64,000 bases of DNA, taken from positions 27,647 to 91,646 of the forward strand of contig JAZAMN010000018.1 in NCBI GenBank assembly GCA_036229005.1. Direction: 5' to 3'. Source of the stretch: Myxococcota bacterium. Its GTDB lineage: Bacteria; Myxococcota_A; UBA796; CAJQPC01. Below, piece after piece: positions 1 to 64,000 of the stretch. The notes below the pieces were generated by a model. The model saw only the letters and a program-made list of their open reading frames with translations. It did not search any database and was not told where the DNA came from. Each line of letters starts with the position of its first letter. Position 1 is the stretch's first letter. The position numbers were made by a program, and so were the translations under genes.

Positions 1-2
1 AC

Positions 3-1316
3 TTCCGGGAGACCGAGCAGGTCATCCAGGCCGCCACCAACCTCAACGCGCGCGAGTGCACCCCCGTCGAGATGGCCACCGCCGAGGCCAACCTCGCCTT
101 CACCCAGGTGGAGTTCCAGGAGGGCGACACCCGCCGCGCCCGCGAGCACCTGGACATCGCGATGGCCAACGGCAAGATCGCCCTGGACACCGCCCCGAGC
201 TGCATCCCCGTGGACTCGGACGGCGACGGCATCCTGGACACCCAGGACCTCTGCGTCGACGAGCCCGAGGACTTCGACGGCCGGGAAGACCACGACGGCT
301 GCCCCGACATCACCGGCGACTCCGACGGCGACGGCCTGGACGACGACACCGACCAGTGCCCCGCGGAGGCCGAGGACAAGGACGGCTTCCAGGACAGCGA
401 CGGCTGCCCCGATCCCGACAACGATCAGGACGGCGTGCTCGACGCCTCCGACCAGTGCGCCTCCCAGCCGGAGGACCTGGACGGCTTCGAGGACCAGGAC
501 GGCTGCCCCGACCGCGACAACGACCAGGACGGCGTGCCCGACACCGCCGACGCCTGCCCGAACACCGCCGGCCCCGAGAACGGCTGCCCCATCGCGGACA
601 AGGACGGCGACGGCTTCGTCGACACCATGGACGCCTGCCCCACCGAGCCCGGCGTGGCCCCTGACGGCTGCCCCCTGGCCGACTTCGACAAGGACGGGCT
701 CCCCGACGAGCAGGACCAGTGCCCCGGCGCCGCCGGACCGCGCCCCACCGGCTGCCCCGACGCCGACATGGACGGCGTGTTCGACCCGCAGGACCAGTGC
801 CCCACCACCCCCGGCCTCAAGCCCCACGGCTGCCCGGACACCGACGGGGACGGCATCGTGGACCAGGTCGACAAGTGCCCGGCCCAGCCCGAGAACTTCA
901 ACCAGTACCTGGACACCGACGGCTGCCCCGACGCCCCCCCGCAGAAGGTCAAGATCACCGGCCGCCAGATCGTGATCGAGGAGAAGATCCAGTTCGAGAC
1001 CGGCAAGGCCATCATCCGGCCGGCCTCCTACGAGATCCTGGACTCCGTCGTGCAGGTCATGCAGGACTACCCCCAGATCACCGTGCGCATCGAGGGCCAC
1101 ACCGACTCCGACGGCTCCGAGGCCGCCAACCAGCGCCTCTCCAAGGACCGCGCGGACGCCGTGTTCGAGTACATGGTCGCCCACGGCATCGAGGCCTCCC
1201 GGCTCCACACCGAAGGCTACGGCGAGACCCGCCCCATCGACACCAACCGCACCCCGGACGGCAAGGCCAACAACCGGCGCGTGGAGTTCCACATCGAGTC
1301 CGGGCTGGACGACTGA
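3..1316 (+). CDS. OmpA-family protein with thrombospondin type-3-like repeats (5' end outside window; DUF4398-like N-terminus)
   Basis: Frame open from the window edge; many DxDGDGxxDxxDxCP repeats; C-terminal OmpA domain (IEGHTDSDG...LSKDRA...NRRVEF). Confidence 0.92.
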   Translation, partial: FRETEQVIQAATNLNARECTPVEMATAEANLAFTQVEFQEGDTRRAREHLDIAMANGKIALDTAPSCIPVDSDGDGILDTQDLCVDEPEDFDGREDHDGCPDITGDSDGDGLDDDTDQCPAEAEDKDGFQDSDGCPDPDNDQDGVLDASDQCASQPEDLDGFEDQDGCPDRDNDQDGVPDTADACPNTAGPENGCPIADKDGDGFVDTMDACPTEPGVAPDGCPLADFDKDGLPDEQDQCPGAAGPRPTGCPDADMDGVFDPQDQCPTTPGLKPHGCPDTDGDGIVDQVDKCPAQPENFNQYLDTDGCPDAPPQKVKITGRQIVIEEKIQFETGKAIIRPASYEILDSVVQVMQDYPQITVRIEGHTDSDGSEAANQRLSKDRADAVFEYMVAHGIEASRLHTEGYGETRPIDTNRTPDGKANNRRVEFHIESGLDD

Positions 1317-1711
1317 GCCGCCACCCCCGGAAGCCCCGCCCCCTGGACGAGAAGACCTGCGTGATCTGCGGCCGCCGCATGGAGATGCGCGCGCGGTGGG
1401 CCGACTCCTGGGCCGACGTGAAGTACTGCTCACCCAGGTGCAGGAGGACGAAGCTGAACCGGACCGACCAGGCACTGGAGTCCACCATCCTGGACCTGTT
1501 GGCCCAGCGCGGCCGCAAGGGCAGGGTGTCCCCAGACGAGGTCACCCTGATCGTCTCCAGCGGCGTCCAGGAGGCCGCCGACCTGCTCCGTGAGCGCTGC
1601 CGCATGGCCGCCCGCCGCCTGGCCGCTCAGGGGCGCGTGGAGCTCATCCAGAAGGGCCGCCCCGCGGACCCCAGCACCGCGCGCGGCCCCTTCGAGCTGC
1701 GCCTGCGCTGA
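1313..1711 (+). CDS. DUF2256/DUF3253 domain protein (start uncertain)
   Basis: EKTCVICGRRMEMRARW...VKYCSPRCRR then LESTILDLLAQR...AARRLAAQGRVELIQKG...RGPFELR; 3' part of ORF 719..1711. Confidence 0.8.
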   Translation: MSRHPRKPRPLDEKTCVICGRRMEMRARWADSWADVKYCSPRCRRTKLNRTDQALESTILDLLAQRGRKGRVSPDEVTLIVSSGVQEAADLLRERCRMAARRLAAQGRVELIQKGRPADPSTARGPFELRLR

Positions 1712-1741
1712 GATCCCCGCCAGGCGGCTCCCCGACCCGGC

Positions 1742-2659
1742 TCAGCCCAGCAGCCGCTTCGCCATGCGCGCCAGGTAGGACATCCCCACAACGCCGGCCT
1801 CGGCCTCGACCTTGCCGTTGTAGTTGGTCGTGCCGTTGATGTCGTAGGTGTAGCGGTGGCCCTGGGCGTCGGTCACGAACTCGATGCCCGCCAGCGCGAT
1901 CCCGTGGCGCCGCATCAGCTCCAGGTACTTGCCCACCAGCGGGTCATCGGCGGAGAACTTCGGGTCCCAGCGGAAGGTGTCCGAGGGCTCCGTGGGGCAG
2001 AACGCGCCCTCGTCGATCGCGCAGGCATCCGCCGGGCACAGCTCGAAGCCACCGGCCGTGCTGGAACGCATCGCGTAGACCAGCTCCCCGTCCGCGAGCT
2101 CGATGCGCGTGATGGCCCCGTCCGCCGGCTCGATGTACTGCTGCAGCAGGGTCACGCCGCCGGGGTCTTCCACGAAGTCCGGGCCGTCCAGGTAGGCGTC
2201 GAAGGCCTTCAGGTCCCGGAAGAGCTGCACACCCAGGCCCTTGCCGCCCTGGTCGTGCTTGGTGATGAAGGGCAGGGACATCTGGCGCGCAGCTTCACGC
2301 AGCGCCTCCTTCCCCACCGCGCCGACCGTGCGCGGGGTGCGCACACCCACTGCCTGCAGCGCCAGGTCCTGCCGCACCTTGGACAGCTCGATCGCAAAGG
2401 CCGCGCTGCCGTTGATCACAGGTCGACCGTGGGCTTCCAGCCAGAGCAGCAGGTTCTGGGTGTGCCGGACGCCGCCCTGGTGCCCGCGGGTGTGCGAGCT
2501 GGGCGACATGCGGTTGATCCACACGCCAGCGGGCGGCTCGCCGCCCAGGTCTACGCTGCCACCTTCAACGAAATGGTAGGTGACAGGCAGATTCTCCGCC
2601 TCCAGCGCCTCCTTGAGGGGGGGCAGCCAGTCGGGGTTCTCGTACAGGACGTGGATCAT
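1742..2659 (-). CDS. ATP-grasp ligase, RimK/glutathione synthetase-like
   Basis: NRMSPSSHTRGH, KHDQGGKGLGVQLF, LLQQYI, GIEF...YDINGTTNYN motifs. Confidence 0.88.
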   Translation of the reverse strand: MIHVLYENPDWLPPLKEALEAENLPVTYHFVEGGSVDLGGEPPAGVWINRMSPSSHTRGHQGGVRHTQNLLLWLEAHGRPVINGSAAFAIELSKVRQDLALQAVGVRTPRTVGAVGKEALREAARQMSLPFITKHDQGGKGLGVQLFRDLKAFDAYLDGPDFVEDPGGVTLLQQYIEPADGAITRIELADGELVYAMRSSTAGGFELCPADACAIDEGAFCPTEPSDTFRWDPKFSADDPLVGKYLELMRRHGIALAGIEFVTDAQGHRYTYDINGTTNYNGKVEAEAGVVGMSYLARMAKRLLG

Positions 2660-2677
2660 GGGACCTCCAGCCGCCCC

Positions 2678-3529
2678 CTAATCCCAGGCAGCCACCATGT
2701 TGCGCCCATATTCCAGACCGGGGACCGGCACCGGCTGCGGCAGCCTCCCCGGGGACAGCCTCCAGAGCGCCTGGGTCTCCAGCAGGTAGATGTCCTCGCC
2801 GAACGCCATCACGTCGACGGGCTCGCGGAGCTGCTCCGGTCCCATCGGTGTGCCCACCCGCTCTCCAGTGGCCGGGTCCAGCACGACCAGCTCCTGAGCG
2901 AACCAATCGGCGACCCACAGCAACCCTCGGTCCACCGCCAGGCCCGTCACGGACTGCAGCACCGGGTAGGGCGCCAGCTCACCAGCGAGGACACCCTGCT
3001 CCAGATCCCACGCCTGCAGCAGCCCCTGCCCCCGGATGCTGGGCGCGCTGCCCACCCAGGTCAGGCCCTCGTCCTGGGAGATGGCCATGCTGTGGGCGCT
3101 GCGCAGCACGGCGTCCAGCTCGGCCGGGTCCGGCGAGATGCGCAGCAGGTTGCGGGTGTCGTTGCCCAGAGCCAGCAGCTCGCCGTCCAGCAGCTCCAGC
3201 GCGCAGGGCTCCTCCAGGCGCAGGGTGCCCCAGCCGTTGTCGTGGAGCAGCTCCAGGAACTCCCCGGTGGCGCGGTCCACGCGGTAGATCTCGCCGCCGT
3301 CCGAGTTCGCGACCAGCAGGTCCTCGCCGGCGAGCGCGAGCGCAGAGGGCTTGAAGCCGTCCCTGCGATGCTCAGGCGGTATGGATGCCACCGTGACCAG
3401 CGGCTCCAGAGCCTCCCCCTCCTGGAAGGACCACACGGTCTGAGCCTGCAGGTCGGCGACGTAGAGCTGGGGGCGCTCCCCCTGGAGGGGGGCTTGGCTG
3501 CATGCGATCGCGAGCCAGATGAGCGACAC
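2678..3529 (-). CDS. Putative lipoprotein, NHL/beta-propeller-like
   Basis: WLAIAC lipobox-like N-terminus; repeated LYVAD/LLVAN/LWVAD blade-like motifs. Confidence 0.65.
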   Translation of the reverse strand: MSLIWLAIACSQAPLQGERPQLYVADLQAQTVWSFQEGEALEPLVTVASIPPEHRRDGFKPSALALAGEDLLVANSDGGEIYRVDRATGEFLELLHDNGWGTLRLEEPCALELLDGELLALGNDTRNLLRISPDPAELDAVLRSAHSMAISQDEGLTWVGSAPSIRGQGLLQAWDLEQGVLAGELAPYPVLQSVTGLAVDRGLLWVADWFAQELVVLDPATGERVGTPMGPEQLREPVDVMAFGEDIYLLETQALWRLSPGRLPQPVPVPGLEYGRNMVAAWD

Positions 3530-3598
3530 CGTCCGTCACCTCCGTGACACATTCATGCCACAGATCGGACGCGGGACGCAAAGACTGAAACGCGCCGT

Positions 3599-4822
3599 TC
3601 AGGCGAGCTCCATGGTCGCCCGGCGGTAGAAGTTGTCCCAGTCCACCACCCGCACCCGCAGAGACATGCTGCTGCCCGGGGACAGGCTCTGGAGCTCGGC
3701 GTTGCGGGACTCCGGGAAGCGCACGGCCACCGCGCAGGCGCCCACCTTGCCCAGCAGCGTCATGCCCTCGCGGAGATCGTCGGAGAGGCCCACGCCGCGG
3801 GTGCGCTCGCTGCCTTCGACCACCACCTGGACCTGCAGGGTCTCGGTCTCGAGCTGCTCCAACAGCTCGGAGCGCTGGCGGTAGCCCAGGCTGCGCTCGG
3901 CCAGCTTCTCCAGGCGGGGGTCGGTGCCAGAGGGCTGAGGCGCCGCCTTGGGCGCGGGGGGCGGCTGGGAGGCGGCCGGCTGGGAGGCAGGCTGCGGGGC
4001 GGGTGCGCTGTCCTTCTGCAGGTCCGTGATGTCCCAGCGCACCTTCTCGGGCTTCTTCTCGGGAGCGGGCGGGATCACCGGGGGCAGCTCGCTGGGGGGC
4101 GGCAGCTCCGCGGGCTTGGCGGGCGCGTCGGGGTCGAAGAAGATGTCCTTGGCCGGGGCCGGCTTCTTCTCGGGCGCCGGGGCCTCCCAGGGCTGCACGA
4201 CCGGCCCGGAGTCGGCGGCCTGGCCGGAGATCCAGGCCATGTGGTCGACCACGTTGTCCAGGTGGTTCTGGAGCTGCGCGGTGTTCTTCATGTAGCCGAG
4301 CACCAGCGTCACGGCGCCCTCGCGCTCGTTCAGGCGGGACTGCGCGCCCTGGCCGATGAAGCTCAGGATGCCGTCCCCCACGCGGCCCTTGGGCGTGCGC
4401 TTGTTGAAGAAGGCGACCACCTGGGCGGGGTCGTCTCCCTTGATCAGCAGCGCGTTGTCCAACGTGGGGTCGCCGACCTGGATGTCCTGGCCGCCAAAGA
4501 ACTTGCCGATCTTGCCGCCCAGGCCCTCCTTGGTGACGTTCAGGCCCGAGGGGACCCGGTCCGGGAAGGCCACCCGGAAGCGCGTGTACGTGGTCTTGTG
4601 CTTGCCGGAGCCGTGCACTTCTATGTCCACGTTCACCATGAAGCCCCGGTAGATCCCCGACAGCTTGGGGTGGCCGTAGCTGCTCTGGGAGAAGATCTCC
4701 AAGCCCAGCTGCGCGGCGGCCTGGGCGTACATGGCGTTCCGCTTCTTGGCCTGGCTCATGCCCCACCAGACGATCAGGCCGAACACCCCGATCATGAACA
4801 CCATCGGGAAGATCGCTTCCAA
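3599..4822 (-). CDS. Membrane-anchored hypothetical protein with Pro-rich linker
   Basis: N-terminal TM helix, 407-aa ORF with typical codon bias, TTG start after GGAGG. Confidence 0.75.
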   Translation of the reverse strand: MEAIFPMVFMIGVFGLIVWWGMSQAKKRNAMYAQAAAQLGLEIFSQSSYGHPKLSGIYRGFMVNVDIEVHGSGKHKTTYTRFRVAFPDRVPSGLNVTKEGLGGKIGKFFGGQDIQVGDPTLDNALLIKGDDPAQVVAFFNKRTPKGRVGDGILSFIGQGAQSRLNEREGAVTLVLGYMKNTAQLQNHLDNVVDHMAWISGQAADSGPVVQPWEAPAPEKKPAPAKDIFFDPDAPAKPAELPPPSELPPVIPPAPEKKPEKVRWDITDLQKDSAPAPQPASQPAASQPPPAPKAAPQPSGTDPRLEKLAERSLGYRQRSELLEQLETETLQVQVVVEGSERTRGVGLSDDLREGMTLLGKVGACAVAVRFPESRNAELQSLSPGSSMSLRVRVVDWDNFYRRATMELA

Positions 4823-4830
4823 GTCCCCTC

Positions 4831-5016
4831 CTACTTGACCTGGTCGCCGGGGACCTGGCCGGTGAGCTCAGAGCTCAGGTTGTCCGAGAGCGCGCGCGTG
4901 TTGACCTGCACGGTGTCCGAGAAGCTCAGCATCGCGGCGATCACCGCCACGCTGACCAGAGAGATCAGGAGCATGTATTCGACCGTGGACTGGCCCTGGC
5001 GCGCTTTTGCTTTCAT
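4831..5016 (-). CDS. Flp/Tad-type (type IVb) pilin-like protein
   Basis: RQG|QSTVEYMLLISLVSVAVIAA prepilin site with E5/Y6 and a hydrophobic helix; 61 aa. Confidence 0.8.
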   Translation of the reverse strand: MKAKARQGQSTVEYMLLISLVSVAVIAAMLSFSDTVQVNTRALSDNLSSELTGQVPGDQVK

Positions 5017-5039
5017 CTGGGGGAGTGTAGCGCGTGGGC

Positions 5040-5399
5040 TCAGGTGCGGGCGTCGTACTCCGCCTCGGCCGCGTCATGTGCCGCACGTATCAGCGCTTGA
5101 TCCACCAGCGAGGACAGGCTGCTGAGATCCCGCTCGAAACCGGGGCGGGTGAGGGTCGCGCTCCCGACCTCCGCCACGGTGAATTGGACCCCGGGCTCCA
5201 CCTGCCGGACGAACACGCGCACCGCGAACCCCTCCAGCTCCCCCCGCAGCTCCGGGCTGCCGGAGACGCCCCCGCCGACCAGCTCCAGGCCCTTGCTCCG
5301 GGCGAGCTTGCGCCAGGCCTGCTTGCGGCGGAAGCGGTACCAGGTGCCCATCCCCAGCGCCGCGCCGGTGGCGACCACGACCGAGGTGAGCACCTCCAC
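5040..5399 (-). CDS. Small membrane-anchored hypothetical protein
   Basis: GTG start just after the upstream stop; TM helix then AWRKLARSKGLEL...PELRGELEGFAVRV. Confidence 0.6.
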   Translation of the reverse strand: MEVLTSVVVATGAALGMGTWYRFRRKQAWRKLARSKGLELVGGGVSGSPELRGELEGFAVRVFVRQVEPGVQFTVAEVGSATLTRPGFERDLSSLSSLVDQALIRAAHDAAEAEYDART

Positions 5400-5403
5400 T
5401 GGA

Positions 5404-6210
5404 CTACTCCTCGCCCAGCTTCTTGCCCTCGGTCTGGACCTCGCTGGTGTCGCCGGTCTTGAGGCCGGCCGCCCGGGAGGCCCCGCCGTCACCGTCGGAC
5501 ATCGTGTAGGTCCCCAGCACCCAGGAGATCACCTTGGGCTCGAGCTCGGGCTCCTTGTTGAGCATCTTGGTGCCGTGGCCGGCGGCGTCGTAGATCACCA
5601 GCTCGTGCACGCCCTTGGCCTTGGAGTCGAGCACCAGCCCGCTCTTGGCGGAGTAGCGGTCGTCCTTGGAGACGACGATCAGGATGGGGCGCTCGCCGTA
5701 GGCCGCCATGGCCTCCTCGGAGGTCACGCCCTTGTAGTCCAGGCCCGGCGACAGGAGGATGACCGAGCGGATCTCGGCGTCCTCCGCGGCCACCTGCAGG
5801 GCCAGGTTCGCCCCGATGGAGGCCCCGATGAGCTGAATGTCGGTGAAGCCCTCCTTGCGCAGGTGCGCGACGGCGGCCTGCACGTCCTGCTTCATTCCCG
5901 CGAAGTCCTCGGGGCTCAGCTCCGGGCGGCCGCTGCCCTCGGGCAGGTTGGCGCCGTGCTTGCGCAGATCCACCGCGAGGGTGGTGATGTCGTTCCCGTT
6001 GAGCTTGTCGGCCACAAAGCGCCAGTCCTTGGCGCTGCGCCCCAGCATGTGCACCAACACGACGGCGCTCTCGCCCTTGGCCTTCTTGTAGTCGGCGTGC
6101 AGCGCCGTACCGTCCTTGGCCTTGAGGGTGATCTCCTCGGCCGCTGCGGGGGCGGCGAAGAGCAGGAGCATGGGCAGCAGCGCTGCGATGCGGGAGAGGA
6201 TCTTGGTCAA
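5404..6210 (-). CDS. Secreted alpha/beta hydrolase
   Basis: Signal peptide, VVLVHMLG, GASIG nucleophile elbow, AGHGT catalytic His. Confidence 0.88.
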   Translation of the reverse strand: MTKILSRIAALLPMLLLFAAPAAAEEITLKAKDGTALHADYKKAKGESAVVLVHMLGRSAKDWRFVADKLNGNDITTLAVDLRKHGANLPEGSGRPELSPEDFAGMKQDVQAAVAHLRKEGFTDIQLIGASIGANLALQVAAEDAEIRSVILLSPGLDYKGVTSEEAMAAYGERPILIVVSKDDRYSAKSGLVLDSKAKGVHELVIYDAAGHGTKMLNKEPELEPKVISWVLGTYTMSDGDGGASRAAGLKTGDTSEVQTEGKKLGEE

Positions 6211-6327
6211 GGGACACTCCGGGATGCGTTGAGCCTACGTCCGCCCGCCCCCCGTGGGCAAGGCCGGTGGACACCCGCCACACATCGGCCCGCGCCCACC
6301 CGCTCTGGAGTCAGAGCGCGCGCGGAA

Positions 6328-6732
6328 TCAACCCTGGGGCGCGCGCGCCGATTCCAGCAGGGCGTTGAGCTCCGCCAGCAGAGGCTCCAAGGGGATCCCG
6401 TAGCCAAAGGCCACCTCCTCCAAGCGCTCGTCCTCACCCACCGGGCAGCTCGGGCAGTCGGGCAGGTGGTGGCGCGTGAAGATCGCCCGCACCCCCGGGT
6501 GGCGCCTCCAGGCCTGGTGCACGGTGGTCTGGGCAGAAAAAGCAGAGGTGCGCGCTTGGAGATCCTGCTCCAACCGCGCCAGCCTGTCCTCGACTGCGCC
6601 CAGACGATCCTTGTTGGCGTGCGCGAGGTCATTGCAGCGTTGAAGCTCGGATCTGCGCGAGCCCAGGGTCCCCTCCAGGACCCGGGAGATCCGATGTCTC
6701 AGCCAGCCATCGACGCGAGATGGAAGGGCCAT
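6328..6732 (-). CDS. DUF1858-like domain protein with CxxC
   Basis: TTVHQAWRRHPGVRAIF...CPSCPVGEDERLEEVAFGYGIPLEPLLAELN. Confidence 0.7.
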   Translation of the reverse strand: MALPSRVDGWLRHRISRVLEGTLGSRRSELQRCNDLAHANKDRLGAVEDRLARLEQDLQARTSAFSAQTTVHQAWRRHPGVRAIFTRHHLPDCPSCPVGEDERLEEVAFGYGIPLEPLLAELNALLESARAPQG

Positions 6733-6778
6733 GGGGGCTCCTGGGGGGCTCGGGTTGGGGTGCCAGGGCTATCCGGTG

Positions 6779-6807
6779 TTGACAGCTCGGGGAAGCGATC
6801 TTAGATG
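6779..6807 (+). promoter_or_regulatory. Possible sigma70 promoter for tadA-tRNA-ffs
   Basis: Perfect TTGACA, 17 nt, then TAGATG (weak -10). Confidence 0.35.
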
Positions 6808-6859
6808 CGGTGGGCTCTCAGGGAACTCCCTGAGCCGGCTGATCTTTGATGAGACCAGG

Positions 6860-7369
6860 ATGAACGGTCCCGACACGCACCGCGGCTACATGGCCCAGGC
6901 CATCGAGCAAGCGGAGCGCGCGGCCAGGCTGGGAGAAGTCCCAGTGGGCGCGGTCGTCGTGGACGCAGCGGGCAATGTGCTCTCCCGAGCGCACAACACC
7001 CGCGAGACGGAGAACGACCCCTGTGGTCACGCTGAGCTGATCGCCATCCGGCGCGCAGCCCAGGCACAAGGGCACTGGCGCCTGGAAGGGTGCACGGTCT
7101 ACGTCACGCTGGAGCCCTGCGCGATGTGCGCTGGAGCCATGGTGCTCTCTCGCATCGAGCGCTGCGTCTTTGGCGCCACCGACCCCAAAGCTGGCTTCTG
7201 CGGCAGCATCGGCGACCTGCACGACAACCCCAAGCTCAACCACAGCTTCGCGCTGGAGCCCGGGGTCGAGGCGGAGCGCTGCTCTACGCTGCTCAGCGAC
7301 TTCTTCAAGGAGCTCCGGCGGCGAAAGAAGCTCGCCCGGCAGGAGGCCAAAAGCCAGGACCAAAGCTGA
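6860..7369 (+). CDS. tadA: tRNA adenosine(34) deaminase
   Basis: GEVPVGAV, HAE, TLEPCAMCAGA, DPKAG motifs. Confidence 0.95.
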   Translation: MNGPDTHRGYMAQAIEQAERAARLGEVPVGAVVVDAAGNVLSRAHNTRETENDPCGHAELIAIRRAAQAQGHWRLEGCTVYVTLEPCAMCAGAMVLSRIERCVFGATDPKAGFCGSIGDLHDNPKLNHSFALEPGVEAERCSTLLSDFFKELRRRKKLARQEAKSQDQS

Positions 7370-7374
7370 CTTAT

Positions 7375-7462
<88 letters not shown>

Positions 7463-7519
7463 CTTTCAAGCGGATCCGATTCATCCTGGATTCCCAATCT
7501 CGCATGCTGCGGGTGACCC

Positions 7520-7607
7520 GGAGGGGTGACCGAGTGGACGAAGGTGCACGACTGGAAATCGTGTGTGCGGCAACGTACCGAGGGTTCGAATCCCTCTCCC
7601 TCCGCCA
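7520..7607 (+). tRNA. tRNA-Ser (GGA)
   Basis: GGAGGGG/TCCCTCC acceptor stem, CACGA-CTGGAAA-TCGTG anticodon arm, long variable arm, GCCA end. Confidence 0.96.
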
Positions 7608-7675
7608 CCCGCAGCGCGTGTGAGCTCAGTGAGCTGCCCCCCATTGAGGGCAGCACAGAATCCTGGCTCGCCGAG

Positions 7676-7786
7676 CCAGGTGATGGCCGGGTCCCAGGGA
7701 CCGGGATCCGTGAACCCCGCCAGGGCCGGAAGGCAGCAACGGTAGTCGGACACCTCGGGGCCCTGGATCGCCCGGTCATCACCTGG
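7676..7786 (+). ncRNA. ffs: Signal recognition particle RNA
   Basis: SRP core GTGAACCCCGCCAGGGCCGGAAGGCAGCAACGGTAG closed by helix CCAGGTGATGGCCGGG/CCCGGTCATCACCTGG; usual position before dnaX. Confidence 0.93.
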
Positions 7787-7803
7787 CCCGACGGGCCTTT
7801 TTC
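7785..7803 (+). terminator. Intrinsic terminator after ffs
   Basis: GGCCC-GAC-GGGCC hairpin followed by TTTTT. Confidence 0.6.
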
Positions 7804-7881
7804 TGCTCTGGGGCCCAAGCCCCGAACAAGCCCGTCACGCAGCGCGGATGCCTTGTTAGGCTGCCTGGGCAGGAGCCCCCC

Positions 7882-9819
7882 ATGAGCTACCAGGCCATCG
7901 CCCGCAAGTGGCGGCCCACCACATTCGCGGAGATCTGTGGCCAGGGTCACGTGACCCGCACCCTGACCAACGCCCTGGAGCTGGGGCGGATCCACCACGC
8001 CTTCCTGTTCACAGGCGCCCGCGGCGTGGGCAAGACCACCGCCGCGCGGACCATGGCGCGCTGCCTGAACTGCCACAAGGGCCCCACCCCCACGCCCTGC
8101 GGGGAGTGCCCGTCCTGCCTGGACATCGGCCACGGCTCCAGCCCGGACGTGACCGAGATCGACGGCGCCTCCAACAACTCGGTCGAAGACGTGCGCGGCC
8201 TGCGCGACGCGGTGCGCTACCTGCCCAGCCGGGACAAGTACCGCGTCTACATCATCGACGAGGTCCACATGCTCTCGATCGGGGCCTTCAACGCCCTGCT
8301 CAAGACCCTGGAGGAGCCCCCGGACCACGTCGTGTTCATCTTCGCGACCACCGAGCCCCAGAAGATCCCGGACACCATCCTGTCCCGGGTGCAGCGCTTT
8401 GACTTCAAGCGCATCCCCACCACGGTGGTCGTCGGGCGCCTGCGCACCATCGTGGACGCCGAGAACATCGAGATCCCCGACGATGGCCTGCGCCTGATCG
8501 CGCGCGCCGGCGAGGGCTCGATGCGCGACGCCCAGTCCCTGCTGGACCAGGTCATCGCTTTCGGGGGCGACAAGGTGGACACCGCCCAGGTCGCGCAGAT
8601 CCTGGGCCTGGTGGACCGCGGGCTGCTCTACGGCTTCCTGGAGGGCCTGACCCAGGGCAAGCCGGAGCTGTGTCTGGACAGCATCGCCCAGGTCTACGAC
8701 TACGGCTACGAGCTGTCCCAGTTCACCAGCGAGCTGCTGGAGCTGCTGCGAAACGCGGCGTTGGCCGTCCTCTCTCCGGCGGCGCGCAAGCACATCGACG
8801 CGCCGGCCGAAGAGCTGCAGCGCCTGGAGACCCTGTGCAAGGGCCAGGACGCCGAGACCTTCTCCCGCTGGTTCCAGGTGATGCTGGCCGTGCACGACGA
8901 GGTCTCCCGCAGCTCCCGCCCCCGCCTGGTCCTGGAGATGGCCGTGGCGCGCCTGGCGCTGGTGCGTCCGGTGCAGCCGCTGGGCCACCTGGTGCAGCGC
9001 CTGGAGGGCCTGGAGCGCACCATGCGCCAGGGCGGCGTGCGGCCAAATGCTCGCTCTGGTGGGCGGGCACCTCGCGGCGGCCACTCCAATGGTGGACATC
9101 CCAACGGTGGACACGGCGGGCCCGACGACGCCCCCAGTGGCAGAGGCGGCCCCCGCGGTCCCCAGGCCCAGCTCAGCAGCGTGTCCTCGCCGGCGCCCGC
9201 GCGCCTTGGCCCCCAGGCGACGGCCCACAAGCTGGAGGAGGTGAGCCGAGGACCGCATCTGGTCGAGCTCCCTCCCCCACCCCCTGAGCCCGTGTCCCCC
9301 GAGCAGGCCCCGCCACCGGAGCCCACCAGCGAGGACATGGCGGGTGCCTTCGAGCCCCAGGAGTTCCTGTCGGTCCCGCCGCCGGAGCCCCTGCCCGACG
9401 CCCTGAACGACGAGGCCCGCTACCAGGCCCTGCTGGCGTGGCTGGCGCCCCAGCGCGTGCGCTACTGGTCGGCCGCCGAGAGCACCGCGCTGCTGGGCGT
9501 GGAGAACAACGTGCTGCACATCGTGGCGCCCGGTCCGGCGGCCGTGAAGCGCTTCGAGAGCCTGCGCCAGGACGCGGATCTGCTGGAGGCCATCGGGATC
9601 TTGTTCCCGGGGGTGACGGCGCTCAAGGCCAGCCTGCGAAAGGACGCCGACAGCGCGCGGCTGACGCGGCGCGAGCTGCGGGCCAAGATGCTGGCCGACC
9701 ACAAGGCCATGCTGATCGCGGAGGCCAAAGAGGACACCGTGATCCTGCGGGTCCAGAAGGAGCTGGACGCGCACTTTGTGGACCTGATCCCCCTCTCTGA
9801 ACCGGAAGGACTGCCATGA
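7882..9819 (+). CDS. dnaX: DNA polymerase III subunit gamma/tau
   Basis: MSYQAIARKWRP, GARGVGKTT, EIDGASNN, IIDEVHML, LLKTLEEPP. Confidence 0.97.
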   Translation: MSYQAIARKWRPTTFAEICGQGHVTRTLTNALELGRIHHAFLFTGARGVGKTTAARTMARCLNCHKGPTPTPCGECPSCLDIGHGSSPDVTEIDGASNNSVEDVRGLRDAVRYLPSRDKYRVYIIDEVHMLSIGAFNALLKTLEEPPDHVVFIFATTEPQKIPDTILSRVQRFDFKRIPTTVVVGRLRTIVDAENIEIPDDGLRLIARAGEGSMRDAQSLLDQVIAFGGDKVDTAQVAQILGLVDRGLLYGFLEGLTQGKPELCLDSIAQVYDYGYELSQFTSELLELLRNAALAVLSPAARKHIDAPAEELQRLETLCKGQDAETFSRWFQVMLAVHDEVSRSSRPRLVLEMAVARLALVRPVQPLGHLVQRLEGLERTMRQGGVRPNARSGGRAPRGGHSNGGHPNGGHGGPDDAPSGRGGPRGPQAQLSSVSSPAPARLGPQATAHKLEEVSRGPHLVELPPPPPEPVSPEQAPPPEPTSEDMAGAFEPQEFLSVPPPEPLPDALNDEARYQALLAWLAPQRVRYWSAAESTALLGVENNVLHIVAPGPAAVKRFESLRQDADLLEAIGILFPGVTALKASLRKDADSARLTRRELRAKMLADHKAMLIAEAKEDTVILRVQKELDAHFVDLIPLSEPEGLP

Positions 9820-10127
9820 GCTTTGATCTGAACAACCTCCAGGGAATGATGGCCGGCCTGCAGCAGCGCATGATGCAGGCCAAGCAGGAGGCCGAGGCCA
9901 CCGAGGTCACCGGCAAGTCCGGCGGCGGGCTGGTGCAGGTGACGGCCACGGGCGGCCAGGAGATCCGCAAGGTCTCCATCGACCCGGGCGCCATGGACGA
10001 CCGCGAGATGCTGGAGGACCTGATCCACGCGGCCACCAACGACGCGCTGCGTCAGGCCAAGGAGGTCGTCGCGGCCAAGATGTCCGAGGCCACCGGCGGG
10101 CTGCCCCTGCCTCCCGGGCTGATGTAG
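9816..10127 (+). CDS. ybaB: YbaB/EbfC nucleoid-associated protein
   Basis: SGGGLVQVTATG...IDP...LEDLI.AATNDAL; between dnaX and recR. Confidence 0.95.
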   Translation: MSFDLNNLQGMMAGLQQRMMQAKQEAEATEVTGKSGGGLVQVTATGGQEIRKVSIDPGAMDDREMLEDLIHAATNDALRQAKEVVAAKMSEATGGLPLPPGLM

Positions 10128-10714
10128 TGGCGGCAGACCCCATCCGGCGCTGCGTGCACGCCCTCTCGCGGCTGCCCGGCATCGGCGAGAAGACCGCGTG
10201 GCGCCTGACCTGGTGGCTGCTGCGGGCCGACGACGGCCTGGTGAAGGAGATCTCGGCGGCCATCGGCGGGCTGCAGGGCTCGGTGGTGGAGTGCGAGGTG
10301 TGCTGCACCATCGCGACCCAGAGCCCCTGCCGGAGCTGCAGCGACCCGCGCCGCGACGCGAGCACCGTGTGCGTGGTCGAGCGGCCCCAGGACATCCAGG
10401 CCATCGAGGGCAGCGGCGAGTACCGCGGGCGCTACCACGTGCTGCACGGTGCGATCTCGCCCCTGGATGGGGTCGGACCGGACCAGCTCCGCATCCGACC
10501 GCTGCTGGCCCACCTGGACGGGGTGCAGGAGGTCATCGTGGCCACCGACCCCGACGTGGAGGGCGACGCCACGGCGCTCTACCTGCAGCGGGTGCTCAAG
10601 CCCCTGGGGGTCAAGGTCTCCCGGCTGGCCTACGGCGTGTCCGTGGGCACCGAGATCGAGTACGCCGACAAGGTGAGCCTGATGCGCGCACTGGAGAACC
10701 GCCGGGTGCTCTGA
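10127..10714 (+). CDS. recR: Recombination mediator RecR
   Basis: LSRLPGIGEKTA HhH, C4 zinc finger, YHVLHGAISPLDG, Toprim EGDATA. Confidence 0.97.
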   Translation: MAADPIRRCVHALSRLPGIGEKTAWRLTWWLLRADDGLVKEISAAIGGLQGSVVECEVCCTIATQSPCRSCSDPRRDASTVCVVERPQDIQAIEGSGEYRGRYHVLHGAISPLDGVGPDQLRIRPLLAHLDGVQEVIVATDPDVEGDATALYLQRVLKPLGVKVSRLAYGVSVGTEIEYADKVSLMRALENRRVL

Positions 10715-10745
10715 GGCGCCTGGGCAGACTCAGCGCGGGCCAACC

Positions 10746-12170
10746 TCAGCGCGGACCCGGCGGGGGCTGGAGCTGCTCACCCGGCGGGGGCTGGAGCTGC
10801 TCACCCGGCGGGGGCTTGGGCGCCCCACCCGGCGGCGGAGGCCCCTTGGGTCCGGCGAACTTCACCCCAGGGTGGTGAATCGGGGTGCCCGGCGTGTGCC
10901 CCGGCGGCGGCGGCGTGGGGGCGCCAGCCGGACGCTCCGGGGGGGCCTCTCCGGGCGCCTGCGCGGGCAAGAAGGGCAGGTCCAGGAGCTGCGCGAGCAC
11001 GGGGGTGACCTGATCGGCGATGGCGCGGTGCCCACCCGGGCTCAGATGGATGGGGTCGGTGAACCAGCGCACCGGCTCCAGGCCCTGCCCCCGCTCCTGG
11101 GCGACGGCGGCCATGTCGACCAGCACCGCGCCCTCCTCGCGGGCGACGCTGCGGATGATCTCGTTGGAGGGGCGCCCGGCCCGGGTGGCCCAGGGGTCGG
11201 TGTCGCGGAGCTCCAGCAGGGTCTCCACCGCCTCGGGGTGCTCCCGGGGCAGGCCATTCTTGAGGGTGTTGTGGGCCACGTACCAGCGGGCGTCGCGGCA
11301 GTCGCTGTCAGCCAGGAGCTGCTCGTCGACCCGGGGACCGCTCGCGCGGCCAGGCTTGGCCCCCAGGCCGGCCTGCTCCATCAGCTCGGGGCAGCTCCAC
11401 TGGGCGCTGGGGGAGCGGGCGTCGGAGATCACGGTGACCAGGATCACCTGGACCCCCTGCTGCCTGGCGGCCCGGACCAGCCAGCGCAGGCGCCGCTCGA
11501 AGTCCCCGAGCATGGCCTCGCGCTGCACCGGCTCCATGTCGCCCAAGCGCTCGCGGGCGTTGGCCCCGTTCTCTTCGCCGACGCGCAGGCCGGAGACGGT
11601 CTCCTCGCCGCGCTCCATCAGCTCAAAGAGGCGCGCGCGCCTCAGGATGGCGCGGACGCGCATGGCGCGGGCCGCGGAGGCGGTGGGGACGCTGCCCTCG
11701 AACAGCACGTTCCCCAGGTCGTTGTGGCCGGTGTAGATCACCAGCACGTCGGGCTGGAGGGCGAGCAGCTCCGGGGCCATGGCCCACAGGTGCCGGGTGT
11801 CCAGCCCGGGCGCGCCCAGGTTGAGCATCTCGACGCCCTCCACGCGCGCCGCGGTCAGCCCCGGCATCTCCCGCTCCGGCTTGGAGTCGCCCCGGCCGCC
11901 GCGCACGGAGCTGCCGCCCACCCAGATCACCCGCGGGCCATCGCCGGGCTCTGCGGGGAAGGGCGGGATGACGAAGCGGTTCTGGTAGGTGGCCTCGATC
12001 CGGCCATCCTGTCCTCGCTTGAGCCACTGACCGGACTCCCCCGGCGCGGGGATCGTGGCGACGAAAGGTGGGGTCGGCGGTCCCGTGAGCACACGCGCCG
12101 CTCCCTCCATCGCCAGCAGGCAGAGAGAGGAGACGAGCAGGCCCATGAGCAGCTTGCGGAGGCGGCTCAC
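10746..12170 (-). CDS. SGNH/GDSL hydrolase-family protein, membrane anchored
   Basis: MEGAARV signal anchor, VGGSSVRG, NLGAPG, YTGHND, DPIHLSPGGH blocks; GTG start overlaps upstream stop. Confidence 0.85.
   Translation of the reverse strand: MSRLRKLLMGLLVSSLCLLAMEGAARVLTGPPTPPFVATIPAPGESGQWLKRGQDGRIEATYQNRFVIPPFPAEPGDGPRVIWVGGSSVRGGRGDSKPEREMPGLTAARVEGVEMLNLGAPGLDTRHLWAMAPELLALQPDVLVIYTGHNDLGNVLFEGSVPTASAARAMRVRAILRRARLFELMERGEETVSGLRVGEENGANARERLGDMEPVQREAMLGDFERRLRWLVRAARQQGVQVILVTVISDARSPSAQWSCPELMEQAGLGAKPGRASGPRVDEQLLADSDCRDARWYVAHNTLKNGLPREHPEAVETLLELRDTDPWATRAGRPSNEIIRSVAREEGAVLVDMAAVAQERGQGLEPVRWFTDPIHLSPGGHRAIADQVTPVLAQLLDLPFLPAQAPGEAPPERPAGAPTPPPPGHTPGTPIHHPGVKFAGPKGPPPPGGAPKPPPGEQLQPPPGEQLQPPPGPR
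10755..10816. repeat. 24-bp tandem repeat (about 2.5 copies) encoding PPPGEQLQ in the SGNH protein tail
   Basis: ACCCGGCGGGGGCTGGAGCTGCTC at 10755, 10779 and partial at 10803. Confidence 0.85.
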
Positions 12171-13606
12171 CAGATCCCCCACATGGGCTTGGGCAGCCAG
12201 ATCTCGGCGACCGGGTCCTGGTGCACGCGGCGCCAGCGGCTGGGGTCCAGGGGCGGCGAGGTCTCGGTGGGCCAGACCAGCGCCTGGGTGTGGAACTGGC
12301 CGACGGCGCGGTCGAAGGTGGAGAGATCCCCGGCCTCGCGGTCCAGGAGCAGCGTGGTGACCTGGGGTCCAAAGACCATGCGGCCGTCGGCGAGCACGCG
12401 CCCTCCTGGGTAGAGACAGTAGAGCAGATAGCCGCTCCAGCCGGGGGTTGTGTCCAGCGGGACCCGGAGCTGGTGGGCGCTGAGCTGCTGGCAGGCCTGG
12501 ACGGGGAAGCGGCCGGGCTCGAGCACCTGGGCGCGGTCCTCCAGGCTCCAGCGCGGCAGGGTGTGGGCGGCGAGCCCGAAGAAGGCCAGAGCGCCGGCGA
12601 CGGGCAGCCAGCTCGGGCGCCGCCACAGGGCCCAGAGCGTGAGGGGGACCAGCGCCAGCCAGGCCCAGCGGGCCATCAACAGCGCCGCGATGCCCGTGCC
12701 GAGGGCGGCCAACAGAGGTCCTCGCCGGTAGGCACGCGCGTGGATCAGGTGCCCGGCGGCCAAGAGGCCAAGCGTTGTACCCGCGAGCATGGCCCACCCA
12801 AAGGCCCCCGCCTCCCCATAGGCCCAGGTGGGCTGGAGCTCCGGGACGAGCTCGGCGGGCCAGCTCCGGTGGGAGGAGAAGGCCCCAATCAGTCCGCGCC
12901 GGGCGGGTCCACCTCCCAGACCCACGAGCAGCCCACCAGCGAGGGTGGATCCGCGCACAAGCGAGGGCCTGTCGACCACCCACGCACCGACGAGCGCGAC
13001 CCACCAGAGGGCGGAGACGGCGTGCAGGTTGAACCAGAGGCCCGCCAGCAGCACGAGCATCAGGGGGGTCTGGAGCTCGGCGGCCTTGGACGGCGGGGGC
13101 CGCTGGGGGTCCCGCAGGAGCACTGGCATCAGGGCCAGGACGAAGAGCAGCTCGAAGAGGTGGGGGCGCGCGCGCAGGCGGTCTTCGACCAGGAGCAGGG
13201 CCACGCCGAGCATGCCGGCGCTGGGGGCGCGGGGGAGGCCTTTGGCGCGCAGGGCGGCCATGAAGGCGGCGGCGGTGCTGGTGAACAGCGCCCAGTGGAA
13301 GAGCTTGAGGCCCCAGAGGCCGCCCAGGCTGTCGATGACGGCGACCAGCACCTCGTAGCCCCACTGGAAGGTGTGCCAGGGGGCGGTGGGGTCGGCGGCG
13401 GAGAGCACGTCCTGGGTGGGCACCCCGCCGTCCAGGATCAGGCGGCCCACGACCACGTGCCAGAACAGGTCGATGTCCCAGAGCGGGCGCCAGGCCCACA
13501 GCCCCACGAGCAGGGTCGTCAGGCCGACGGCGAGCCAGTCTCGGCGCTCCGGGTCCAGGGGCTCAGCCCCCCCCGACCGCGCGGACGACCTCGACCCGGT
13601 CGCCAT
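12167..13606 (-). CDS. Polytopic membrane protein, possible GT-C-type glycosyltransferase (start uncertain)
   Basis: DIDLFWHVVVGRLIL, RARPHLF, LWFNLH, WSGYLLY, ADGR motifs; many TM helices. Confidence 0.7.
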   Translation of the reverse strand: MATGSRSSARSGGAEPLDPERRDWLAVGLTTLLVGLWAWRPLWDIDLFWHVVVGRLILDGGVPTQDVLSAADPTAPWHTFQWGYEVLVAVIDSLGGLWGLKLFHWALFTSTAAAFMAALRAKGLPRAPSAGMLGVALLLVEDRLRARPHLFELLFVLALMPVLLRDPQRPPPSKAAELQTPLMLVLLAGLWFNLHAVSALWWVALVGAWVVDRPSLVRGSTLAGGLLVGLGGGPARRGLIGAFSSHRSWPAELVPELQPTWAYGEAGAFGWAMLAGTTLGLLAAGHLIHARAYRRGPLLAALGTGIAALLMARWAWLALVPLTLWALWRRPSWLPVAGALAFFGLAAHTLPRWSLEDRAQVLEPGRFPVQACQQLSAHQLRVPLDTTPGWSGYLLYCLYPGGRVLADGRMVFGPQVTTLLLDREAGDLSTFDRAVGQFHTQALVWPTETSPPLDPSRWRRVHQDPVAEIWLPKPMWGIW

Positions 13607-13763
13607 CGCTCAGGGGGTGCTCGGCGAGCTGGGAGCGCGGCACGACCTGCAGGTTCAGGGCGACCGCGACGGCCTCCAGAGGGACCTCCAGCGCGGTGAG
13701 GAGCTGGCCCAGCCGGGTGCCGTCCGCGAGCTCGCGGGGCTCTCCGTTGACGTGGATCTGCAT
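13563..13763 (-). CDS. thiS: Sulfur carrier protein ThiS
   Basis: MQIHVNGEPREL...VAVALN..VVPR...GDRVEVVRAVGGG, 66 aa, C-terminal GG. Confidence 0.93.
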   Translation of the reverse strand: MQIHVNGEPRELADGTRLGQLLTALEVPLEAVAVALNLQVVPRSQLAEHPLSDGDRVEVVRAVGGG

Positions 13764-14857
13764 CAGTAGCGCCTCCCACCGGGGGCTGGACGACGGCGGG
13801 TGGGGTCGTCCGAGTCGTCGAAGAGCTTGTGGTTGCCGGTGTACTCGACCGCGTCCTTGCGGTTGATGATGCGGCGCATGGCGAGGTCCTTGAGGCAATC
13901 CTCCATGGTCTGCATGCCGTCCTGCTTGGCGGTCTGCAGGATGGACTGGATCTGGTAGAGCTTGTTCTCGCGGATCAGGTTCCGGATGGCCGGGTTGGCG
14001 ATCAGGATCTCGTGGGCGGCGATGCGCCCATCCCCGGTCTTCTTGCGCATCAGGGCCTGGTTGACGATGGCCATGAGCGAGGCCGAGAGCATGGTCCGCA
14101 CCTGGGACTGCTGCTCGTGGGGGAAGACGTCGATGAGGCGGTCGATGGTCTCGGCGGCGGAGTTGGTGTGCAGGGTGCCGAACACCAGGTGGCCGGTCTC
14201 CGCGGCGGTCAGGGCCAGGGAGATGGTCTCCAGGTCGCGGAGCTCGCCGACCAGGATGACGTCGGGGTCTTCACGCAGGGCGGAGCGCAGGGCGTTGGAG
14301 AAGGAGTGGGTGTGGGCCCCGACCTCGCGCTGGTTGACGATGCACTGGATGGGCTGGTGCACGAACTCGACCGGGTCTTCGACCGTGAGGATGTGCTCCT
14401 GACGGTTCTTGTTGATGTGGTCGATGATCGCGGCCAGGGTGGTGGACTTGCCGGAGCCCGTGGGCCCGCAGACCAGCACCAGGCCCTTCCGGTAGCCGGC
14501 GATGCGGCGGAAGATGGGGGGCGCCTTGATGTCTTCGAGGGTGAGCACCTGGGAGGGGATCTGCCGCATGACCACGCCGACGCCGCGGGCGTGGGTGAAC
14601 ACGTTCACGCGGAAGCGCGCGAGGTTCTTGAGGCCGATGGAGAAGTCGACCTCCATGTTGTTCTCGAAGGTGGTGCGCTGCTTCTCGTTCATGATCGAGT
14701 AGGCCAGCCGCTTGCACGTCTCCCCGTCCAGCTTGGGGAGCTCGGACATGCGCTCGATGTGGCCGTGGATGCGCAGACACGGGTGCTCCCCCCCCGTGAG
14801 GTGGATGTCGGAGGCCCCAACCTTGACGGCGTGGACCAGCAGTTCGTGCATCTTCAT
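13763..14857 (-). CDS. pilT: Type IV pilus retraction ATPase
   Basis: ASDIHL, GPTGSGKSTT, EDPVEF, ALREDPD, TGHLVFGTLHT, AIRNLIRE. Confidence 0.96.
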   Translation of the reverse strand: MKMHELLVHAVKVGASDIHLTGGEHPCLRIHGHIERMSELPKLDGETCKRLAYSIMNEKQRTTFENNMEVDFSIGLKNLARFRVNVFTHARGVGVVMRQIPSQVLTLEDIKAPPIFRRIAGYRKGLVLVCGPTGSGKSTTLAAIIDHINKNRQEHILTVEDPVEFVHQPIQCIVNQREVGAHTHSFSNALRSALREDPDVILVGELRDLETISLALTAAETGHLVFGTLHTNSAAETIDRLIDVFPHEQQSQVRTMLSASLMAIVNQALMRKKTGDGRIAAHEILIANPAIRNLIRENKLYQIQSILQTAKQDGMQTMEDCLKDLAMRRIINRKDAVEYTGNHKLFDDSDDPTRRRPAPGGRRY

Positions 14858-14906
14858 GGGGGGAGGGGCTCCTGGGGTGAGGGGGGAGTTTAGCGGGTGG
14901 TGGGGG

Positions 14907-14934
14907 AATCAGGCATCGGGTATCAGGTATCGGG
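14907..14934 (+). repeat. 7-bp tandem array (4 units, TATCAGG/TATCGGG type)
   Basis: AATCAGG CATCGGG TATCAGG TATCGGG. Confidence 0.8.
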
Positions 14935-14965
14935 AAGGCGCCCGCGCGCCTTGTTTGGGGGGAGC

Positions 14966-15301
14966 ATGCAGGACTTTCGGCGCCTGGAGGTCTGGCGGAA
15001 GGCGCACGCGCTGACGCTGCAGGTCTACGGGGAGACGGTGAGCTTTCCGGTGGACGAACGCTATGGATTGACGCGCCAGATGCGCCGCTCAGCCGCATCC
15101 ATCGGGACCAACCTGGCGGAGGGCTGCGGCAGGCGAACCCGGCGGGAGTACGCCCACTTCGTCAGCATTGCGCGGGGCTCCTCGTCCGAGCTCGAGTACC
15201 AGATCCTGCTCGCGGCAGACCTGGGGTACCTGTCCGAGGCTGCCAGCCAGGACCCCTGCTCCCTGACCCCTGCCCCCAGACACCCGACACCTGACCCCTG
15301 A
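14966..15301 (+). CDS. Four-helix-bundle protein (23S rRNA IVP/Avd-like), C-terminally truncated, possible pseudogene
   Basis: MQDFRRLEVWRKAH...FPVDERYGLTRQMRRSAASIGTNLAEGCGR...ARGSSSELEYQ; last helix replaced by repeat-encoded residues. Confidence 0.85.
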   Translation: MQDFRRLEVWRKAHALTLQVYGETVSFPVDERYGLTRQMRRSAASIGTNLAEGCGRRTRREYAHFVSIARGSSSELEYQILLAADLGYLSEAASQDPCSLTPAPRHPTPDP

Positions 15302-15355
15302 TACCTGATACCCGATACCTGATACCCGATACCTGCCTCCTGACCCCTGCCCGCC
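15251..15355 (-). repeat. 7-bp tandem array (about 15 units), inverted relative to 14907..14934
   Basis: In-phase GACCCCT/GACACCT/GATACCT/GATACCC units. Confidence 0.85.
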
Positions 15356-15372
15356 CTCCCCCGGAGCCGGCC

Positions 15373-15966
15373 GTGATCCTCTACCAAGACCCCCACCTGC
15401 TGATCGCCCTCAAGCCCGCCGGGCTGCCGACCCAGGCGCCCCGGGGTGGCGGCGACAACCTCTTTGACCGGCTGCGGGCGGCGCACGACTACGTGGGGCT
15501 GCACCACCGCCTGGACACGCCGGTGGAGGGGCTGGTGCTCTTCACCCTGGACAAGGGGGTCAACGCGGCGATCTCGGCGGCGTTCAAGGAGCACCGCATC
15601 CACCGCAGCTACCAGGCGCTGGTGGTGGGGGATCCGGGCCCTCAGGGATCGTGGACCACCCCTCTGGACGGCCAGCCCGCCCACACGGACTATCTACACC
15701 TCCCCGCCGGCGAGGACATGCTGCCTGCGTGGGCCGCGCGCCACCGACCGGGCCGCACCACCGCCCTGGCCATCACGCTGCAGACGGGCCGCACGCACCA
15801 GATCCGCCGCCACTGCGCAGACGCCGGCCACCCCATCCTGGGCGACCGGCGTCACGGTGGGGCCGCCTCCCGGCTGGCCCCGAACATCTGCCTGCGGGCG
15901 GTGGGCCTGCGCCTGACCCATCCGGTGACGGGCCAGACGCTGGAGCTGCGCGCCCCCCAGGCCTGA
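15373..15966 (+). CDS. RluA-family RNA pseudouridine synthase
   Basis: KPAGL, HRLD catalytic motif, TGRTHQIR, PILGD. Confidence 0.93.
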   Translation: MILYQDPHLLIALKPAGLPTQAPRGGGDNLFDRLRAAHDYVGLHHRLDTPVEGLVLFTLDKGVNAAISAAFKEHRIHRSYQALVVGDPGPQGSWTTPLDGQPAHTDYLHLPAGEDMLPAWAARHRPGRTTALAITLQTGRTHQIRRHCADAGHPILGDRRHGGAASRLAPNICLRAVGLRLTHPVTGQTLELRAPQA

Positions 15967-15968
15967 GC

Positions 15969-16346
15969 TCAGCGCCTGGCGACCTTGCCCTTGTCGGCCT
16001 TGCCCTTGTCGGCCTTGCCCTTGTCGTCCTCGGGCTTGGGCGGGGGCTCCTCACCCTTGGGGGGCGGCCCATCGGCCTTGGGCGGTGGCTCTTGGGCCTT
16101 TGGAGGGGCCTTCTCGCCCTTCTCTCCCCGCTTTTGGGCCTTCTTGGCCTTCTTCTCGGCCTTGCGCTTCTCCTTCTCGGCCTTGCGCTCTGCCTTCTCG
16201 CGGTCCTTGTCGTCCATCTGGTCGGGCCGCTCTGCGCGGTCCTCGGGGCGCTCGGCCTCCTGCTGGTGCACCTGCGGGGCCGGCTTGGGGGCGGCCTCGG
16301 GTGCGGGGGGACGGGCCAGGGCGAGCAGGGTGATGATGACCTTCAT
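15969..16346 (-). CDS. Low-complexity Lys/Pro-rich secreted hypothetical protein
   Basis: GGAG RBS, short hydrophobic N-terminus, KGKADKGKADK repeats. Confidence 0.55.
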   Translation of the reverse strand: MKVIITLLALARPPAPEAAPKPAPQVHQQEAERPEDRAERPDQMDDKDREKAERKAEKEKRKAEKKAKKAQKRGEKGEKAPPKAQEPPPKADGPPPKGEEPPPKPEDDKGKADKGKADKGKVARR

Positions 16347-16456
16347 GGTGGGCTCCCTTTGGGTGGGTGTTCGCTGGGTTGGACGCCCCGCCTGTCCTCG
16401 CCTTCGGCCCCTTTACACTCCTTGGGAAAGGACAGGACAGCGCAGGGCGGTGGGCC

Positions 16457-17548
16457 TCAGAGCTCCGCGCCGTAGTCCAGCTCCTTGTCCCGGTACATGG
16501 AGTGGTAGTGGGTGACATCGCGCACGATCACGCCGCTCTGGCAGCTCAGCTCGATCCACACCCGGGGCCCGTCGATGCGGAAGTAGGTGTTGGAGCTGTC
16601 CACGTCGGGGCTGCCGCTGCCGGCCCAGGCGATGTAGGTGTCGGCCAGGGCCTCCTCGGAGGTGTAGGCCTCCATCAGGGCGTCGGAGATGGCCTCGCCG
16701 TTGAAGTCGGTGACCCACTGCTCCAGCACGGCGTTGAAGAGGGCGAGCTGATCGCTGTCCAGCTCGGAGGCCAGCAGGCCGCTGCGGCTGGAGCCGCTGG
16801 GGTAGCTCACGGCGCTCAGGCTGCCGGTGCCGTACTCGACGGGGCCCAGCAGCACGTCGCCGAAGGTCGAGGAGAGCTTGGCGGTGGAGAGCTGGGTGCT
16901 GCTCAGGGAGTCGGTGAGCGCGACGAAGGCCTCGCCCTCCTCCACGACGGGGGCGTAGGTGACGCCGTCCAGGTCGAAGGCGCTCTTGGGCTCGGCGGCG
17001 ATGTGGTTGGGGGTGGGGTAGCCCACGCCGTCCACGAAGGTGACGTTGTAGGCCATGTGGTGGTTGCCGAGCTGCACCATCCAGGAGCCCGTGGTGGCCG
17101 GCACGCCGTAGATGGCGATGATGCCCTCGGCCGAGGCGTAGTTGCTGCCGCCGCCGATCTCCTGGAGGTAGTCGTCGGAGGCCAGGATACCGATGTAGTC
17201 CTCGTAGCCCTCGTCGCTGAGCAGGACGGCGGCGAACGCGTCCATGGCGGCCAGGCTCTCGTCGGACATCTCCCCGCGGGCCAGGCCGGTGCGGCCGGCG
17301 GCGCCCAGGGGCAGGTTGGACCACAGGGTCTTGCTCTCGCTGTCGTCGAAGCTGTAGCCGACGACCTCCAGCTCGCTGTCGTCCAGGGTGGCCAGGAAGT
17401 TGTCGGCGGCGCAGACGATGGCTTCGCTCCCGGTGGCGCTGCTGCAGTCGCTGGTCTCGAAGGTCTCGTCGGTGAGCTCGCTGTCGGAGCCCTTGCAGGC
17501 CGTCAGCGCGGCGAGCGCGAACAGGGGGATCAGGGGGGACTTGGGCAT
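16457..17548 (-). CDS. DUF3500 domain lipoprotein (copy 2)
   Basis: LTAC lipobox, WSNLP, QLGNHH, YFRIDGPRVWIE, HYHSMYRD. Confidence 0.88.
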   Translation of the reverse strand: MPKSPLIPLFALAALTACKGSDSELTDETFETSDCSSATGSEAIVCAADNFLATLDDSELEVVGYSFDDSESKTLWSNLPLGAAGRTGLARGEMSDESLAAMDAFAAVLLSDEGYEDYIGILASDDYLQEIGGGSNYASAEGIIAIYGVPATTGSWMVQLGNHHMAYNVTFVDGVGYPTPNHIAAEPKSAFDLDGVTYAPVVEEGEAFVALTDSLSSTQLSTAKLSSTFGDVLLGPVEYGTGSLSAVSYPSGSSRSGLLASELDSDQLALFNAVLEQWVTDFNGEAISDALMEAYTSEEALADTYIAWAGSGSPDVDSSNTYFRIDGPRVWIELSCQSGVIVRDVTHYHSMYRDKELDYGAEL

Positions 17549-17568
17549 CTCGGCTCCAGGGCTGGGGG

Positions 17569-18645
17569 TCAGAGAGGGAGGCGCTGCAGGGTCCAGAGAC
17601 CGGCAGCGAGGATGGCCATGGCGCTCAGGCCCAGGCGAACAGGGGCGTAGCGGCGCGTGCGCAGCCACAGCAGGCCGGGCACGACCACGGCGGCGAGCCC
17701 GAGCTGGACGGCCTCGACGCCCAGATCGAAGCCCACCAGGGTCCAGGCCATGACGGAGAAGTCCACGCCCAGGCCCACCAGGTTCTCGGCGAACGCCATG
17801 CCGTGAATCAGGCCAAAACCGAGCGCCAACCAACGCTCTGCGCGCGACCAGAGCGGGCGGATCGCGTGGACGGCGGCCAGGGCGATGGACAGCGCCACGC
17901 ACAGCTCCACCCAGGAGGACGGCAGCGCGAGCACGCCGAAGGCGGTCAGGGCCAGGGTCAGGGAGTGGCCCAGGGTGAACGCGGTGATCAGGCCCAGCAC
18001 GGAGCGGATCGCGGATCCGGTGTCCTCGCTGGGGACCCAGGTGCCTTGGTGTGCGCGCACGGGCGCGACGAGCAGGAGCGTCAACAGGAAGAGGAGGTGG
18101 TCCCACCCCACTGCGATGTGGGCGGCCCCCTCCTTGAGCCCGCTGAGCACCAGTCGCCCGGCGCTGGGCGCCTCCCTGGGGAGCTCCAGGTGGTCCGTGG
18201 GCCAGCCGATGACACCCGCGAGCTGCGGCTCCGCGTGGATTACGCCCTGGTTCCAGGGGTCCTGGGTGACGGTGACGTAGATCTTGTGGGTGACGACCTG
18301 GTGGAGCACCACCGTGTCATCGACCCGCAGGCTGCCCAGGGGCGCGCCGTCGGGGCGCTGCAGATCCAGGGAGACCAGCAGGTGGGGGGCCTCGTCGATC
18401 TCTCCCCAGCGGATCTCCGGGGGCCCGGCCTGCAGCGGCACGCCGCCGTCGTCCACCAGAGCAAAGTGCTCCAGGACGTAGGTCTCCAGGTCCAGGGACT
18501 CCAGGTCCACGGCCATCTCGAGCTGGTCGCGGGGGACCTGCATCTCGACATGGGCGCGGTCGGCGTGGAGGGTGAGCTCGACCGCGGAGGCAGCCGCTGG
18601 GTGGGCTGCGGCGGGCTGGGCGAGCAGGGTCAGGGACAGGAGCAT
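17569..18645 (-). CDS. HupE/UreJ-family membrane protein
   Basis: AAAHP signal, HIAVGWDHLLFL, TAFTLGHSLTL, FGLIHGMAFA, GVEAVQL. Confidence 0.9.
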   Translation of the reverse strand: MLLSLTLLAQPAAAHPAAASAVELTLHADRAHVEMQVPRDQLEMAVDLESLDLETYVLEHFALVDDGGVPLQAGPPEIRWGEIDEAPHLLVSLDLQRPDGAPLGSLRVDDTVVLHQVVTHKIYVTVTQDPWNQGVIHAEPQLAGVIGWPTDHLELPREAPSAGRLVLSGLKEGAAHIAVGWDHLLFLLTLLLVAPVRAHQGTWVPSEDTGSAIRSVLGLITAFTLGHSLTLALTAFGVLALPSSWVELCVALSIALAAVHAIRPLWSRAERWLALGFGLIHGMAFAENLVGLGVDFSVMAWTLVGFDLGVEAVQLGLAAVVVPGLLWLRTRRYAPVRLGLSAMAILAAGLWTLQRLPL

Positions 18646-18849
18646 GATCACGTACCTGGGCTGGGAGGGCAGGTGGTGGGCAAGGGGGGGCTCCGGGGGG
18701 GCCCCATGACAGGTCTGGTTCTGCCGGTCCGAACGGACAGGCAGAAAAGGAGTCCGGCAGAACCCCGGGCCCGAGTGGGCCCGCGGGGGTTGCGCCTTCA
18801 GGCGCATTTCCGGGGGTGTCCCCCGGAGAGAAGATGTAGTTCTCTGGAG

Positions 18850-18886
18850 CACCGGTTCCGACACTCGGAGGGTGTCGAAACCGGTG
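18850..18886 (-). terminator. Strong stem-loop just downstream of DUF3500 copy 1 (terminator or mRNA stabiliser)
   Basis: CACCGGTTCCGACAC / GTGTCGAAACCGGTG, 14 of 15 complementary; no U-tract. Confidence 0.45.
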
Positions 18887-18896
18887 ATTCGGAGAA

Positions 18897-20123
18897 CTAC
18901 AGTTCGGCGCCGTAGTCCATGGACTTGTCGCGGTAGATCATGTGGAAGTGGGTCTGGCCCTGGATCACCACGCCGTTCTGGCAGGCGACCTCGATCCACA
19001 CCCGCGGCCCGTCGATGCGGAAGTAGGTGCCGTTGGTCTCGATGTCGGGGCTGCTGCCGCCGGCCCAGGCCACGTAGGTGTCGGCCAGCGCGGCGCTGGT
19101 GGTGTAGGCAGCCAGCAGCTCAGCGGAGACCGCCTCATCGTTGAAGTCCGAGACCCACTGCTCCATCGCGGCGATGGCCAGGGCCTGCTGGTCGGCGCTG
19201 AGATCGGAGATCAGCACGCCACCCCGGGCGCTGCCGGTGGGGTAGACCACCTGGGACATGGAGCCGGTGCCGTACTCGACGGGGCCCAGCAGGACATCGC
19301 TGAAGCTCTGGGAGAGCTTGGCCGCGCTGAGCTGGCTGCTGGAGAGGCTGTCCATCAGGTCCACGAAGGCCTGCCCCTCCTCCACGACGGGGGCGTAGCT
19401 GCTGCCGTCGTAGGTGAAGGTCTCCTTGGGCTCGGAGGCCTGGTGGCTGGGGGTGGGGTAGCCCACGCCGTCCACGAAGGTCACGTTGTAGGCCAGGTGG
19501 TGGTTGCCGAGCTGCACCATCCAGGAGCCGCTGGTGGCCGGGGTGCCGTAGAAGGCGACGATCGCCTCGTCCGAGGTGTACTGGCTGCTGCCACCCCCGC
19601 CGCCACCGGGACCTCCGCCGCCGCCGCCCAGGGTGCCGAGGTAGTCATCGGCGGCCAGGATGCCCACGTAGTCCTCGTAGCCCTCGTCCGAGAGCAGGGC
19701 CTGGGCGAAGGCGGCCAGGGCCTCCTTGTTCTCGCTGTCCAGGTCACCGTGGGCCAGGCCGGCGCGGCCCGAGGCGCCCAGGGGCAGGTTGGACCACAGG
19801 GTCTTCTCGGTGGAGTCCGAGAAGTCGTAGGTGGCGGTCGCGAGCTGGCTGCTGTCCAGGGTGGCCAGGAAGTTGTTGGCCAGGCAGACGATCTCGGGGG
19901 CGCCGCTGAGGCCAACGCAGTCCTCGACGACGATGTCGCCGGTGTCCTCCCCGCCAGTGTCTCCGGTGTCGTCAGCGGGATCGGAGTCCTGCGTGCCGCT
20001 GTCCTCACCGCCAGAGTCCTGAGCGCCAGAGTCCTCGGCGCTGGTGTCCGTCGGCGAGGTGTCCGTTGAGTCGACGCTCCCTTCGCAGGCGAGCAGCAGG
20101 GTGAGCAGGGAAATCGAGGCCAT
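18897..20123 (-). CDS. DUF3500 domain lipoprotein (copy 1)
   Basis: LLAC lipobox, acidic linker, same motifs as copy 2 (HFHMIYRD). Confidence 0.88.
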   Translation of the reverse strand: MASISLLTLLLACEGSVDSTDTSPTDTSAEDSGAQDSGGEDSGTQDSDPADDTGDTGGEDTGDIVVEDCVGLSGAPEIVCLANNFLATLDSSQLATATYDFSDSTEKTLWSNLPLGASGRAGLAHGDLDSENKEALAAFAQALLSDEGYEDYVGILAADDYLGTLGGGGGGPGGGGGGSSQYTSDEAIVAFYGTPATSGSWMVQLGNHHLAYNVTFVDGVGYPTPSHQASEPKETFTYDGSSYAPVVEEGQAFVDLMDSLSSSQLSAAKLSQSFSDVLLGPVEYGTGSMSQVVYPTGSARGGVLISDLSADQQALAIAAMEQWVSDFNDEAVSAELLAAYTTSAALADTYVAWAGGSSPDIETNGTYFRIDGPRVWIEVACQNGVVIQGQTHFHMIYRDKSMDYGAEL

Positions 20124-20277
20124 CGTCACTCTCCAGGCAGTGCTGGCAGAATATGCCCAGCCCCACCTCGCTGAAACCTGGGATTCCAAGGGCTTATGAG
20201 GGCCTTCAGGTCCGTTGTTGAGACCTTAAGCTGGGCCTATGGAGGTCCCCTCACCTCCCCTGGAGGATCCCTCCTCC

Positions 20278-21582
20278 CTAGAGGACGCCCGCCCGCTTGA
20301 TCTCCAGGTACTTGTTCACCAGGGCGACGGGGAGCTCGCCGGGCTCGCAGTCCAGGGTGAGGATGCCGCCGTGGCGCAGGGTGTCGTAGACCTTCTTGCG
20401 GGCCTCCAGGTAGCCGGCGACGGCGCCGACCCGGGTGGCGTCCTGCAGGCCCTTGATGGGGGCGACGGCGGCCTCGCGCAGGGCGGTCTCGCGCAGGGAG
20501 GCGACCAGGACGAGGTGCTTGGAGCGCAGGGGGGCCAGGGCGCGGGGGAGGGACTCGGCGTCGTCGTCGCGCAGGTTGGTGAGGATCACGACCAGGGAGC
20601 GGCGTCGCTGGCGCACCAGCAGGCGCTGGATGGCCTGGGGGTAGTCGCTGGGCTGGGCGCTGGTCTGGAGGTCGTAGACGCGGTTGAGCAGGGTGGTCAT
20701 CTGGCCGGCGCCCTTGACGGGGGGCAGCCAGCGCTCGGCGCCGGAGAAGGTCATCAGGCCGACGGCGTCGCCCTGCCGCAGGCCCACGTAGGAGAGCAGC
20801 AGCATGGCGTTGAGGGCGTGGTCGAAGTGGGAGAGGTCCCCGTCCAGGCTGTGCATGCGGCGGCCGCAGTCCAGCAGGAAGACCACGCGCTGGTCCTGCT
20901 CGTCGCGGTACTCGCGGGAGACGAGCTGGTGGCGGCGGGAGACGGCCTTCCAGTCGACCTGGCGCAGGCTGTCGCCCTGGCGGTACTCGCGGAGCTGGTA
21001 GAACTCGGTGCCCTCGCCGCGCCGGCGACGCAGGTGGATGCCGAGCTGGGAGAGGCGGTTGTCCAGGGCGAGCAGGGCGTACTTGGAGACGGCCTTGAAG
21101 TCGGGGTAGACCTTGAGCTCCTGGGCCTGACCGACGCGCAGGCGGCGGCGCAGCAGGCCCAGAGGACCGTCCATGAGCAGGTCGGCTTGGCCGAAGCTGC
21201 CGGGGCCGCGGCGCAGGGGGCGCACGCGGAAGTCGACCTCCAGCCAGCCCCGCGCGGGGAGCTGCAGGTCGCGGGGGAGGCCCTCGATCTCCAGCAGCTC
21301 GGGGGCGTGGTCGTGGACGGAGACCCGCAGGGGGCGGCGGGCGCGGGAGCTCAGGCGCAGGGTGAGGGTGTGCCACTCGCCCAGGGAGAGGGCCTGGGGG
21401 CAGCGGCGCTCGCAGGTGGGCGCGGGGGTGCGCAGCAGGAGCACGCCGTCGACCAGCAGCAGCAGGGCCACCAGCGCGCCGAAGCCGGCCCACAAGCTCA
21501 GCAGCAGGGGGACGAACGCAGCGACCGCGGCGACCAGCAGCCAGAGGGCCAGCAGCAGCAGGGCTCGGGAGGTGGGCCTCAC
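20278..21582 (-). CDS. DUF58 domain (vWA-like) protein
   Basis: [16 protein letters not shown]...DWKA, LDCGRRM. Confidence 0.93.
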
Positions 21583-22559
21583 CGGCGGGGGGCCTCCACC
21601 TGCTCCAAGATGCCGCGGAGCACGTCGTCGGCGTGGGTGCCCTCGATCTCCAGCTCCGGGGAGATGGCCACGCGGTGGCGCAGGGCGGGCAGGGCGACCT
21701 CCTTGATGTCGTCGGGGGTCACGAAGTCGCGGCCCTGGAGGATGGCGACGGCGCGAGAGGCGCGCACCAGGGCGATGGCGCCGCGGGGACCGGCGCCCAC
21801 GGAGATGCCCGGGCGCTCGCGGGTGGCCCGGACGATGCGCACGGCGTAGTCGACGTTGCGGTCGTCCACGGTGACCTGGGCGACGGCCTTGCGCAGGGCG
21901 ATGGCCTGGGCGGCGGTGCAGACGGGCTGGACGGTGGAGACGTCGAGCTGGTCCCCCACGCGGCCCTGGGTGACGGCCTTGACGATGGCGACCTCGTCGG
22001 CCTGGGCGGGGAACTCCAGGCGCACCTTGAGCAGGAAGCGGTCGAGCTGGGCCTCCGGCAGCGGGTAGGTGCCCTCCTGCTCCAGGGGGTTCTGGGTGGC
22101 CACGGTCATGAAGGGCGGCTCCAGGGGGTGGGCCTTGCCCTCGATGGTGACCTGGTGCTCCTGCATGACCTCCAGCAGCGCGGCCTGGGTCTTGGCGGGG
22201 GCGCGGTTGATCTCGTCCGCGAGCAGCAGGTTGCAGAACACGGGGCCCTTGCGGACGTGGAAGTTGCCGGTGCCCATCTCGAACACGGCGTGGCCGGTGA
22301 CGTCCGAGGGCATCAGGTCGGGGGTGAACTGCACGCGCCCGAAGCTGCCGCCGATGGCCCGCGACAGGGCCAGGACCAAGAGGGTCTTGCCCAGGCCGGG
22401 CACGCCCTCCAGCAGCACGTGGCCGCCGGCCAGAAAGGCGGTGAGCACCTGGTCCAGCACCTCGTCCTGGCCGAGCACGGCGCCGGAGAGCTGATCGCGC
22501 AGCGCCTCCGCCAGGGTGGCCGCGGCCTGGGTGTCCAGGGTCTTGTTCTCCAGCTCCAT
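21579..22559 (-). CDS. moxR: MoxR-family AAA+ ATPase
   Basis: [45 protein letters not shown]. Confidence 0.95.
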
Positions 22560-22560
22560 C

Positions 22561-23658
22561 TCAGCTCCCGAGGGTCTGCAGCTTCTGCATGATCTGCGTG
22601 AATCGAGCCGCGCCCTTGGGCTGTCCGTACAGCACCTCGCGGGTCAGCTCTTCGTCCATCTGCTCGCGCTCCGCGATCGCCCGCACCAGCGCCACTCCGG
22701 TGAGCCCCCCCAGGTCGGGGTGCTGCCTGCGGAGGCGCGCGAGGGCGGCCCGCCGCGCGGGGGCCAGCAAGGTCTCGCTGTGGCCGTGGCGCCAGTGGAA
22801 GGCCCCGGCCGCGGTGATGTGCTCCAGCAGCGAGCGGCGCACGACCGACTCCGGCGGCGCCATGGGCCCGAAGCGGGGCGCGGCGGCGGCCATCCAGCCC
22901 AGCAGCAGGGTGGCCCCGGAGATCACGACCATCCAGCCGTGCTCCAGGGCAAGGCTCAGCAGGGAGTCCCGCCCGGCCCGGGTGACGAACACCACCTGCC
23001 CGGGCAGGTCGTCGGCCAGCAACCCGAACATCAGGGCGGCGTGGTCCCGGCGCCCGATGTGCTCGTTGTCCATGAAGGTCGCGTCGGCCAGCAGGCTCAG
23101 GCGGCCGCTGCCCTGGACCACGGAGAAGGCGACGATCTCGCCGTCGTCGTCGTCCAGCCAGGTGTCCAGCTCCCGCCAGGTGCTCAGGCTGCCGCTCAGG
23201 TCGGCGGTCACCCAGCGGTACTCCTCCTTGGCGGGGTCCCAGACCTCGTACTCGGTGGTGTCCGAGCGGAACACGCCGGGGTCCAGCTCCGCGGAGACGG
23301 CCTCCATGAAGGGGTCCTCGCTGTCCTGGACCGCCACCGCGACCACGTGCCCGCCATCCCAGGCCCAGCCGTCCAGCCGGCTGTGGATGCGCTCCCGCTC
23401 TTCGGGGTCGGTGCTGAGCACCACGACGGTGTCCCCGTAGTCCGGCGGCTCGCTGAGCACGTACCAGGTGTCCGCCGGGATCCCCAGGGCCTCCAGGGTG
23501 CGCTCGGCGGCCAGGTAGTCGTTGATGGCGGCCAGGCCGTGCAGCCCGACCTCCTCCTCCTCGGTGACCTGCTCGTGGGTGGTGAAGAACCAGGTGGCTC
23601 CACCGACCAGCAGCATCAAGGCCACAAAGCCCACGACAGCGACCAGTCCGTCCCTCAC
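22561..23658 (-). CDS. DUF4350 domain membrane protein
   Basis: Two TM segments, RFGP...RRSLLEHI motif, operon position. Confidence 0.8.
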
Positions 23659-25184
23659 GCGGCCCCCTCGTTGAAGTGCCGGGCCCAGGTGGACACCAGC
23701 GGCTCGAACTCCGCGTCCCCCACGCCCCGGTGAGCGTAGGCCAGGGTCTGCCAGGTGCGGGTGAGCTGCTTGAAGTAGGCCAGCGTCTCCCCCTCGAGGC
23801 GGCGGCGGACCACGCGCAGACACTCCCCCTCGGTGGCCCCCTCGTCGATGGGAAGGCCCCGCCGCACCAGATCCGCGACCGCCCCCTGGTACAGCAGGCC
23901 GACGGCCAGGGCGTGCTCCCCGTTGGCCCAGTGGCGGCGGGCGACGGCGGGCAGGTCCGAGGGCAGCAGCTCCGGTGACGGCCCCCCGGTGCCAGAGCGC
24001 GACTCGGGCAGCGGCCGCTCCAGCGCACCGGCCAGCACGTCGCCCCGGCCGCGGAGCAGGATCACCACGATGAAGATCAGCAGGGCCCCCATGCCCACCC
24101 ACAGCAGGGCCTGGATGCCCGCCGACAGCGGCTCCAGGCTGGGCGAGGCCATCTGTTGGGGCTCCTGCTCCTGGGGCTCGGTGCAGCCCTCCAGCCACTC
24201 CAGCAGCTTGGAGTCCGCGCCCTCCTTCTTGCGCCAGGTGGTGGTCGTCTCGGTGGTGTCGAAGTCCGGGTGCTCCAGGACCTGGTGGACGGCCTCGTTG
24301 GGGGTCAGATCGCCCAGCTCAGGGTCGCCCTGCAGTAGCCTGACCTCGCCGATGCCACCGAATGCCGACTCGTCCGCGTGGGCCGACAGAGGCAGGAAGG
24401 TGCAGACCAGGATGAGGGCAGCCCCCAGCACCTTCCTCGACCCCAGACGCCGCGCGAGCTGCCGGAACTGCAGCTCCACGTCCCAGCCCTCCAGGCGGGT
24501 GCGCCGGTTGATGTAGAGGCCGAAGCCGGCGGCGACGTGCAGGGGCTCGATCAGGGCGTGCGCGATCAGCCAGGCGCCCAGGAAGACGCCGCGCAGCCAG
24601 CCGGGGAAGCTCAGGTCGGCCAGGTCGGCGTAGAGCAGCTCGCGGAAGGCCGGGGTCTCGGGCAGCACCATGAACACGAACGCGACCACGCCCACCGACA
24701 CGAGCATCTCCATGGCCCAGCAGGTGGCGGAGAGAAGCATGGCCAGGGCGGCACCCTTGGCGCGGAGCTGGGACTTGCGGCGGTTGGCCTCGGAGCCGCG
24801 CAGGCCCTCGAGCTGGCGCACGGGGGAGACCAGCGCGCGGGTGGGATCCAGGCGGTCCACGAAGGCCCCGCCCCAGTCGGAGAAGAGCAGCTTGGGGGTG
24901 GCCTGGAGGGTCTCCTTGAGGGTGGGGAGCGCGCCGAAGAGGGCCCGGGAGAGGACGAAGAGGACCACGCGGCCCGTGAGCACCTGGGTGCACCACAGCA
25001 CAAAGAGGCCCAGCGGCAGCGCCCAGAACGTGAGCCCGAAGGCGAGGACACTGGAGGCCAGCAGGGTCACCAGCCACGCGCCCATGGCGGGCTTCCACCA
25101 GCGCTGGAGCATGCGCAGGCCCAGGTCCATGGCCTCGAAGCCGTGGCGGGGGCGGAGCTCGGCCTGCAGATCCTCAAGCCGCAC
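23655..25184 (-). CDS. DUF4129 domain membrane protein
   Basis: LRPR..FEAMDLG, LYINRRTRLEGWDVE, TEGEC, AYAHR. Confidence 0.85.
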   Translation of the reverse strand: MRLEDLQAELRPRHGFEAMDLGLRMLQRWWKPAMGAWLVTLLASSVLAFGLTFWALPLGLFVLWCTQVLTGRVVLFVLSRALFGALPTLKETLQATPKLLFSDWGGAFVDRLDPTRALVSPVRQLEGLRGSEANRRKSQLRAKGAALAMLLSATCWAMEMLVSVGVVAFVFMVLPETPAFRELLYADLADLSFPGWLRGVFLGAWLIAHALIEPLHVAAGFGLYINRRTRLEGWDVELQFRQLARRLGSRKVLGAALILVCTFLPLSAHADESAFGGIGEVRLLQGDPELGDLTPNEAVHQVLEHPDFDTTETTTTWRKKEGADSKLLEWLEGCTEPQEQEPQQMASPSLEPLSAGIQALLWVGMGALLIFIVVILLRGRGDVLAGALERPLPESRSGTGGPSPELLPSDLPAVARRHWANGEHALAVGLLYQGAVADLVRRGLPIDEGATEGECLRVVRRRLEGETLAYFKQLTRTWQTLAYAHRGVGDAEFEPLVSTWARHFNEGAA

Positions 25185-26178
25185 GGCGCCCTCCCAGCAG
25201 CAGCCAGCCGTAGACCAGCACCCACAGCACCGCGCCCACGGCGTACTTGACGTTCACGGGGACCACGGCCTTGGAGGACCAGAAGGCCTCGATGAACGCG
25301 GCGATGAACAGCATGGCGAAGAAGCCGTAGAGGATCGGCGTGGTCCGCCGGGCGGCCTCCAGGAAGGCCTGGGCGCGGGTGCGGTTGCCGGGGGCGATCC
25401 AGCTACTGCCCAGGCGCAGTCCGGCGGCGGCCGAGAGCACGATGGCGGTGAGCTCGAAGGAGCCGTGGCCGACCACGAAGGGGTAGAGCGTCTCGCCGTA
25501 GCCGATGTGGTGCAGGTGCCCGAACACGGCCCCCATGAACAGGCCGTTGAAGAGCAGGAAGAAGAGCGAGCCCAGGCCCAGGAGCGCGCCCCCGGCGAAG
25601 GTCCGGAAGGCGATGCCGATGTTGTTGCGGATGTAGAAGCCGAACATCATCAGATCGGAGTCGGAGCTGCGCTGGACGGAGCTGACCTCGCCGCCGGGCT
25701 CGTACATGTCCTCGATCTGTGCGACCTGGGCGGGGTCGATGAGGGTGTAGACCAGGTCGGGGTCCACCTGGATGGCCAGGAACACGGCGAGGCCGCTGCC
25801 GTAGAACAGCAGGTGGGCCAGGCTGACCAGGCGCCACTCGCGGCGCACCGCCAGGGGGATCTCGTGGAGCAGGTAGTCGGCCAGCCGCCGCGCGCTCCCG
25901 GGGGGCCGCCGGTACAGGTGCGTGTGTCCCCGTAGGGCCATGCGGTTGAGGCGGTCGACGATCTCGCTGGAGTAGCGGCGCTTTCGGGCCAGCGCGAGCT
26001 GCTGGCAGATCTGGCGGTAGCGCTGGGGGAAGTCGGTGTCCTGGGCGCTGGGGAGCACGCTGCGGCCGCGGGTGCGCCCCTGGGTGGGGTCCCCCAGGCG
26101 CTCCAGGGTGGTCTCGAAGCGGGCCCACTCCTGGGCGTGCCGCCGCACAAAGTGCTCCTGTCCGGGGCTGCCGCTCAT
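25174..26178 (-). CDS. Stage II sporulation protein M (DUF95) family membrane protein
   Basis: [29 protein letters not shown]. Confidence 0.9.
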
Positions 26179-26870
26179 CGCTCCCCCACCAGGTAGCGGG
26201 CCATGCCCAGCAGGCGGTCGATGCGGCGCTGCTTGCCCACCAGGGGCTCCAGGATGGTGGCGAGCTCTTCGCTGCGCTCGGGCCCCCAGGCCTCGCTGCG
26301 CTCCGCGAAGTCCACGATGGCGCGCTGCTCCCGGGGGTCCAGGCCCACATCCACGCGGCGAGGCTCGGCGGCGGGGAGCTGCGCGGGGGGCATCACCCGG
26401 TCCGCGTAGACCACCACGGTCCCGGCGGCCAGATCGCCCAGGCGCTTGAAGTCCTTGTTCAGCACCATCGCGAGCAGCCCCGCCTGGTAGCCGAAGGGCA
26501 TCAGGTCGGCGGCCCGCAGCAGGTTGCGCAGGATCGACGCGGTCCAGTCCACGGGGGTGCCGTCGTCGCGGACCACGCGCAGGCCCAGCGCCTTCTTGCC
26601 GGGAGTGGCGCCCTCGAAGAAGATCTCGAAGAAGACCGGGTAGAACCACTCCAGCACAAAGAAGAGGATCAGCAGCAGGCCGGCGCCAGCCTCCCCCAGG
26701 AAGGCCATGGGGATGGACACACCGATCATCAGCGCCATGCGGATCATCACGTCCAGCAGCAGCGCCAACCCCCGGGCGAAGGGCCCCGCCACGTGCAGCT
26801 CAAGCTGAACGCCCTCGGGAGTCTCCACGGAGCGGAGGGTGTCCATGCGGGCGGTGGGGGCTGCGTCCAT
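26175..26870 (-). CDS. RDD-family protein
   Basis: [31 protein letters not shown]. Confidence 0.92.
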
Positions 26871-26990
26871 TGCGGGAGTCTAACGTGGGTTGCGCCCGGA
26901 CTCTTTCATCCCGCCGCCTCCAGGGATCGGCCCACGCACCCCGCCGCCCCCCGGGGACCCGGTACACTCCCCCAGAACCCAGGAGTCCCC

Positions 26991-27362
26991 ATGAAGCTCG
27001 GCGCATTCTCCGTATCCCTCGCGGTCAAGGACCTGGAGGCCTCGCGGCGCTTCTACGAGCGGCTGGGCTTCTCGGCCCTGGGCGGCGACGCGCGCCACAA
27101 CTACCTCATCCTCAAGAACGGCGACGCGGTCATCGGGCTCTTCCAGGGCATGTTCGAGGGCAACCTGTTGACCTTCAACCCCGGGTGGGACCAGAGCGCA
27201 GAGGAGGTGGACCCCTTCGATGACGTCCGCACCATCCAGCGCCAGCTCAAGGCCCTCGGACAGCCCATCACCCAGCCCTGCGACGAGGACACCACGGGCC
27301 CCGCCAGCCTGGTGCTCACCGACCCTGACGGCAACGTCATCCTGATCGACCAGCACCGCTGA
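26991..27362 (+). CDS. VOC/glyoxalase-family protein
   Basis: [28 protein letters not shown]. Confidence 0.92.
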
Positions 27363-27494
27363 GGTCATCATCGCCCAGTCCCCGTCGCCCGCTACTGGGC
27401 CGATCGCCCCTACCGTGAGGTGGAAGCGGGTCCTCGATGAGATGGAGGAGGCGGTCCTGGCGCTGCGCTTCGCGGGGTGAGCAGCCAGAGAGAA

Positions 27495-27611
27495 GACGCC
27501 CCAGCTTCCGGAGAGGCTGGGGCGTCGGCCTGGCGATACTCTCACCAGGGGGGTTTCCACCAAGTTACTCCTCTCCTCGGACCTCGTCAATGGGGTTTTC
27601 AGGGAGGGGAG
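27495..27611 (+). promoter_or_regulatory. Structured 5' leader (three hairpins) upstream of NYN gene
   Basis: GACGCCCCAGC/GCTGGGGCGTC, CCTGG/CCAGG, and CTCCTCTCCT complementary to the SD region AGGGAGGGGAG. Confidence 0.55.
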
Positions 27612-27613
27612 AA

Positions 27614-28234
27614 ATGAAGAGGGTGAGCCTCTACGTCGACGGCTTCAACCTGTACTTTGGACTCAGGAACGCGCACATGCGGCGCTACCTCTGGCTCGAC
27701 CTGGTCGCTCTGGGAGAAGCCCTCCTGCACCCAGACCAGTCGCTGACTCAGGCGCACTATTTCACCGCTCGAATCAGAGGAAACGGGCGAAACCAGGAGG
27801 ATCGCCGGAGGCAATCCACGTACATCGACGCCTTGTGCGCGAACCCAAGGGTGAGCCTCTACGAGGGTCAGTTCCTCGCCAAGGAGAAGCGATGTCGGTC
27901 CTGCGGGGCCACCTGGACGGAGTACGAGGAGAAGATGTCCGACGTGAATCTGGCAGTGGAGCTGCTGATGGGGGCCGTGGACGACCAGTACGACACCGCT
28001 ATTGTCGTCTCTGGGGACAGCGATCTGGCGCCTCCGATCCGGCGGGTGCTCGCCCGATACCCCAGCAAGCGTGTGCTGGTGGCGTTTCCACCCCGCAGAC
28101 ACTCGGCGGCGCTCAAGATGGTCTCCTCAGGCTCCTTCACCATCGGCACCGACAAGCTCCGGCGCTCCCTGCTACCTGAGCGGATCGAGGTCGCGCCAGG
28201 GGTCCACGTATCAAGGCCTCCCAGCTGGAGCTGA
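27614..28234 (+). CDS. NYN-domain (LabA/DUF88, PIN-fold) ribonuclease
   Basis: YVDGFNLY, EEKMSDVNLA, VSGDSDLAP acidic motifs; CRSC zinc knuckle. Confidence 0.92.
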   Translation: MKRVSLYVDGFNLYFGLRNAHMRRYLWLDLVALGEALLHPDQSLTQAHYFTARIRGNGRNQEDRRRQSTYIDALCANPRVSLYEGQFLAKEKRCRSCGATWTEYEEKMSDVNLAVELLMGAVDDQYDTAIVVSGDSDLAPPIRRVLARYPSKRVLVAFPPRRHSAALKMVSSGSFTIGTDKLRRSLLPERIEVAPGVHVSRPPSWS

Positions 28235-28254
28235 GCCCTCAGGTCGAGACGCCC

Positions 28255-29823
28255 TCAAGTCGTGATGATCGTCTCCATCGACGACCACCGCCGCCACAGC
28301 GTCTTGGTCATCTCGCCCTCGGCCGCCATGCGGACCGCCGTGGTCCCCAGCTTCACGAAGTTCGAGGCGTGGGCCATCTGGATCAGCGGCCAGGGGTGCT
28401 TGCGCAGGGTCTCGCTCTCCGAGAACTTCCGCAGCAGCGTCTTGGGGATGAAGGGCTTGGACTGCATCTGGATCAGGCTGATCCAGAAGGTGTCCTCGAC
28501 CGGGCGCGGGTACTTGAGGTTGACCCGGTGCTGGTAGAAGACCCGGGTGTTGGTCCCCTCCACGTCGTACTTGGTGATGATCCCGTTATCCAGCAGCTTG
28601 TTGACCAGCTCGGAGCCCGGGAACACCGTCATCGAGAACAGGTACAGGTCGTAGGGCGGCGGGAAGCTCTCCACCATCTCGAACAGCGCCTTCTTGTCGC
28701 CTTCCGTCGAGACCGGGTCGTCAAAGATGAGCTGGAAATGCGGCTTGATCCCCAGGCGGTGGTAGAGCTGCGCGATCTCCGCGATGCTCTTGTTCTTCAC
28801 GCGCCGGTCGTACAGGTGCCCGGTCACGCGCTCGCTGGACTGGATGCCCATGTAGACGTGGATCAGCCCCGCGTCCCGCAGCATCGTCATGCGCTCTTCC
28901 GAGACCAGCTTGGGCTCGATGAAGATCTCGAAGGGCAGCCCCACCTCGCGCGGGTAGAGCTCGCAGAACTCCTCCAGCCAGCCCTTCTGGAAGTTGAACA
29001 CCTCGTCGTCAAAGCGGATGCGCTTGAAGTCCCAGTGCTCCCGCGCCGCCTTGATCTCGTCCACCATCGACTGCGGGGAGCGCACGCGGAACCACTTCTG
29101 GCCCGGGTACACGTCCTTCTTGTACGTCGAGTTGTAGCAGTAGCTGCACTTGTAGACGCAGCCCCGGCTCCCCATCATCTGGAACACCGGGTCGCCGTGC
29201 ATCGGGTCGCCCCACTCATAGAGCTTCCCGTAGATCAGCACCTTGTCGTCGTGGCTGGTGTAGTCGCGGAACTCCAGGGTGTCCAAGTCGGTCACCAGGG
29301 GCCGCAGCGGGTTGGTCTTGACCGCCCCATCCGCGAGCTGCAGGTCCACGTTCTTGGTGTCCGAGATGTCGGTCCCATCGCGCAGGCGCTCGGCCAGATC
29401 CAGCACCGCCAGCTCGCCCTCGCCCTTGAGCACAAGGTCCGCGGTCTGGATGCACTCCGCAGGCTCCAGCGTGGGGTGCATGCCGCCCCAGAGCACCGGG
29501 ACATCCAGCACCTCGTGCAGGTGCTCGGTCATCAGCTTGGCGCTCATGTAGTACGCGCTGGCGCGGATGCTGATGCACACCAGATCCAGCTCACGCTCGC
29601 GGATCGTGCGCACCAGGTTCTCGTACTCCAGCGCGCTGGCGGGCTGGAGGTGGTTGGAGATCCAGTCCTTGAAGTAGATCTCCGTGACGTGGTGCCCGCT
29701 CTTGCGCAGCGTGGCCGCGAGCACGCGCACCGCGTTGTTCTCCACGTCGTACATCGACACGATGCCCACGCGCACCGGGCGGCCCTGGGTCTGCTCGGTC
29801 AGTCGCTGGATTCGATGGTTCAT
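28255..29823 (-). CDS. Cobalamin-binding radical SAM protein
   Basis: WGGMHPT, GEGE, SRGCVYKCSYC, FDDE, GIQS. Confidence 0.92.
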   Translation of the reverse strand: MNHRIQRLTEQTQGRPVRVGIVSMYDVENNAVRVLAATLRKSGHHVTEIYFKDWISNHLQPASALEYENLVRTIRERELDLVCISIRASAYYMSAKLMTEHLHEVLDVPVLWGGMHPTLEPAECIQTADLVLKGEGELAVLDLAERLRDGTDISDTKNVDLQLADGAVKTNPLRPLVTDLDTLEFRDYTSHDDKVLIYGKLYEWGDPMHGDPVFQMMGSRGCVYKCSYCYNSTYKKDVYPGQKWFRVRSPQSMVDEIKAAREHWDFKRIRFDDEVFNFQKGWLEEFCELYPREVGLPFEIFIEPKLVSEERMTMLRDAGLIHVYMGIQSSERVTGHLYDRRVKNKSIAEIAQLYHRLGIKPHFQLIFDDPVSTEGDKKALFEMVESFPPPYDLYLFSMTVFPGSELVNKLLDNGIITKYDVEGTNTRVFYQHRVNLKYPRPVEDTFWISLIQMQSKPFIPKTLLRKFSESETLRKHPWPLIQMAHASNFVKLGTTAVRMAAEGEMTKTLWRRWSSMETIITT

Positions 29824-29965
29824 CGCACACCCTGCTGGCTTGGGGCTGGTCGGCGGGAGGCCGGGGGTCCTGGGGCTTTAGGGCCAGAGACGCCCAGTCT
29901 TGCACCCCCCACCATTGCAGATCCCGCATAGAGGGTCCACCCTGCACCCCGACAAGGAGCCCCGC

Positions 29966-30817
29966 ATGCACTGGACGCTGCTGCTGACCGCCCTGGCCCT
30001 GGGGGCCGTGGCCCAATCGGAGTGGGACGACCTGCAGGGCCACACCGTGCGCCTGGAGTCCACCGAGGGCCGCCAGCTCACCGGCACCCTGCTCTCCCAG
30101 ACCGACACCACCCTCCGCCTGCGCCGCAGCAGCGATGGCGCTCTGGTCGAGGTGCCCAAGGACCAGGTGTCCTCGGTGGTGGATCTCAGCCCCGCACCCG
30201 CGCAGGAGCCCCAGCAGGAGGAGGAGGTGGGGACCGCAGCCTCCACACACCCCGATCCACCTCCCCCGGATCCAGCCCCCTCCACCCCCTCGACCCCCGC
30301 GACCACCGGCGAGGACACGCTGGCGCAGACCGCCCCACAGACCCCGCCCGAGCCCGCAAACCCGGTCGAGCAGCAGATCCAGGAGACCCTCAAGCCCGTC
30401 AAGGTCCCTGCCCAGAAGGAGGTCAGCTCCGAGCTGCTCTACCGCGACGGCTACACCGCCGGGCAGCTCCAGGCCGCCACGGAACGCACCTTCGCCCCGG
30501 CCGCGATCAGCGCCTGCGCCGTGGGAGGCGCCACCGCGCTGGGCTGCGTGTCCCCCATTCCGGCCCTGGGCTGCGTGCTCGGGCTGGGCACATTGGGGCT
30601 CCCGCCGGCCTGGTACGGCGTCGCCCAACCCCTGCTGGAGGAGCCCCGCGCGGTGGCCGCCCCCAGCGAAGAGCCCGCCCCCTACGCCGTCGGATATGCC
30701 CAGGGATACCTGGATGAAACCGGAAAGCGCAAGGCCCAGGCGGCCATGCTCGGGGGCACCGCCGGGCTGCTGGCCGGAGCCCTGGTGGGGATCAGCGTCG
30801 CCGCCACCTTGGAGTAG
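29966..30817 (+). CDS. Secreted/membrane hypothetical protein with Pro-rich linker
   Basis: AAGGAG RBS, signal peptide, C-terminal hydrophobic helices. Confidence 0.7.
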   Translation: MHWTLLLTALALGAVAQSEWDDLQGHTVRLESTEGRQLTGTLLSQTDTTLRLRRSSDGALVEVPKDQVSSVVDLSPAPAQEPQQEEEVGTAASTHPDPPPPDPAPSTPSTPATTGEDTLAQTAPQTPPEPANPVEQQIQETLKPVKVPAQKEVSSELLYRDGYTAGQLQAATERTFAPAAISACAVGGATALGCVSPIPALGCVLGLGTLGLPPAWYGVAQPLLEEPRAVAAPSEEPAPYAVGYAQGYLDETGKRKAQAAMLGGTAGLLAGALVGISVAATLE

Positions 30818-30946
30818 CCAGATCCCAGCGCGGACCCCCATTGTGGACATCGGGGCTGGCCGTTCCGGTGCAACCACGCGATACTCGTGGACTCTTTGAC
30901 CGAGGCGCCCAGGCGGCCCTCGCGCGCACGACCAGCAGGAGAGCCA

Positions 30947-32347
30947 GTGAACAACGTCCATGATGGACCCGTCGTCATCGTCGGAGGTGGCGTCACCGGA
31001 CTGGTGTCCGCCCAGCTCCTGCTGGAGGCCGGCTGCGAGGTCGTCGTCATCGAGCGCGAGCCCCTGGCCGGCGGCCTGGCCCGCTCCCACCGCTACGAGG
31101 GCGGGGACTGGACCTTCGACATCGGGCCCCACCGCTTCCACACCGAGAACCCGAACATCAAGGCCTACCTGGACCGGGTGATCAAGGGCGAGTGCACGCT
31201 CTTCCCGCGCTGCTCCGAGGTCTACTTCCAGGGCAAGTACTACCGCTGGCCCCTGCACCCCAAGAACCTGCTGCAGCTCCCCAAGGACATGGCCGCCAAG
31301 GCTTTTGTCGATCTGGCGGTCAACAACTTCCGCACCTACGAGGTCGACACCTTCGAGCAGTACGTCCTGCGCCAGTACGGGCCCACGCTCTACAAGCACT
31401 TCTTTGGCGGCTACACCCAGAAGTTCCTGGGCCTGGACCCCGCGGAGACCCACCCCGACTGGGCCAAGGTGGGCCTGAACCGGGCGATCATCGACGACAA
31501 GATGCAGATGCAGAACCTCACGCAGCTGCTCAAGACCACCCTGACCCAGTTCAACAAGGCCGAGATCGACTTCCTGTACCCCGAGCGCGGGATGCAGCAG
31601 GCCTGGGAGAAGGTCTCCGCGATCATCGAGGGTCTGGGTGGCCGCATCATCACGGGCACACCGGCCCGCATGGAGGGTGGGAACGGACGCGTCGAGCGCA
31701 TCTACGCCGGCGACGAGGTCTTCGAGCCCGCGGCCGTGATCTGGACCGCCCCCATCACCGTGGCGACCCGCCAGCTCCAGGTGCACACCCCCAACCTGCC
31801 CTACCTGGGCATGCTCACCTTCAACGTGCTCGCCCAGGCCGACCCGCCCCGCAAGTACCAGTGGTGCTACTACGGGGCCAGCGACCTGATCTTCTCGCGC
31901 ACCAGCATCCCCAAGTACCTGAGCCCGGGGACCGTCCCGGACAGCTCGGCGGTGGGCATCTGCTGCGAGGTCACCTGCATGCAGGGCGACGAGCGCTGGC
32001 AGCACGCCGAGCGCCTGACCGACTGGGTGGTGGACGACCTGATCAAGGTGGGCATGCTCAAGTCCCGCCGTCAGGTGCACGACGTGCACGTCGAGCGCAC
32101 CCCCGAGAGCTACCCCATCTACCACAAGCACTACCCGGCGGAGCTGGAGAAGGCCCGCAAGGGCTTGGCATCCTTCCAGAACCTCCACCTGGCCGGCCGC
32201 ACCGGGCTGTTCTGGTACAACAACATGGACCACTCCATCGAGAACGCCATGCAGCTCTGCAAGCGGCTGCTGCGGCAGGCGGGCCACGAGCACGTCGATG
32301 AGTCCAGCCTGGCGCAGGGCAAGCTGCTGGAAGACCGGGTGGCCTGA
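30947..32347 (+). CDS. FAD-dependent oxidoreductase (HemY/UDP-galactopyranose mutase-like)
   Basis: GGGVTG dinucleotide motif, GGLARS, FDIGPHRF, GRTGLFWYNNMDHS. Confidence 0.88.
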   Translation: MNNVHDGPVVIVGGGVTGLVSAQLLLEAGCEVVVIEREPLAGGLARSHRYEGGDWTFDIGPHRFHTENPNIKAYLDRVIKGECTLFPRCSEVYFQGKYYRWPLHPKNLLQLPKDMAAKAFVDLAVNNFRTYEVDTFEQYVLRQYGPTLYKHFFGGYTQKFLGLDPAETHPDWAKVGLNRAIIDDKMQMQNLTQLLKTTLTQFNKAEIDFLYPERGMQQAWEKVSAIIEGLGGRIITGTPARMEGGNGRVERIYAGDEVFEPAAVIWTAPITVATRQLQVHTPNLPYLGMLTFNVLAQADPPRKYQWCYYGASDLIFSRTSIPKYLSPGTVPDSSAVGICCEVTCMQGDERWQHAERLTDWVVDDLIKVGMLKSRRQVHDVHVERTPESYPIYHKHYPAELEKARKGLASFQNLHLAGRTGLFWYNNMDHSIENAMQLCKRLLRQAGHEHVDESSLAQGKLLEDRVA

Positions 32348-33693
32348 TGACCGCTCCGCTCGAGGCATCGGACCTTCTGGCCGATCCGGCCGAGGTCCTG
32401 CACCGCCTCGCGGAGCAGCCTGGCTTTGCGCACTTCTCCGACCGCGCCCTCTGGGAGCTGGCCCGCCGCTTCACGCTGCGGAGCTGCTCCCCCGGGGAGC
32501 TCCTCTGCCGGGCCGGTCAGGTCGACGCGCACTTCTACGTGCTGCTGGAGGGCACCCTGGTCCTCAGCCGCCCCAGCGGCCGCGAGCTCGGCGAGCTGGG
32601 CCCCGGCAGCATGGTGGGGGACCGCGGCCTGCTCGAGGGCCTCCCCCGCTCCACCGACGTGCGCTCCCGCTGCCACAGCCTGCTGCTGAGCCTGCAGACG
32701 GAGCAGTACCGCGACCTGATGCTGCACGCGCCCCAGCTCGCCGCGCAGCTCACCCAGACCATCACCAAGGTGGTCTTCAAGCGCTCCACGCGTCAGGACG
32801 AGGGCTCGCCGGGGGTGCTCGGCGGGCGCTACCGCTGCCTGCGCAAGCTGGGTCAGGGCGGCATGGCCCAGGTCTGGCTGGCCCGCGACGAGAAGCTGGG
32901 CGTGGACCGGGCCATCAAGCTGCTGGCCCCCCGCCTGCACGCCCAGGAGGCCGCCCGCGAGCGCTTCGAGATCGAGGCCCGCACCATGGCCGCCCTGCGC
33001 CACCCCCACGTGGTCACCGTCCACGACGTGCACGTGGGCCCCGAGCACGCCTACATGGTGCAGGAGGTCGCCCCCGGTGGCAGCCTCGCCCAGCAGGTGC
33101 AGCGCCGCGGCCCCTTGGCACCCCGGCGCGCGGCCGAGGTGATCATCGCCGTCCTCCGGGCCCTGGAGGCGGCCCACCGTCAGCGCCTGGTGCACCGGGA
33201 CGTCAAGCCCCACAACATCCTGTTCCGGCGGGACGGCACCCCCCTGCTCACCGACTTCGGCATCGCCCGCCTGCTGGACTGGGACTCGCCCCGGGCCCGC
33301 TCCCTGCCCCTGGCCGGCTCCGGGGGCTACATGGCGCCCGAGCAGCGCATGGACCCCAAGGGCGCAGGCACCCAGGCCGATCTCTACGGCGCCGGCGCCA
33401 CCCTCTACGCCGCCCTCACCGGCCAGAGCCCCCCCGAGCTCTTCGCCCGCGAGGTCCAGCGCCGCCTGAGCGAGGAGCTCCCAGCCCCCCTGGCCCGCGT
33501 GCTGCACCTGTCCACCTGCTACCTGCCCCAGGAGCGCTACCGGGACGCCGCGACCATGCGCCGGGCCCTGGAGCGCGCCCTGCCCGAGCTGGGTGCGCAG
33601 GTCCTCGCCGGCGCCAAGAGCTCCCTGCCCGTGTCGCTCACCCAGGAGACCATGGAGGTGGGCGAGTGGGTGCACGCAGAGGACGACACCTGA
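32347..33693 (+). CDS. cNMP-binding domain + Ser/Thr protein kinase
   Basis: GPGSMVGD...PRST cNMP motif; GQGGMA, AIK, HRDVKPHN, DFG, YMAPE. Confidence 0.93.
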   Translation: MTAPLEASDLLADPAEVLHRLAEQPGFAHFSDRALWELARRFTLRSCSPGELLCRAGQVDAHFYVLLEGTLVLSRPSGRELGELGPGSMVGDRGLLEGLPRSTDVRSRCHSLLLSLQTEQYRDLMLHAPQLAAQLTQTITKVVFKRSTRQDEGSPGVLGGRYRCLRKLGQGGMAQVWLARDEKLGVDRAIKLLAPRLHAQEAARERFEIEARTMAALRHPHVVTVHDVHVGPEHAYMVQEVAPGGSLAQQVQRRGPLAPRRAAEVIIAVLRALEAAHRQRLVHRDVKPHNILFRRDGTPLLTDFGIARLLDWDSPRARSLPLAGSGGYMAPEQRMDPKGAGTQADLYGAGATLYAALTGQSPPELFAREVQRRLSEELPAPLARVLHLSTCYLPQERYRDAATMRRALERALPELGAQVLAGAKSSLPVSLTQETMEVGEWVHAEDDT

Positions 33694-33725
33694 CCTCCCC
33701 CGGCCTTGAGGGTTAAGCGCGACGG

Positions 33726-35222
33726 ATGTCCTGGCAGCACATCGAGCGCATCCGCGACCGCCTGGCCGATGAGCAGGGTCCCCCCTTTGTGGAGGGCCCG
33801 CGCCGCGTCTGCCTGCTCTACCCCAGCCCCTACCGCGTGGGGATGTCGTCGCTGGGCTTCCAGTGGATCCACAACGTGCTGGCCGAAGCCGGCTTCTCGG
33901 TGGAGCGCGCCTTCCTGCCCGACGACCCAGAGGCCTGGCGCAAGAGCCGCACGCCGCTGCTGAGCTACGAGACCCAGACGCCCGTGTCGGACTTCCACGT
34001 CATCGGCGTCTCGGTGGCCTACGAGCTGGAGCTGGCCGGGCTGATCACCGCCCTGGAGCTGGCCGGGATCCACCCCCTGCGGGAGCAGCGGAGGGAAGAC
34101 GATCCCTGGATCTTCATGGGGGGACCGCTCACCTTCTCCAACCCCCTGCCCGCGGTCCCATTCGTCGACGCCATGCTGCTCGGCGAGGCAGAAGAGGCCG
34201 TGGTCCCCGCCGTGGACTCCGCGCTGTCCGACACCCGCGAGACCTGGCTGGACACCATCGAGTCCCTGCCCGGGGGCTTCGTGCCGGAGCGCTGCGCGGA
34301 CCCCTTCGGGCGCCCCGCGCTGCCCCCAGTCGCCAAGGCCTCCGACGCCCTGCTGCCCGCCCGCTCGCGCATCGTGACCCCCCACGCCGAGCTCTCCAAC
34401 ATGTTCCTGCTGGAGGGCGAGCGCGGCTGTCACCGCCAGTGCACCTTCTGCGTGATGCGGCGCTCCACCAACGGCGGCATGCGCCTGGTGACCCCCGACC
34501 GGGTGCTGTCCTTCGTGCCTGAGCACGCCCCCCGCGTGGGCCTGGTGGGCGCCGCCATCTCCGACCACCCCAAGCTGGTCGACGTGCTCCAGGCCCTGGT
34601 GGACGCCGGCAAGGGCATCGGCATCTCCTCGCTGCGGGCGGACCGGGTGGCGCGCCGTCCGGACATCGCGCGGCTGCTGCGCGAGGGCGGCTACAAGACC
34701 CTGACCGTCGCCAGTGACGCGGCCAGCCAGCGCCTGCGGCGCACCATCGCCAAGGGCACCGTCGAGCGGCACCTGCTGCACTGCGCCCAGCTCGCCTCCG
34801 AGCACCGCTACAAGGTCTTCAAGGTCTACATGATGCTGGGCCTGCCCGACGAGCGGGACGAGGACCTGGACGAGCTGATCCGCTTCTCCACCGAGCTCGC
34901 GGCCATCCACCCCACGGCCCTGGGCATCGCGCCCTTTGTGCCCAAGTTCAACACCCCCATGATCGACGCCGGCTTCGCGGGCATCAAGGTCGTGGAGCGG
35001 CGGCTCAAGATCTTGAACAAGGCCCTGCGCGGCAAGGTCGACGTGCGCGCCACCAGCGCCCGCTGGGCCTGGGTCGAGGCCGTACTGGCCCAGGGCGGCG
35101 CCCAGGAGGGCCTGGCGGTCTACCGGGCCGTTCAAGGGGGCGGGCGCTTCGCCGACTACAAGCGGGCCTTCAAGGAGTCGGACGGGCGGGCGATGGCGGC
35201 GCTGGAGCGAGCGTCGGCCTGA
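33726..35222 (+). CDS. Radical SAM protein with B12-binding-like N-terminus
   Basis: YPSPYRVGMSSLG, ERGCHRQCTFC, SSLRAD, YMMLGLP, FVPK.NTP. Confidence 0.9.
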   Translation: MSWQHIERIRDRLADEQGPPFVEGPRRVCLLYPSPYRVGMSSLGFQWIHNVLAEAGFSVERAFLPDDPEAWRKSRTPLLSYETQTPVSDFHVIGVSVAYELELAGLITALELAGIHPLREQRREDDPWIFMGGPLTFSNPLPAVPFVDAMLLGEAEEAVVPAVDSALSDTRETWLDTIESLPGGFVPERCADPFGRPALPPVAKASDALLPARSRIVTPHAELSNMFLLEGERGCHRQCTFCVMRRSTNGGMRLVTPDRVLSFVPEHAPRVGLVGAAISDHPKLVDVLQALVDAGKGIGISSLRADRVARRPDIARLLREGGYKTLTVASDAASQRLRRTIAKGTVERHLLHCAQLASEHRYKVFKVYMMLGLPDERDEDLDELIRFSTELAAIHPTALGIAPFVPKFNTPMIDAGFAGIKVVERRLKILNKALRGKVDVRATSARWAWVEAVLAQGGAQEGLAVYRAVQGGGRFADYKRAFKESDGRAMAALERASA

Positions 35223-35227
35223 CACTG

Positions 35228-35435
35228 GCGCAACCCCGACTGAATGCACCCGCTGGCCGCGCAACCCCGACTGAGTGCCCCCCCTTGGCGCCTGTCCGGG
35301 CGCGATCCAGCCTCGCGATGGTGCATTCACATGGGGTTGCGCGCCGGCTCGGTGCACTCACAGGGGGTTGCGCGCCGGCTCGGTGCATTCACATGGGGTT
35401 GCGTCCTGCGTAGGTGCATTCGACTGGGGTTGGGG
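35228..35435. repeat. Inverted arrays of a 23-bp unit, 31-bp period (2 + 4 copies)
   Basis: GCGCAACCCC-N3-TGAATGCACC at 35228, 35259; reverse complement at 35320, 35351, 35382, 35413. Confidence 0.9.
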
Positions 35436-35515
35436 GGCACCAGCCTGTCCTCGCCGGCACGCACAAGTCCAGAGATGCGCCATTGAGGTCCCCAGCCCGG
35501 GGGTTAGGAGTGGGC

Positions 35516-36949
35516 ATGTCTGGAGAGACCATGTCCACCCCCTTCCCCTCCCTGGTGATCTCGGCCGACGGCTTCGAGGCGCAGGGCTCATTCGCCGAGA
35601 GCCAGGCCACCTTCCTGAACCCGGACCCCAAGGTGGTCTCCGACCTGCGGGGGCTGCTGGAGGCCAAGAACGCCGGCGTGGTCGCGCACTTCTACATGGA
35701 CGCGGAGCTGCAGGGGGTGCTGACGGCCTGTGACTGGCCGCACATCTTCATCTCGGACTCGCTGGCGATGGCGGACGCGGCGGTGCGCATGGCGGAGGCC
35801 GGCGTGAAGGCGGTGTTCGTGCTGGGCGTGGACTTCATGTCCGAGAACGTGCGCGCCGTGATGGACCACGCGGGCTTCCCCGACGTGCCCGTGTACCGGC
35901 TGGCGACCGACGCGATCGGCTGCTCCCTGGCGGAGTCCGCGCAGGGCCCCGCGTACAAGGCCTGGCTGGAGAAGGCGGCTCAGGGCGACAACGCGCTGCA
36001 CGTCATCTACATCAACACCGGGCTGGACGTGAAGGCGCGGGCGCACGCGGTGGTGCCGACCATCACCTGCACGTCGAGCAACGTGGTGCAGACCATCCTG
36101 CAGGCGGACAGCCAGATCCCCGGCCTGCGCGTGCACTACGGGCCGGACACCTACATGGGCGAGAACCTGCGGGTGCTCTTTGGGGCCCTGGCGCAGCAGT
36201 CCGACGCCGACATCGCCGCGCTGCACCCCGCCCACGACCAGGCCAGCGTGAAGGCGCTGCTGGAGCGGCTGGACGTCTTCCCCAACGGCAACTGCGTGGT
36301 GCACCACATGTTCGGGGACGCCGTCGCCAAGCAGGTCGAAGAGGACTACGGCGACTGCTACATCACCGCGCACCTGGAGGTCCCCGGGGAGATGTTCGCC
36401 ATCGGGGCCAGGGCTCAAGCGGCTGGGACGGGGGTCGTCGGATCGACCTCCAACATCCTGGGATTCATCCGCACCAAGCTCAACGAGGCTCTGGGTGCAG
36501 ACGAGCCCACCCGTCTGCGCTTCGTCCTGGGCACCGAGGCCGGCATGCTCACCGCCATCGTGAAGGCCGTGCGCTCGTTGCTCCAGGCCAGCGGACGCAC
36601 GGATGTGGACGTCGAGATCATCTTCCCCGTCGCCCAGGAGGTCGCCGCACAGACCGACGTCGAGGGCCTGGGGATCCTGCCCGCGGTGGCCGGCGGCGAA
36701 GGCTGCAGCACGGCGGGCGGGTGCGCGAGCTGCCCCTTCATGAAGATGAACGAGCTGGAGGGGCTCTTCGAGCTGCTGGAGTCCCTGGGCGGCGACCGGG
36801 ACCTGAGCGGCTACCACCCCAAGGTCTACAGCGAGCGCCTGGGCGACCGATCCCTGGCCGAGGTGGGCACCGAGCCCATCCTGCACATGCGGCACTTCCA
36901 GCGCAGCGGCGAGATGGCTGCCGCGCTGGTGGACGCCGTCACCGCGTAG
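35516..36949 (+). CDS. nadA: Quinolinate synthase (plant-like type); start may be 35531
   Basis: VVAHFYMD, ISDSL.MAD, GVDFMSEN, IGCSLA, YINT, CTSSN, CVVH, HLEVP, GSTS, CPFMKMN. Confidence 0.93.
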   Translation: MSGETMSTPFPSLVISADGFEAQGSFAESQATFLNPDPKVVSDLRGLLEAKNAGVVAHFYMDAELQGVLTACDWPHIFISDSLAMADAAVRMAEAGVKAVFVLGVDFMSENVRAVMDHAGFPDVPVYRLATDAIGCSLAESAQGPAYKAWLEKAAQGDNALHVIYINTGLDVKARAHAVVPTITCTSSNVVQTILQADSQIPGLRVHYGPDTYMGENLRVLFGALAQQSDADIAALHPAHDQASVKALLERLDVFPNGNCVVHHMFGDAVAKQVEEDYGDCYITAHLEVPGEMFAIGARAQAAGTGVVGSTSNILGFIRTKLNEALGADEPTRLRFVLGTEAGMLTAIVKAVRSLLQASGRTDVDVEIIFPVAQEVAAQTDVEGLGILPAVAGGEGCSTAGGCASCPFMKMNELEGLFELLESLGGDRDLSGYHPKVYSERLGDRSLAEVGTEPILHMRHFQRSGEMAAALVDAVTA

Positions 36950-37005
36950 ACAGAGCCCGGCCCAGCGCCGGCTACACTGGAACCCTCAGAGCCAGGTTGG
37001 TGAGC

Positions 37006-38100
37006 ATGCCCGTCGACGTCGAACCGCAGCAGCAGCAGACCCAGGCTCCCAGGGCGCAGCAGCAGGCGCCGGCCGACCACCTCCAGGACCCGCTGGGGGA
37101 GCAGGCCGGCCTCAAGGACAGCCTGGAGACCCAGGACCTGTCCGGCGCCCCCACCCAAGCCGAGCAGCTCCAGGTGGCCAAGCAGGGCTACGAGCAGGCG
37201 CTGGGGAGCCTGCTGGGCGGAGAGCTCTTCAAGGTGGTCTCCAAGGAGCTGTCCCGCTCCAAGCTCGAGGGCCTGGCCCAGGACGCGGTAGACGACGCCT
37301 TCTCCTCCGTGAGCGACTGGCTGGTGTCTCAGGTCGGGGCCTCGGAGCAGGCGATCGCCAAGCAGTTCACCGCCGCCCTCGAGAAGGCGCTGGCCCCCCG
37401 AGTCAAGGAGCTGCTCGCGGACTCCGGCGTCACCGACGCGATCTCGGACTACGCGGTGGACTCCCCCTACTCCATGCTGGCCGCGGCGCTGGCGGGGGCC
37501 GCCACCTACATCCTCAGCAACCAGGACCTCCCCACCCTCAAGCGGAAGCTGGGGCTGGGCGCCGGCCACACCCTGCTGGCCAAGTTGGACCTGGGCAGCA
37601 CCCTGGACATCGCCATCCGCCAGGCCACGGCCAGCTACCAGTACAAGCGGGGCGGCACCTCGGCCGAGCTCAGCGGCAGCTACGCCCCCGAGGACCCGGC
37701 CACCAGCCTCCAGGGCGCGCTCAAGCACAGCGACGCGAGCGGGAGCTACGGCCTGCAGGGCAGCTACACCCACTCCGAGGGCAGCGAGGCCGCCGCGCTG
37801 GCCGCGACCTACAGCAACCAGGACCTCAGCGCGAAGCTCTTTGGCAAGCACACCCGAGAGGACGGCAAGAGCCTGGGCTCGGTGGGCGCCGAGCTCCGCG
37901 GAAAGTACGGCGCGGATGGCAACGCCAGCTACTTCGCCACCGGGCAGTACAACTCCGACGACACCTGGAAGGCCAGCGCGGGCACCAGCTTCGGCGACGC
38001 GAGCGACGGCGGCGCCTGGAACCTGGAGGCCTTCGCCGAAGAGCGCGCCAACGCCAAGGACAACTGGGGCGCCAAGCTCATGTACCAGCTCCGCTTCTGA
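37006..38100 (+). CDS. Hypothetical protein: Gln-rich leader, helical middle, beta-rich C-terminus ending YQLRF
   Basis: Strong codon bias; amphipathic beta-strands and terminal Phe; no classical signal peptide. Confidence 0.75.
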   Translation: MPVDVEPQQQQTQAPRAQQQAPADHLQDPLGEQAGLKDSLETQDLSGAPTQAEQLQVAKQGYEQALGSLLGGELFKVVSKELSRSKLEGLAQDAVDDAFSSVSDWLVSQVGASEQAIAKQFTAALEKALAPRVKELLADSGVTDAISDYAVDSPYSMLAAALAGAATYILSNQDLPTLKRKLGLGAGHTLLAKLDLGSTLDIAIRQATASYQYKRGGTSAELSGSYAPEDPATSLQGALKHSDASGSYGLQGSYTHSEGSEAAALAATYSNQDLSAKLFGKHTREDGKSLGSVGAELRGKYGADGNASYFATGQYNSDDTWKASAGTSFGDASDGGAWNLEAFAEERANAKDNWGAKLMYQLRF

Positions 38101-38180
38101 GCGCCGACGACGGGGCTGCCTGAAGCTGTCACAGCATGCCGGTCGCCCCCGGGCTACCCTGGAATCCCCAAGGAGTGCCC

Positions 38181-38435
38181 ATGCCCACCGAGACCGAGAC
38201 CAAGCAGGCTGAAGCCGCCCCCTCCGCCCCCGCGCCCGTTGCAGCGGCCGACCACCTCCAGGACCCCCTGAACGCCGTGCGGGTCCACCAGGGCTCCGGC
38301 CAACCCGCGCAGCTCCAGGCCCAGGCCTACGCGCAGGGGAGCGAGATCCAGGCGGCCCCCGGACAGGAGAGCGCGCTCCCGCACGAGGCCGCCCACGTGG
38401 TGCAGCAGGCCTCCGGGCGTCAGCCCCAGCAGTGA
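38181..38435 (+). CDS. Stand-alone DUF4157 (eCIS core) domain protein
   Basis: AAGGAG RBS; VRVH...QAYAQGSEI..APGQE..LPHEAAHVVQQ. Confidence 0.82.
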   Translation: MPTETETKQAEAAPSAPAPVAAADHLQDPLNAVRVHQGSGQPAQLQAQAYAQGSEIQAAPGQESALPHEAAHVVQQASGRQPQQ

Positions 38436-38480
38436 AATAGGGAGCGCCTGTCCACCGAAAGCGCGGTCCGGAGGCGCCCC

Positions 38481-38825
38481 ATGTCCGACAACCCCTTCCT
38501 GCCCACCACCCAGCGCTACGAGCCCAACGCAAAGGAGCGCAAGGTGGCGGCAGTGGCCCACATCGGGCTGCTGCTCACCGGTGGGCTGGCTGCGCCCATG
38601 ATCTGGCTGATGTTCCGCCAGAACAGCGCCTACGTGACCCGGCACGCCGCCCGCGCGACCCTGGCCCAGTGGGGTGGGATCGCGGCCATCGCCCTGCTGG
38701 GCCCGGTCACCTGCGGGCTGGGCTACCTGCTGGCCCTGCCCCTGATCGGCTTCTCCCTGTGGGAGGCCAACAACGCCTGGAAGGGCCGCTGGGACGCCTT
38801 CAAGCGCAAGCAGATCGAAGGGTAG
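38481..38825 (+). CDS. DUF4870-like small membrane protein
   Basis: ERKVAAVAH...APMIWL...SAYVTRHA. Confidence 0.75.
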   Translation: MSDNPFLPTTQRYEPNAKERKVAAVAHIGLLLTGGLAAPMIWLMFRQNSAYVTRHAARATLAQWGGIAAIALLGPVTCGLGYLLALPLIGFSLWEANNAWKGRWDAFKRKQIEG

Positions 38826-38835
38826 CGTTCGGGGC

Positions 38836-39183
38836 TCAGCGGGCCAGCTCCCGCCGGGTCAACCACTTGTTCGTGATGCCCAGGCAGCAGGTCAAGGGGC
38901 CGGCGCAGTAGAGCAGCGCGCCGATCTGCCAGCTCGCCAGGCGCCTGGCGGCCTCCAGCCCCTCCACACGCTCCATCTCGCCGGCCTTGACCACGTAGCG
39001 CAGCTCGAAGCCGGCCAGGACCCAGCAGGTGATGGCCAGGGGGATGGTCACCAGCCCAGCGGCCCACAGGCCCCCAGAGACGATGTTCCAGATGGCCGAG
39101 GCCAGCACCACGCCTCGAACAGACCAGGGGACGGGGCCGCCGACGCGCTCGGTGGCAGGGACAGGGTGGGCGATTGGGTCCAT
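38836..39183 (-). CDS. Small membrane hypothetical protein
   Basis: Two to three hydrophobic helices. Confidence 0.6.
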   Translation of the reverse strand: MDPIAHPVPATERVGGPVPWSVRGVVLASAIWNIVSGGLWAAGLVTIPLAITCWVLAGFELRYVVKAGEMERVEGLEAARRLASWQIGALLYCAGPLTCCLGITNKWLTRRELAR

Positions 39184-39192
39184 GGGCCGACT

Positions 39193-39429
39193 CTACCGCG
39201 GGAGCGCGCGCAGACCACGCAGCTCGAGCGTGCGGGCCTCCGCCTCCAGCAGCCGGAGCTCGGCTTCGGCGCGCCGGGCCTCCGCCTGGGCCAGCTCTAC
39301 CCGGGCCTGCACCTGGGCCAGCTCCAGTCGGGCCTTCTCGCGCCCGTGCCGCATCCAGGCCAGACCCAACAGCACCAGCCCCAGCACCGGGAGTCCAAAG
39401 AGGATGAAAACCACCAAAAGATCGCTCAT
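39193..39429 (-). CDS. Small TM + coiled-coil hypothetical protein
   Basis: GGAG RBS, TM helix then RLELAQVQARVELAQAEARR. Confidence 0.55.
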   Translation of the reverse strand: MSDLLVVFILFGLPVLGLVLLGLAWMRHGREKARLELAQVQARVELAQAEARRAEAELRLLEAEARTLELRGLRALPR

Positions 39430-39560
39430 TCGCGCTCCATGCCCCATCTACGCCCCCCCTCCCCGAGAGATTTCCTGCGGGGCTGACATCTGCCTTTCCT
39501 CCGCCGACTTGCCCTGCCCAGATCCGCGTTGAGTTTGGGGGGCGGGCTGCCGTTCTCTTC

Positions 39561-40199
39561 TTGTGCGGCTACTCTCTCGGTGAGGCACCTTTGTTCGACG
39601 GCGTTCTGCCAACCCTGATGCTCGCCTACTCCGTGGGCAAGTTCCTGCTCCCTGCGGCAATCCTGGCGCTGCTCAGGGGCCTGCGCAAGCGCCGCCGCAA
39701 GAAGCTCCTCAAGGGCAACTACCCTGCTTCTCCCGAGCATATCCAGGAGCTCCAGGAGGCCTACCGCTGGCTGGGCGGTGTGCTGATCGCCCTGGGCCGC
39801 ACCCCGCCGCGCCTCTTCCGCCGCACCCCGCTGCCCAAGCTCCAGTGCGACAAGGCCAACGCCGCTGTGCGCCGCGTGTGGCTGAACCTCGATCTGCCCG
39901 GGCGCCCCCCGATCCTCCGAAAGAGCATCCTGCTGGGCATCCTCCACGGCGCGCTCCCCTCCCCCCGAGGTCGCTGGCGCTTCACCAGCCAGCAGGCCAT
40001 CGACGCGAGGGAGGATGTGGCGGCGACCCTCCACGGTCTGGGTCACCCCCCGGAGCCGGACGACGCCGACCAGCTACTGGAGATCCGGGCCAAAGACGAG
40101 GCCACGCGGCGCTGGCGCTTCCTCCGCGCCTTGAGCGTGGGCGCCGGAGTCGGGCTGGTCGTGGGCCTGACCACGATGGGCCTGCGCATCCTGGTCTGA
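39561..40199 (+). CDS. Membrane hypothetical protein (start uncertain)
   Basis: N- and C-terminal TM segments; fills the intergenic space. Confidence 0.55.
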   Translation: MCGYSLGEAPLFDGVLPTLMLAYSVGKFLLPAAILALLRGLRKRRRKKLLKGNYPASPEHIQELQEAYRWLGGVLIALGRTPPRLFRRTPLPKLQCDKANAAVRRVWLNLDLPGRPPILRKSILLGILHGALPSPRGRWRFTSQQAIDAREDVAATLHGLGHPPEPDDADQLLEIRAKDEATRRWRFLRALSVGAGVGLVVGLTTMGLRILV

Positions 40200-40225
40200 G
40201 CCGCCCGCCGCTGTAGACTGCTCCC

Positions 40226-42055
40226 ATGCTGAACCAAGAGCGCCTGGTCTGGATCCTGGACCTGCTGGTCAACGAGCGGCTCATCCACGAGGGCCAGAAG
40301 CGCGACGTGCTCAACCGCGGCACCGAGCAGGCCCGCCACATCATGCTGGACAAGCGGGCCGAGCTGCGCCGCCTGCTGGGCAAGCAGCGGGTCTCCTACA
40401 AGGTCGGCGAGATCGAGACCATCGCCTCCTTCCGCTTCAAGCCCCTGGACGCCGCCCAGGCCGAGGGCGAGCCCGTGGTCGACGAGCGCGTCATCACCCG
40501 CAAGGTGGCCGCCGCGGTGGGCCTCCCCTTCGTGGAGATCGACCCCCTCCAGCTCGACTACAAGCTGGTGACCGAAGCCTTCGGCGGTCCCTTCGCCGAG
40601 CGGCACCTGATCATCGCCCTGGCGGACGACCCCCAGGAGCTCACCTGCGCCACCGCGGACCCCTGGAACCAGGAGGTCCTGGGCCAGCTCGCCCGCCTCA
40701 AGGGCAAGTCCGTCAAGCCCGTGATGGCCATGAAGTCCGCCATCATGCAGGTGGTCGCCGAGTTCCACGGCTTCCGCCGCTCCATGAAGGCCGCCGCCCA
40801 GGAGTTCAACTCCGACCTGCCCGATCTCGGCAATCTGGAGCAGCTCTACCGGCTGACCTCCATCAACGAGATCGACGCCACCGACCAGCCCGTGGTCCAG
40901 GCGGTCTGGTACGTGCTCAACTACGCCTTCGAGCACCGCGCCAGCGACATCCACATCGAGCCCAAGCGCGAAGAGTCCCTGGTCCGCCTGCGCATCGACG
41001 GCGTGCTCCACACCCTGCACCGCCTGCCCAAGGTCGTGCACCCCGCCATGGTCAGCCGCTTCAAGATGCTGGGCCGCATGGACATCGCCGAGCGCCGCCG
41101 CCCCCAGGACGGCCGCTTCAAGACCTCCTTCAACAAGCAAGAGGTCGAGCTCCGCGTCAGCACCGTGCCCACCGCCTTCGGCGAGAAGGTCGTCGTGCGC
41201 GTGTTCGACCCCGGCGTGCTTCTGCAGGACCTCACCCAGCTCGGCTTCTTCCGCCGCGAGCAGCTCATCTTCGAGCGCCTGATCGCCAACAGCACCGGCC
41301 TCATCCTGGTCACCGGCCCCACGGGCAGCGGCAAGACCACCACGCTCTACAGCACGCTCAACCACATCTCGAACCCGCGCCTGAACATCACGACGCTGGA
41401 AGACCCCATCGAGATGGTGCACGAGCAGTTCAACCAGATGGCCATCAACCGCGCCATCGGCTTCGACTACGGCGCCGGCATCCGCCACGTCCTGCGCCAG
41501 GACCCCGACGTCATCATGATCGGCGAGATCCGCGACCCGGAGACCGCCCAGTACGCCGTCCAGGCCGCGCTCACCGGCCACCTGGTGCTCTCCACCCTCC
41601 ACACCAACGACGCCGCCGGGGCCGTCGCCCGCCTGCTGGATCTCGGCGTCAAGCCCTACCTGCTGGCCAGCGTGCTCCTGGGCGTCATCGCCCAGCGCCT
41701 GGTGCGCCGCAACTGCCCCCACTGCGCCGCCGACGACTGGCTGAGCGAAGAGCAGGCCCTCAGCCTGGGCATCGTGGGCGCAGAAGGCCGCAAGCTCATG
41801 GTCCAGGCCGGCCGCGGCTGCGTGCGCTGTCGAGGCACCGGGTACGCCGGCCGCACCGGTCTGTACGAGGTCCTGCCCACCACTCCCCGCATCCAGCGCC
41901 TGGTCCACGAGGGCGCCCCCAGCCAGGAGATCAAGAAGGAGGCCCTCAACGACGGGATGCTCACCCTCCGGGACTACGGCATCAAGAAGCTGGGACGGGG
42001 AGAGACCACCTTCGAGGAAGTCCTGGCCGCCACCGACGACGCCGAGCTCTACTGA
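40226..42055 (+). CDS. GspE/PilB-family secretion/pilus assembly ATPase
   Basis: ASDIHIEP, RRPQDG, GPTGSGKTTT, LRQDPD, TGHLVLSTLHTN, tetracysteine motif. Confidence 0.95.
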   Translation: MLNQERLVWILDLLVNERLIHEGQKRDVLNRGTEQARHIMLDKRAELRRLLGKQRVSYKVGEIETIASFRFKPLDAAQAEGEPVVDERVITRKVAAAVGLPFVEIDPLQLDYKLVTEAFGGPFAERHLIIALADDPQELTCATADPWNQEVLGQLARLKGKSVKPVMAMKSAIMQVVAEFHGFRRSMKAAAQEFNSDLPDLGNLEQLYRLTSINEIDATDQPVVQAVWYVLNYAFEHRASDIHIEPKREESLVRLRIDGVLHTLHRLPKVVHPAMVSRFKMLGRMDIAERRRPQDGRFKTSFNKQEVELRVSTVPTAFGEKVVVRVFDPGVLLQDLTQLGFFRREQLIFERLIANSTGLILVTGPTGSGKTTTLYSTLNHISNPRLNITTLEDPIEMVHEQFNQMAINRAIGFDYGAGIRHVLRQDPDVIMIGEIRDPETAQYAVQAALTGHLVLSTLHTNDAAGAVARLLDLGVKPYLLASVLLGVIAQRLVRRNCPHCAADDWLSEEQALSLGIVGAEGRKLMVQAGRGCVRCRGTGYAGRTGLYEVLPTTPRIQRLVHEGAPSQEIKKEALNDGMLTLRDYGIKKLGRGETTFEEVLAATDDAELY

Positions 42056-42097
42056 GCGCCCCTCCCCGGCCGGCGACCGCTCCGGTAGACTGCCGCC

Positions 42098-43786
42098 ATG
42101 CCGACTCCCCAACGCCTCAGCTTCGAGCTGCACACCCAGGCTGACCTCGCACAGACCTGGGCCGTGCTCTCCGACACCGACCGCTTCAACCGAATCGCTG
42201 GCCTGGGCTTCAGCTTCGAGCCCGCGCCCCCGGGCGCGAAGGTCCGCCGCATCGGCCACATGAAGCGCCTGGGCCTCTCCCTGAGCTGGGACGAGCTGCC
42301 CTTCACCTACGAGGCCCCCTACTGGTTCACCACTCGCCGCATCTTCCACGGGGGCCCCGCCAGCGAGTTCTCGGCCACCCTGCGCCTCAAGGAGGCCTCC
42401 CAGGGCGGCACCGACATCCGCTACAGCGTCGAGGTCACCCCCCGCAACGCCCTCACCATCCCGGTGGTCAAGTTCGACCTGGAGACCAGCACCCGCAAGC
42501 AGCTCAGCGCCGCCTTCAACCAGCTCATCGCCGAGCTGGACCAGGACCAGGCCCCCCGCGACCTCCCCGCCCCCCCTCTGGAGGACGCCGCCCAGCGCAA
42601 GCTCGACCAGGCCCTCGCGCAGCTCCCCCAGGACACCCTCACCGAGCAGCTCGGCGCCCTGTTGACCTCGGGTTCGCTGCGGGACCAGGCAGAGCTCTCC
42701 CCGCCCACCCTGTCCATTCGGTGGAGACAGGGGGTGGACGCCATCACCGAGCGCCTCCTCCAAGCGACCGACAAGGGCCTGCTCTCCGTCCACTGGGAGA
42801 TCCTCTGCCCCTCCTGCCGGGCGCCCCAGGGCAAGCTCAGCGCCGAGCCCGGCGAGCTGCACTGCGATAGCTGCGAGATCCCCTTCGACGGCGCGCTGCC
42901 CGACTCCGTGGCCGTCTACTTCCGCCCCGCCCGGTCCATCCGCGAGGTGACGACTCCCCAGGACTGCGTCGGCAGCCCGGCGCTAACCCGGCACATCCTG
43001 GCCTCTCGCGGGCTCCCTGGGGGGGAGGAGGTGGAGATGTCGGTGTACCTGGACCCCGGTCCCTACCGCCTGCGCACCTGGCCCATGCGGGGCACCTCGA
43101 GCCTGGAGGTCCGGCCCGAGGCACCCCCCACCTCGCTGGATCTGGACGCCAGCGAGGACAGGCTGGACCCGCCCTTGCTGCGCGCTGAGCCTGGCGTGGT
43201 GACCCTCAAGCTGCGCAACACCACCGACAAGCCCATGCGGGTGGTCCTGGAGAGCAGCTGGCGCCCCGAGGGCCGGCTGACCGCCGGCCAGCTCCTGGAG
43301 CGCTTCCCCAGCGCCGGCCGCTACCTGCCCGTGGGCATGCCGGTCGCCGACGCCCGCAGCGAGCGCAAGGCCGTGTTGGCGCTGGTCCGCGCGGGCCCCC
43401 ACGACCCCCGCGCGACCAACCACTACCTCAAGGCCGCCGGCGCCGAGCGCGTCTTGGTGAGCAAGGCTGGCGCCTCGCTGGCCATCTTCGGGCAGCCCGA
43501 GGACGCCGTGAAGGCCCTGCGCGCCCTCCCCGCAGCCCGGCAGACCAAGGCCGGCCTGGCCTACGGCGGCCTGATCACCCTGGGCACCGGGGAGCGCGGT
43601 CGCCCCGTCGGTCAGGTCCCCGAGGCGGCCATGGCGGCTGCGCGGGCCGTGGCAACTGGGCATGTGGCGCACCTCGCCGATGCCACCGAGCTCAGCGATG
43701 TGTTGGTGGAGGGTGGCCTGGAGGGTGTGGCCCCCTGGTTCCAGCTCCGAGGCGCCCCCTCCCTCGCCTGGTCCTCCCTGAGCTGA
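42098..43786 (+). CDS. SRPBCC + DUF5939 protein with degenerate cyclase-like C-terminus
   Basis: W..LSDTDRFNR, WDELPF, WEILCPSCR...HCDSC, CVGSP...HI. Confidence 0.75.
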   Translation: MPTPQRLSFELHTQADLAQTWAVLSDTDRFNRIAGLGFSFEPAPPGAKVRRIGHMKRLGLSLSWDELPFTYEAPYWFTTRRIFHGGPASEFSATLRLKEASQGGTDIRYSVEVTPRNALTIPVVKFDLETSTRKQLSAAFNQLIAELDQDQAPRDLPAPPLEDAAQRKLDQALAQLPQDTLTEQLGALLTSGSLRDQAELSPPTLSIRWRQGVDAITERLLQATDKGLLSVHWEILCPSCRAPQGKLSAEPGELHCDSCEIPFDGALPDSVAVYFRPARSIREVTTPQDCVGSPALTRHILASRGLPGGEEVEMSVYLDPGPYRLRTWPMRGTSSLEVRPEAPPTSLDLDASEDRLDPPLLRAEPGVVTLKLRNTTDKPMRVVLESSWRPEGRLTAGQLLERFPSAGRYLPVGMPVADARSERKAVLALVRAGPHDPRATNHYLKAAGAERVLVSKAGASLAIFGQPEDAVKALRALPAARQTKAGLAYGGLITLGTGERGRPVGQVPEAAMAAARAVATGHVAHLADATELSDVLVEGGLEGVAPWFQLRGAPSLAWSSLS

Positions 43787-43908
43787 GACCCCCGGGGTCT
43801 GCGGTTGCGCCGCGGATCCCCCCAAGGATCCGCCTGGGATCGCACCCGGGCGGCTCTCTCGTGCGCGCTGGCGGGGAGGCGTGGTAGACCGGGGCATGTG
43901 GAGGGCCA

Positions 43909-45741
43909 ATGTTCTGGCTTCTGGTGGGGTGCCTTGTGGCTCCGGGCGAATATCGGGCCTTTCTCGCCCACGCGGAGGACGCCGATCGCGACGGACACCG
44001 CAGCGTGGCGTGGGGCGGGGACGACTGTGATGACGACGACCCGGAGGTCTTCCCGGCGGCGCTGGAGATCTGTGATGGGGTCGACAATGACTGTGATGGG
44101 CTCGTGGACAATGACCCCGCCGACCCCTCGGAGTGGTATCTGGATGGGGATCAGGATGGCTACGGCAACCTGGAGCGGGTGAGCGCGGCCTGCGAGGCGC
44201 CGCCTGGGCACGTCGGGCAGGCGGGGGACTGTGATGACGGGGACGCCGAGATCCACCCCCAGGGATACGAGGTCTGCGACGGCGTCGACAACGACTGTGA
44301 TGGGCTCGTGGACGACGCGGACGACAGCCTGGATCTGCGCACCGGGGAGCTGTGGTACCCGGACAACGACGGCGATGGCTACGGCGAACAGGCCGAGGGC
44401 GTGCAGAGCTGCGCGGGGCCGGAGGGCTACATCGACGCGCCGGGGGACTGCGACGACAGCGACGCTGCGGTGAACCCCAACGCGGCCGAGGTGTGCCGGG
44501 ATGGGGTGGACAATGACTGTAGCGGGGATGCGCCGGAGTGTGCGTTGCGGGGGGAGGTGTCGTGGGGGGATGCGGATTTTGCACTGAATCTTGGTGAATA
44601 CATGGTGGCGACGACCATGGATTCAAATGGGGATGGGGTCCAGGAGTTGGTCGTCGGTCATCCCGAACGAACGTACAAAGGAAAGGAGGACGCTGGGACC
44701 GTCTACCTGCTGGAACAGCCATACAGTGACCTGCTGACAGACGCGACATGGACGACGAGCGGCTCCGAGGCCGGCCACTACCTGGGCACCAGTGTGTCGG
44801 GTGGCGTCGACATCAACGACGACGGGCTTGAAGACCTCGCTGTGGGAGTGATGGGGGACCACGCCGTTCACGTCTTCCTCGGTCGGGAGTCCGGGCTCTC
44901 CAGCAGCGCAGACTTCCTGATCGACGGTCCCGATCTGGCGGCCAGCTACCCAATGGCTTTCGTCCAACTCCTGCCCGGAGGCCAACTCGCGACGGTGTCC
45001 CCATCCAGTCGGTCAGTCGGCAATACCCAGGTACACCTCTGGCACGACGCGCCCACCCGATACACCGAGGCCTTTCAGGCGGACTGGTCACTGACTGTGC
45101 AGGAGGGGAGCGAGCTCTACCTGTCAGGAAGCGAAGCTTGGGGGGACCTGAACGGCGACGGTGCGCTCGACTTTGTGTTGCCAAACTACGAACGGGAAGA
45201 GGGATACCTGTTCATCGGTCCGCTCGAAGGTGACCAGACCGGCTCAGATAGAGACACGCTCTACGCGGACACCATGGGGTCAGCGACCTTCGCAGACATC
45301 GACGCCGACGGCTACCAGGACCTGATCATCGGCGATCCAGTCTACTCTGCGAACGACAGTTGGAACGGAGCAGCGCACATCTTTCTTGGCGGGTCCGGAC
45401 CTGTCGCGACTTCGCTGGATCAGAGCGACGCCGACTTCCACATCTACGGCGATGAATCCACTGATCGACTCGGCCTGGTCTACAGCGGCGATCTGGACTC
45501 GGACGGCAACGCGGACCTCATCCTGGCAAATGGCGACGCTGAGGCCTTCGCCTTCTACGGTCCCCTCACTGACGGGCTGACACTAGACAACGCGGCGGCA
45601 CACCTCAGCGCATCAGACACACACGTCTGTAGCTACTCAACACTCAGCGACGTTGACGACGACGGAAGCTCCGACATCATCCTGAACTGCGTGGAGGGTG
45701 ACTACGCGTCGCTCCGCATCCTCTACGGCACCGCCTGGTAG
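43909..45741 (+). CDS. Lipoprotein with MopE-type metal-binding repeats and FG-GAP repeats
   Basis: LLVGC; repeated DCDD...EICDGVDNDCDG; GDLNGDGALD, DIDADGYQDLIIG. Confidence 0.87.
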   Translation: MFWLLVGCLVAPGEYRAFLAHAEDADRDGHRSVAWGGDDCDDDDPEVFPAALEICDGVDNDCDGLVDNDPADPSEWYLDGDQDGYGNLERVSAACEAPPGHVGQAGDCDDGDAEIHPQGYEVCDGVDNDCDGLVDDADDSLDLRTGELWYPDNDGDGYGEQAEGVQSCAGPEGYIDAPGDCDDSDAAVNPNAAEVCRDGVDNDCSGDAPECALRGEVSWGDADFALNLGEYMVATTMDSNGDGVQELVVGHPERTYKGKEDAGTVYLLEQPYSDLLTDATWTTSGSEAGHYLGTSVSGGVDINDDGLEDLAVGVMGDHAVHVFLGRESGLSSSADFLIDGPDLAASYPMAFVQLLPGGQLATVSPSSRSVGNTQVHLWHDAPTRYTEAFQADWSLTVQEGSELYLSGSEAWGDLNGDGALDFVLPNYEREEGYLFIGPLEGDQTGSDRDTLYADTMGSATFADIDADGYQDLIIGDPVYSANDSWNGAAHIFLGGSGPVATSLDQSDADFHIYGDESTDRLGLVYSGDLDSDGNADLILANGDAEAFAFYGPLTDGLTLDNAAAHLSASDTHVCSYSTLSDVDDDGSSDIILNCVEGDYASLRILYGTAW

Positions 45742-45808
45742 GCCGATGTCAGCCAGAAAGCTCTGAGTCCCTGTCTCCAGGCGCTATCCTGCGGCCCTGG
45801 AGACTCCT

Positions 45809-48100
45809 ATGACCTGGACCCTGCTGCTGCTCGGCTGCACCGAGAACAACGTCGCCGCTCAGGCCAACGAGCGCCCCTTGGCGACCATCCAGTCGCCGGA
45901 GGATGGTGATCGCCTCGCCGAGGGCACCACGGTGGAGTTCTCCGCCCTGGTCTCCGACCCCAACGGCATCGAGGACATCGCCAGCGTGGAGTGGACCTCG
46001 TCCATCGACGGCGCGCTCGGGGAGCTCGATCTGCCCGACGCCGAGGGCTTCGCCCGGCTGAACACCGTGCTCAGTGGCGGCGAGCACGCCATCACCCTGA
46101 CCGTGACGGACAAGGATGGCCTGACCGGCACCGACAACATCTCGATCCTGATCTCCAACGAGGGCGAGGCCCCCGTCGTCGAGATCCTGTCGCCTGAGAA
46201 GCTCGAAGAGTTCCTGGACACCGACACCCTGTCCATCATCGGGCTGGTCAGCGACGGGCAGCAGAGCCCAGACACTCTGGAGGTCTGGATCGAGGCCGAC
46301 GACGGCAACGGCTCGGTCATCGAGATCGCAAGGCCCACCCCCGGCAACAGCGGCTCCATCAGCGAGAAGTGGGCGCTGCCCCCTGCCGGTCCCTGGACAC
46401 TGCGGGTCTCGGCCCAGGATGACCAGGACAACATCGGCAGCGCCGAGGTCGGCGTCTTCATCATCGACGCGGACGGCCTGGACGAGGACGGCGACGGCTG
46501 GACGGTCGGCGAGGGCGACTGCGACGACCTGGACGGCACGGCCAACCCCGGGCTCCCCGAGGTCTGCGGCAACGGCAAGGACGACGACTGCAGCGGCGTG
46601 ACCGAAGACAAGGACATCGACGGTGACGGCCACATCGACGAGGAGTGCGTGGACTACGCCGGCGCGCTGCCGGTGGACGACTGCGACGACGACGACCTGA
46701 CCATCAACCCCGATGAGTGGGACGCGCCGGACCTGGACGTGCTGGACTCCAACTGCGACGGCGTGGATGGAGACATCGCGGACAGCGTGTTCGTGGATCC
46801 CGTGCGGGGGGACAATGGGAACAGTGGCCTGACCCCGGGCGCCGCCGTGGCGACCCTCCAGAAAGGGATGAGCACGGCAGCGAGCGCAGGGCGGCCCTGG
46901 GTTCTGATCGCAGGCACCGGCCTTGCCGCCAGCGAGACCACGTTCAAGGAGGGGATCTCAGTCGCCGGCGGCTATGACGGCGATGATGCTTGGAGTCGCA
47001 ACAGCGCGGACCTGCCCACAATCAGCGTCGCCAACACCGGGCTGTTGGTGGACGGGTGGACGGCGACGACGGAGTGGCAGGCGATCGAGATCCTGGCGGC
47101 GGATGGGACGGGGACTGGGGGGTCGTCGATTGCGCTGCGGGTGAAAGACTCGACTGGGCTGTACTTGAACGGGTCGGCGGTTGTCGCAGGGGACGGGACC
47201 GCGGGGACGAACGGTTCAAACGGTTCGAACGGAACCGCAGGAAAGACAGGCACCTCCGGTGGAAACGGATGCACAGACGGCCTCAACATCCTTGGCGTTG
47301 GATGCGATGAGTGTTCTCGTCCCAGCGCTGGAAGCGCGGGCTCGACAGTCGTTTCCGGCGGAAGTGGTGGGACCCCAGGCCACGGCAGCAGTTCGGGCAA
47401 TGCGGGTAGCTCGGGTAGCGGATCTGGAGGAGCAGGCGGCGCCGGCGGCAGCGGTGGCTCATCCGGCAAGAACGGAAGTGACGCATCCGATGGAGCTGAT
47501 GGAAGCAATGGAAGCGCGGGGGGTGCCATTGGCTCGTTCGCGATCTCCACATACACCCCGGCTAGTGGCACCAACGGCACCAACGGCACCAACGGTGGCG
47601 GTGGCGGTGGCGGTGGCGGTGGCGGTGGCGGTGACTCGGGCTGCGACAGCTACGGTGGTGGTGGCGGTGGTGGCGGCGGAGGCGGCTCAGCAGCCACAGC
47701 AGGCACTGCTGGTACGGGGGGTGGTGCGAGCGTCGCTGTACTCCTCAGCAACTCCAGCCTGACGGGTGACAGGTCGGAATTCATGACTGGTACCGGCGGT
47801 GACGGCGGCAACGGCGGCAACGGCGGCAACGGAGGCACCGGCGGTGCCGGTGCGAATGGCGGCGCTGGCGAGGACGACTCCGGCCCCGGCGGCGACGGCG
47901 GCGACGGCGGCGACGGCGGCGACGGCGGCCACGGCGGCGGCGGCGGCGGCGGACCCTCCATCGGGATCCGCTGTGAGTCGGGCTCGTCGGTGGCGATCGA
48001 TGCGGCCAGCGTGTTCTCGCTTGGGTCCCCGGGCACCGGCGGCTCCTCCAGCGGAAAGGACGGCTCGGACGGGCTGTCTGCGGACACCTCGGGCTGCTGA
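45809..48100 (+). CDS. Surface lipoprotein: Ig/PKD-like, MopE-type repeats, Gly-rich tail
   Basis: LLGC; WTSSIDG..HAITLTVTD; EVCGNGKDDDC; GGGGGGPS.GI Gly-rich domain. Confidence 0.85.
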   Translation: MTWTLLLLGCTENNVAAQANERPLATIQSPEDGDRLAEGTTVEFSALVSDPNGIEDIASVEWTSSIDGALGELDLPDAEGFARLNTVLSGGEHAITLTVTDKDGLTGTDNISILISNEGEAPVVEILSPEKLEEFLDTDTLSIIGLVSDGQQSPDTLEVWIEADDGNGSVIEIARPTPGNSGSISEKWALPPAGPWTLRVSAQDDQDNIGSAEVGVFIIDADGLDEDGDGWTVGEGDCDDLDGTANPGLPEVCGNGKDDDCSGVTEDKDIDGDGHIDEECVDYAGALPVDDCDDDDLTINPDEWDAPDLDVLDSNCDGVDGDIADSVFVDPVRGDNGNSGLTPGAAVATLQKGMSTAASAGRPWVLIAGTGLAASETTFKEGISVAGGYDGDDAWSRNSADLPTISVANTGLLVDGWTATTEWQAIEILAADGTGTGGSSIALRVKDSTGLYLNGSAVVAGDGTAGTNGSNGSNGTAGKTGTSGGNGCTDGLNILGVGCDECSRPSAGSAGSTVVSGGSGGTPGHGSSSGNAGSSGSGSGGAGGAGGSGGSSGKNGSDASDGADGSNGSAGGAIGSFAISTYTPASGTNGTNGTNGGGGGGGGGGGGGDSGCDSYGGGGGGGGGGGSAATAGTAGTGGGASVAVLLSNSSLTGDRSEFMTGTGGDGGNGGNGGNGGTGGAGANGGAGEDDSGPGGDGGDGGDGGDGGHGGGGGGGPSIGIRCESGSSVAIDAASVFSLGSPGTGGSSSGKDGSDGLSADTSGC

Positions 48101-48218
48101 TTCAGCCTGTCCTCGCTGCGCCCGCGCCGCGTCCTGGCTGCGCCCGCGCGCCGGGAACGTGGCGATTCGTCGCGGTCGCGAACGCACACCGCCGCCCCGA
48201 GCGGTATAGGAGAGCGTC

Positions 48219-48614
48219 ATGGCACGTCCCACCGCCTCCCTCGCTGTCCCCATCGTCTCGCTGATCGGCGTGGTCCTCTGCGGAGGCGCCGCCACCCTGC
48301 TGAGCGCCAAAGCCACCCCCGGCCGACAGCCCGAGGGCAGCGTCCAGGTCCGCTTCGAGAGCGCCCCCGCGCCGGGGTACACCCAGACCCTGCAGCTCCG
48401 CAGCGTCTGCGACGGCAAGCCCTTCCGCACCTTCACGGTCAGCCCCTCGGCTTGGGATGGCGACGCGAGCTCCTGGAGCGCCGAGCTGCCCACCACCGGT
48501 CAGCGCTGCGAGGCCGAGGTCCGCACGCTCCCCTCCCAGGAAGCCTGGGAGAGCTCCCCCATGGGCGGCGGGAGCTGCCTGCTGAGCGTCGACCCCCTGG
48601 GCATCCGCTGCTGA
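48219..48614 (+). CDS. Secreted hypothetical protein
   Basis: AGGAG RBS, hydrophobic N-terminus, several Cys. Confidence 0.6.
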   Translation: MARPTASLAVPIVSLIGVVLCGGAATLLSAKATPGRQPEGSVQVRFESAPAPGYTQTLQLRSVCDGKPFRTFTVSPSAWDGDASSWSAELPTTGQRCEAEVRTLPSQEAWESSPMGGGSCLLSVDPLGIRC

Positions 48615-48633
48615 GCCGGCCACAGAGGCCGTC

Positions 48634-48932
48634 CCACCGAGGCTACGGGCCCCCAATGAGCGCCCCACCGAGGCTACCCAGGCTGAGTGAGCGCTCCCCT
48701 GAGGCTAGGGCGGCTCAGTGAGCGATCGGGCCACCGATCCGCCCCTGTTTTGGCCTCCAAAGGGCCGAAAGGCCCCTGAATCCCCCCCTCAGCGCCCGAT
48801 TCGGTGGCCAAATCGATCACTGGTGGGCCCTGGCCTCGGAGAGTCGCTCATCCAGACCCCGTAGCCACCACCCGGCGCTCATCCAGACCCCGTGGCCTCC
48901 ACCCCGCGCTCACTCACACCCCGTAGCCACCA
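48634..48932. repeat. Inverted arrays of a 24-bp unit, 31-bp period (3 + 4 copies)
   Basis: GAGGCTAC-N10-TGAGCG at 48639, 48670, 48701; reverse complement at 48814, 48845, 48876, 48907. Confidence 0.85.
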
Positions 48933-48938
48933 GCGGAC

Positions 48939-50639
48939 TCAGCCCGACTCCACCTGCAGCCCCCGGAGCCTGTTCATCGCCGCTGCGATCTCATGCCGAC
49001 GGGGGCGGATCAGTCCGCCGTCCGGGTCGTCAAAGGGCGACAGGCACTCCAGGCCCTCGGTGTCCAGCCAGCCCTCGAGGGCGTCCAGGGCCTCGCCGAA
49101 CCCAATGGGCCCGTCCAGCCGGGAATTCAGCAGCGCCAGCGCCCGAGCGATGCTCCAGGCGTGCGCGGGATCCAGGATCTGCTCCACGCCGGACAGCTCC
49201 AGTTCGCTGCCTCCGTAGAGCACGCGCCGCTCATCACGCGCCTTGATCTTGCCCGGAGCCAGGCTGCGGGGGTCCAGCACCCGGGTCAGGGGCCGCTCAA
49301 AGCCCTCGGCCTCGGGCACCTGGATGTCCAGCGCGCGCGCCTCCGGGCCCCGATCCCGAGCCACAAAGTCCTCCATGGAGAGCACCGTGTCGGCCACCCC
49401 CAGGTAGTCGCCGACCCCACCGACCACCAGGATCCACGACAGCCCGAGCGCCCGCTCAAAGCCCCGGATGCGCTCGACCAAGGGCGTGATGGGCTCCCGC
49501 TCCCTGGGCACCAGCGCCCGGATGCGCGCGTCCCGCACCATCAGGTTGGTCGCGCAGGTGTCCTCGTCCAGGAGCACGCAGCGGGCGCCCGCCTCCCAGG
49601 CCTCGATCAGGGCCGCCGCCTGCGAGGTGGACCCGCTCGCATCCAAGGTGGTGAAGGGCCGCGTCCCCCGCCCGCCCGGCAGCTCGCGCAGCAGGCTGCT
49701 GATGTCCACGGACTGCACCGAGCGGCCATCTTCGGCCCGCAGCTTCACGGTGTCGGCCAGGGTCACCACGCCCTCGCGCCCGTCCCCCGGGACGTGGTCC
49801 AGGTGCCCCCGCGCCAGCGCGCCCAGCAGGGTGGACTTGCCGTGGAAGCCGCCCCCCACGATCACCGTCACCCCCCGCGGGATGCCCAGCCCAGTGACCG
49901 GTCCGGACGGCGTCTGCAGGGTCACGCGCAGGCTCTCGGGGGAGGTGAAGGGGATCGCCCCCTCCAGGGGTCTGGGGTCCACCCCGCTCACCCGGGGGAG
50001 CACGCTCCCATCCGCCACAAACCCCACCAAGTCGAGGTCACCAAGCCCCCGCCTCAGCGCCCGCTGCCGCCGCACGCTCGCCACCTGGCGCTCCAACTCC
50101 GGCGTGGGCACCACCCGGCCGCAGGCCTCCCGCAGCGCCCCATCCACCAGCTCCCAGGCCGCGCGCCCCAGCACCCGGCGCCCCTGCGCCGGCAGGCCCA
50201 TCCGGAAGCGCAGCTCCAGCTCCGCGCCCACCACCCGCAGCCCGCTGCGGGCACAGATCTCCGGCCCCGGTCGGTAGCAGGACAGCTCGCCCGAGCGCCC
50301 GGATCCCGAGCGGCCCCCGGAGCGGTCCGCGCCCCGGTGACCTCGCTGGCGGGAGAGCGTGCTGCCGGAGCCCGCAGCGAACTCCCGGCAAAAGCGGCGC
50401 AGAAGCCAGTCTTCTACCGCCAGCACGCCGTCTTCGTCCCCCAACAACTCCGGGGAGACCCCGTGCGGCATGCGCAGGCGCAGGCGGGAGGGCGAGGCGA
50501 AGGGGTCACCCTGGATGTGGTCGAAGCTCAGGCGGAGGCCGCCCAGCGACCACTGGGTGCCCTGGAGCCGCTTGTAGGCGCCGTAGCCCGCCCCGTCGAT
50601 GCGCTGGAGCAGCGCCCGGAGTTCAGCGCCGTCGGCCAT
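48939..50639 (-). CDS. ABC-ATPase domain protein (COG3044-like)
   Basis: IQGDPFASPS, GGGFHGKSTLL, RAEDGR, ASGSTSQAA, LDEDTCATN, EPITP, RLRGL. Confidence 0.9.
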   Translation of the reverse strand: MADGAELRALLQRIDGAGYGAYKRLQGTQWSLGGLRLSFDHIQGDPFASPSRLRLRMPHGVSPELLGDEDGVLAVEDWLLRRFCREFAAGSGSTLSRQRGHRGADRSGGRSGSGRSGELSCYRPGPEICARSGLRVVGAELELRFRMGLPAQGRRVLGRAAWELVDGALREACGRVVPTPELERQVASVRRQRALRRGLGDLDLVGFVADGSVLPRVSGVDPRPLEGAIPFTSPESLRVTLQTPSGPVTGLGIPRGVTVIVGGGFHGKSTLLGALARGHLDHVPGDGREGVVTLADTVKLRAEDGRSVQSVDISSLLRELPGGRGTRPFTTLDASGSTSQAAALIEAWEAGARCVLLDEDTCATNLMVRDARIRALVPREREPITPLVERIRGFERALGLSWILVVGGVGDYLGVADTVLSMEDFVARDRGPEARALDIQVPEAEGFERPLTRVLDPRSLAPGKIKARDERRVLYGGSELELSGVEQILDPAHAWSIARALALLNSRLDGPIGFGEALDALEGWLDTEGLECLSPFDDPDGGLIRPRRHEIAAAMNRLRGLQVESG

Positions 50640-51990
50640 CGCCGAGCTCCGCGCGCAGGGCCTCCAGATCCAGGCCCAGGCGCTGGATGTGGCGGTACAG
50701 GGTGTTGCGGCCCACGCCAAGGGCCTTGGCGACCGCAGAGAGGTTGGCGCCGTGCTCCCGGAGCAGAGACTCCAGCGCCTGGGGGCTGAGCTCGCTCAGG
50801 GTGGGACCGCTGGGGAGCGCCGCCGGCTGAGGCGCCGTGAGGGTCGGCTCGGAGGGGGCCTCCGGCTCGGCGCGGGCCTGCTGGGCCAGCACGCGGGGCA
50901 GCCACTCGGGGAGCGGCAGGACGCTCTCGTCGGGCAGGCGCAGCCTGAGCTGCTCGGTCACCGCCTGCACCGCTCGGGCGTTCCCGGGCCAGTCGTGCAG
51001 CAGCAGCGCCTGGGCCAGCGGGTGGGAGAGGCGCTGGGGCGCCAGCAACGAGCGGGCCAGAGGCAGGATGTCCTCGCGGCGCTCGCGCAGGGGGCTCAGG
51101 TGGATGGGGAGCCGGTTGAGGCGGGCGTAGAGGTCTTCGCGGAATCGGCCGGCGCGCACCTCGACGGCGAGGTCCCGGTTGGTGGCCGCAACAAAGCGCA
51201 GGTCCACCTTGACGCTGCGGTCGGCCCCCACCGGCCGCAGCTCGCCCTCCTGGAGCAGGCGCAGCAAGGCGGCCTGGAGCGACAGCGAGGCGTCCCCGAT
51301 CTCGTCCAGCAGCAGCGTGCCCCCGCGGGCCTGGTCCACGAGCCCCCGGCGCGCTCGCTCCGCACCGGAGTACGCCCCCTTGACGTGCCCAAAGAGCTCG
51401 GATTGCAGCAAGGTGTCCGCCACGCCCGCGCAGTTGACTGCCACGAACTCCCCCCGGCGGCCGGAGCGCTCGTGGACCCGGCGGGCCAGCAGCTCCTTGC
51501 CCGTGCCGGACTCGCCGATCAGCAGCACCGGCAGCTCCGTGGGGGCCACCTGATCCACCGCCTTGAGGGCCTCCTGCAGGGGCAGGCTGTGGCCCTGGAT
51601 GCCCGGCTCGGGATCGCGCGGTGCGGGGCCGTCGGGCAGCCGGCGCACCACCAGGAGGACCTGGCCCAGACCGAGCACGTCGCCGATCTGCAGCGGCGCG
51701 CTCTGCACCCGTTCGCCGTTGACCCAGGTCCCGTTGTGCGAGCCCTGGTCCCGCACGGAGAGCGCAGATCCCAGGCGGCCCAGCACCGCGTGGCGGCGGG
51801 AGATGCGGGGATCCCGGAAGGCGCCACCCAGCTCCGAAGAGCCGCGCCCCAGCTCCAGGCGCTCTCCTGCCACCACGCTGCGCACGCTCCCGATGAACGC
51901 CGGGTCCGGGTGCCAGGCGACCTCCAGGCCGAGCTGGGGGCCCTGTGCGCTCTGGTGCAGGCTCAGGGTAGCGGTGCGGGTGTCGTCCAC
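50623..51990 (-). CDS. FHA-domain sigma54-dependent transcriptional activator
   Basis: GR...ISRRHA...SHNGTWVNG FHA; GESGTGKE, ELFGHVKGAYSGA, LDEIG, WPGN; C-terminal Fis HTH. Confidence 0.93.
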   Translation of the reverse strand: MDDTRTATLSLHQSAQGPQLGLEVAWHPDPAFIGSVRSVVAGERLELGRGSSELGGAFRDPRISRRHAVLGRLGSALSVRDQGSHNGTWVNGERVQSAPLQIGDVLGLGQVLLVVRRLPDGPAPRDPEPGIQGHSLPLQEALKAVDQVAPTELPVLLIGESGTGKELLARRVHERSGRRGEFVAVNCAGVADTLLQSELFGHVKGAYSGAERARRGLVDQARGGTLLLDEIGDASLSLQAALLRLLQEGELRPVGADRSVKVDLRFVAATNRDLAVEVRAGRFREDLYARLNRLPIHLSPLRERREDILPLARSLLAPQRLSHPLAQALLLHDWPGNARAVQAVTEQLRLRLPDESVLPLPEWLPRVLAQQARAEPEAPSEPTLTAPQPAALPSGPTLSELSPQALESLLREHGANLSAVAKALGVGRNTLYRHIQRLGLDLEALRAELGDGRRR

Positions 51991-52037
51991 GCAGCCATTG
52001 TAGCGGCGCTACACTCTCTGGCAGAGAAGGAGAGCCC

Positions 52038-53204
52038 ATGCTCTGGCTGCTGCTGGCCTGCACGTCCGATGACAGCGACACCTTGATCACCCCGTTCGAG
52101 ACCGGGGACACCTACATCGAGTGGCCCGACGACACGGGCGAGCAGGGCACCGACGAAGACGGCGACAACTGGAGCGTCGAGGACGGCGACTGCGACGACA
52201 GCGACATCTACGTGCACCCCGGCTGGGAGGAGTCGGAAGAGGAGGGCAACGCCGAAGACGGCAAGGACAACGACTGCGACGGGCAGATCGACGAGTCCTT
52301 CCGCGGCCTCTGGGTGCTGCAGCAGGGCCGCTTCGACCAGGGCACCGCCGCGCGCATGGTGCGCGTGAACCGCTTCGGCGAGCAGGCCGAAGAGGTCGTG
52401 TTCTCCGACGCCTCCGTCCAGCCCTACTGGTACACCGACATGGCCGGTAAGCAGCAGTACTTCTCCTTCACCGTCACCCCCCAGGTCGACGGCGACGGCT
52501 GGGTGGTCTGCGGTGTGGTCTACGACCAGAACGACACCTTCGTGCTCTTCGAGATCTCCGAGACCGGCGAGGTCCGCACCCTCGCGACCCTGGAGGGCGG
52601 GGGCTACGGCATCACCACCCACCCCGATGGCTACTACCTGGTCGCCACCGTCAGCGGCCTGCTCAAGGTCGAGCCCACCACCGGCGCCGCGACCGAGGTC
52701 GCCTCCTTCATCGACGCCGAGGAGAACCCCCTGATCCTCAGCTTCGACGTGGCCGTCGACCAGACCACCGGCACCATCGGCGTGTTCGGCTACTACGGCG
52801 GCTTCGCGACCGTGGACCCCGAGAGCTTCGAGGTCACCTACCACAAGCAGCTCGATCCCGAGGTCCCCGTCGAGCAGCAGAACTGGGCCGGTGCCCACTG
52901 GGACAGCCGCGATGGCTGGTATGTGGGCGGCCAGGACGCCGACGGCTGGGCTGTGTTCCGCTGGGACGAGGCCGAGCAGGACTGGGCACGCAAGGCCAGC
53001 TTCGCCGAGAGCTGGACCCCCAAGGGCATGACCTTGGACACGGTCTACGGCGATTACTACATGTCCACCAAGGGCGCGCAGGACCCGACCGTCTGGCGAT
53101 TGGACGCCGCCGAAGGGGAGAACCCCGACAAGTTCTTCACCAGCCCCAACGGGGGCACCTACTTCCTGGACGTCTGGGACCTGTACACCATCTATTTCGA
53201 GTGA
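52038..53204 (+). CDS. Lipoprotein with one MopE-type motif and a beta-propeller-like domain
   Basis: AAGGAG RBS, LLAC, DCDDSD..VHPG...DGKDNDCDG. Confidence 0.82.
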   Translation: MLWLLLACTSDDSDTLITPFETGDTYIEWPDDTGEQGTDEDGDNWSVEDGDCDDSDIYVHPGWEESEEEGNAEDGKDNDCDGQIDESFRGLWVLQQGRFDQGTAARMVRVNRFGEQAEEVVFSDASVQPYWYTDMAGKQQYFSFTVTPQVDGDGWVVCGVVYDQNDTFVLFEISETGEVRTLATLEGGGYGITTHPDGYYLVATVSGLLKVEPTTGAATEVASFIDAEENPLILSFDVAVDQTTGTIGVFGYYGGFATVDPESFEVTYHKQLDPEVPVEQQNWAGAHWDSRDGWYVGGQDADGWAVFRWDEAEQDWARKASFAESWTPKGMTLDTVYGDYYMSTKGAQDPTVWRLDAAEGENPDKFFTSPNGGTYFLDVWDLYTIYFE

Positions 53205-53267
53205 GGAGGCCCTGCGGCGCGCTCAAGCGACGCGGCGCACCTTCCGAGATCCTGGCTCGGAGCCCCA

Positions 53268-55064
53268 TTGCAAGCACTGATCCGCTGGACCGAGGACCTG
53301 CCGGGTGTCGCGGACGACGCGACCCTGGCCATCCGAGTGCGTGTCCAGCACGCGATCTGGCTGCTCTCTGTGGGCCTGGGCACCCTCTACGTCGTCGGAT
53401 TCCTGGTCCTGGGGGTCTACGGCGGCGCCATCTCGGTCACGCTGCTCATCCTCCTGACCACCCTCGCCCTGTTCGGCTTCACCCGGCGCGGCAACCCCAC
53501 CTGGGGCGGCCGGGTCATGTCCTGGGTGTTCTTCCTGAACTTCCTGGGGGCCATCGCCGGTCGCGGCGGCGTCGAGGGCAGCGCCATCCCCTGGCTCCTG
53601 CTCCCTCCCGTCGTGGGCGCCCTGATGCTGGACATGCGGGAGGCCATCCGCCTGACGCTCGCCACCATCGTGGCCGTCGTGGGCTTCTGGCTCTTCGAGA
53701 ACGTCTACGGCCACGAGCTGGTCTCTGACGTCCCCGAGCACCTGCGAAAGTACGCCCCACTGGTGGACTACCCGGCCATCTCCCTGATGCTTCTGGCCGC
53801 CTTCTGGGGCATCCGGAACGTCTTCAAGGCCACCAACCGACGCCTGGATCAACAGAACCAGGCCCTCCAGCGCGAGGTCGCCCAGCGCAAGGAGGCCGAA
53901 GCCCAGGCCCGCCTGGCCGCCCAGGCCCGCTACACCTTCCTGGCGACCATGTCCCACGAGATCCGCACCCCCCTCAACGGCGTGCTGGGCCTCACCCAGG
54001 TGCTGGAGCGCACCCCGCTGAGCGCCGACCAGCAGCAGCTCGTGGGGACCATCCAGGTCTCCGGGGGGCTGCTGCGCCGCCTGCTTGACGATGTCCTCGA
54101 CTACGCCAAGGTGGACTCCGGGCACATGGAGCTGGATCCCGAGGCGGTGGACCTGCGCGTGCTGTGCACCCAGCTCCTCTCCCTCTGGCGGGGCAGCGCA
54201 CAGGAACGCGGCATCGACCTGCGCCTGGAGCTCGACTGGGAGGGTCCGCTGTGGGTGCGGCTCGACGCCAACAAGCTGCGCCAGATCCTGGGCAACCTGG
54301 TCTCCAACGCCCTCAAGTTCACCCCGCCCCAGGGCCGCGTCACGCTGCGGATCCAGACCACCCTGACCCAGCTCCACCTGAGCGTGTCGGACACCGGCTC
54401 CGGCATCTCCGAGCAGGACCAGCAGACGATCTTCGAGGCCTTCAAGCAGGCCGACGGCAGCGACACCCGCGCGCACGGGGGGACCGGCCTGGGCCTCGCG
54501 ATCAGCCAACGCCTGAGCCAGCTCATGGGCGGGCAGATCCACCTGGAGTCCACCCTGGGGGAGGGCAGCAGCTTCCACGTCACCCTGCCCCGAGAGGACG
54601 CCCCAGCCTCCCCGGAGGCCCCTGAGCCCAAGCAGGAGGAGGAGGTGGCTGGTCTGCGTGTGCTGGTTGCGGAGGACAACGTCGTCAATCAGCTCGTGAT
54701 CCAACGCCTGCTGCTGGAGCTCGGCGTCGAGGTCACCCTGGCGCAGAACGGTCAGGAGGCCCTGGAGCGCTGGCAGGCGGAGCAGCCCGACGTGATCTTC
54801 ATGGACTGCCAGATGCCCGTGTGCGACGGCTTCCAGGCCACCCGCCGGATCCGAGCGGCCGGCGGCACCCTGCCCATCGTGGCGCTCACCGCCAACGCCA
54901 TGCCCGATGACCGCGCCCGCTGCATCGACGCCGGCATGGACGAGCACCTGGGCAAGCCCGTGGAGCGGGAGGCCCTGCACGCCGTGCTGCTTTCACTCTC
55001 CCCCAAGGGTCCGGACTACCAGCCAGGTCGCCAGAAGAAGCTGGCGCTGGCCCGGGACTCGTAG
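53268..55064 (+). CDS. Membrane-bound hybrid histidine kinase (HisKA-HATPase-REC)
   Basis: MSHEIRTPLNG, NLVSNALKFT, DTGSG, GTGLGLAI, AEDN...FMDCQMP. Confidence 0.95.
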   Translation: MQALIRWTEDLPGVADDATLAIRVRVQHAIWLLSVGLGTLYVVGFLVLGVYGGAISVTLLILLTTLALFGFTRRGNPTWGGRVMSWVFFLNFLGAIAGRGGVEGSAIPWLLLPPVVGALMLDMREAIRLTLATIVAVVGFWLFENVYGHELVSDVPEHLRKYAPLVDYPAISLMLLAAFWGIRNVFKATNRRLDQQNQALQREVAQRKEAEAQARLAAQARYTFLATMSHEIRTPLNGVLGLTQVLERTPLSADQQQLVGTIQVSGGLLRRLLDDVLDYAKVDSGHMELDPEAVDLRVLCTQLLSLWRGSAQERGIDLRLELDWEGPLWVRLDANKLRQILGNLVSNALKFTPPQGRVTLRIQTTLTQLHLSVSDTGSGISEQDQQTIFEAFKQADGSDTRAHGGTGLGLAISQRLSQLMGGQIHLESTLGEGSSFHVTLPREDAPASPEAPEPKQEEEVAGLRVLVAEDNVVNQLVIQRLLLELGVEVTLAQNGQEALERWQAEQPDVIFMDCQMPVCDGFQATRRIRAAGGTLPIVALTANAMPDDRARCIDAGMDEHLGKPVEREALHAVLLSLSPKGPDYQPGRQKKLALARDS

Positions 55065-55876
55065 CGCAGCCCGGTGTCCTGGGGGTCGGCGGCGGCCGCG
55101 TAGCGCACCAGCGCGTGGCTCCCGCACTCCCCCCGCGACCAGTCGCCGTCGGCCAGGGCGTCCAGGTAGGCCCCTGGGATCACGAGCGCGCCGCTGTCCG
55201 GGCCCTCGCACTCGATCTCCGCGGCGCCGATGCCCCCGTGCGAGCCCACGCAGTCCGTCATGTGCAGGCGGACGCGGCTGTCCTCCAGGGGGTCGGTCCA
55301 GCGCAGGGTGAGGTCCTCGCCGGCCGCCCGCGCGCTCAGGGCGTCCTCCCAGGAGCCGTCGGGGGTCACAGGCAGCAGCGTGGGCGCCTCCAGGGTGATC
55401 GCGCTGACGGTGACCTCGCTGGCACCCACAGTGCTGGCTTGCGCGGACCCCCAGTAGCCCAGGAGGTCGTCCGGCTGGAGCTCCTCGCTGCCCTCCGGCC
55501 AGCTCCACAGAAGGGCCCCCCGATCCTCCCGCGGCGCCTCCCCCACGCACTCGCCGTCCACGCACTGCTCCCCCCACTCGCAGCCCGCGTCACAGAAGCT
55601 GCTCTCGAAGCCGACCAGGCGGCAGCTCCCCTCGCGCTCCAGCTCGGTCTGGAAGTCCACCGGCGGGCTGTCCGAGAAGGACGCGAACAGGCCCCCGCTG
55701 TCGTACGCCAGCCACCAGTCGGCCGCGGCGAGGCTGTGGGGTCGGGAGAAGTCGGGCCCATCGTCCAGCGAGGCGCTGTAGTTGGCGCTGCCGCCGGGCA
55801 GGGGGGTGGGCAGAGGCTGGGAGCCGTCGCCCCCACAGGCCAAAAGGACGGGGGCGAGGAGGATCAGGGTGTTCAT
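55016..55876 (-). CDS. Cys-rich hypothetical lipoprotein
   Basis: VLLAC lipobox; CDAGCEWGEQCVDGEC. Confidence 0.75.
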   Translation of the reverse strand: MNTLILLAPVLLACGGDGSQPLPTPLPGGSANYSASLDDGPDFSRPHSLAAADWWLAYDSGGLFASFSDSPPVDFQTELEREGSCRLVGFESSFCDAGCEWGEQCVDGECVGEAPREDRGALLWSWPEGSEELQPDDLLGYWGSAQASTVGASEVTVSAITLEAPTLLPVTPDGSWEDALSARAAGEDLTLRWTDPLEDSRVRLHMTDCVGSHGGIGAAEIECEGPDSGALVIPGAYLDALADGDWSRGECGSHALVRYAAAADPQDTGLRYESRASASFFWRPGW

Positions 55877-55995
55877 GGGTCTGGGATACACCCTCTGGCC
55901 CGGGGTCACCAGCGCGACATCCTTGCCCTGATCCCGCCAGCGAGGTGCTGTCTCCGCTCTGCGTACACTCCGATGCCGTCGGCCTCCGCCGCGGC

Positions 55996-56011
55996 TGGCA
56001 CGGCTCCTGCT
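55996..56011 (+). promoter_or_regulatory. Sigma54 (-24/-12) promoter
   Basis: TGGCACGGCTCCTGCT, GG-N10-GC spacing, one mismatch to TGGCACG-N4-TTGCW; 30 nt before ATG 56042. Confidence 0.75.
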
Positions 56012-56041
56012 ACCGTGCAAGAGTACCCACCTGGAGCCGCC

Positions 56042-56386
56042 ATGAAGCCCTGTCCGCACTGCGACCGTCACATCCTCAACAGCCCCGACCAGTGCCCCCA
56101 CTGCGGGGAGCCCCTGCGCGGGCCCATGGGCAAGCTGCTCAAGGCCGTCGGCGCCGGCGCCACCATGGTCATGCTGGCCGCCTGCTACGGCCCCGGCCCC
56201 GGCTGGGACGACACCGGCCGCCTGGACAGCGGCAGCGACACCGACCTGGACGGCTGGAACGACGCCGACGACTGCGCCCCTGAAGACGCCAACATCCACC
56301 CCGGGGCCGAGGAGATCTGCAACGACGGCATCGACAACGACTGCGACGAGCTCGTGGACGCTGACGACGAGGCCTGCGCCGAGTGA
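56042..56386 (+). CDS. Putative splicease substrate: Zn-ribbon leader, LAAC-YG, MopE-type motif
   Basis: MKPCPHCDRH...CPHCG...MLAACYGPGP...EEICNDGIDNDCD; GGAG RBS. Confidence 0.85.
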   Translation: MKPCPHCDRHILNSPDQCPHCGEPLRGPMGKLLKAVGAGATMVMLAACYGPGPGWDDTGRLDSGSDTDLDGWNDADDCAPEDANIHPGAEEICNDGIDNDCDELVDADDEACAE

Positions 56387-56652
56387 GCCGACGCCTCTCC
56401 ATCGCGGCCCTGCTGCTCGGCCTCTTCACCGGCTGCGCGGACTCCAGCTTCGCCCTGGTCCCCGCCGAGGACTGGGCGGGCATGGACAGCGGCGACACGG
56501 CGCAGGACAGCGATGGAGACGGCGCGCCCGACAGCGAGGACTGCGCCCCGGACGACCCCTACACCGCCCCCGGCGCGGACGAGATCTGCAACGACGGCAT
56601 CGACAACGACTGCGACGACAAGGTCGACGCCCTGGACGAGGACTGCCCATGA
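56383..56652 (+). CDS. Small lipoprotein with MopE-type motif
   Basis: LFTGC lipobox, DEICNDGIDNDCD; GTGA overlap. Confidence 0.82.
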   Translation: MSRRLSIAALLLGLFTGCADSSFALVPAEDWAGMDSGDTAQDSDGDGAPDSEDCAPDDPYTAPGADEICNDGIDNDCDDKVDALDEDCP

Positions 56653-56933
56653 AGCGCGCGATGTTGATGCTGGCCCTGCTGATGGGGGCCACCGCCTGCA
56701 CGGACGGGCCGCTGATCGTGAACCCCGACGAGATCTGGTGGGACACCGGCTGGGACACCGCTGTGGACAGCGGCGTGAGCGGCGAGGACAACGACGCCGA
56801 CGGCTGGGTGGAGTCCGACGACTGCGACGACAGTGACCCCGAGGTGTTCCCCGACGCCGAGGAGATCTGCAACGACGGCGTGGACAACGACTGCGACGGC
56901 TACCTCGACGAAGAGGACAATGACTGCTGGTGA
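56649..56933 (+). CDS. Small lipoprotein with MopE-type motif
   Basis: GATAC lipobox, EEICNDGVDNDCDG; ATGA overlap. Confidence 0.82.
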   Translation: MKRAMLMLALLMGATACTDGPLIVNPDEIWWDTGWDTAVDSGVSGEDNDADGWVESDDCDDSDPEVFPDAEEICNDGVDNDCDGYLDEEDNDCW

Positions 56934-58104
56934 GCGGGCGCCCCGCCGCTCTCCGCGCCGAATCGACCCCAGCAGCGCGTTCCGGCCGGTCTACGTGGTC
57001 TGGGAGCTCACCCTCAAGTGCGACCTGGCCTGCCGGCACTGCGGCTCGCGCGCGGGTCGGCAGCGGGAGCGGGAGCTGTCCCTGGACGAGGCCCTGGGCG
57101 TGCTGGATCAGCTCGCCGCGCTGGGCACCCGGGAGCTGGCCTTCATCGGCGGCGAGGCCTACCTCTACCCGGACTGGCTGGAGCTGGTGCGCGGGGCCGC
57201 GCAGCGGGGGATCCGCCCCACGATGACCTCGGGGGCGCGTGCCCTGGACCGAGAGTTGTGTCAGCGGGCGGCGGACGCGGGGTTGGAGGCGATCTCCGTG
57301 AGCGTCGATGGCCTCTCCTCCACCCACGACACCCTCCGGGCGGTCAAGGGCTCCCACGCGGCGTGCATGGCGGCGCTGGGCCACATCCGGGACGCGGGCA
57401 TGCAGCCCTTCGCCAACACGCAGATCAACCGGCTGAACCTGCCGGAGCTGCCCGAGCTCACCGCGGAGCTGGAGGCGGCGGGGATCATCTGCTGGCAGGT
57501 GCAGCTCACCGGCCCCATGGGGCGCGCCGCGGACCGCCCCGAGTGGCTGCTGCAGCCCTACGAGATGCTGGAGGCCTTCGACATCCTGGGGCCCCTGGCC
57601 AAGGGCATGACGGAGCGCGGGATCGTGGTGAACGCCGGGAACAACCTGGGCTACTACGGCCCCTGGGAGCGGTGGATCCGACGCGCCCCCTACGGCGGCT
57701 GCGCGGCCGGGCGCCACGTGCTGGGGATCGAGGCCAACGGCGACATCAAGGGCTGCCCCAGCCTGCCCAGCGGTCCCTACGTGGGGGCCAACCTGCGCGA
57801 CGTGGACCTGGCCACCGCCTGGGAGGAGAACGCGACCGTGGCCTTTGCCCGGGACCGCGGGACCAGCGAGCTCTGGGGGCACTGCGCGGGCTGCTACTAC
57901 GCGAGCGTGTGCAAGGGCGGCTGTAGCTGGACGGCTCATGCAGCCCTGGGACGCCGGGGGAACATGCCCTGGTGCCACCACCGGGCGCTGGAGCTCAAGA
58001 AGCAGGGTCGACGGGAGCTTCTGGAGCTTGTTCAGCGCGCCCCGGGCGATCCCTTCGACATGGGGTCATTCGCCCTGCGAGAAGAGGACTGGCCGCAGGA
58101 GTGA
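56920..58104 (+). CDS. Radical SAM/SPASM peptide maturase, PlpX-like splicease family
   Basis: VWELTLKCDLACRHCGSRAG, NTQINR, WQVQLTGPMG, GNNLGYYGP, GIEANGDIKGCPSL, CxxCxxxxxCKGGCSWTAH, CHHRA. Confidence 0.9.
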   Translation: MTAGERAPRRSPRRIDPSSAFRPVYVVWELTLKCDLACRHCGSRAGRQRERELSLDEALGVLDQLAALGTRELAFIGGEAYLYPDWLELVRGAAQRGIRPTMTSGARALDRELCQRAADAGLEAISVSVDGLSSTHDTLRAVKGSHAACMAALGHIRDAGMQPFANTQINRLNLPELPELTAELEAAGIICWQVQLTGPMGRAADRPEWLLQPYEMLEAFDILGPLAKGMTERGIVVNAGNNLGYYGPWERWIRRAPYGGCAAGRHVLGIEANGDIKGCPSLPSGPYVGANLRDVDLATAWEENATVAFARDRGTSELWGHCAGCYYASVCKGGCSWTAHAALGRRGNMPWCHHRALELKKQGRRELLELVQRAPGDPFDMGSFALREEDWPQE

Positions 58105-58266
58105 TCCTTGAGCTGAGGGTGACCCTGCTCTGGCGCAGATCTCGGGCCATTGGGCTGGTGCTCTGATGACAGAACGCGACACATTGGGGGGGTGACGACG
58201 GCAGGGTCCAAAAGACCCAAGCAGACGAAACCCTGACAGCCAGACTTTCGCGATAAGGTAGCGGTC

Positions 58267-58959
58267 ATGTTGGTAGATACACGTACTACGATGTCCGTAT
58301 CCGCACCCCTCATGATCGAGAGCCAGCCCCGCGACGGCGGGACCTGCCACCTGCTCATCCAGGGCAACCGCGCCGTGCTGATCGACCCGCCGCTGGCGGA
58401 GCTCGAGGGCATCAAGAGCGGCCTTGACGCCCGCGGACTGCTGCTCCGCTACGTGCTCTACACGGCCTCCGAGGCGGAGCACAGCCCCCTGGCCAACGGC
58501 AGCTACACCCACCTGTTGGCCAGCCTGGGCGCCAAGCTGGACCTGGATCTGGGCCTGGAAGAGGCCACCGGGGACGACGAGACCACCTGGGATCTGGGCT
58601 TCTCCATCCGCCCCTTGGACCGCCAGGGCGACCTGCTCTACATGGAGTGCGGCGTCCAGGACATCGCGCTGGACCCCAGCTCCAACCAGGTCCTGGAGCT
58701 CGACGCCTGCGGGGATGACTGCCCCGAGCGCGTCGGCGCCCTCTTCCTGCCCTTTGGCGGCCAGTCCATCCAGGCCATCCCCCTGCCCGGGGCCCAGGTG
58801 GCCTGGCAGCTCGGCGACCGCGTCTTCTGGTCCGGCGACCTGGAGGAGCTGCCGCCCGCGCTGGACAAGTTGTCCCCCTCCACGCTGCTCTACACGAGCG
58901 CCCCTGGCCCCTGGATCACGAGCATCCAACAGCTCCGCTGGTCCAAGGCCTCCCGCTGA
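58267..58959 (+). CDS. MBL-fold protein with degenerate metal site (persulfide-dioxygenase-like scaffold; start uncertain)
   Basis: AVLIDPP...GLLLRYVLYTASEAEH in place of THxHxDH; RVFWSGD. Confidence 0.65.
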   Translation: MLVDTRTTMSVSAPLMIESQPRDGGTCHLLIQGNRAVLIDPPLAELEGIKSGLDARGLLLRYVLYTASEAEHSPLANGSYTHLLASLGAKLDLDLGLEEATGDDETTWDLGFSIRPLDRQGDLLYMECGVQDIALDPSSNQVLELDACGDDCPERVGALFLPFGGQSIQAIPLPGAQVAWQLGDRVFWSGDLEELPPALDKLSPSTLLYTSAPGPWITSIQQLRWSKASR

Positions 58960-58984
58960 GACCCTCACACAAAAGGACAGCCGC

Positions 58985-59602
58985 ATGGCCCGCTTGAGTC
59001 ACCGCGACGGGACCCTCACGGTCAAGATCGTCTACTACGGTCCTGGTCTGTGTGGGAAGACCACCAACCTGGTCAAGCTCCACGGAACCTACCCAGAAGA
59101 GGTGCGCGGGCCGGTGCTCAAGCTGGACACCGAGACCGAGCGCACGCTGTTCTTTGACTACTTCCCGGCCGAGCTCGGCAAGGTGGGCAACTACCAGCTC
59201 AAGGCCGAGTTCTTCACCGTTCCGGGCCAGTCCTTCTACAACAACACCCGCAAGGCGGTCCTGGAGCGCGTGGACGGGCTGGTGTTCGTCGCGGACTCGG
59301 ACCCCCGGCGGGAAGACGCCAACCTGGTCTCCCTGCAGAACCTCCAGGAGAACCTGCGGGCGATGGGCTCCGACATCGAGCGACTGCCCATGGTGATGCA
59401 GTGGAACAAGCGGGACATCCCCGGCGCCCTCTCCGTCAAGCTGCTGGAGCGCCAGCTCAACCCGCGGGGGCTGCCCTCCGTGCCGGCTGTGGCCTCCCAG
59501 GGAGAGGGTGTGTGGGAGACGCAGGAGCAGATCCTCCAGGAGGTCATCGCGCAGCTCCGGAAGCGCGCCCGCCGGCGCCGAGGTGCACGTGCCCGCGCTT
59601 GA
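58985..59602 (+). CDS. mglA: MglA-family small GTPase (probably a paralogue)
   Basis: KIVYYGPGLCGKTTNL, TETERTLFFD, TVPGQ, VFVADS, NKRD. Confidence 0.93.
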   Translation: MARLSHRDGTLTVKIVYYGPGLCGKTTNLVKLHGTYPEEVRGPVLKLDTETERTLFFDYFPAELGKVGNYQLKAEFFTVPGQSFYNNTRKAVLERVDGLVFVADSDPRREDANLVSLQNLQENLRAMGSDIERLPMVMQWNKRDIPGALSVKLLERQLNPRGLPSVPAVASQGEGVWETQEQILQEVIAQLRKRARRRRGARARA

Positions 59603-60260
59603 AGGGGAGCTGGGGGTCCTGAGCCTCTCCGGCCTGCTCCAGATGCTCCAGGGGGAGAGGATCAGCGGTCGCTTGGCCCTGGGGGCTGGTCACGTTGACC
59701 TCCGCACCGGTCAGGTGGTCGACGCCGTGTTCGATGGTCTGTCAGGCGAGGCCGCCCTGATGGAGATCTTCGTCAAGGCCAGCGGCCGGTTCAGCCTGGA
59801 CGTGGCCCACGAGCCCCAGGGGGAGTCCCTGGGCGACGTGGTGTCCCTGGTGATGGACGGCTGCCGCCTGCAGGACGAGTGGTCCCAGATGAAGGACCGC
59901 GGGGTCTCCATCCAGGACGACGCCAACATCCCCGACTGGGTGCAGAGCGTCGAAACCGAGCTGCGCGCTGGCTACCCGCTGGCGTGGATCGCCTCCCAGC
60001 GCAGGGTGGCCAGCGTGGACCTGGCGGAGGCCGTCCAGGAGCTGATCGAGCTGGGCGAGGCCCGCCTGGTCGCCCCCACCGAGCCCCCCATGGAGCTGGA
60101 CTACTGGGGCGCGCTGGAGCTCGGCCGCGAGCGCTACCGGGAGCAGTCCTGGTCCGACGCCGCGCGCGCCTTCCAGCTCGCCCTGGACCGCAAGCCAGGC
60201 GACCGCATCGCGACCCAGAATCTCCACGCCGCCGAGAAGCGCGCACGGGAGTCCGCATGA
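59589..60260 (+). CDS. DUF4388 (PatA-N-like) domain protein with C-terminal TPR-like motif
   Basis: LEGELGVLSLSGLLQML...SGRL...GQVVDA...GEAAL...GRF...LVMDGCRLQDE. Confidence 0.85.
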   Translation: MPALEGELGVLSLSGLLQMLQGERISGRLALGAGHVDLRTGQVVDAVFDGLSGEAALMEIFVKASGRFSLDVAHEPQGESLGDVVSLVMDGCRLQDEWSQMKDRGVSIQDDANIPDWVQSVETELRAGYPLAWIASQRRVASVDLAEAVQELIELGEARLVAPTEPPMELDYWGALELGRERYREQSWSDAARAFQLALDRKPGDRIATQNLHAAEKRARESA

Positions 60261-60625
60261 GCACCGACACCGGCTTGTCCGGAATCCTGGAGCGCCTCAG
60301 CCTGTCCTCGCAGGGGGGGGCCGCGTTGATCTGTGATCGCGAGGGGCTGTTGCTGGGGTGCACCGGGGACACCCCGAGCGCCGAGATCCTCGCCGGCCTG
60401 GTGAGCATGGTTGAGGACGTGGTCACCCGCAGCGAGCGCATGAACGCAAAGCGCGTGGACGAGGTCACCCTGCTGGACGAACAGCGGGAGCGGCTGGTCA
60501 TCCGACCCCTGGACCTGCGCGGGGGCCGCTACTTCCTGGTGCTGCGCCTGGGCGCAAGGCAGACCTGGCGGCGAAACACCAACGAGGCCTGCCGGGCGAT
60601 CGCACAGCATCTGGGGGCTGCGTGA
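60257..60625 (+). CDS. Roadblock/LC7-like protein
   Basis: GAALICDREGLLLG; about 120 aa; GTPase operon context. Confidence 0.72.
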   Translation: MSTDTGLSGILERLSLSSQGGAALICDREGLLLGCTGDTPSAEILAGLVSMVEDVVTRSERMNAKRVDEVTLLDEQRERLVIRPLDLRGGRYFLVLRLGARQTWRRNTNEACRAIAQHLGAA

Positions 60626-61437
60626 GCCCGGGCCTGCCAACCCTGGAGCTGGACCTGGACCTGGACGCGGACGACCTCGAGGCCCTCTTCGAGCCGGACG
60701 ACCTGGAGCCCATCGAAGAGGAGTTCGACGCCCTCAAGTCACTGACCCGGGCCATCTCCAGCCAGTACTCCGAGACCATCGCCAGCTTCGTGCGGCTCTC
60801 CTTCCAGGGGGAGGAGCTGGGCATGCTGGAGGACCAGATGCGCGCGGCGCTGGCCAGCCTGGGGCGCCTGGCTCACGGCACGGGCGATGGCGAGCTCTCC
60901 GATGCGCTGGTCTCCCTGGAGGCCCTGGTCCCCGAGGCCCGCATCCGCGGTGGACAGCGTCGGGAGCGCTACCTGCGGGAGATGCGCACCTGGGTGCTGG
61001 ACTTCGCCCGCCTGCTGGGCGCGGTCGAGGGCAAGCGCCTGCTGGACCTGGTCCGCTACGACGAGCGCAGCCGCCCCCTGCTGCACCGCCTGGAGGAGGT
61101 CTACGGCATCGGCCCTCGGCGCCTGGAGCGTCTGTACCTGGCCGGCCTGCTCTCGGTCGAGACCCTGATGGACGCCGACCCCGCTGAGGTCGCGCAGGTC
61201 ACCGGGATGTCCCCGCGCCTGGTGCGCAGCCTGATCTACGCCGCCCAGCGCTTCGACAAGCGCCGCCGCATGGAGTCTGCCCGGCAGCTCCTGGACCGCT
61301 GCCGCGACGTGGTGGCCATCGCAGACGCCCTCAACGAGAACGGCCAGGTCGCGCCCGACCTGCTCCACGCGATGCTCACCGCGCGCATGGAGCTGGACGC
61401 CGCCCTGACCCGCCTGGACCCCAAGGAGACAGCATGA
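60622..61437 (+). CDS. Helix-hairpin-helix domain protein with acidic N-terminus
   Basis: VYGIGPRRLERLYLAGLLSVETLMDADPAEVAQVTGM. Confidence 0.78.
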   Translation: MSPGLPTLELDLDLDADDLEALFEPDDLEPIEEEFDALKSLTRAISSQYSETIASFVRLSFQGEELGMLEDQMRAALASLGRLAHGTGDGELSDALVSLEALVPEARIRGGQRRERYLREMRTWVLDFARLLGAVEGKRLLDLVRYDERSRPLLHRLEEVYGIGPRRLERLYLAGLLSVETLMDADPAEVAQVTGMSPRLVRSLIYAAQRFDKRRRMESARQLLDRCRDVVAIADALNENGQVAPDLLHAMLTARMELDAALTRLDPKETA

Positions 61438-61967
61438 ACTGGAGCGAGCTTGTGGCCGCCACCGCCGAGCGCGCGGGGCTGAGCCAGGCAGACGCCCGCC
61501 GGGCCCTGAACGCCATGCGCGACACCGTGATCGAACAGCTCGCCCAGGGCGAGCGCGTGACCTTGCACAACCTGGGCACCTTCGAGAGCCGAGAGCGCAA
61601 GGCTCGGGTCATCCGCAACATCGGCGACTTCCGCAAGATGTACCTGGGCCCCGCCCGCCGGGTGGTTTTCCGCCCTGCGCAGGCCCTCAAGCGGGAGCTG
61701 CAGGACCCGGATCCCAACTGGAAGAAGCCCGAGCATCAGGCCGCCTGGCGCTTGGCCGAGGCCCTGGTGGGAGACCTGGACCTCTACCACGCCGACCAGG
61801 CCCCAAAGGACGTCGGCGGCAGCGACACCCAGGTCCGCAGCGCCTGCTCCGAGGCCTTCGGAGCGACCTGGGACAGCGCCGTCGAGAGCTACAGAACGCA
61901 GGTCCATCCAGAGGTCCTGAGCGCACAAGACTACCTGGCCAGCGCCGCCCGAAAGCGCTGGTCCTGA
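61434..61967 (+). CDS. HU-family DNA-binding protein with C-terminal extension
   Basis: MNWSELVAA.AERAGLSQADA...GERVTLHNLGTF..RERKAR..RN...FRPAQALK. Confidence 0.88.
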   Translation: MNWSELVAATAERAGLSQADARRALNAMRDTVIEQLAQGERVTLHNLGTFESRERKARVIRNIGDFRKMYLGPARRVVFRPAQALKRELQDPDPNWKKPEHQAAWRLAEALVGDLDLYHADQAPKDVGGSDTQVRSACSEAFGATWDSAVESYRTQVHPEVLSAQDYLASAARKRWS

Positions 61968-61976
61968 GGAGGGAAC

Positions 61977-62348
61977 ATGGCCCAGAACCGCTATCAGAGA
62001 ATCCAGGCCGCCCTGGAAGAGTTGGTCGACGGAACCCCCGACATCAAGGGCGCCGCCCTGGTCTCCGACGATGGCCTGGTCATCGGCTCGGTGCTCCACG
62101 CCGACGTCAATGAAGACAGCGTGGGTGGCATGGCCTCCGTGCTCCAGAGCCTGGGCTTCCGGGTGACCAATGAGCTGGAGTTGGGGGAGATGGACCAGAT
62201 CCTCATCCGCGCCAAGCAGGGCAACGTGATGATGGTCGGCGTGGGCGAGGGCGCGCTGCTCAGCGTGCTCATGAGCCGCAACGCCAAGCTGGGGCTCGTC
62301 TTCCTGGACGTGGGCTACGCCGTGAAGAACCTCGCAGAGATGATCTGA
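61977..62348 (+). CDS. Roadblock/LC7 (MglB-like) protein
   Basis: IKGAALVSDDGLVIGS, ELELGEMDQILI, AKLGLVFLD. Confidence 0.92.
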   Translation: MAQNRYQRIQAALEELVDGTPDIKGAALVSDDGLVIGSVLHADVNEDSVGGMASVLQSLGFRVTNELELGEMDQILIRAKQGNVMMVGVGEGALLSVLMSRNAKLGLVFLDVGYAVKNLAEMI

Positions 62349-62358
62349 GGAGACCGCG

Positions 62359-63120
62359 ATGTCTGACAACGAGTCCGTCTTCCTCTTCCAAGAAGAGGGC
62401 CACGCCGCCATCATGCTCCCGGACTTCGACACCGGGCTGGGTGTGCAGGCCAACCAGCACCTGATCATCCACGGCAAGGAGGCCATGCTGCTCGATCCGG
62501 GCGGCCACAAGGTCTACAACAAGGTGATGTCCCACACCTTCAAGAACCTCAAGGGGGGCATCCAGCTCAAGCACATCTTCCTGTCGCACCAGGACCCGGA
62601 CATCGTCGCCGCGGTCAACGGTTGGCTGATGACCACCGACGCCGACGCCTGGGTGTCCGTGCTGTGGGAGCGCTTTGTCCCCCACTTTGGCCTGGACCGC
62701 CTGGTCGCCGACCGCCTGCACGGCATCCCGGACGAGGGCCGCTTCCTGAGCCTGGGCGGCGTGGAGCTGATGGTCCTGCCCGCCCACTTCCTGCATAGCT
62801 GCGGCAACTTCATGGTCTACGACCCCCACACCAAGATCCTCTACAGCGGGGATCTGGGGGCCTCCCTGGGCCAGGACTACCGCATCGTGCCGGACTTCGA
62901 GGCGCACAAGCAGTACTTCGAGGGCTTCCACAAGCGCTACATGGGCGGCCACGCGGCCCTGAGCAAGTGGGTGCAGATGGTCCGTCAGCTCGACATCGAG
63001 ACCATCGCTCCGCAGCACGGCGCGATGTTCCAGGGTGCGCACGTCGGCCAGTTCCTGGACTGGCTGGAGGCCCTGGAGTGTGGCCCCGACATCATGTCCT
63101 ACACCCTGCCCCAGCGGTGA
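62359..63120 (+). CDS. Oxygen-binding di-iron protein (ODP)-type MBL-fold protein
   Basis: VQANQHLI, LDPGG, SHQDPDI, PAHFLHS.GNF.VYDP..KILYSGD, FHKRYM, IAPQHG. Confidence 0.88.
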   Translation: MSDNESVFLFQEEGHAAIMLPDFDTGLGVQANQHLIIHGKEAMLLDPGGHKVYNKVMSHTFKNLKGGIQLKHIFLSHQDPDIVAAVNGWLMTTDADAWVSVLWERFVPHFGLDRLVADRLHGIPDEGRFLSLGGVELMVLPAHFLHSCGNFMVYDPHTKILYSGDLGASLGQDYRIVPDFEAHKQYFEGFHKRYMGGHAALSKWVQMVRQLDIETIAPQHGAMFQGAHVGQFLDWLEALECGPDIMSYTLPQR

Positions 63121-63611
63121 CCCGCCTTGAGCCAGAGGACATCGACGCGCTGGTCGCGGCGGGCCTGATCGAGTTGGTGGACGCGCCGGAGACGGAGCGG
63201 CTCTGCATGGACCTGATGACTCAGGAGCTGTGTGACCTGGCCGCCCTGCCCAGCCCCGTCCCCACCGAGCAGGCCCGCGCGATCGTAGGCAACCTGCGTC
63301 GCCTGTCCCGCCAACTCCCCCGCTTCGAGGAGCCCCAGGACAAGCGCCTGAGCACCTGGATGCTGGCCTGCGCCACCCAGCTCGGCCCCCTGCGCGAAGC
63401 CCAGGTCCTGGACGCCCTCCAGGGCCGCAAGCGCAAGCACCTGGGCACCCTCAAGCCCGAGCTCCGGGCCTCGCTCTCGGCGGTCGGGATCCACAACGCC
63501 ACGCAGCTCGCCCAGCTCTCCCCCCAGGAGCTCAGCCAGACCACCGGCCTGTCCCTGGCGACGGCCGAGCGCCTGACCCACGCGGCCAGAGGGTGGCTGG
63601 CGACGCACTGA
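63117..63611 (+). CDS. Hypothetical protein with C-terminal HhH-like motif
   Basis: GTGA overlap; LSAVGIHNATQLAQLSPQELSQTTGLSLATAERL. Confidence 0.7.
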   Translation: MTRLEPEDIDALVAAGLIELVDAPETERLCMDLMTQELCDLAALPSPVPTEQARAIVGNLRRLSRQLPRFEEPQDKRLSTWMLACATQLGPLREAQVLDALQGRKRKHLGTLKPELRASLSAVGIHNATQLAQLSPQELSQTTGLSLATAERLTHAARGWLATH

Positions 63612-63617
63612 GGGGGG

Positions 63618-63995
63618 AATCGGGAGCCAGGTATCAGGTATCGGGTATCAGGTATCAGGTATCGGGAGTCGGGAGTCGGGCATCAGGCATCAGGCATCAG
63701 GCACCAGCAATCAGGCAGCTCCCGCCCTCCCCGACGCCCCAACAAAGTCGGCTGCCACCACCGCCTGAACCCGGGAACCACGTCATCGCCGGTCCCCGGT
63801 CGCCGCCCTCTGATACCTGACCTCTGATACCCATCAGGTATCGGGTATCGGGAGTCGGGTATCAGGCATCGGGCATCAGTAATCAGCCAGCTCCCGCCCA
63901 CCCCCACGCCCCCCATGTAGGCTGCCACCACCCCCAGAACCCGGGAACCACCTCAAAGCCCGTCCCCGGTCACCCGTCCCCGGTCGCCGCCCCCA
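63618..63995. repeat. Composite repeat: two 7-bp arrays, each followed by a duplicated ~95-bp segment
   Basis: TATCAGG/TATCGGG/CATCAGG arrays at about 63618-63715 and 63832-63886; CAGCTCCCGCCC...GGCTGCCACCACC...GAACCCGGGAACCAC...GTCCCCGGTC duplicated at about 172-bp offset. Confidence 0.88.
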
Positions 63996-64000
63996 GCCGC

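What the first reader, a model, noticed from the sequence alone, without database searches (positions are those of the whole stretch)
55996..58104. Splicease radical SAM operon whose candidate substrate is a lipoprotein (lipobox Cys directly followed by Tyr-Gly)
Seen: a sigma54-like promoter, then four overlapping genes: three small acidic MopE-motif lipoproteins and a rSAM/SPASM enzyme. Gene 1 has a CPHC...CPHC Zn-ribbon leader, a hydrophobic stretch and MLAAC-YG-PGP. Known: the enzyme's motifs match, from memory, PlpX-type spliceases, which excise tyramine from X-Tyr-Gly to leave an alpha-keto-beta-amino acid. Inference: X is the lipobox Cys, so the product may be a diacylglyceryl-Cys ketoamide on a surface metal-binding domain. 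Lgt/LspA and Sec could replace the leader peptidase and exporter, neither of which is encoded here. No PlpY/RRE partner is visible, so the Zn ribbon may be the recognition element. This would be backbone splicing of a lipoprotein anchor.
Basis: partly seen in the sequence, partly recalled or inferred. Interest (0 to 1): 0.88.

Follow-up and report, generated by a model that had tools for sequence, protein, structure and literature searches.

The report
Splicease aimed at lipoprotein anchor cysteine
A radical-SAM enzyme of the family that cuts tyrosine out of protein backbones sits beside a small lipoprotein whose only tyrosine directly follows the lipid-anchor cysteine, so the anchor residue itself is probably rebuilt into a reactive keto-amide, which would be an undescribed kind of lipoprotein anchor, though the chemistry is untested.

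Summary
The enzyme (56920-58104) is a radical SAM/SPASM protein of the splicease group: best models TIGR04103 and TIGR03913, both below cut-off, and PlpX-family enzymes nest among its relatives. Gene 1 reads zinc ribbon, basic stretch, hydrophobic helix, LAAC, then Tyr-Gly at its only tyrosine. Among 133 such precursors, 130 end the helix in a Cys with G/A/S before it (a lipobox). In 49 the Tyr-Gly follows that Cys directly, in three phyla; in 78 a linker intervenes. The same ribbon sits on the enzyme in GDL-type systems and is missing in enzyme-substrate fusions, so it probably recruits the enzyme. Best reading (0.42): splicing in the cytoplasm turns the anchor Cys into an alpha-keto-beta-residue that is then lipidated. 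Splicing at this site, lipidated or not, is about 0.7. Genes 2 and 3, the MopE motif and the sigma54-like site are accessory. No chemistry was tested, no complex model could be run, and the key survey (Scott 2022) was unavailable. This scan has noted the wider ribbon-lipoprotein system on other DNA; the zero-linker Cys-Tyr-Gly class is the specific point here.

The parts
55996..56010 (+). sigma54-like -24/-12 element, 46 bases before gene 1 (consensus recalled, not from a call); accessory
   Evidence: same element 39-42 bases upstream in 3 of 3 same-genus genomes, 5 of 81 precursors overall
56042..56386 (+). Gene 1, 114 aa: the candidate substrate (ribbon, basic stretch, helix, lipobox, YG, acidic MopE-like tail)
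56051..56104 (+). Four-Cys ribbon CxxC-x10-CPxC; inferred cytoplasmic enzyme-recruiting or activating module
   Evidence: matches the C-terminal ribbon of TIGR03913 enzymes
56135..56182 (+). Hydrophobic helix ending in L-A-A (h-region and lipobox -3 to -1)
   Evidence: hydropathy 1.8 over the last 12 residues; controls 2.24 +/- 0.53; helix 34-48, low-confidence model
56183..56191 (+). Cys48-Tyr49-Gly50: predicted lipid-anchor Cys and predicted XYG splice site in one
56270..56359 (+). PF11617 MopE-like motif; variable cargo, not a core part
   Evidence: 34 of 49
56383..56652 (+). Gene 2: ordinary small lipoprotein with MopE-like motif, no ribbon, no YG; accessory
56649..56933 (+). Gene 3: paralogue of gene 2, no ribbon, no YG; accessory
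56920..58104 (+). Radical SAM/SPASM enzyme of the splicease group, 394 aa, no export signal, no ribbon of its own

Best explanation
A two-part splicease system whose product is a lipoprotein with a rebuilt anchor. (1) Gene 1 and the enzyme are made together (shown: overlapping genes; pairing conserved). (2) In the cytoplasm the N-terminal ribbon of the precursor docks on the enzyme, standing in for PlpY or the leader helix of known systems (inferred from where the ribbon sits in relatives). (3) The enzyme removes tyramine (C8H9NO, -135.07 Da) from Cys48-Tyr49-Gly50 and rejoins the chain, so Cys48 becomes an alpha-keto-beta-residue (inferred from family). (4) The helix leads the chain into the membrane with the ribbon inside; Lgt adds diacylglycerol to the Cys thiol, LspA cuts Ala47/Cys48 and Lnt acylates the amine (inferred from the lipobox and the genes present). 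The steps do not clash on paper: splicing uses the carbonyl side of Cys48, the lipoprotein enzymes use its sulfur and nitrogen. (5) The product holds a ketoamide electrophile at lipid head-group level above a variable hydrophilic tail; its most likely job is to inhibit or trap a membrane-proximal Ser/Cys hydrolase (speculative).
For: Enzyme: TIGR04103 425.9 and TIGR03913 388.4 bits, next model 150; 47.5% identical to an annotated nif11-class maturase 3; keeps 87 of 93 columns shared by four TIGR04103 members and at least 90% of linker-type enzymes; TIGR04103 members over the cut-off nest inside enzymes with ribbon-lipobox precursors (SH-aLRT 99). Substrate: 127 of 130 precursors with a Cys-ended helix carry YG; in the 49 zero-linker ones only 2 of 58 later tyrosines are followed by Gly. 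Lipobox: G/A/S precedes the Cys in 130 of 130, against 91 of 450 downstream Cys, with no box required in the search; this holds in the 78 precursors where YG lies 1-734 residues away, so the Cys is kept for a reason other than splicing; L-x-A-C is this genome's usual box and fits the consensus given in PMC9360617. Machinery. Ribbon: on the enzyme C-terminus in two GDL-type systems whose precursors lack it, on 0 of 30 enzymes of which 29 have ribbon precursors, absent in three enzyme-lipoprotein fusions. Precedent for cytoplasmic modification before lipidation: DAG-RiPPs, PMC13056109.
Against: No activity was measured, and both splicease models are missed by a wide margin. No paper passage I saw reports Cys at X. 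A PlpXY splice tag reads AVAA-X-YG, so LAAC could be shaped by enzyme recognition; the box is indeed more uniform in the zero-linker class (-1 Ala 49 of 49) than in the linker class. The helix is a little less hydrophobic than control signals (1.93 against 2.24) and follows a 21-residue ribbon, which is unusual for a signal peptide. Spliced residues enolise at the former alpha-carbon (PMC10533398), so a thioether on that residue could be lost by beta-elimination (inference). Zero-linker enzymes are not one clade (AU p = 0.007), so the arrangement may be the short extreme of a labile linker and not a dedicated design. Ribbon similarity is short and ribbons are common (generic ribbons scored 20-23 bits with my model, against 22-26 for the enzyme-borne ones). 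The samples contain close kin.
Confidence: 0.42

Rival explanations
1. Splicing happens at Cys-Tyr-Gly but blocks or replaces lipoprotein processing. The product stays as an uncleaved membrane helix carrying Leu-Ala-Ala-Cys-ketoamide, a substrate mimic for signal-processing proteases, or lipidation and splicing are alternative fates of the same chain.
For: The residues before the Cys are more tightly conserved in the zero-linker class than a lipobox needs; peptide ketoamides inhibit signal peptidase I (PMC9360617 passage); the same review places the residues around the lipobox Cys in the LspA cleft, so a changed backbone there could matter.
Against: X is Cys in all 115 single-domain top hits (the profile favours this) and in all 49 enzyme-side cases, though other spliceotides and the linker class use many X residues. 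An uncleaved helix would not need a thiol. The scissile Ala-Cys amide is untouched by splicing (inference).
Confidence: 0.28
2. The enzyme acts at Cys-Tyr-Gly but the neighbouring thiol diverts the radical, giving another product (for example a thioether or Cys-Tyr link, or chain cleavage) instead of tyramine loss.
For: Zero-linker enzymes differ at a few positions from type I and linker-type enzymes (198: G/T against V; 243: L against I/V). The nearest solved folds include thioether-forming maturases, at about 20% identity.
Against: Zero-linker and short-linker enzymes are interleaved on the tree, which fits one shared reaction; the YG-x-P context equals that of type I precursors; 87 of 93 shared columns are kept.
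Confidence: 0.13
3. Spliced and lipidated, but this is an intermediate: the diacylglyceryl thioether eliminates, leaving an N-acyl dehydro-ketoamide (a Michael acceptor) or releasing the chain from the membrane.
For: Enolisation of spliced residues is documented (PMC10533398); a sulfur leaving group beta to a ketone is set up for elimination (general chemistry, not from a call).
Against: No data here; thioethers are modest leaving groups and the ketone is partly hydrated in known products.
Confidence: 0.1
4. Gene 1 is an ordinary lipoprotein of an expanded MopE-motif family and the enzyme works on something else.
For: The genome has 70 ORFs with MopE-like motifs, and two YG-free ones lie in this operon.
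Against: 29 of 30 enzyme loci chosen by enzyme score alone carry a ribbon precursor; 43 of 44 zero-linker loci have the enzyme in the fetched stretch; YG is invariant.
Confidence: 0.05

Closest known systems
Type I spliceotide systems PlpX/PlpY/PlpA and PcpXYA (NCBIfam TIGR04103)
   Same: Same enzyme group (47-49% identity to members over the cut-off); XYG-x-P site; cytoplasmic radical SAM/SPASM enzyme.
   Different: 425.9 bits against a cut-off of 725; no Nif11 leader, no PlpY; substrate has ribbon, membrane helix and lipobox; X is Cys where PlpX natively uses Met or Leu.
Binary spliceases without Y protein (RhaX/RhaA, RcsX, RasX; PMC11414181, PMC11626197)
   Same: Two components; the precursor's own N-terminus supplies the activating element.
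   Different: There the element is a leader helix like PlpY; here it is a four-Cys ribbon plus a hydrophobic helix that ends at the splice site. Those sequences were not compared directly.
GDL-motif maturases TIGR03913 with DUF1843 precursors
   Same: 44-47% identical enzyme; carries a matching ribbon (model positions about 430-457).
   Different: The ribbon is on the enzyme there and on the substrate here; 388 bits against 592; precursors are short soluble peptides.
DAG-RiPPs (DybA/DybH, NedA/NedBC; PMC13056109)
   Same: Precursor modified in the cytoplasm, then lipidated by the host Lgt/LspA/Lnt route; no dedicated peptidase or exporter needed.
   Different: Those enzymes are MNIOs and, in the passages read for the ChrH/DybH subfamily, modify a C-terminal motif away from the anchor; the main text has no hit for radical SAM or splice. 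Here the modified residue would be the anchor Cys.
TIGR04133 radical SAM with lipoprotein partner (uncharacterised; partner family TIGR04134 recalled and named in earlier scan notes)
   Same: Radical SAM/SPASM next to a lipoprotein; earlier notes report YG near the anchor Cys (not checked here).
   Different: Only 150 bits against 425: a separate enzyme family.

Membership tests
Spliceases (tyramine-excising rSAM/SPASM, broad sense) | Radical SAM CX3CX2C plus SPASM cysteines | tested here: met
   model pLDDT 93
Spliceases (tyramine-excising rSAM/SPASM, broad sense) | Groups with PlpX-family enzymes and apart from other SPASM enzymes | tested here: met
   (98 support against three distant own-genome outgroups on long branches); PlpX itself was not in the tree, TIGR04103 members over the cut-off stood in
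Spliceases (tyramine-excising rSAM/SPASM, broad sense) | Cognate precursor with conserved XYG | tested here: met
Spliceases (tyramine-excising rSAM/SPASM, broad sense) | Loss of C8H9NO giving an alpha-keto-beta-amide | not testable with these tools
   needs co-expression and MS
Type I, TIGR04103 | Score at or above 725 bits | tested here: not met
   425.9 bits
Type I, TIGR04103 | Nif11-type precursor and PlpY partner | tested here: not met
   none in the operon; both seen beside reference members
TIGR03913 GDL-associated | Score at or above 591.75 bits, C-terminal ribbon on the enzyme, DUF1843 precursor | tested here: not met
   388.4 bits; enzyme ends without a ribbon; no DUF1843 hit
Bacterial lipoprotein (signal peptidase II substrate) | Lipobox L-A/S-G/A-C after an uncharged hydrophobic stretch and a basic n-region | tested here: met
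   LAAC; 36 of 36 class members have K/R in the n-region and no charge in the last 12 residues; consensus from PMC9360617
Bacterial lipoprotein (signal peptidase II substrate) | Signal at the very N-terminus, Cys within about 30 residues | tested here: inconclusive
   Cys is residue 48, behind a ribbon; an internal Met30 would give a short signal but is not conserved (Ile in L004); no signal-peptide predictor was available
Bacterial lipoprotein (signal peptidase II substrate) | Host has Lgt, LspA, Lnt | tested here: met
   4, 2 and 1 matches over cut-off
Bacterial lipoprotein (signal peptidase II substrate) | Lipidation and cleavage shown | not testable with these tools
   needs biochemistry
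DAG-RiPP as described (PMC13056109) | MNIO maturase (the described cases) | tested here: not met
   the enzyme is radical SAM; the logic is the same but the described family differs
NirJ / AhbD / PqqE / MftC-type SPASM enzymes | Family model cut-off | tested here: not met
   AhbD 132 of 500, NirJ 110 of 515, PqqE 84 of 381, mycofactocin 97 of 265 bits

The most novel reading that the evidence does not exclude
A recurring class of bacterial lipoproteins, seen in Myxococcota-type genomes, Leptospiraceae and a Cyanobacteriota sample, in which one cysteine is changed on all three sides: diacylglycerol on sulfur, fatty acyl on nitrogen and a spliced alpha-ketoamide on its carbonyl. This would be a non-canonical, electrophilic lipoprotein anchor made by radical backbone surgery, with a mobile four-Cys ribbon as the enzyme-recruiting part.
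Probability: 0.4. Interest if true: 0.88.

Novelty: new variant of a known kind. Interest (0 to 1): 0.7.

Why it matters
A review passage from 2022 says the final products of spliceotide pathways in native hosts remain unknown. Here the precursor spells out its own maturation route and the exact N-terminus to look for, so that question becomes directly testable with two small genes. If the best reading holds, it adds a new covalent form to the lipoprotein anchor, extends DAG-RiPP logic from MNIO enzymes to radical SAM chemistry, and gives a genetically encoded lipid-tethered ketoamide. If lipidation fails after splicing, it still shows a membrane-helix ketoamide that mimics a signal-peptidase substrate. 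The movable ribbon would also be a natural counterpart of the engineered activator fusions in PMC11414181.

Tried and rejected
Solved structures: no splicease among sequence hits (best SkfB, E 1e-17) or fold hits (at most 24% identity among the listed rows). Expression: one RNA run held 6% of the sampled words; a single 190-base contig lay on gene 1, too little to use. ESM Atlas returned only unnamed MopE-motif clusters. Precursor model was low-confidence (pLDDT 63); only the helix limits 34-48 are quoted. Internal start at Met30 as the true signal peptide: rejected, not conserved. One origin for the zero-linker class: rejected. MopE motif as the purpose of the system: rejected (34 of 49; Leptospiraceae tail has no Pfam hit). 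No sigma70-like promoter or terminator found. First parsing misfiled two precursors, L030 and L059; both are zero-linker and were recounted. Trees left out three partial enzymes; the second tree also dropped outgroups, loci without a classified precursor and 19 near-duplicates and added 18 rows; both are quick trees with SH-aLRT only. Literature: Scott et al. 2022 (Chem), the main survey of splicease types, is not held; the supplement of PMC13056109 could not be searched, and the type II, III and V leader alignments in the PMC11414181 supplement are figures whose letters I did not see. Any of these may already describe ribbon-lipobox precursors.
Full report
1. Observation. The region holds four overlapping genes on the + strand behind a TGGCAC-N5-CTGC element. 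Gene 1 (56042-56386) encodes 114 residues: CPHC-x10-CPHC, a basic stretch, a hydrophobic stretch ending in L45-A46-A47-C48, then Y49-G50-P51 and an acidic tail with a PF11617 motif. Y49 is its only tyrosine. Genes 2 and 3 are small lipoproteins with the same tail motif but no ribbon and no YG. Gene 4 (56920-58104) is a 394-residue radical SAM/SPASM protein.

2. The enzyme. Its best NCBIfam models are TIGR04103 (425.9 bits, cut-off 725) and TIGR03913 (388.4, cut-off 591.75); the next is TIGR04133 at 150, and AhbD, NirJ, PqqE and the mycofactocin maturase score 84-132. It is 47.5% identical to a Nostoc plasmid protein annotated as nif11-class maturase 3, flanked by a Nif11 precursor and a small downstream gene. 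I gathered seven more TIGR04103 members over the cut-off from 151 genomes. In a tree of 99 rows the query, these members and two GDL-type enzymes form one group against three distant outgroups. In a second tree of 80 rows the type I members nest inside enzymes that have ribbon-lipobox precursors, with support 99. The query keeps 87 of 93 columns shared by four type I members and at least 90% of linker-type enzymes. It therefore belongs to the splicease group in the broad sense but to neither curated family. That PlpX belongs to TIGR04103 is recalled; PlpX itself was not in my trees.

3. The substrate family. Over all 157 fetched loci (155 with an enzyme match) I found 133 distinct ribbon-bearing precursors (the search model was seeded from YG-containing ones, after a YG-blind first pass). 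Of these, 130 have a hydrophobic helix ended by Cys; the other three are one cut by a contig end, one short open frame that looks broken and one intact protein without the Cys. The residue before that Cys is G, A or S in 130 of 130, against 91 of 450 for later cysteines. YG follows the Cys directly in 49 (zero-linker class), after 1-734 residues in 78, and is absent in 3. No locus holds both classes. In an independent sample, the 30 best enzyme loci from 201 genomes of the own phylum (62 of 201 had a match at E <= 1e-80), 29 carry a ribbon precursor and 3 are zero-linker. The zero-linker class is 30 of the 79 loci found with the query enzyme and includes all close relatives with a precursor in view, four Leptospiraceae loci, and seven loci from the phylum sample centred on a Sericytochromatia genome. 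A profile search of 1.84 billion representatives gave 115 single-domain hits among the best 150, all with [LM]-x-A-C-Y-G; the other 35 were multi-ribbon proteins, and the profile favours this motif. Tails vary freely: MopE-like in 34 of 49, otherwise low-complexity or unrelated. The conserved unit is ribbon, helix, lipobox and YG.

4. Is LAAC a real lipobox? The main doubt is that a PlpXY splice tag reads AVAA-X-YG (PMC10533398), so LAAC might only be an enzyme recognition sequence. Three results argue for a lipobox. The Cys with its G/A/S neighbour is kept in the 78 precursors where YG is elsewhere. L-x-A-C is the usual box among 49 control lipoprotein candidates of this genome, picked without a box requirement: -1 is Ala in 41 and Gly in 8, and none has Tyr at +2. 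All 36 aligned class members have a basic n-region and an uncharged helix. The genome encodes four Lgt, two LspA and one Lnt over cut-off. Against this, the helix is a little less hydrophobic than controls (1.93 against 2.24), lies behind a folded ribbon, and the box is more uniform than lipidation alone requires.

5. The ribbon. Two GDL-type enzymes carry a matching CxxC-x10-CPHC ribbon at their C-terminus while their DUF1843 precursors have none (profile comparison probability 85 and 67; TIGR03913 positions about 430-457). One plasmid enzyme has a ribbon at its N-terminus. None of the enzymes beside ribbon precursors has its own. Three more distant enzymes are fused in frame to a helix, a lipobox-like Cys and YG repeats, and have no ribbon. 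A part that is on the substrate, or on the enzyme, or absent when the two are fused, behaves like a recruiting or activating module. This parallels PMC11414181, where PlpY or a leader helix activates the enzyme whether free, on the precursor or fused to the enzyme. It is indirect: the match is 24 residues long, ribbons are common, and no complex could be modelled.

6. What is accessory. Of three same-genus genomes, one has no lipoprotein gene between precursor and enzyme, one has a single such gene, and one locus ends just after the precursor. The sigma54-like element is kept in all three but in only 5 of 81 precursors overall (background 1.9% per 150 bases), and is not above chance in the window alone.

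7. Mechanism. Shown: gene pairing, enzyme family, site conservation, lipobox statistics, host machinery. Inferred: the enzyme has no export signal and needs iron-sulfur clusters, so it acts first, in the cytoplasm, as shown for MNIO-modified lipoproteins (PMC13056109). It removes tyramine from C48-Y49-G50. The chain is then exported, lipidated on sulfur, cut before Cys48 and acylated on nitrogen. These reactions use different atoms of Cys48, so they are compatible in principle, but nobody has shown that Lgt or LspA accept a beta-keto residue. Known spliced residues enolise, which could drive loss of the thioether. The role is speculative: spliceotides inhibit proteases and peptide ketoamides inhibit signal peptidase I, so a lipid-tethered warhead against a membrane-proximal Ser or Cys hydrolase is my best guess. 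My odds: the enzyme modifies this site, about 0.9; by tyramine excision, about 0.7 overall; with a stable lipidated product, 0.42.

8. Evolution. Zero-linker enzymes cluster strongly (4 changes on the tree against 24.8 for shuffled labels; 30 of 31 lie in one 38-row set with 8 linker-type rows) but are not a single clade (AU p = 0.007). Linkers of 1, 3 and 5 residues exist. The state was thus gained or lost more than once, which cuts both ways: it is tolerated or favoured over long distances, yet it may be the short end of a continuum.

9. Literature seen. PMC11414181: parts 1-2 of 4 and supplement passages. PMC13056109: parts 1 and 5 of 7 and passages, supplement not seen. PMC5995677: part 1 of 2. 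PMC10373908: passage and one section. Passages only: PMC11626197, PMC9811515, PMC10849128, PMC11002830, PMC10533398, PMC9360617, PMC11611037, PMC13647313. Scott 2022, Morinaka 2018 and Lakis 2022: not seen, known only through these. Searches returned no paper on a splicease acting on a lipoprotein, but the library lacks most subscription papers and the main survey, so this is weak evidence of novelty.

10. Earlier notes of this scan describe the ribbon-lipobox-YG system on other DNA and gave the lead to the DAG-RiPP paper; the motif words LAACYG and LMACYG were met in none, though only short excerpts were shown. Interest 0.7.

Noticed in passing
L154:1947-3725, L155:1936-3768, L157:1987-3735 (genomes G315, G347, G358): Divergent splicease-like enzymes (35% identity) fused in frame to a hydrophobic helix, a lipobox-like Cys and two to four CC-x-C-(D/E)-YG repeats: natural enzyme-substrate fusions without a ribbon.
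   Followed up: partly
L138:1390-2721 (G261): An enzyme with no ribbon precursor in the fetched stretch ends in a K-Y-G-A-P-P motif, a possible splice site on its own tail.
   Followed up: no
G000:C22:74963-76177 and G000:C59:119685-120035: An orphan paralogous enzyme and an orphan ribbon precursor (lipobox, 9-residue linker, LYG, MopE-like tail). The enzyme groups with L024 and L028, whose precursors have that design, so the two may pair in trans.
   Followed up: partly
G000:C74:16083-17864: A third system in the same genome: ribbon precursor with a 69-residue linker before VYG, next to its own enzyme.
   Followed up: partly
L084:2393-3943, L085:2944-4368, L086:2180-3802: The four-Cys ribbon sits at the C-terminus of GDL-type enzymes and at the N-terminus of a Tropicibacter enzyme.
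   Followed up: yes
G159:C128, G166:C333, G174:C197: Same-family genomes hold tandem runs of many weaker matches to the precursor model (7-13 matches per genome).
   Followed up: no
G000:C8:68341-71709 and three other contigs: Four Lgt and two LspA matches over cut-off, with both LspA next to one Lgt; the genome also has 70 ORFs with MopE-like motifs, many with very short lipoprotein signals.
   Followed up: no
window 58985-62348: A run of genes with a small Arf/MglA-like GTPase (PF00025) and what look like roadblock and HU-like genes by eye (these labels are recalled); unrelated to the finding.
   Followed up: no
window 55016-55879 (- strand): A divergently transcribed 287-aa probable lipoprotein with no Pfam or NCBIfam hit; not found beside the relatives checked.
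   Followed up: partly
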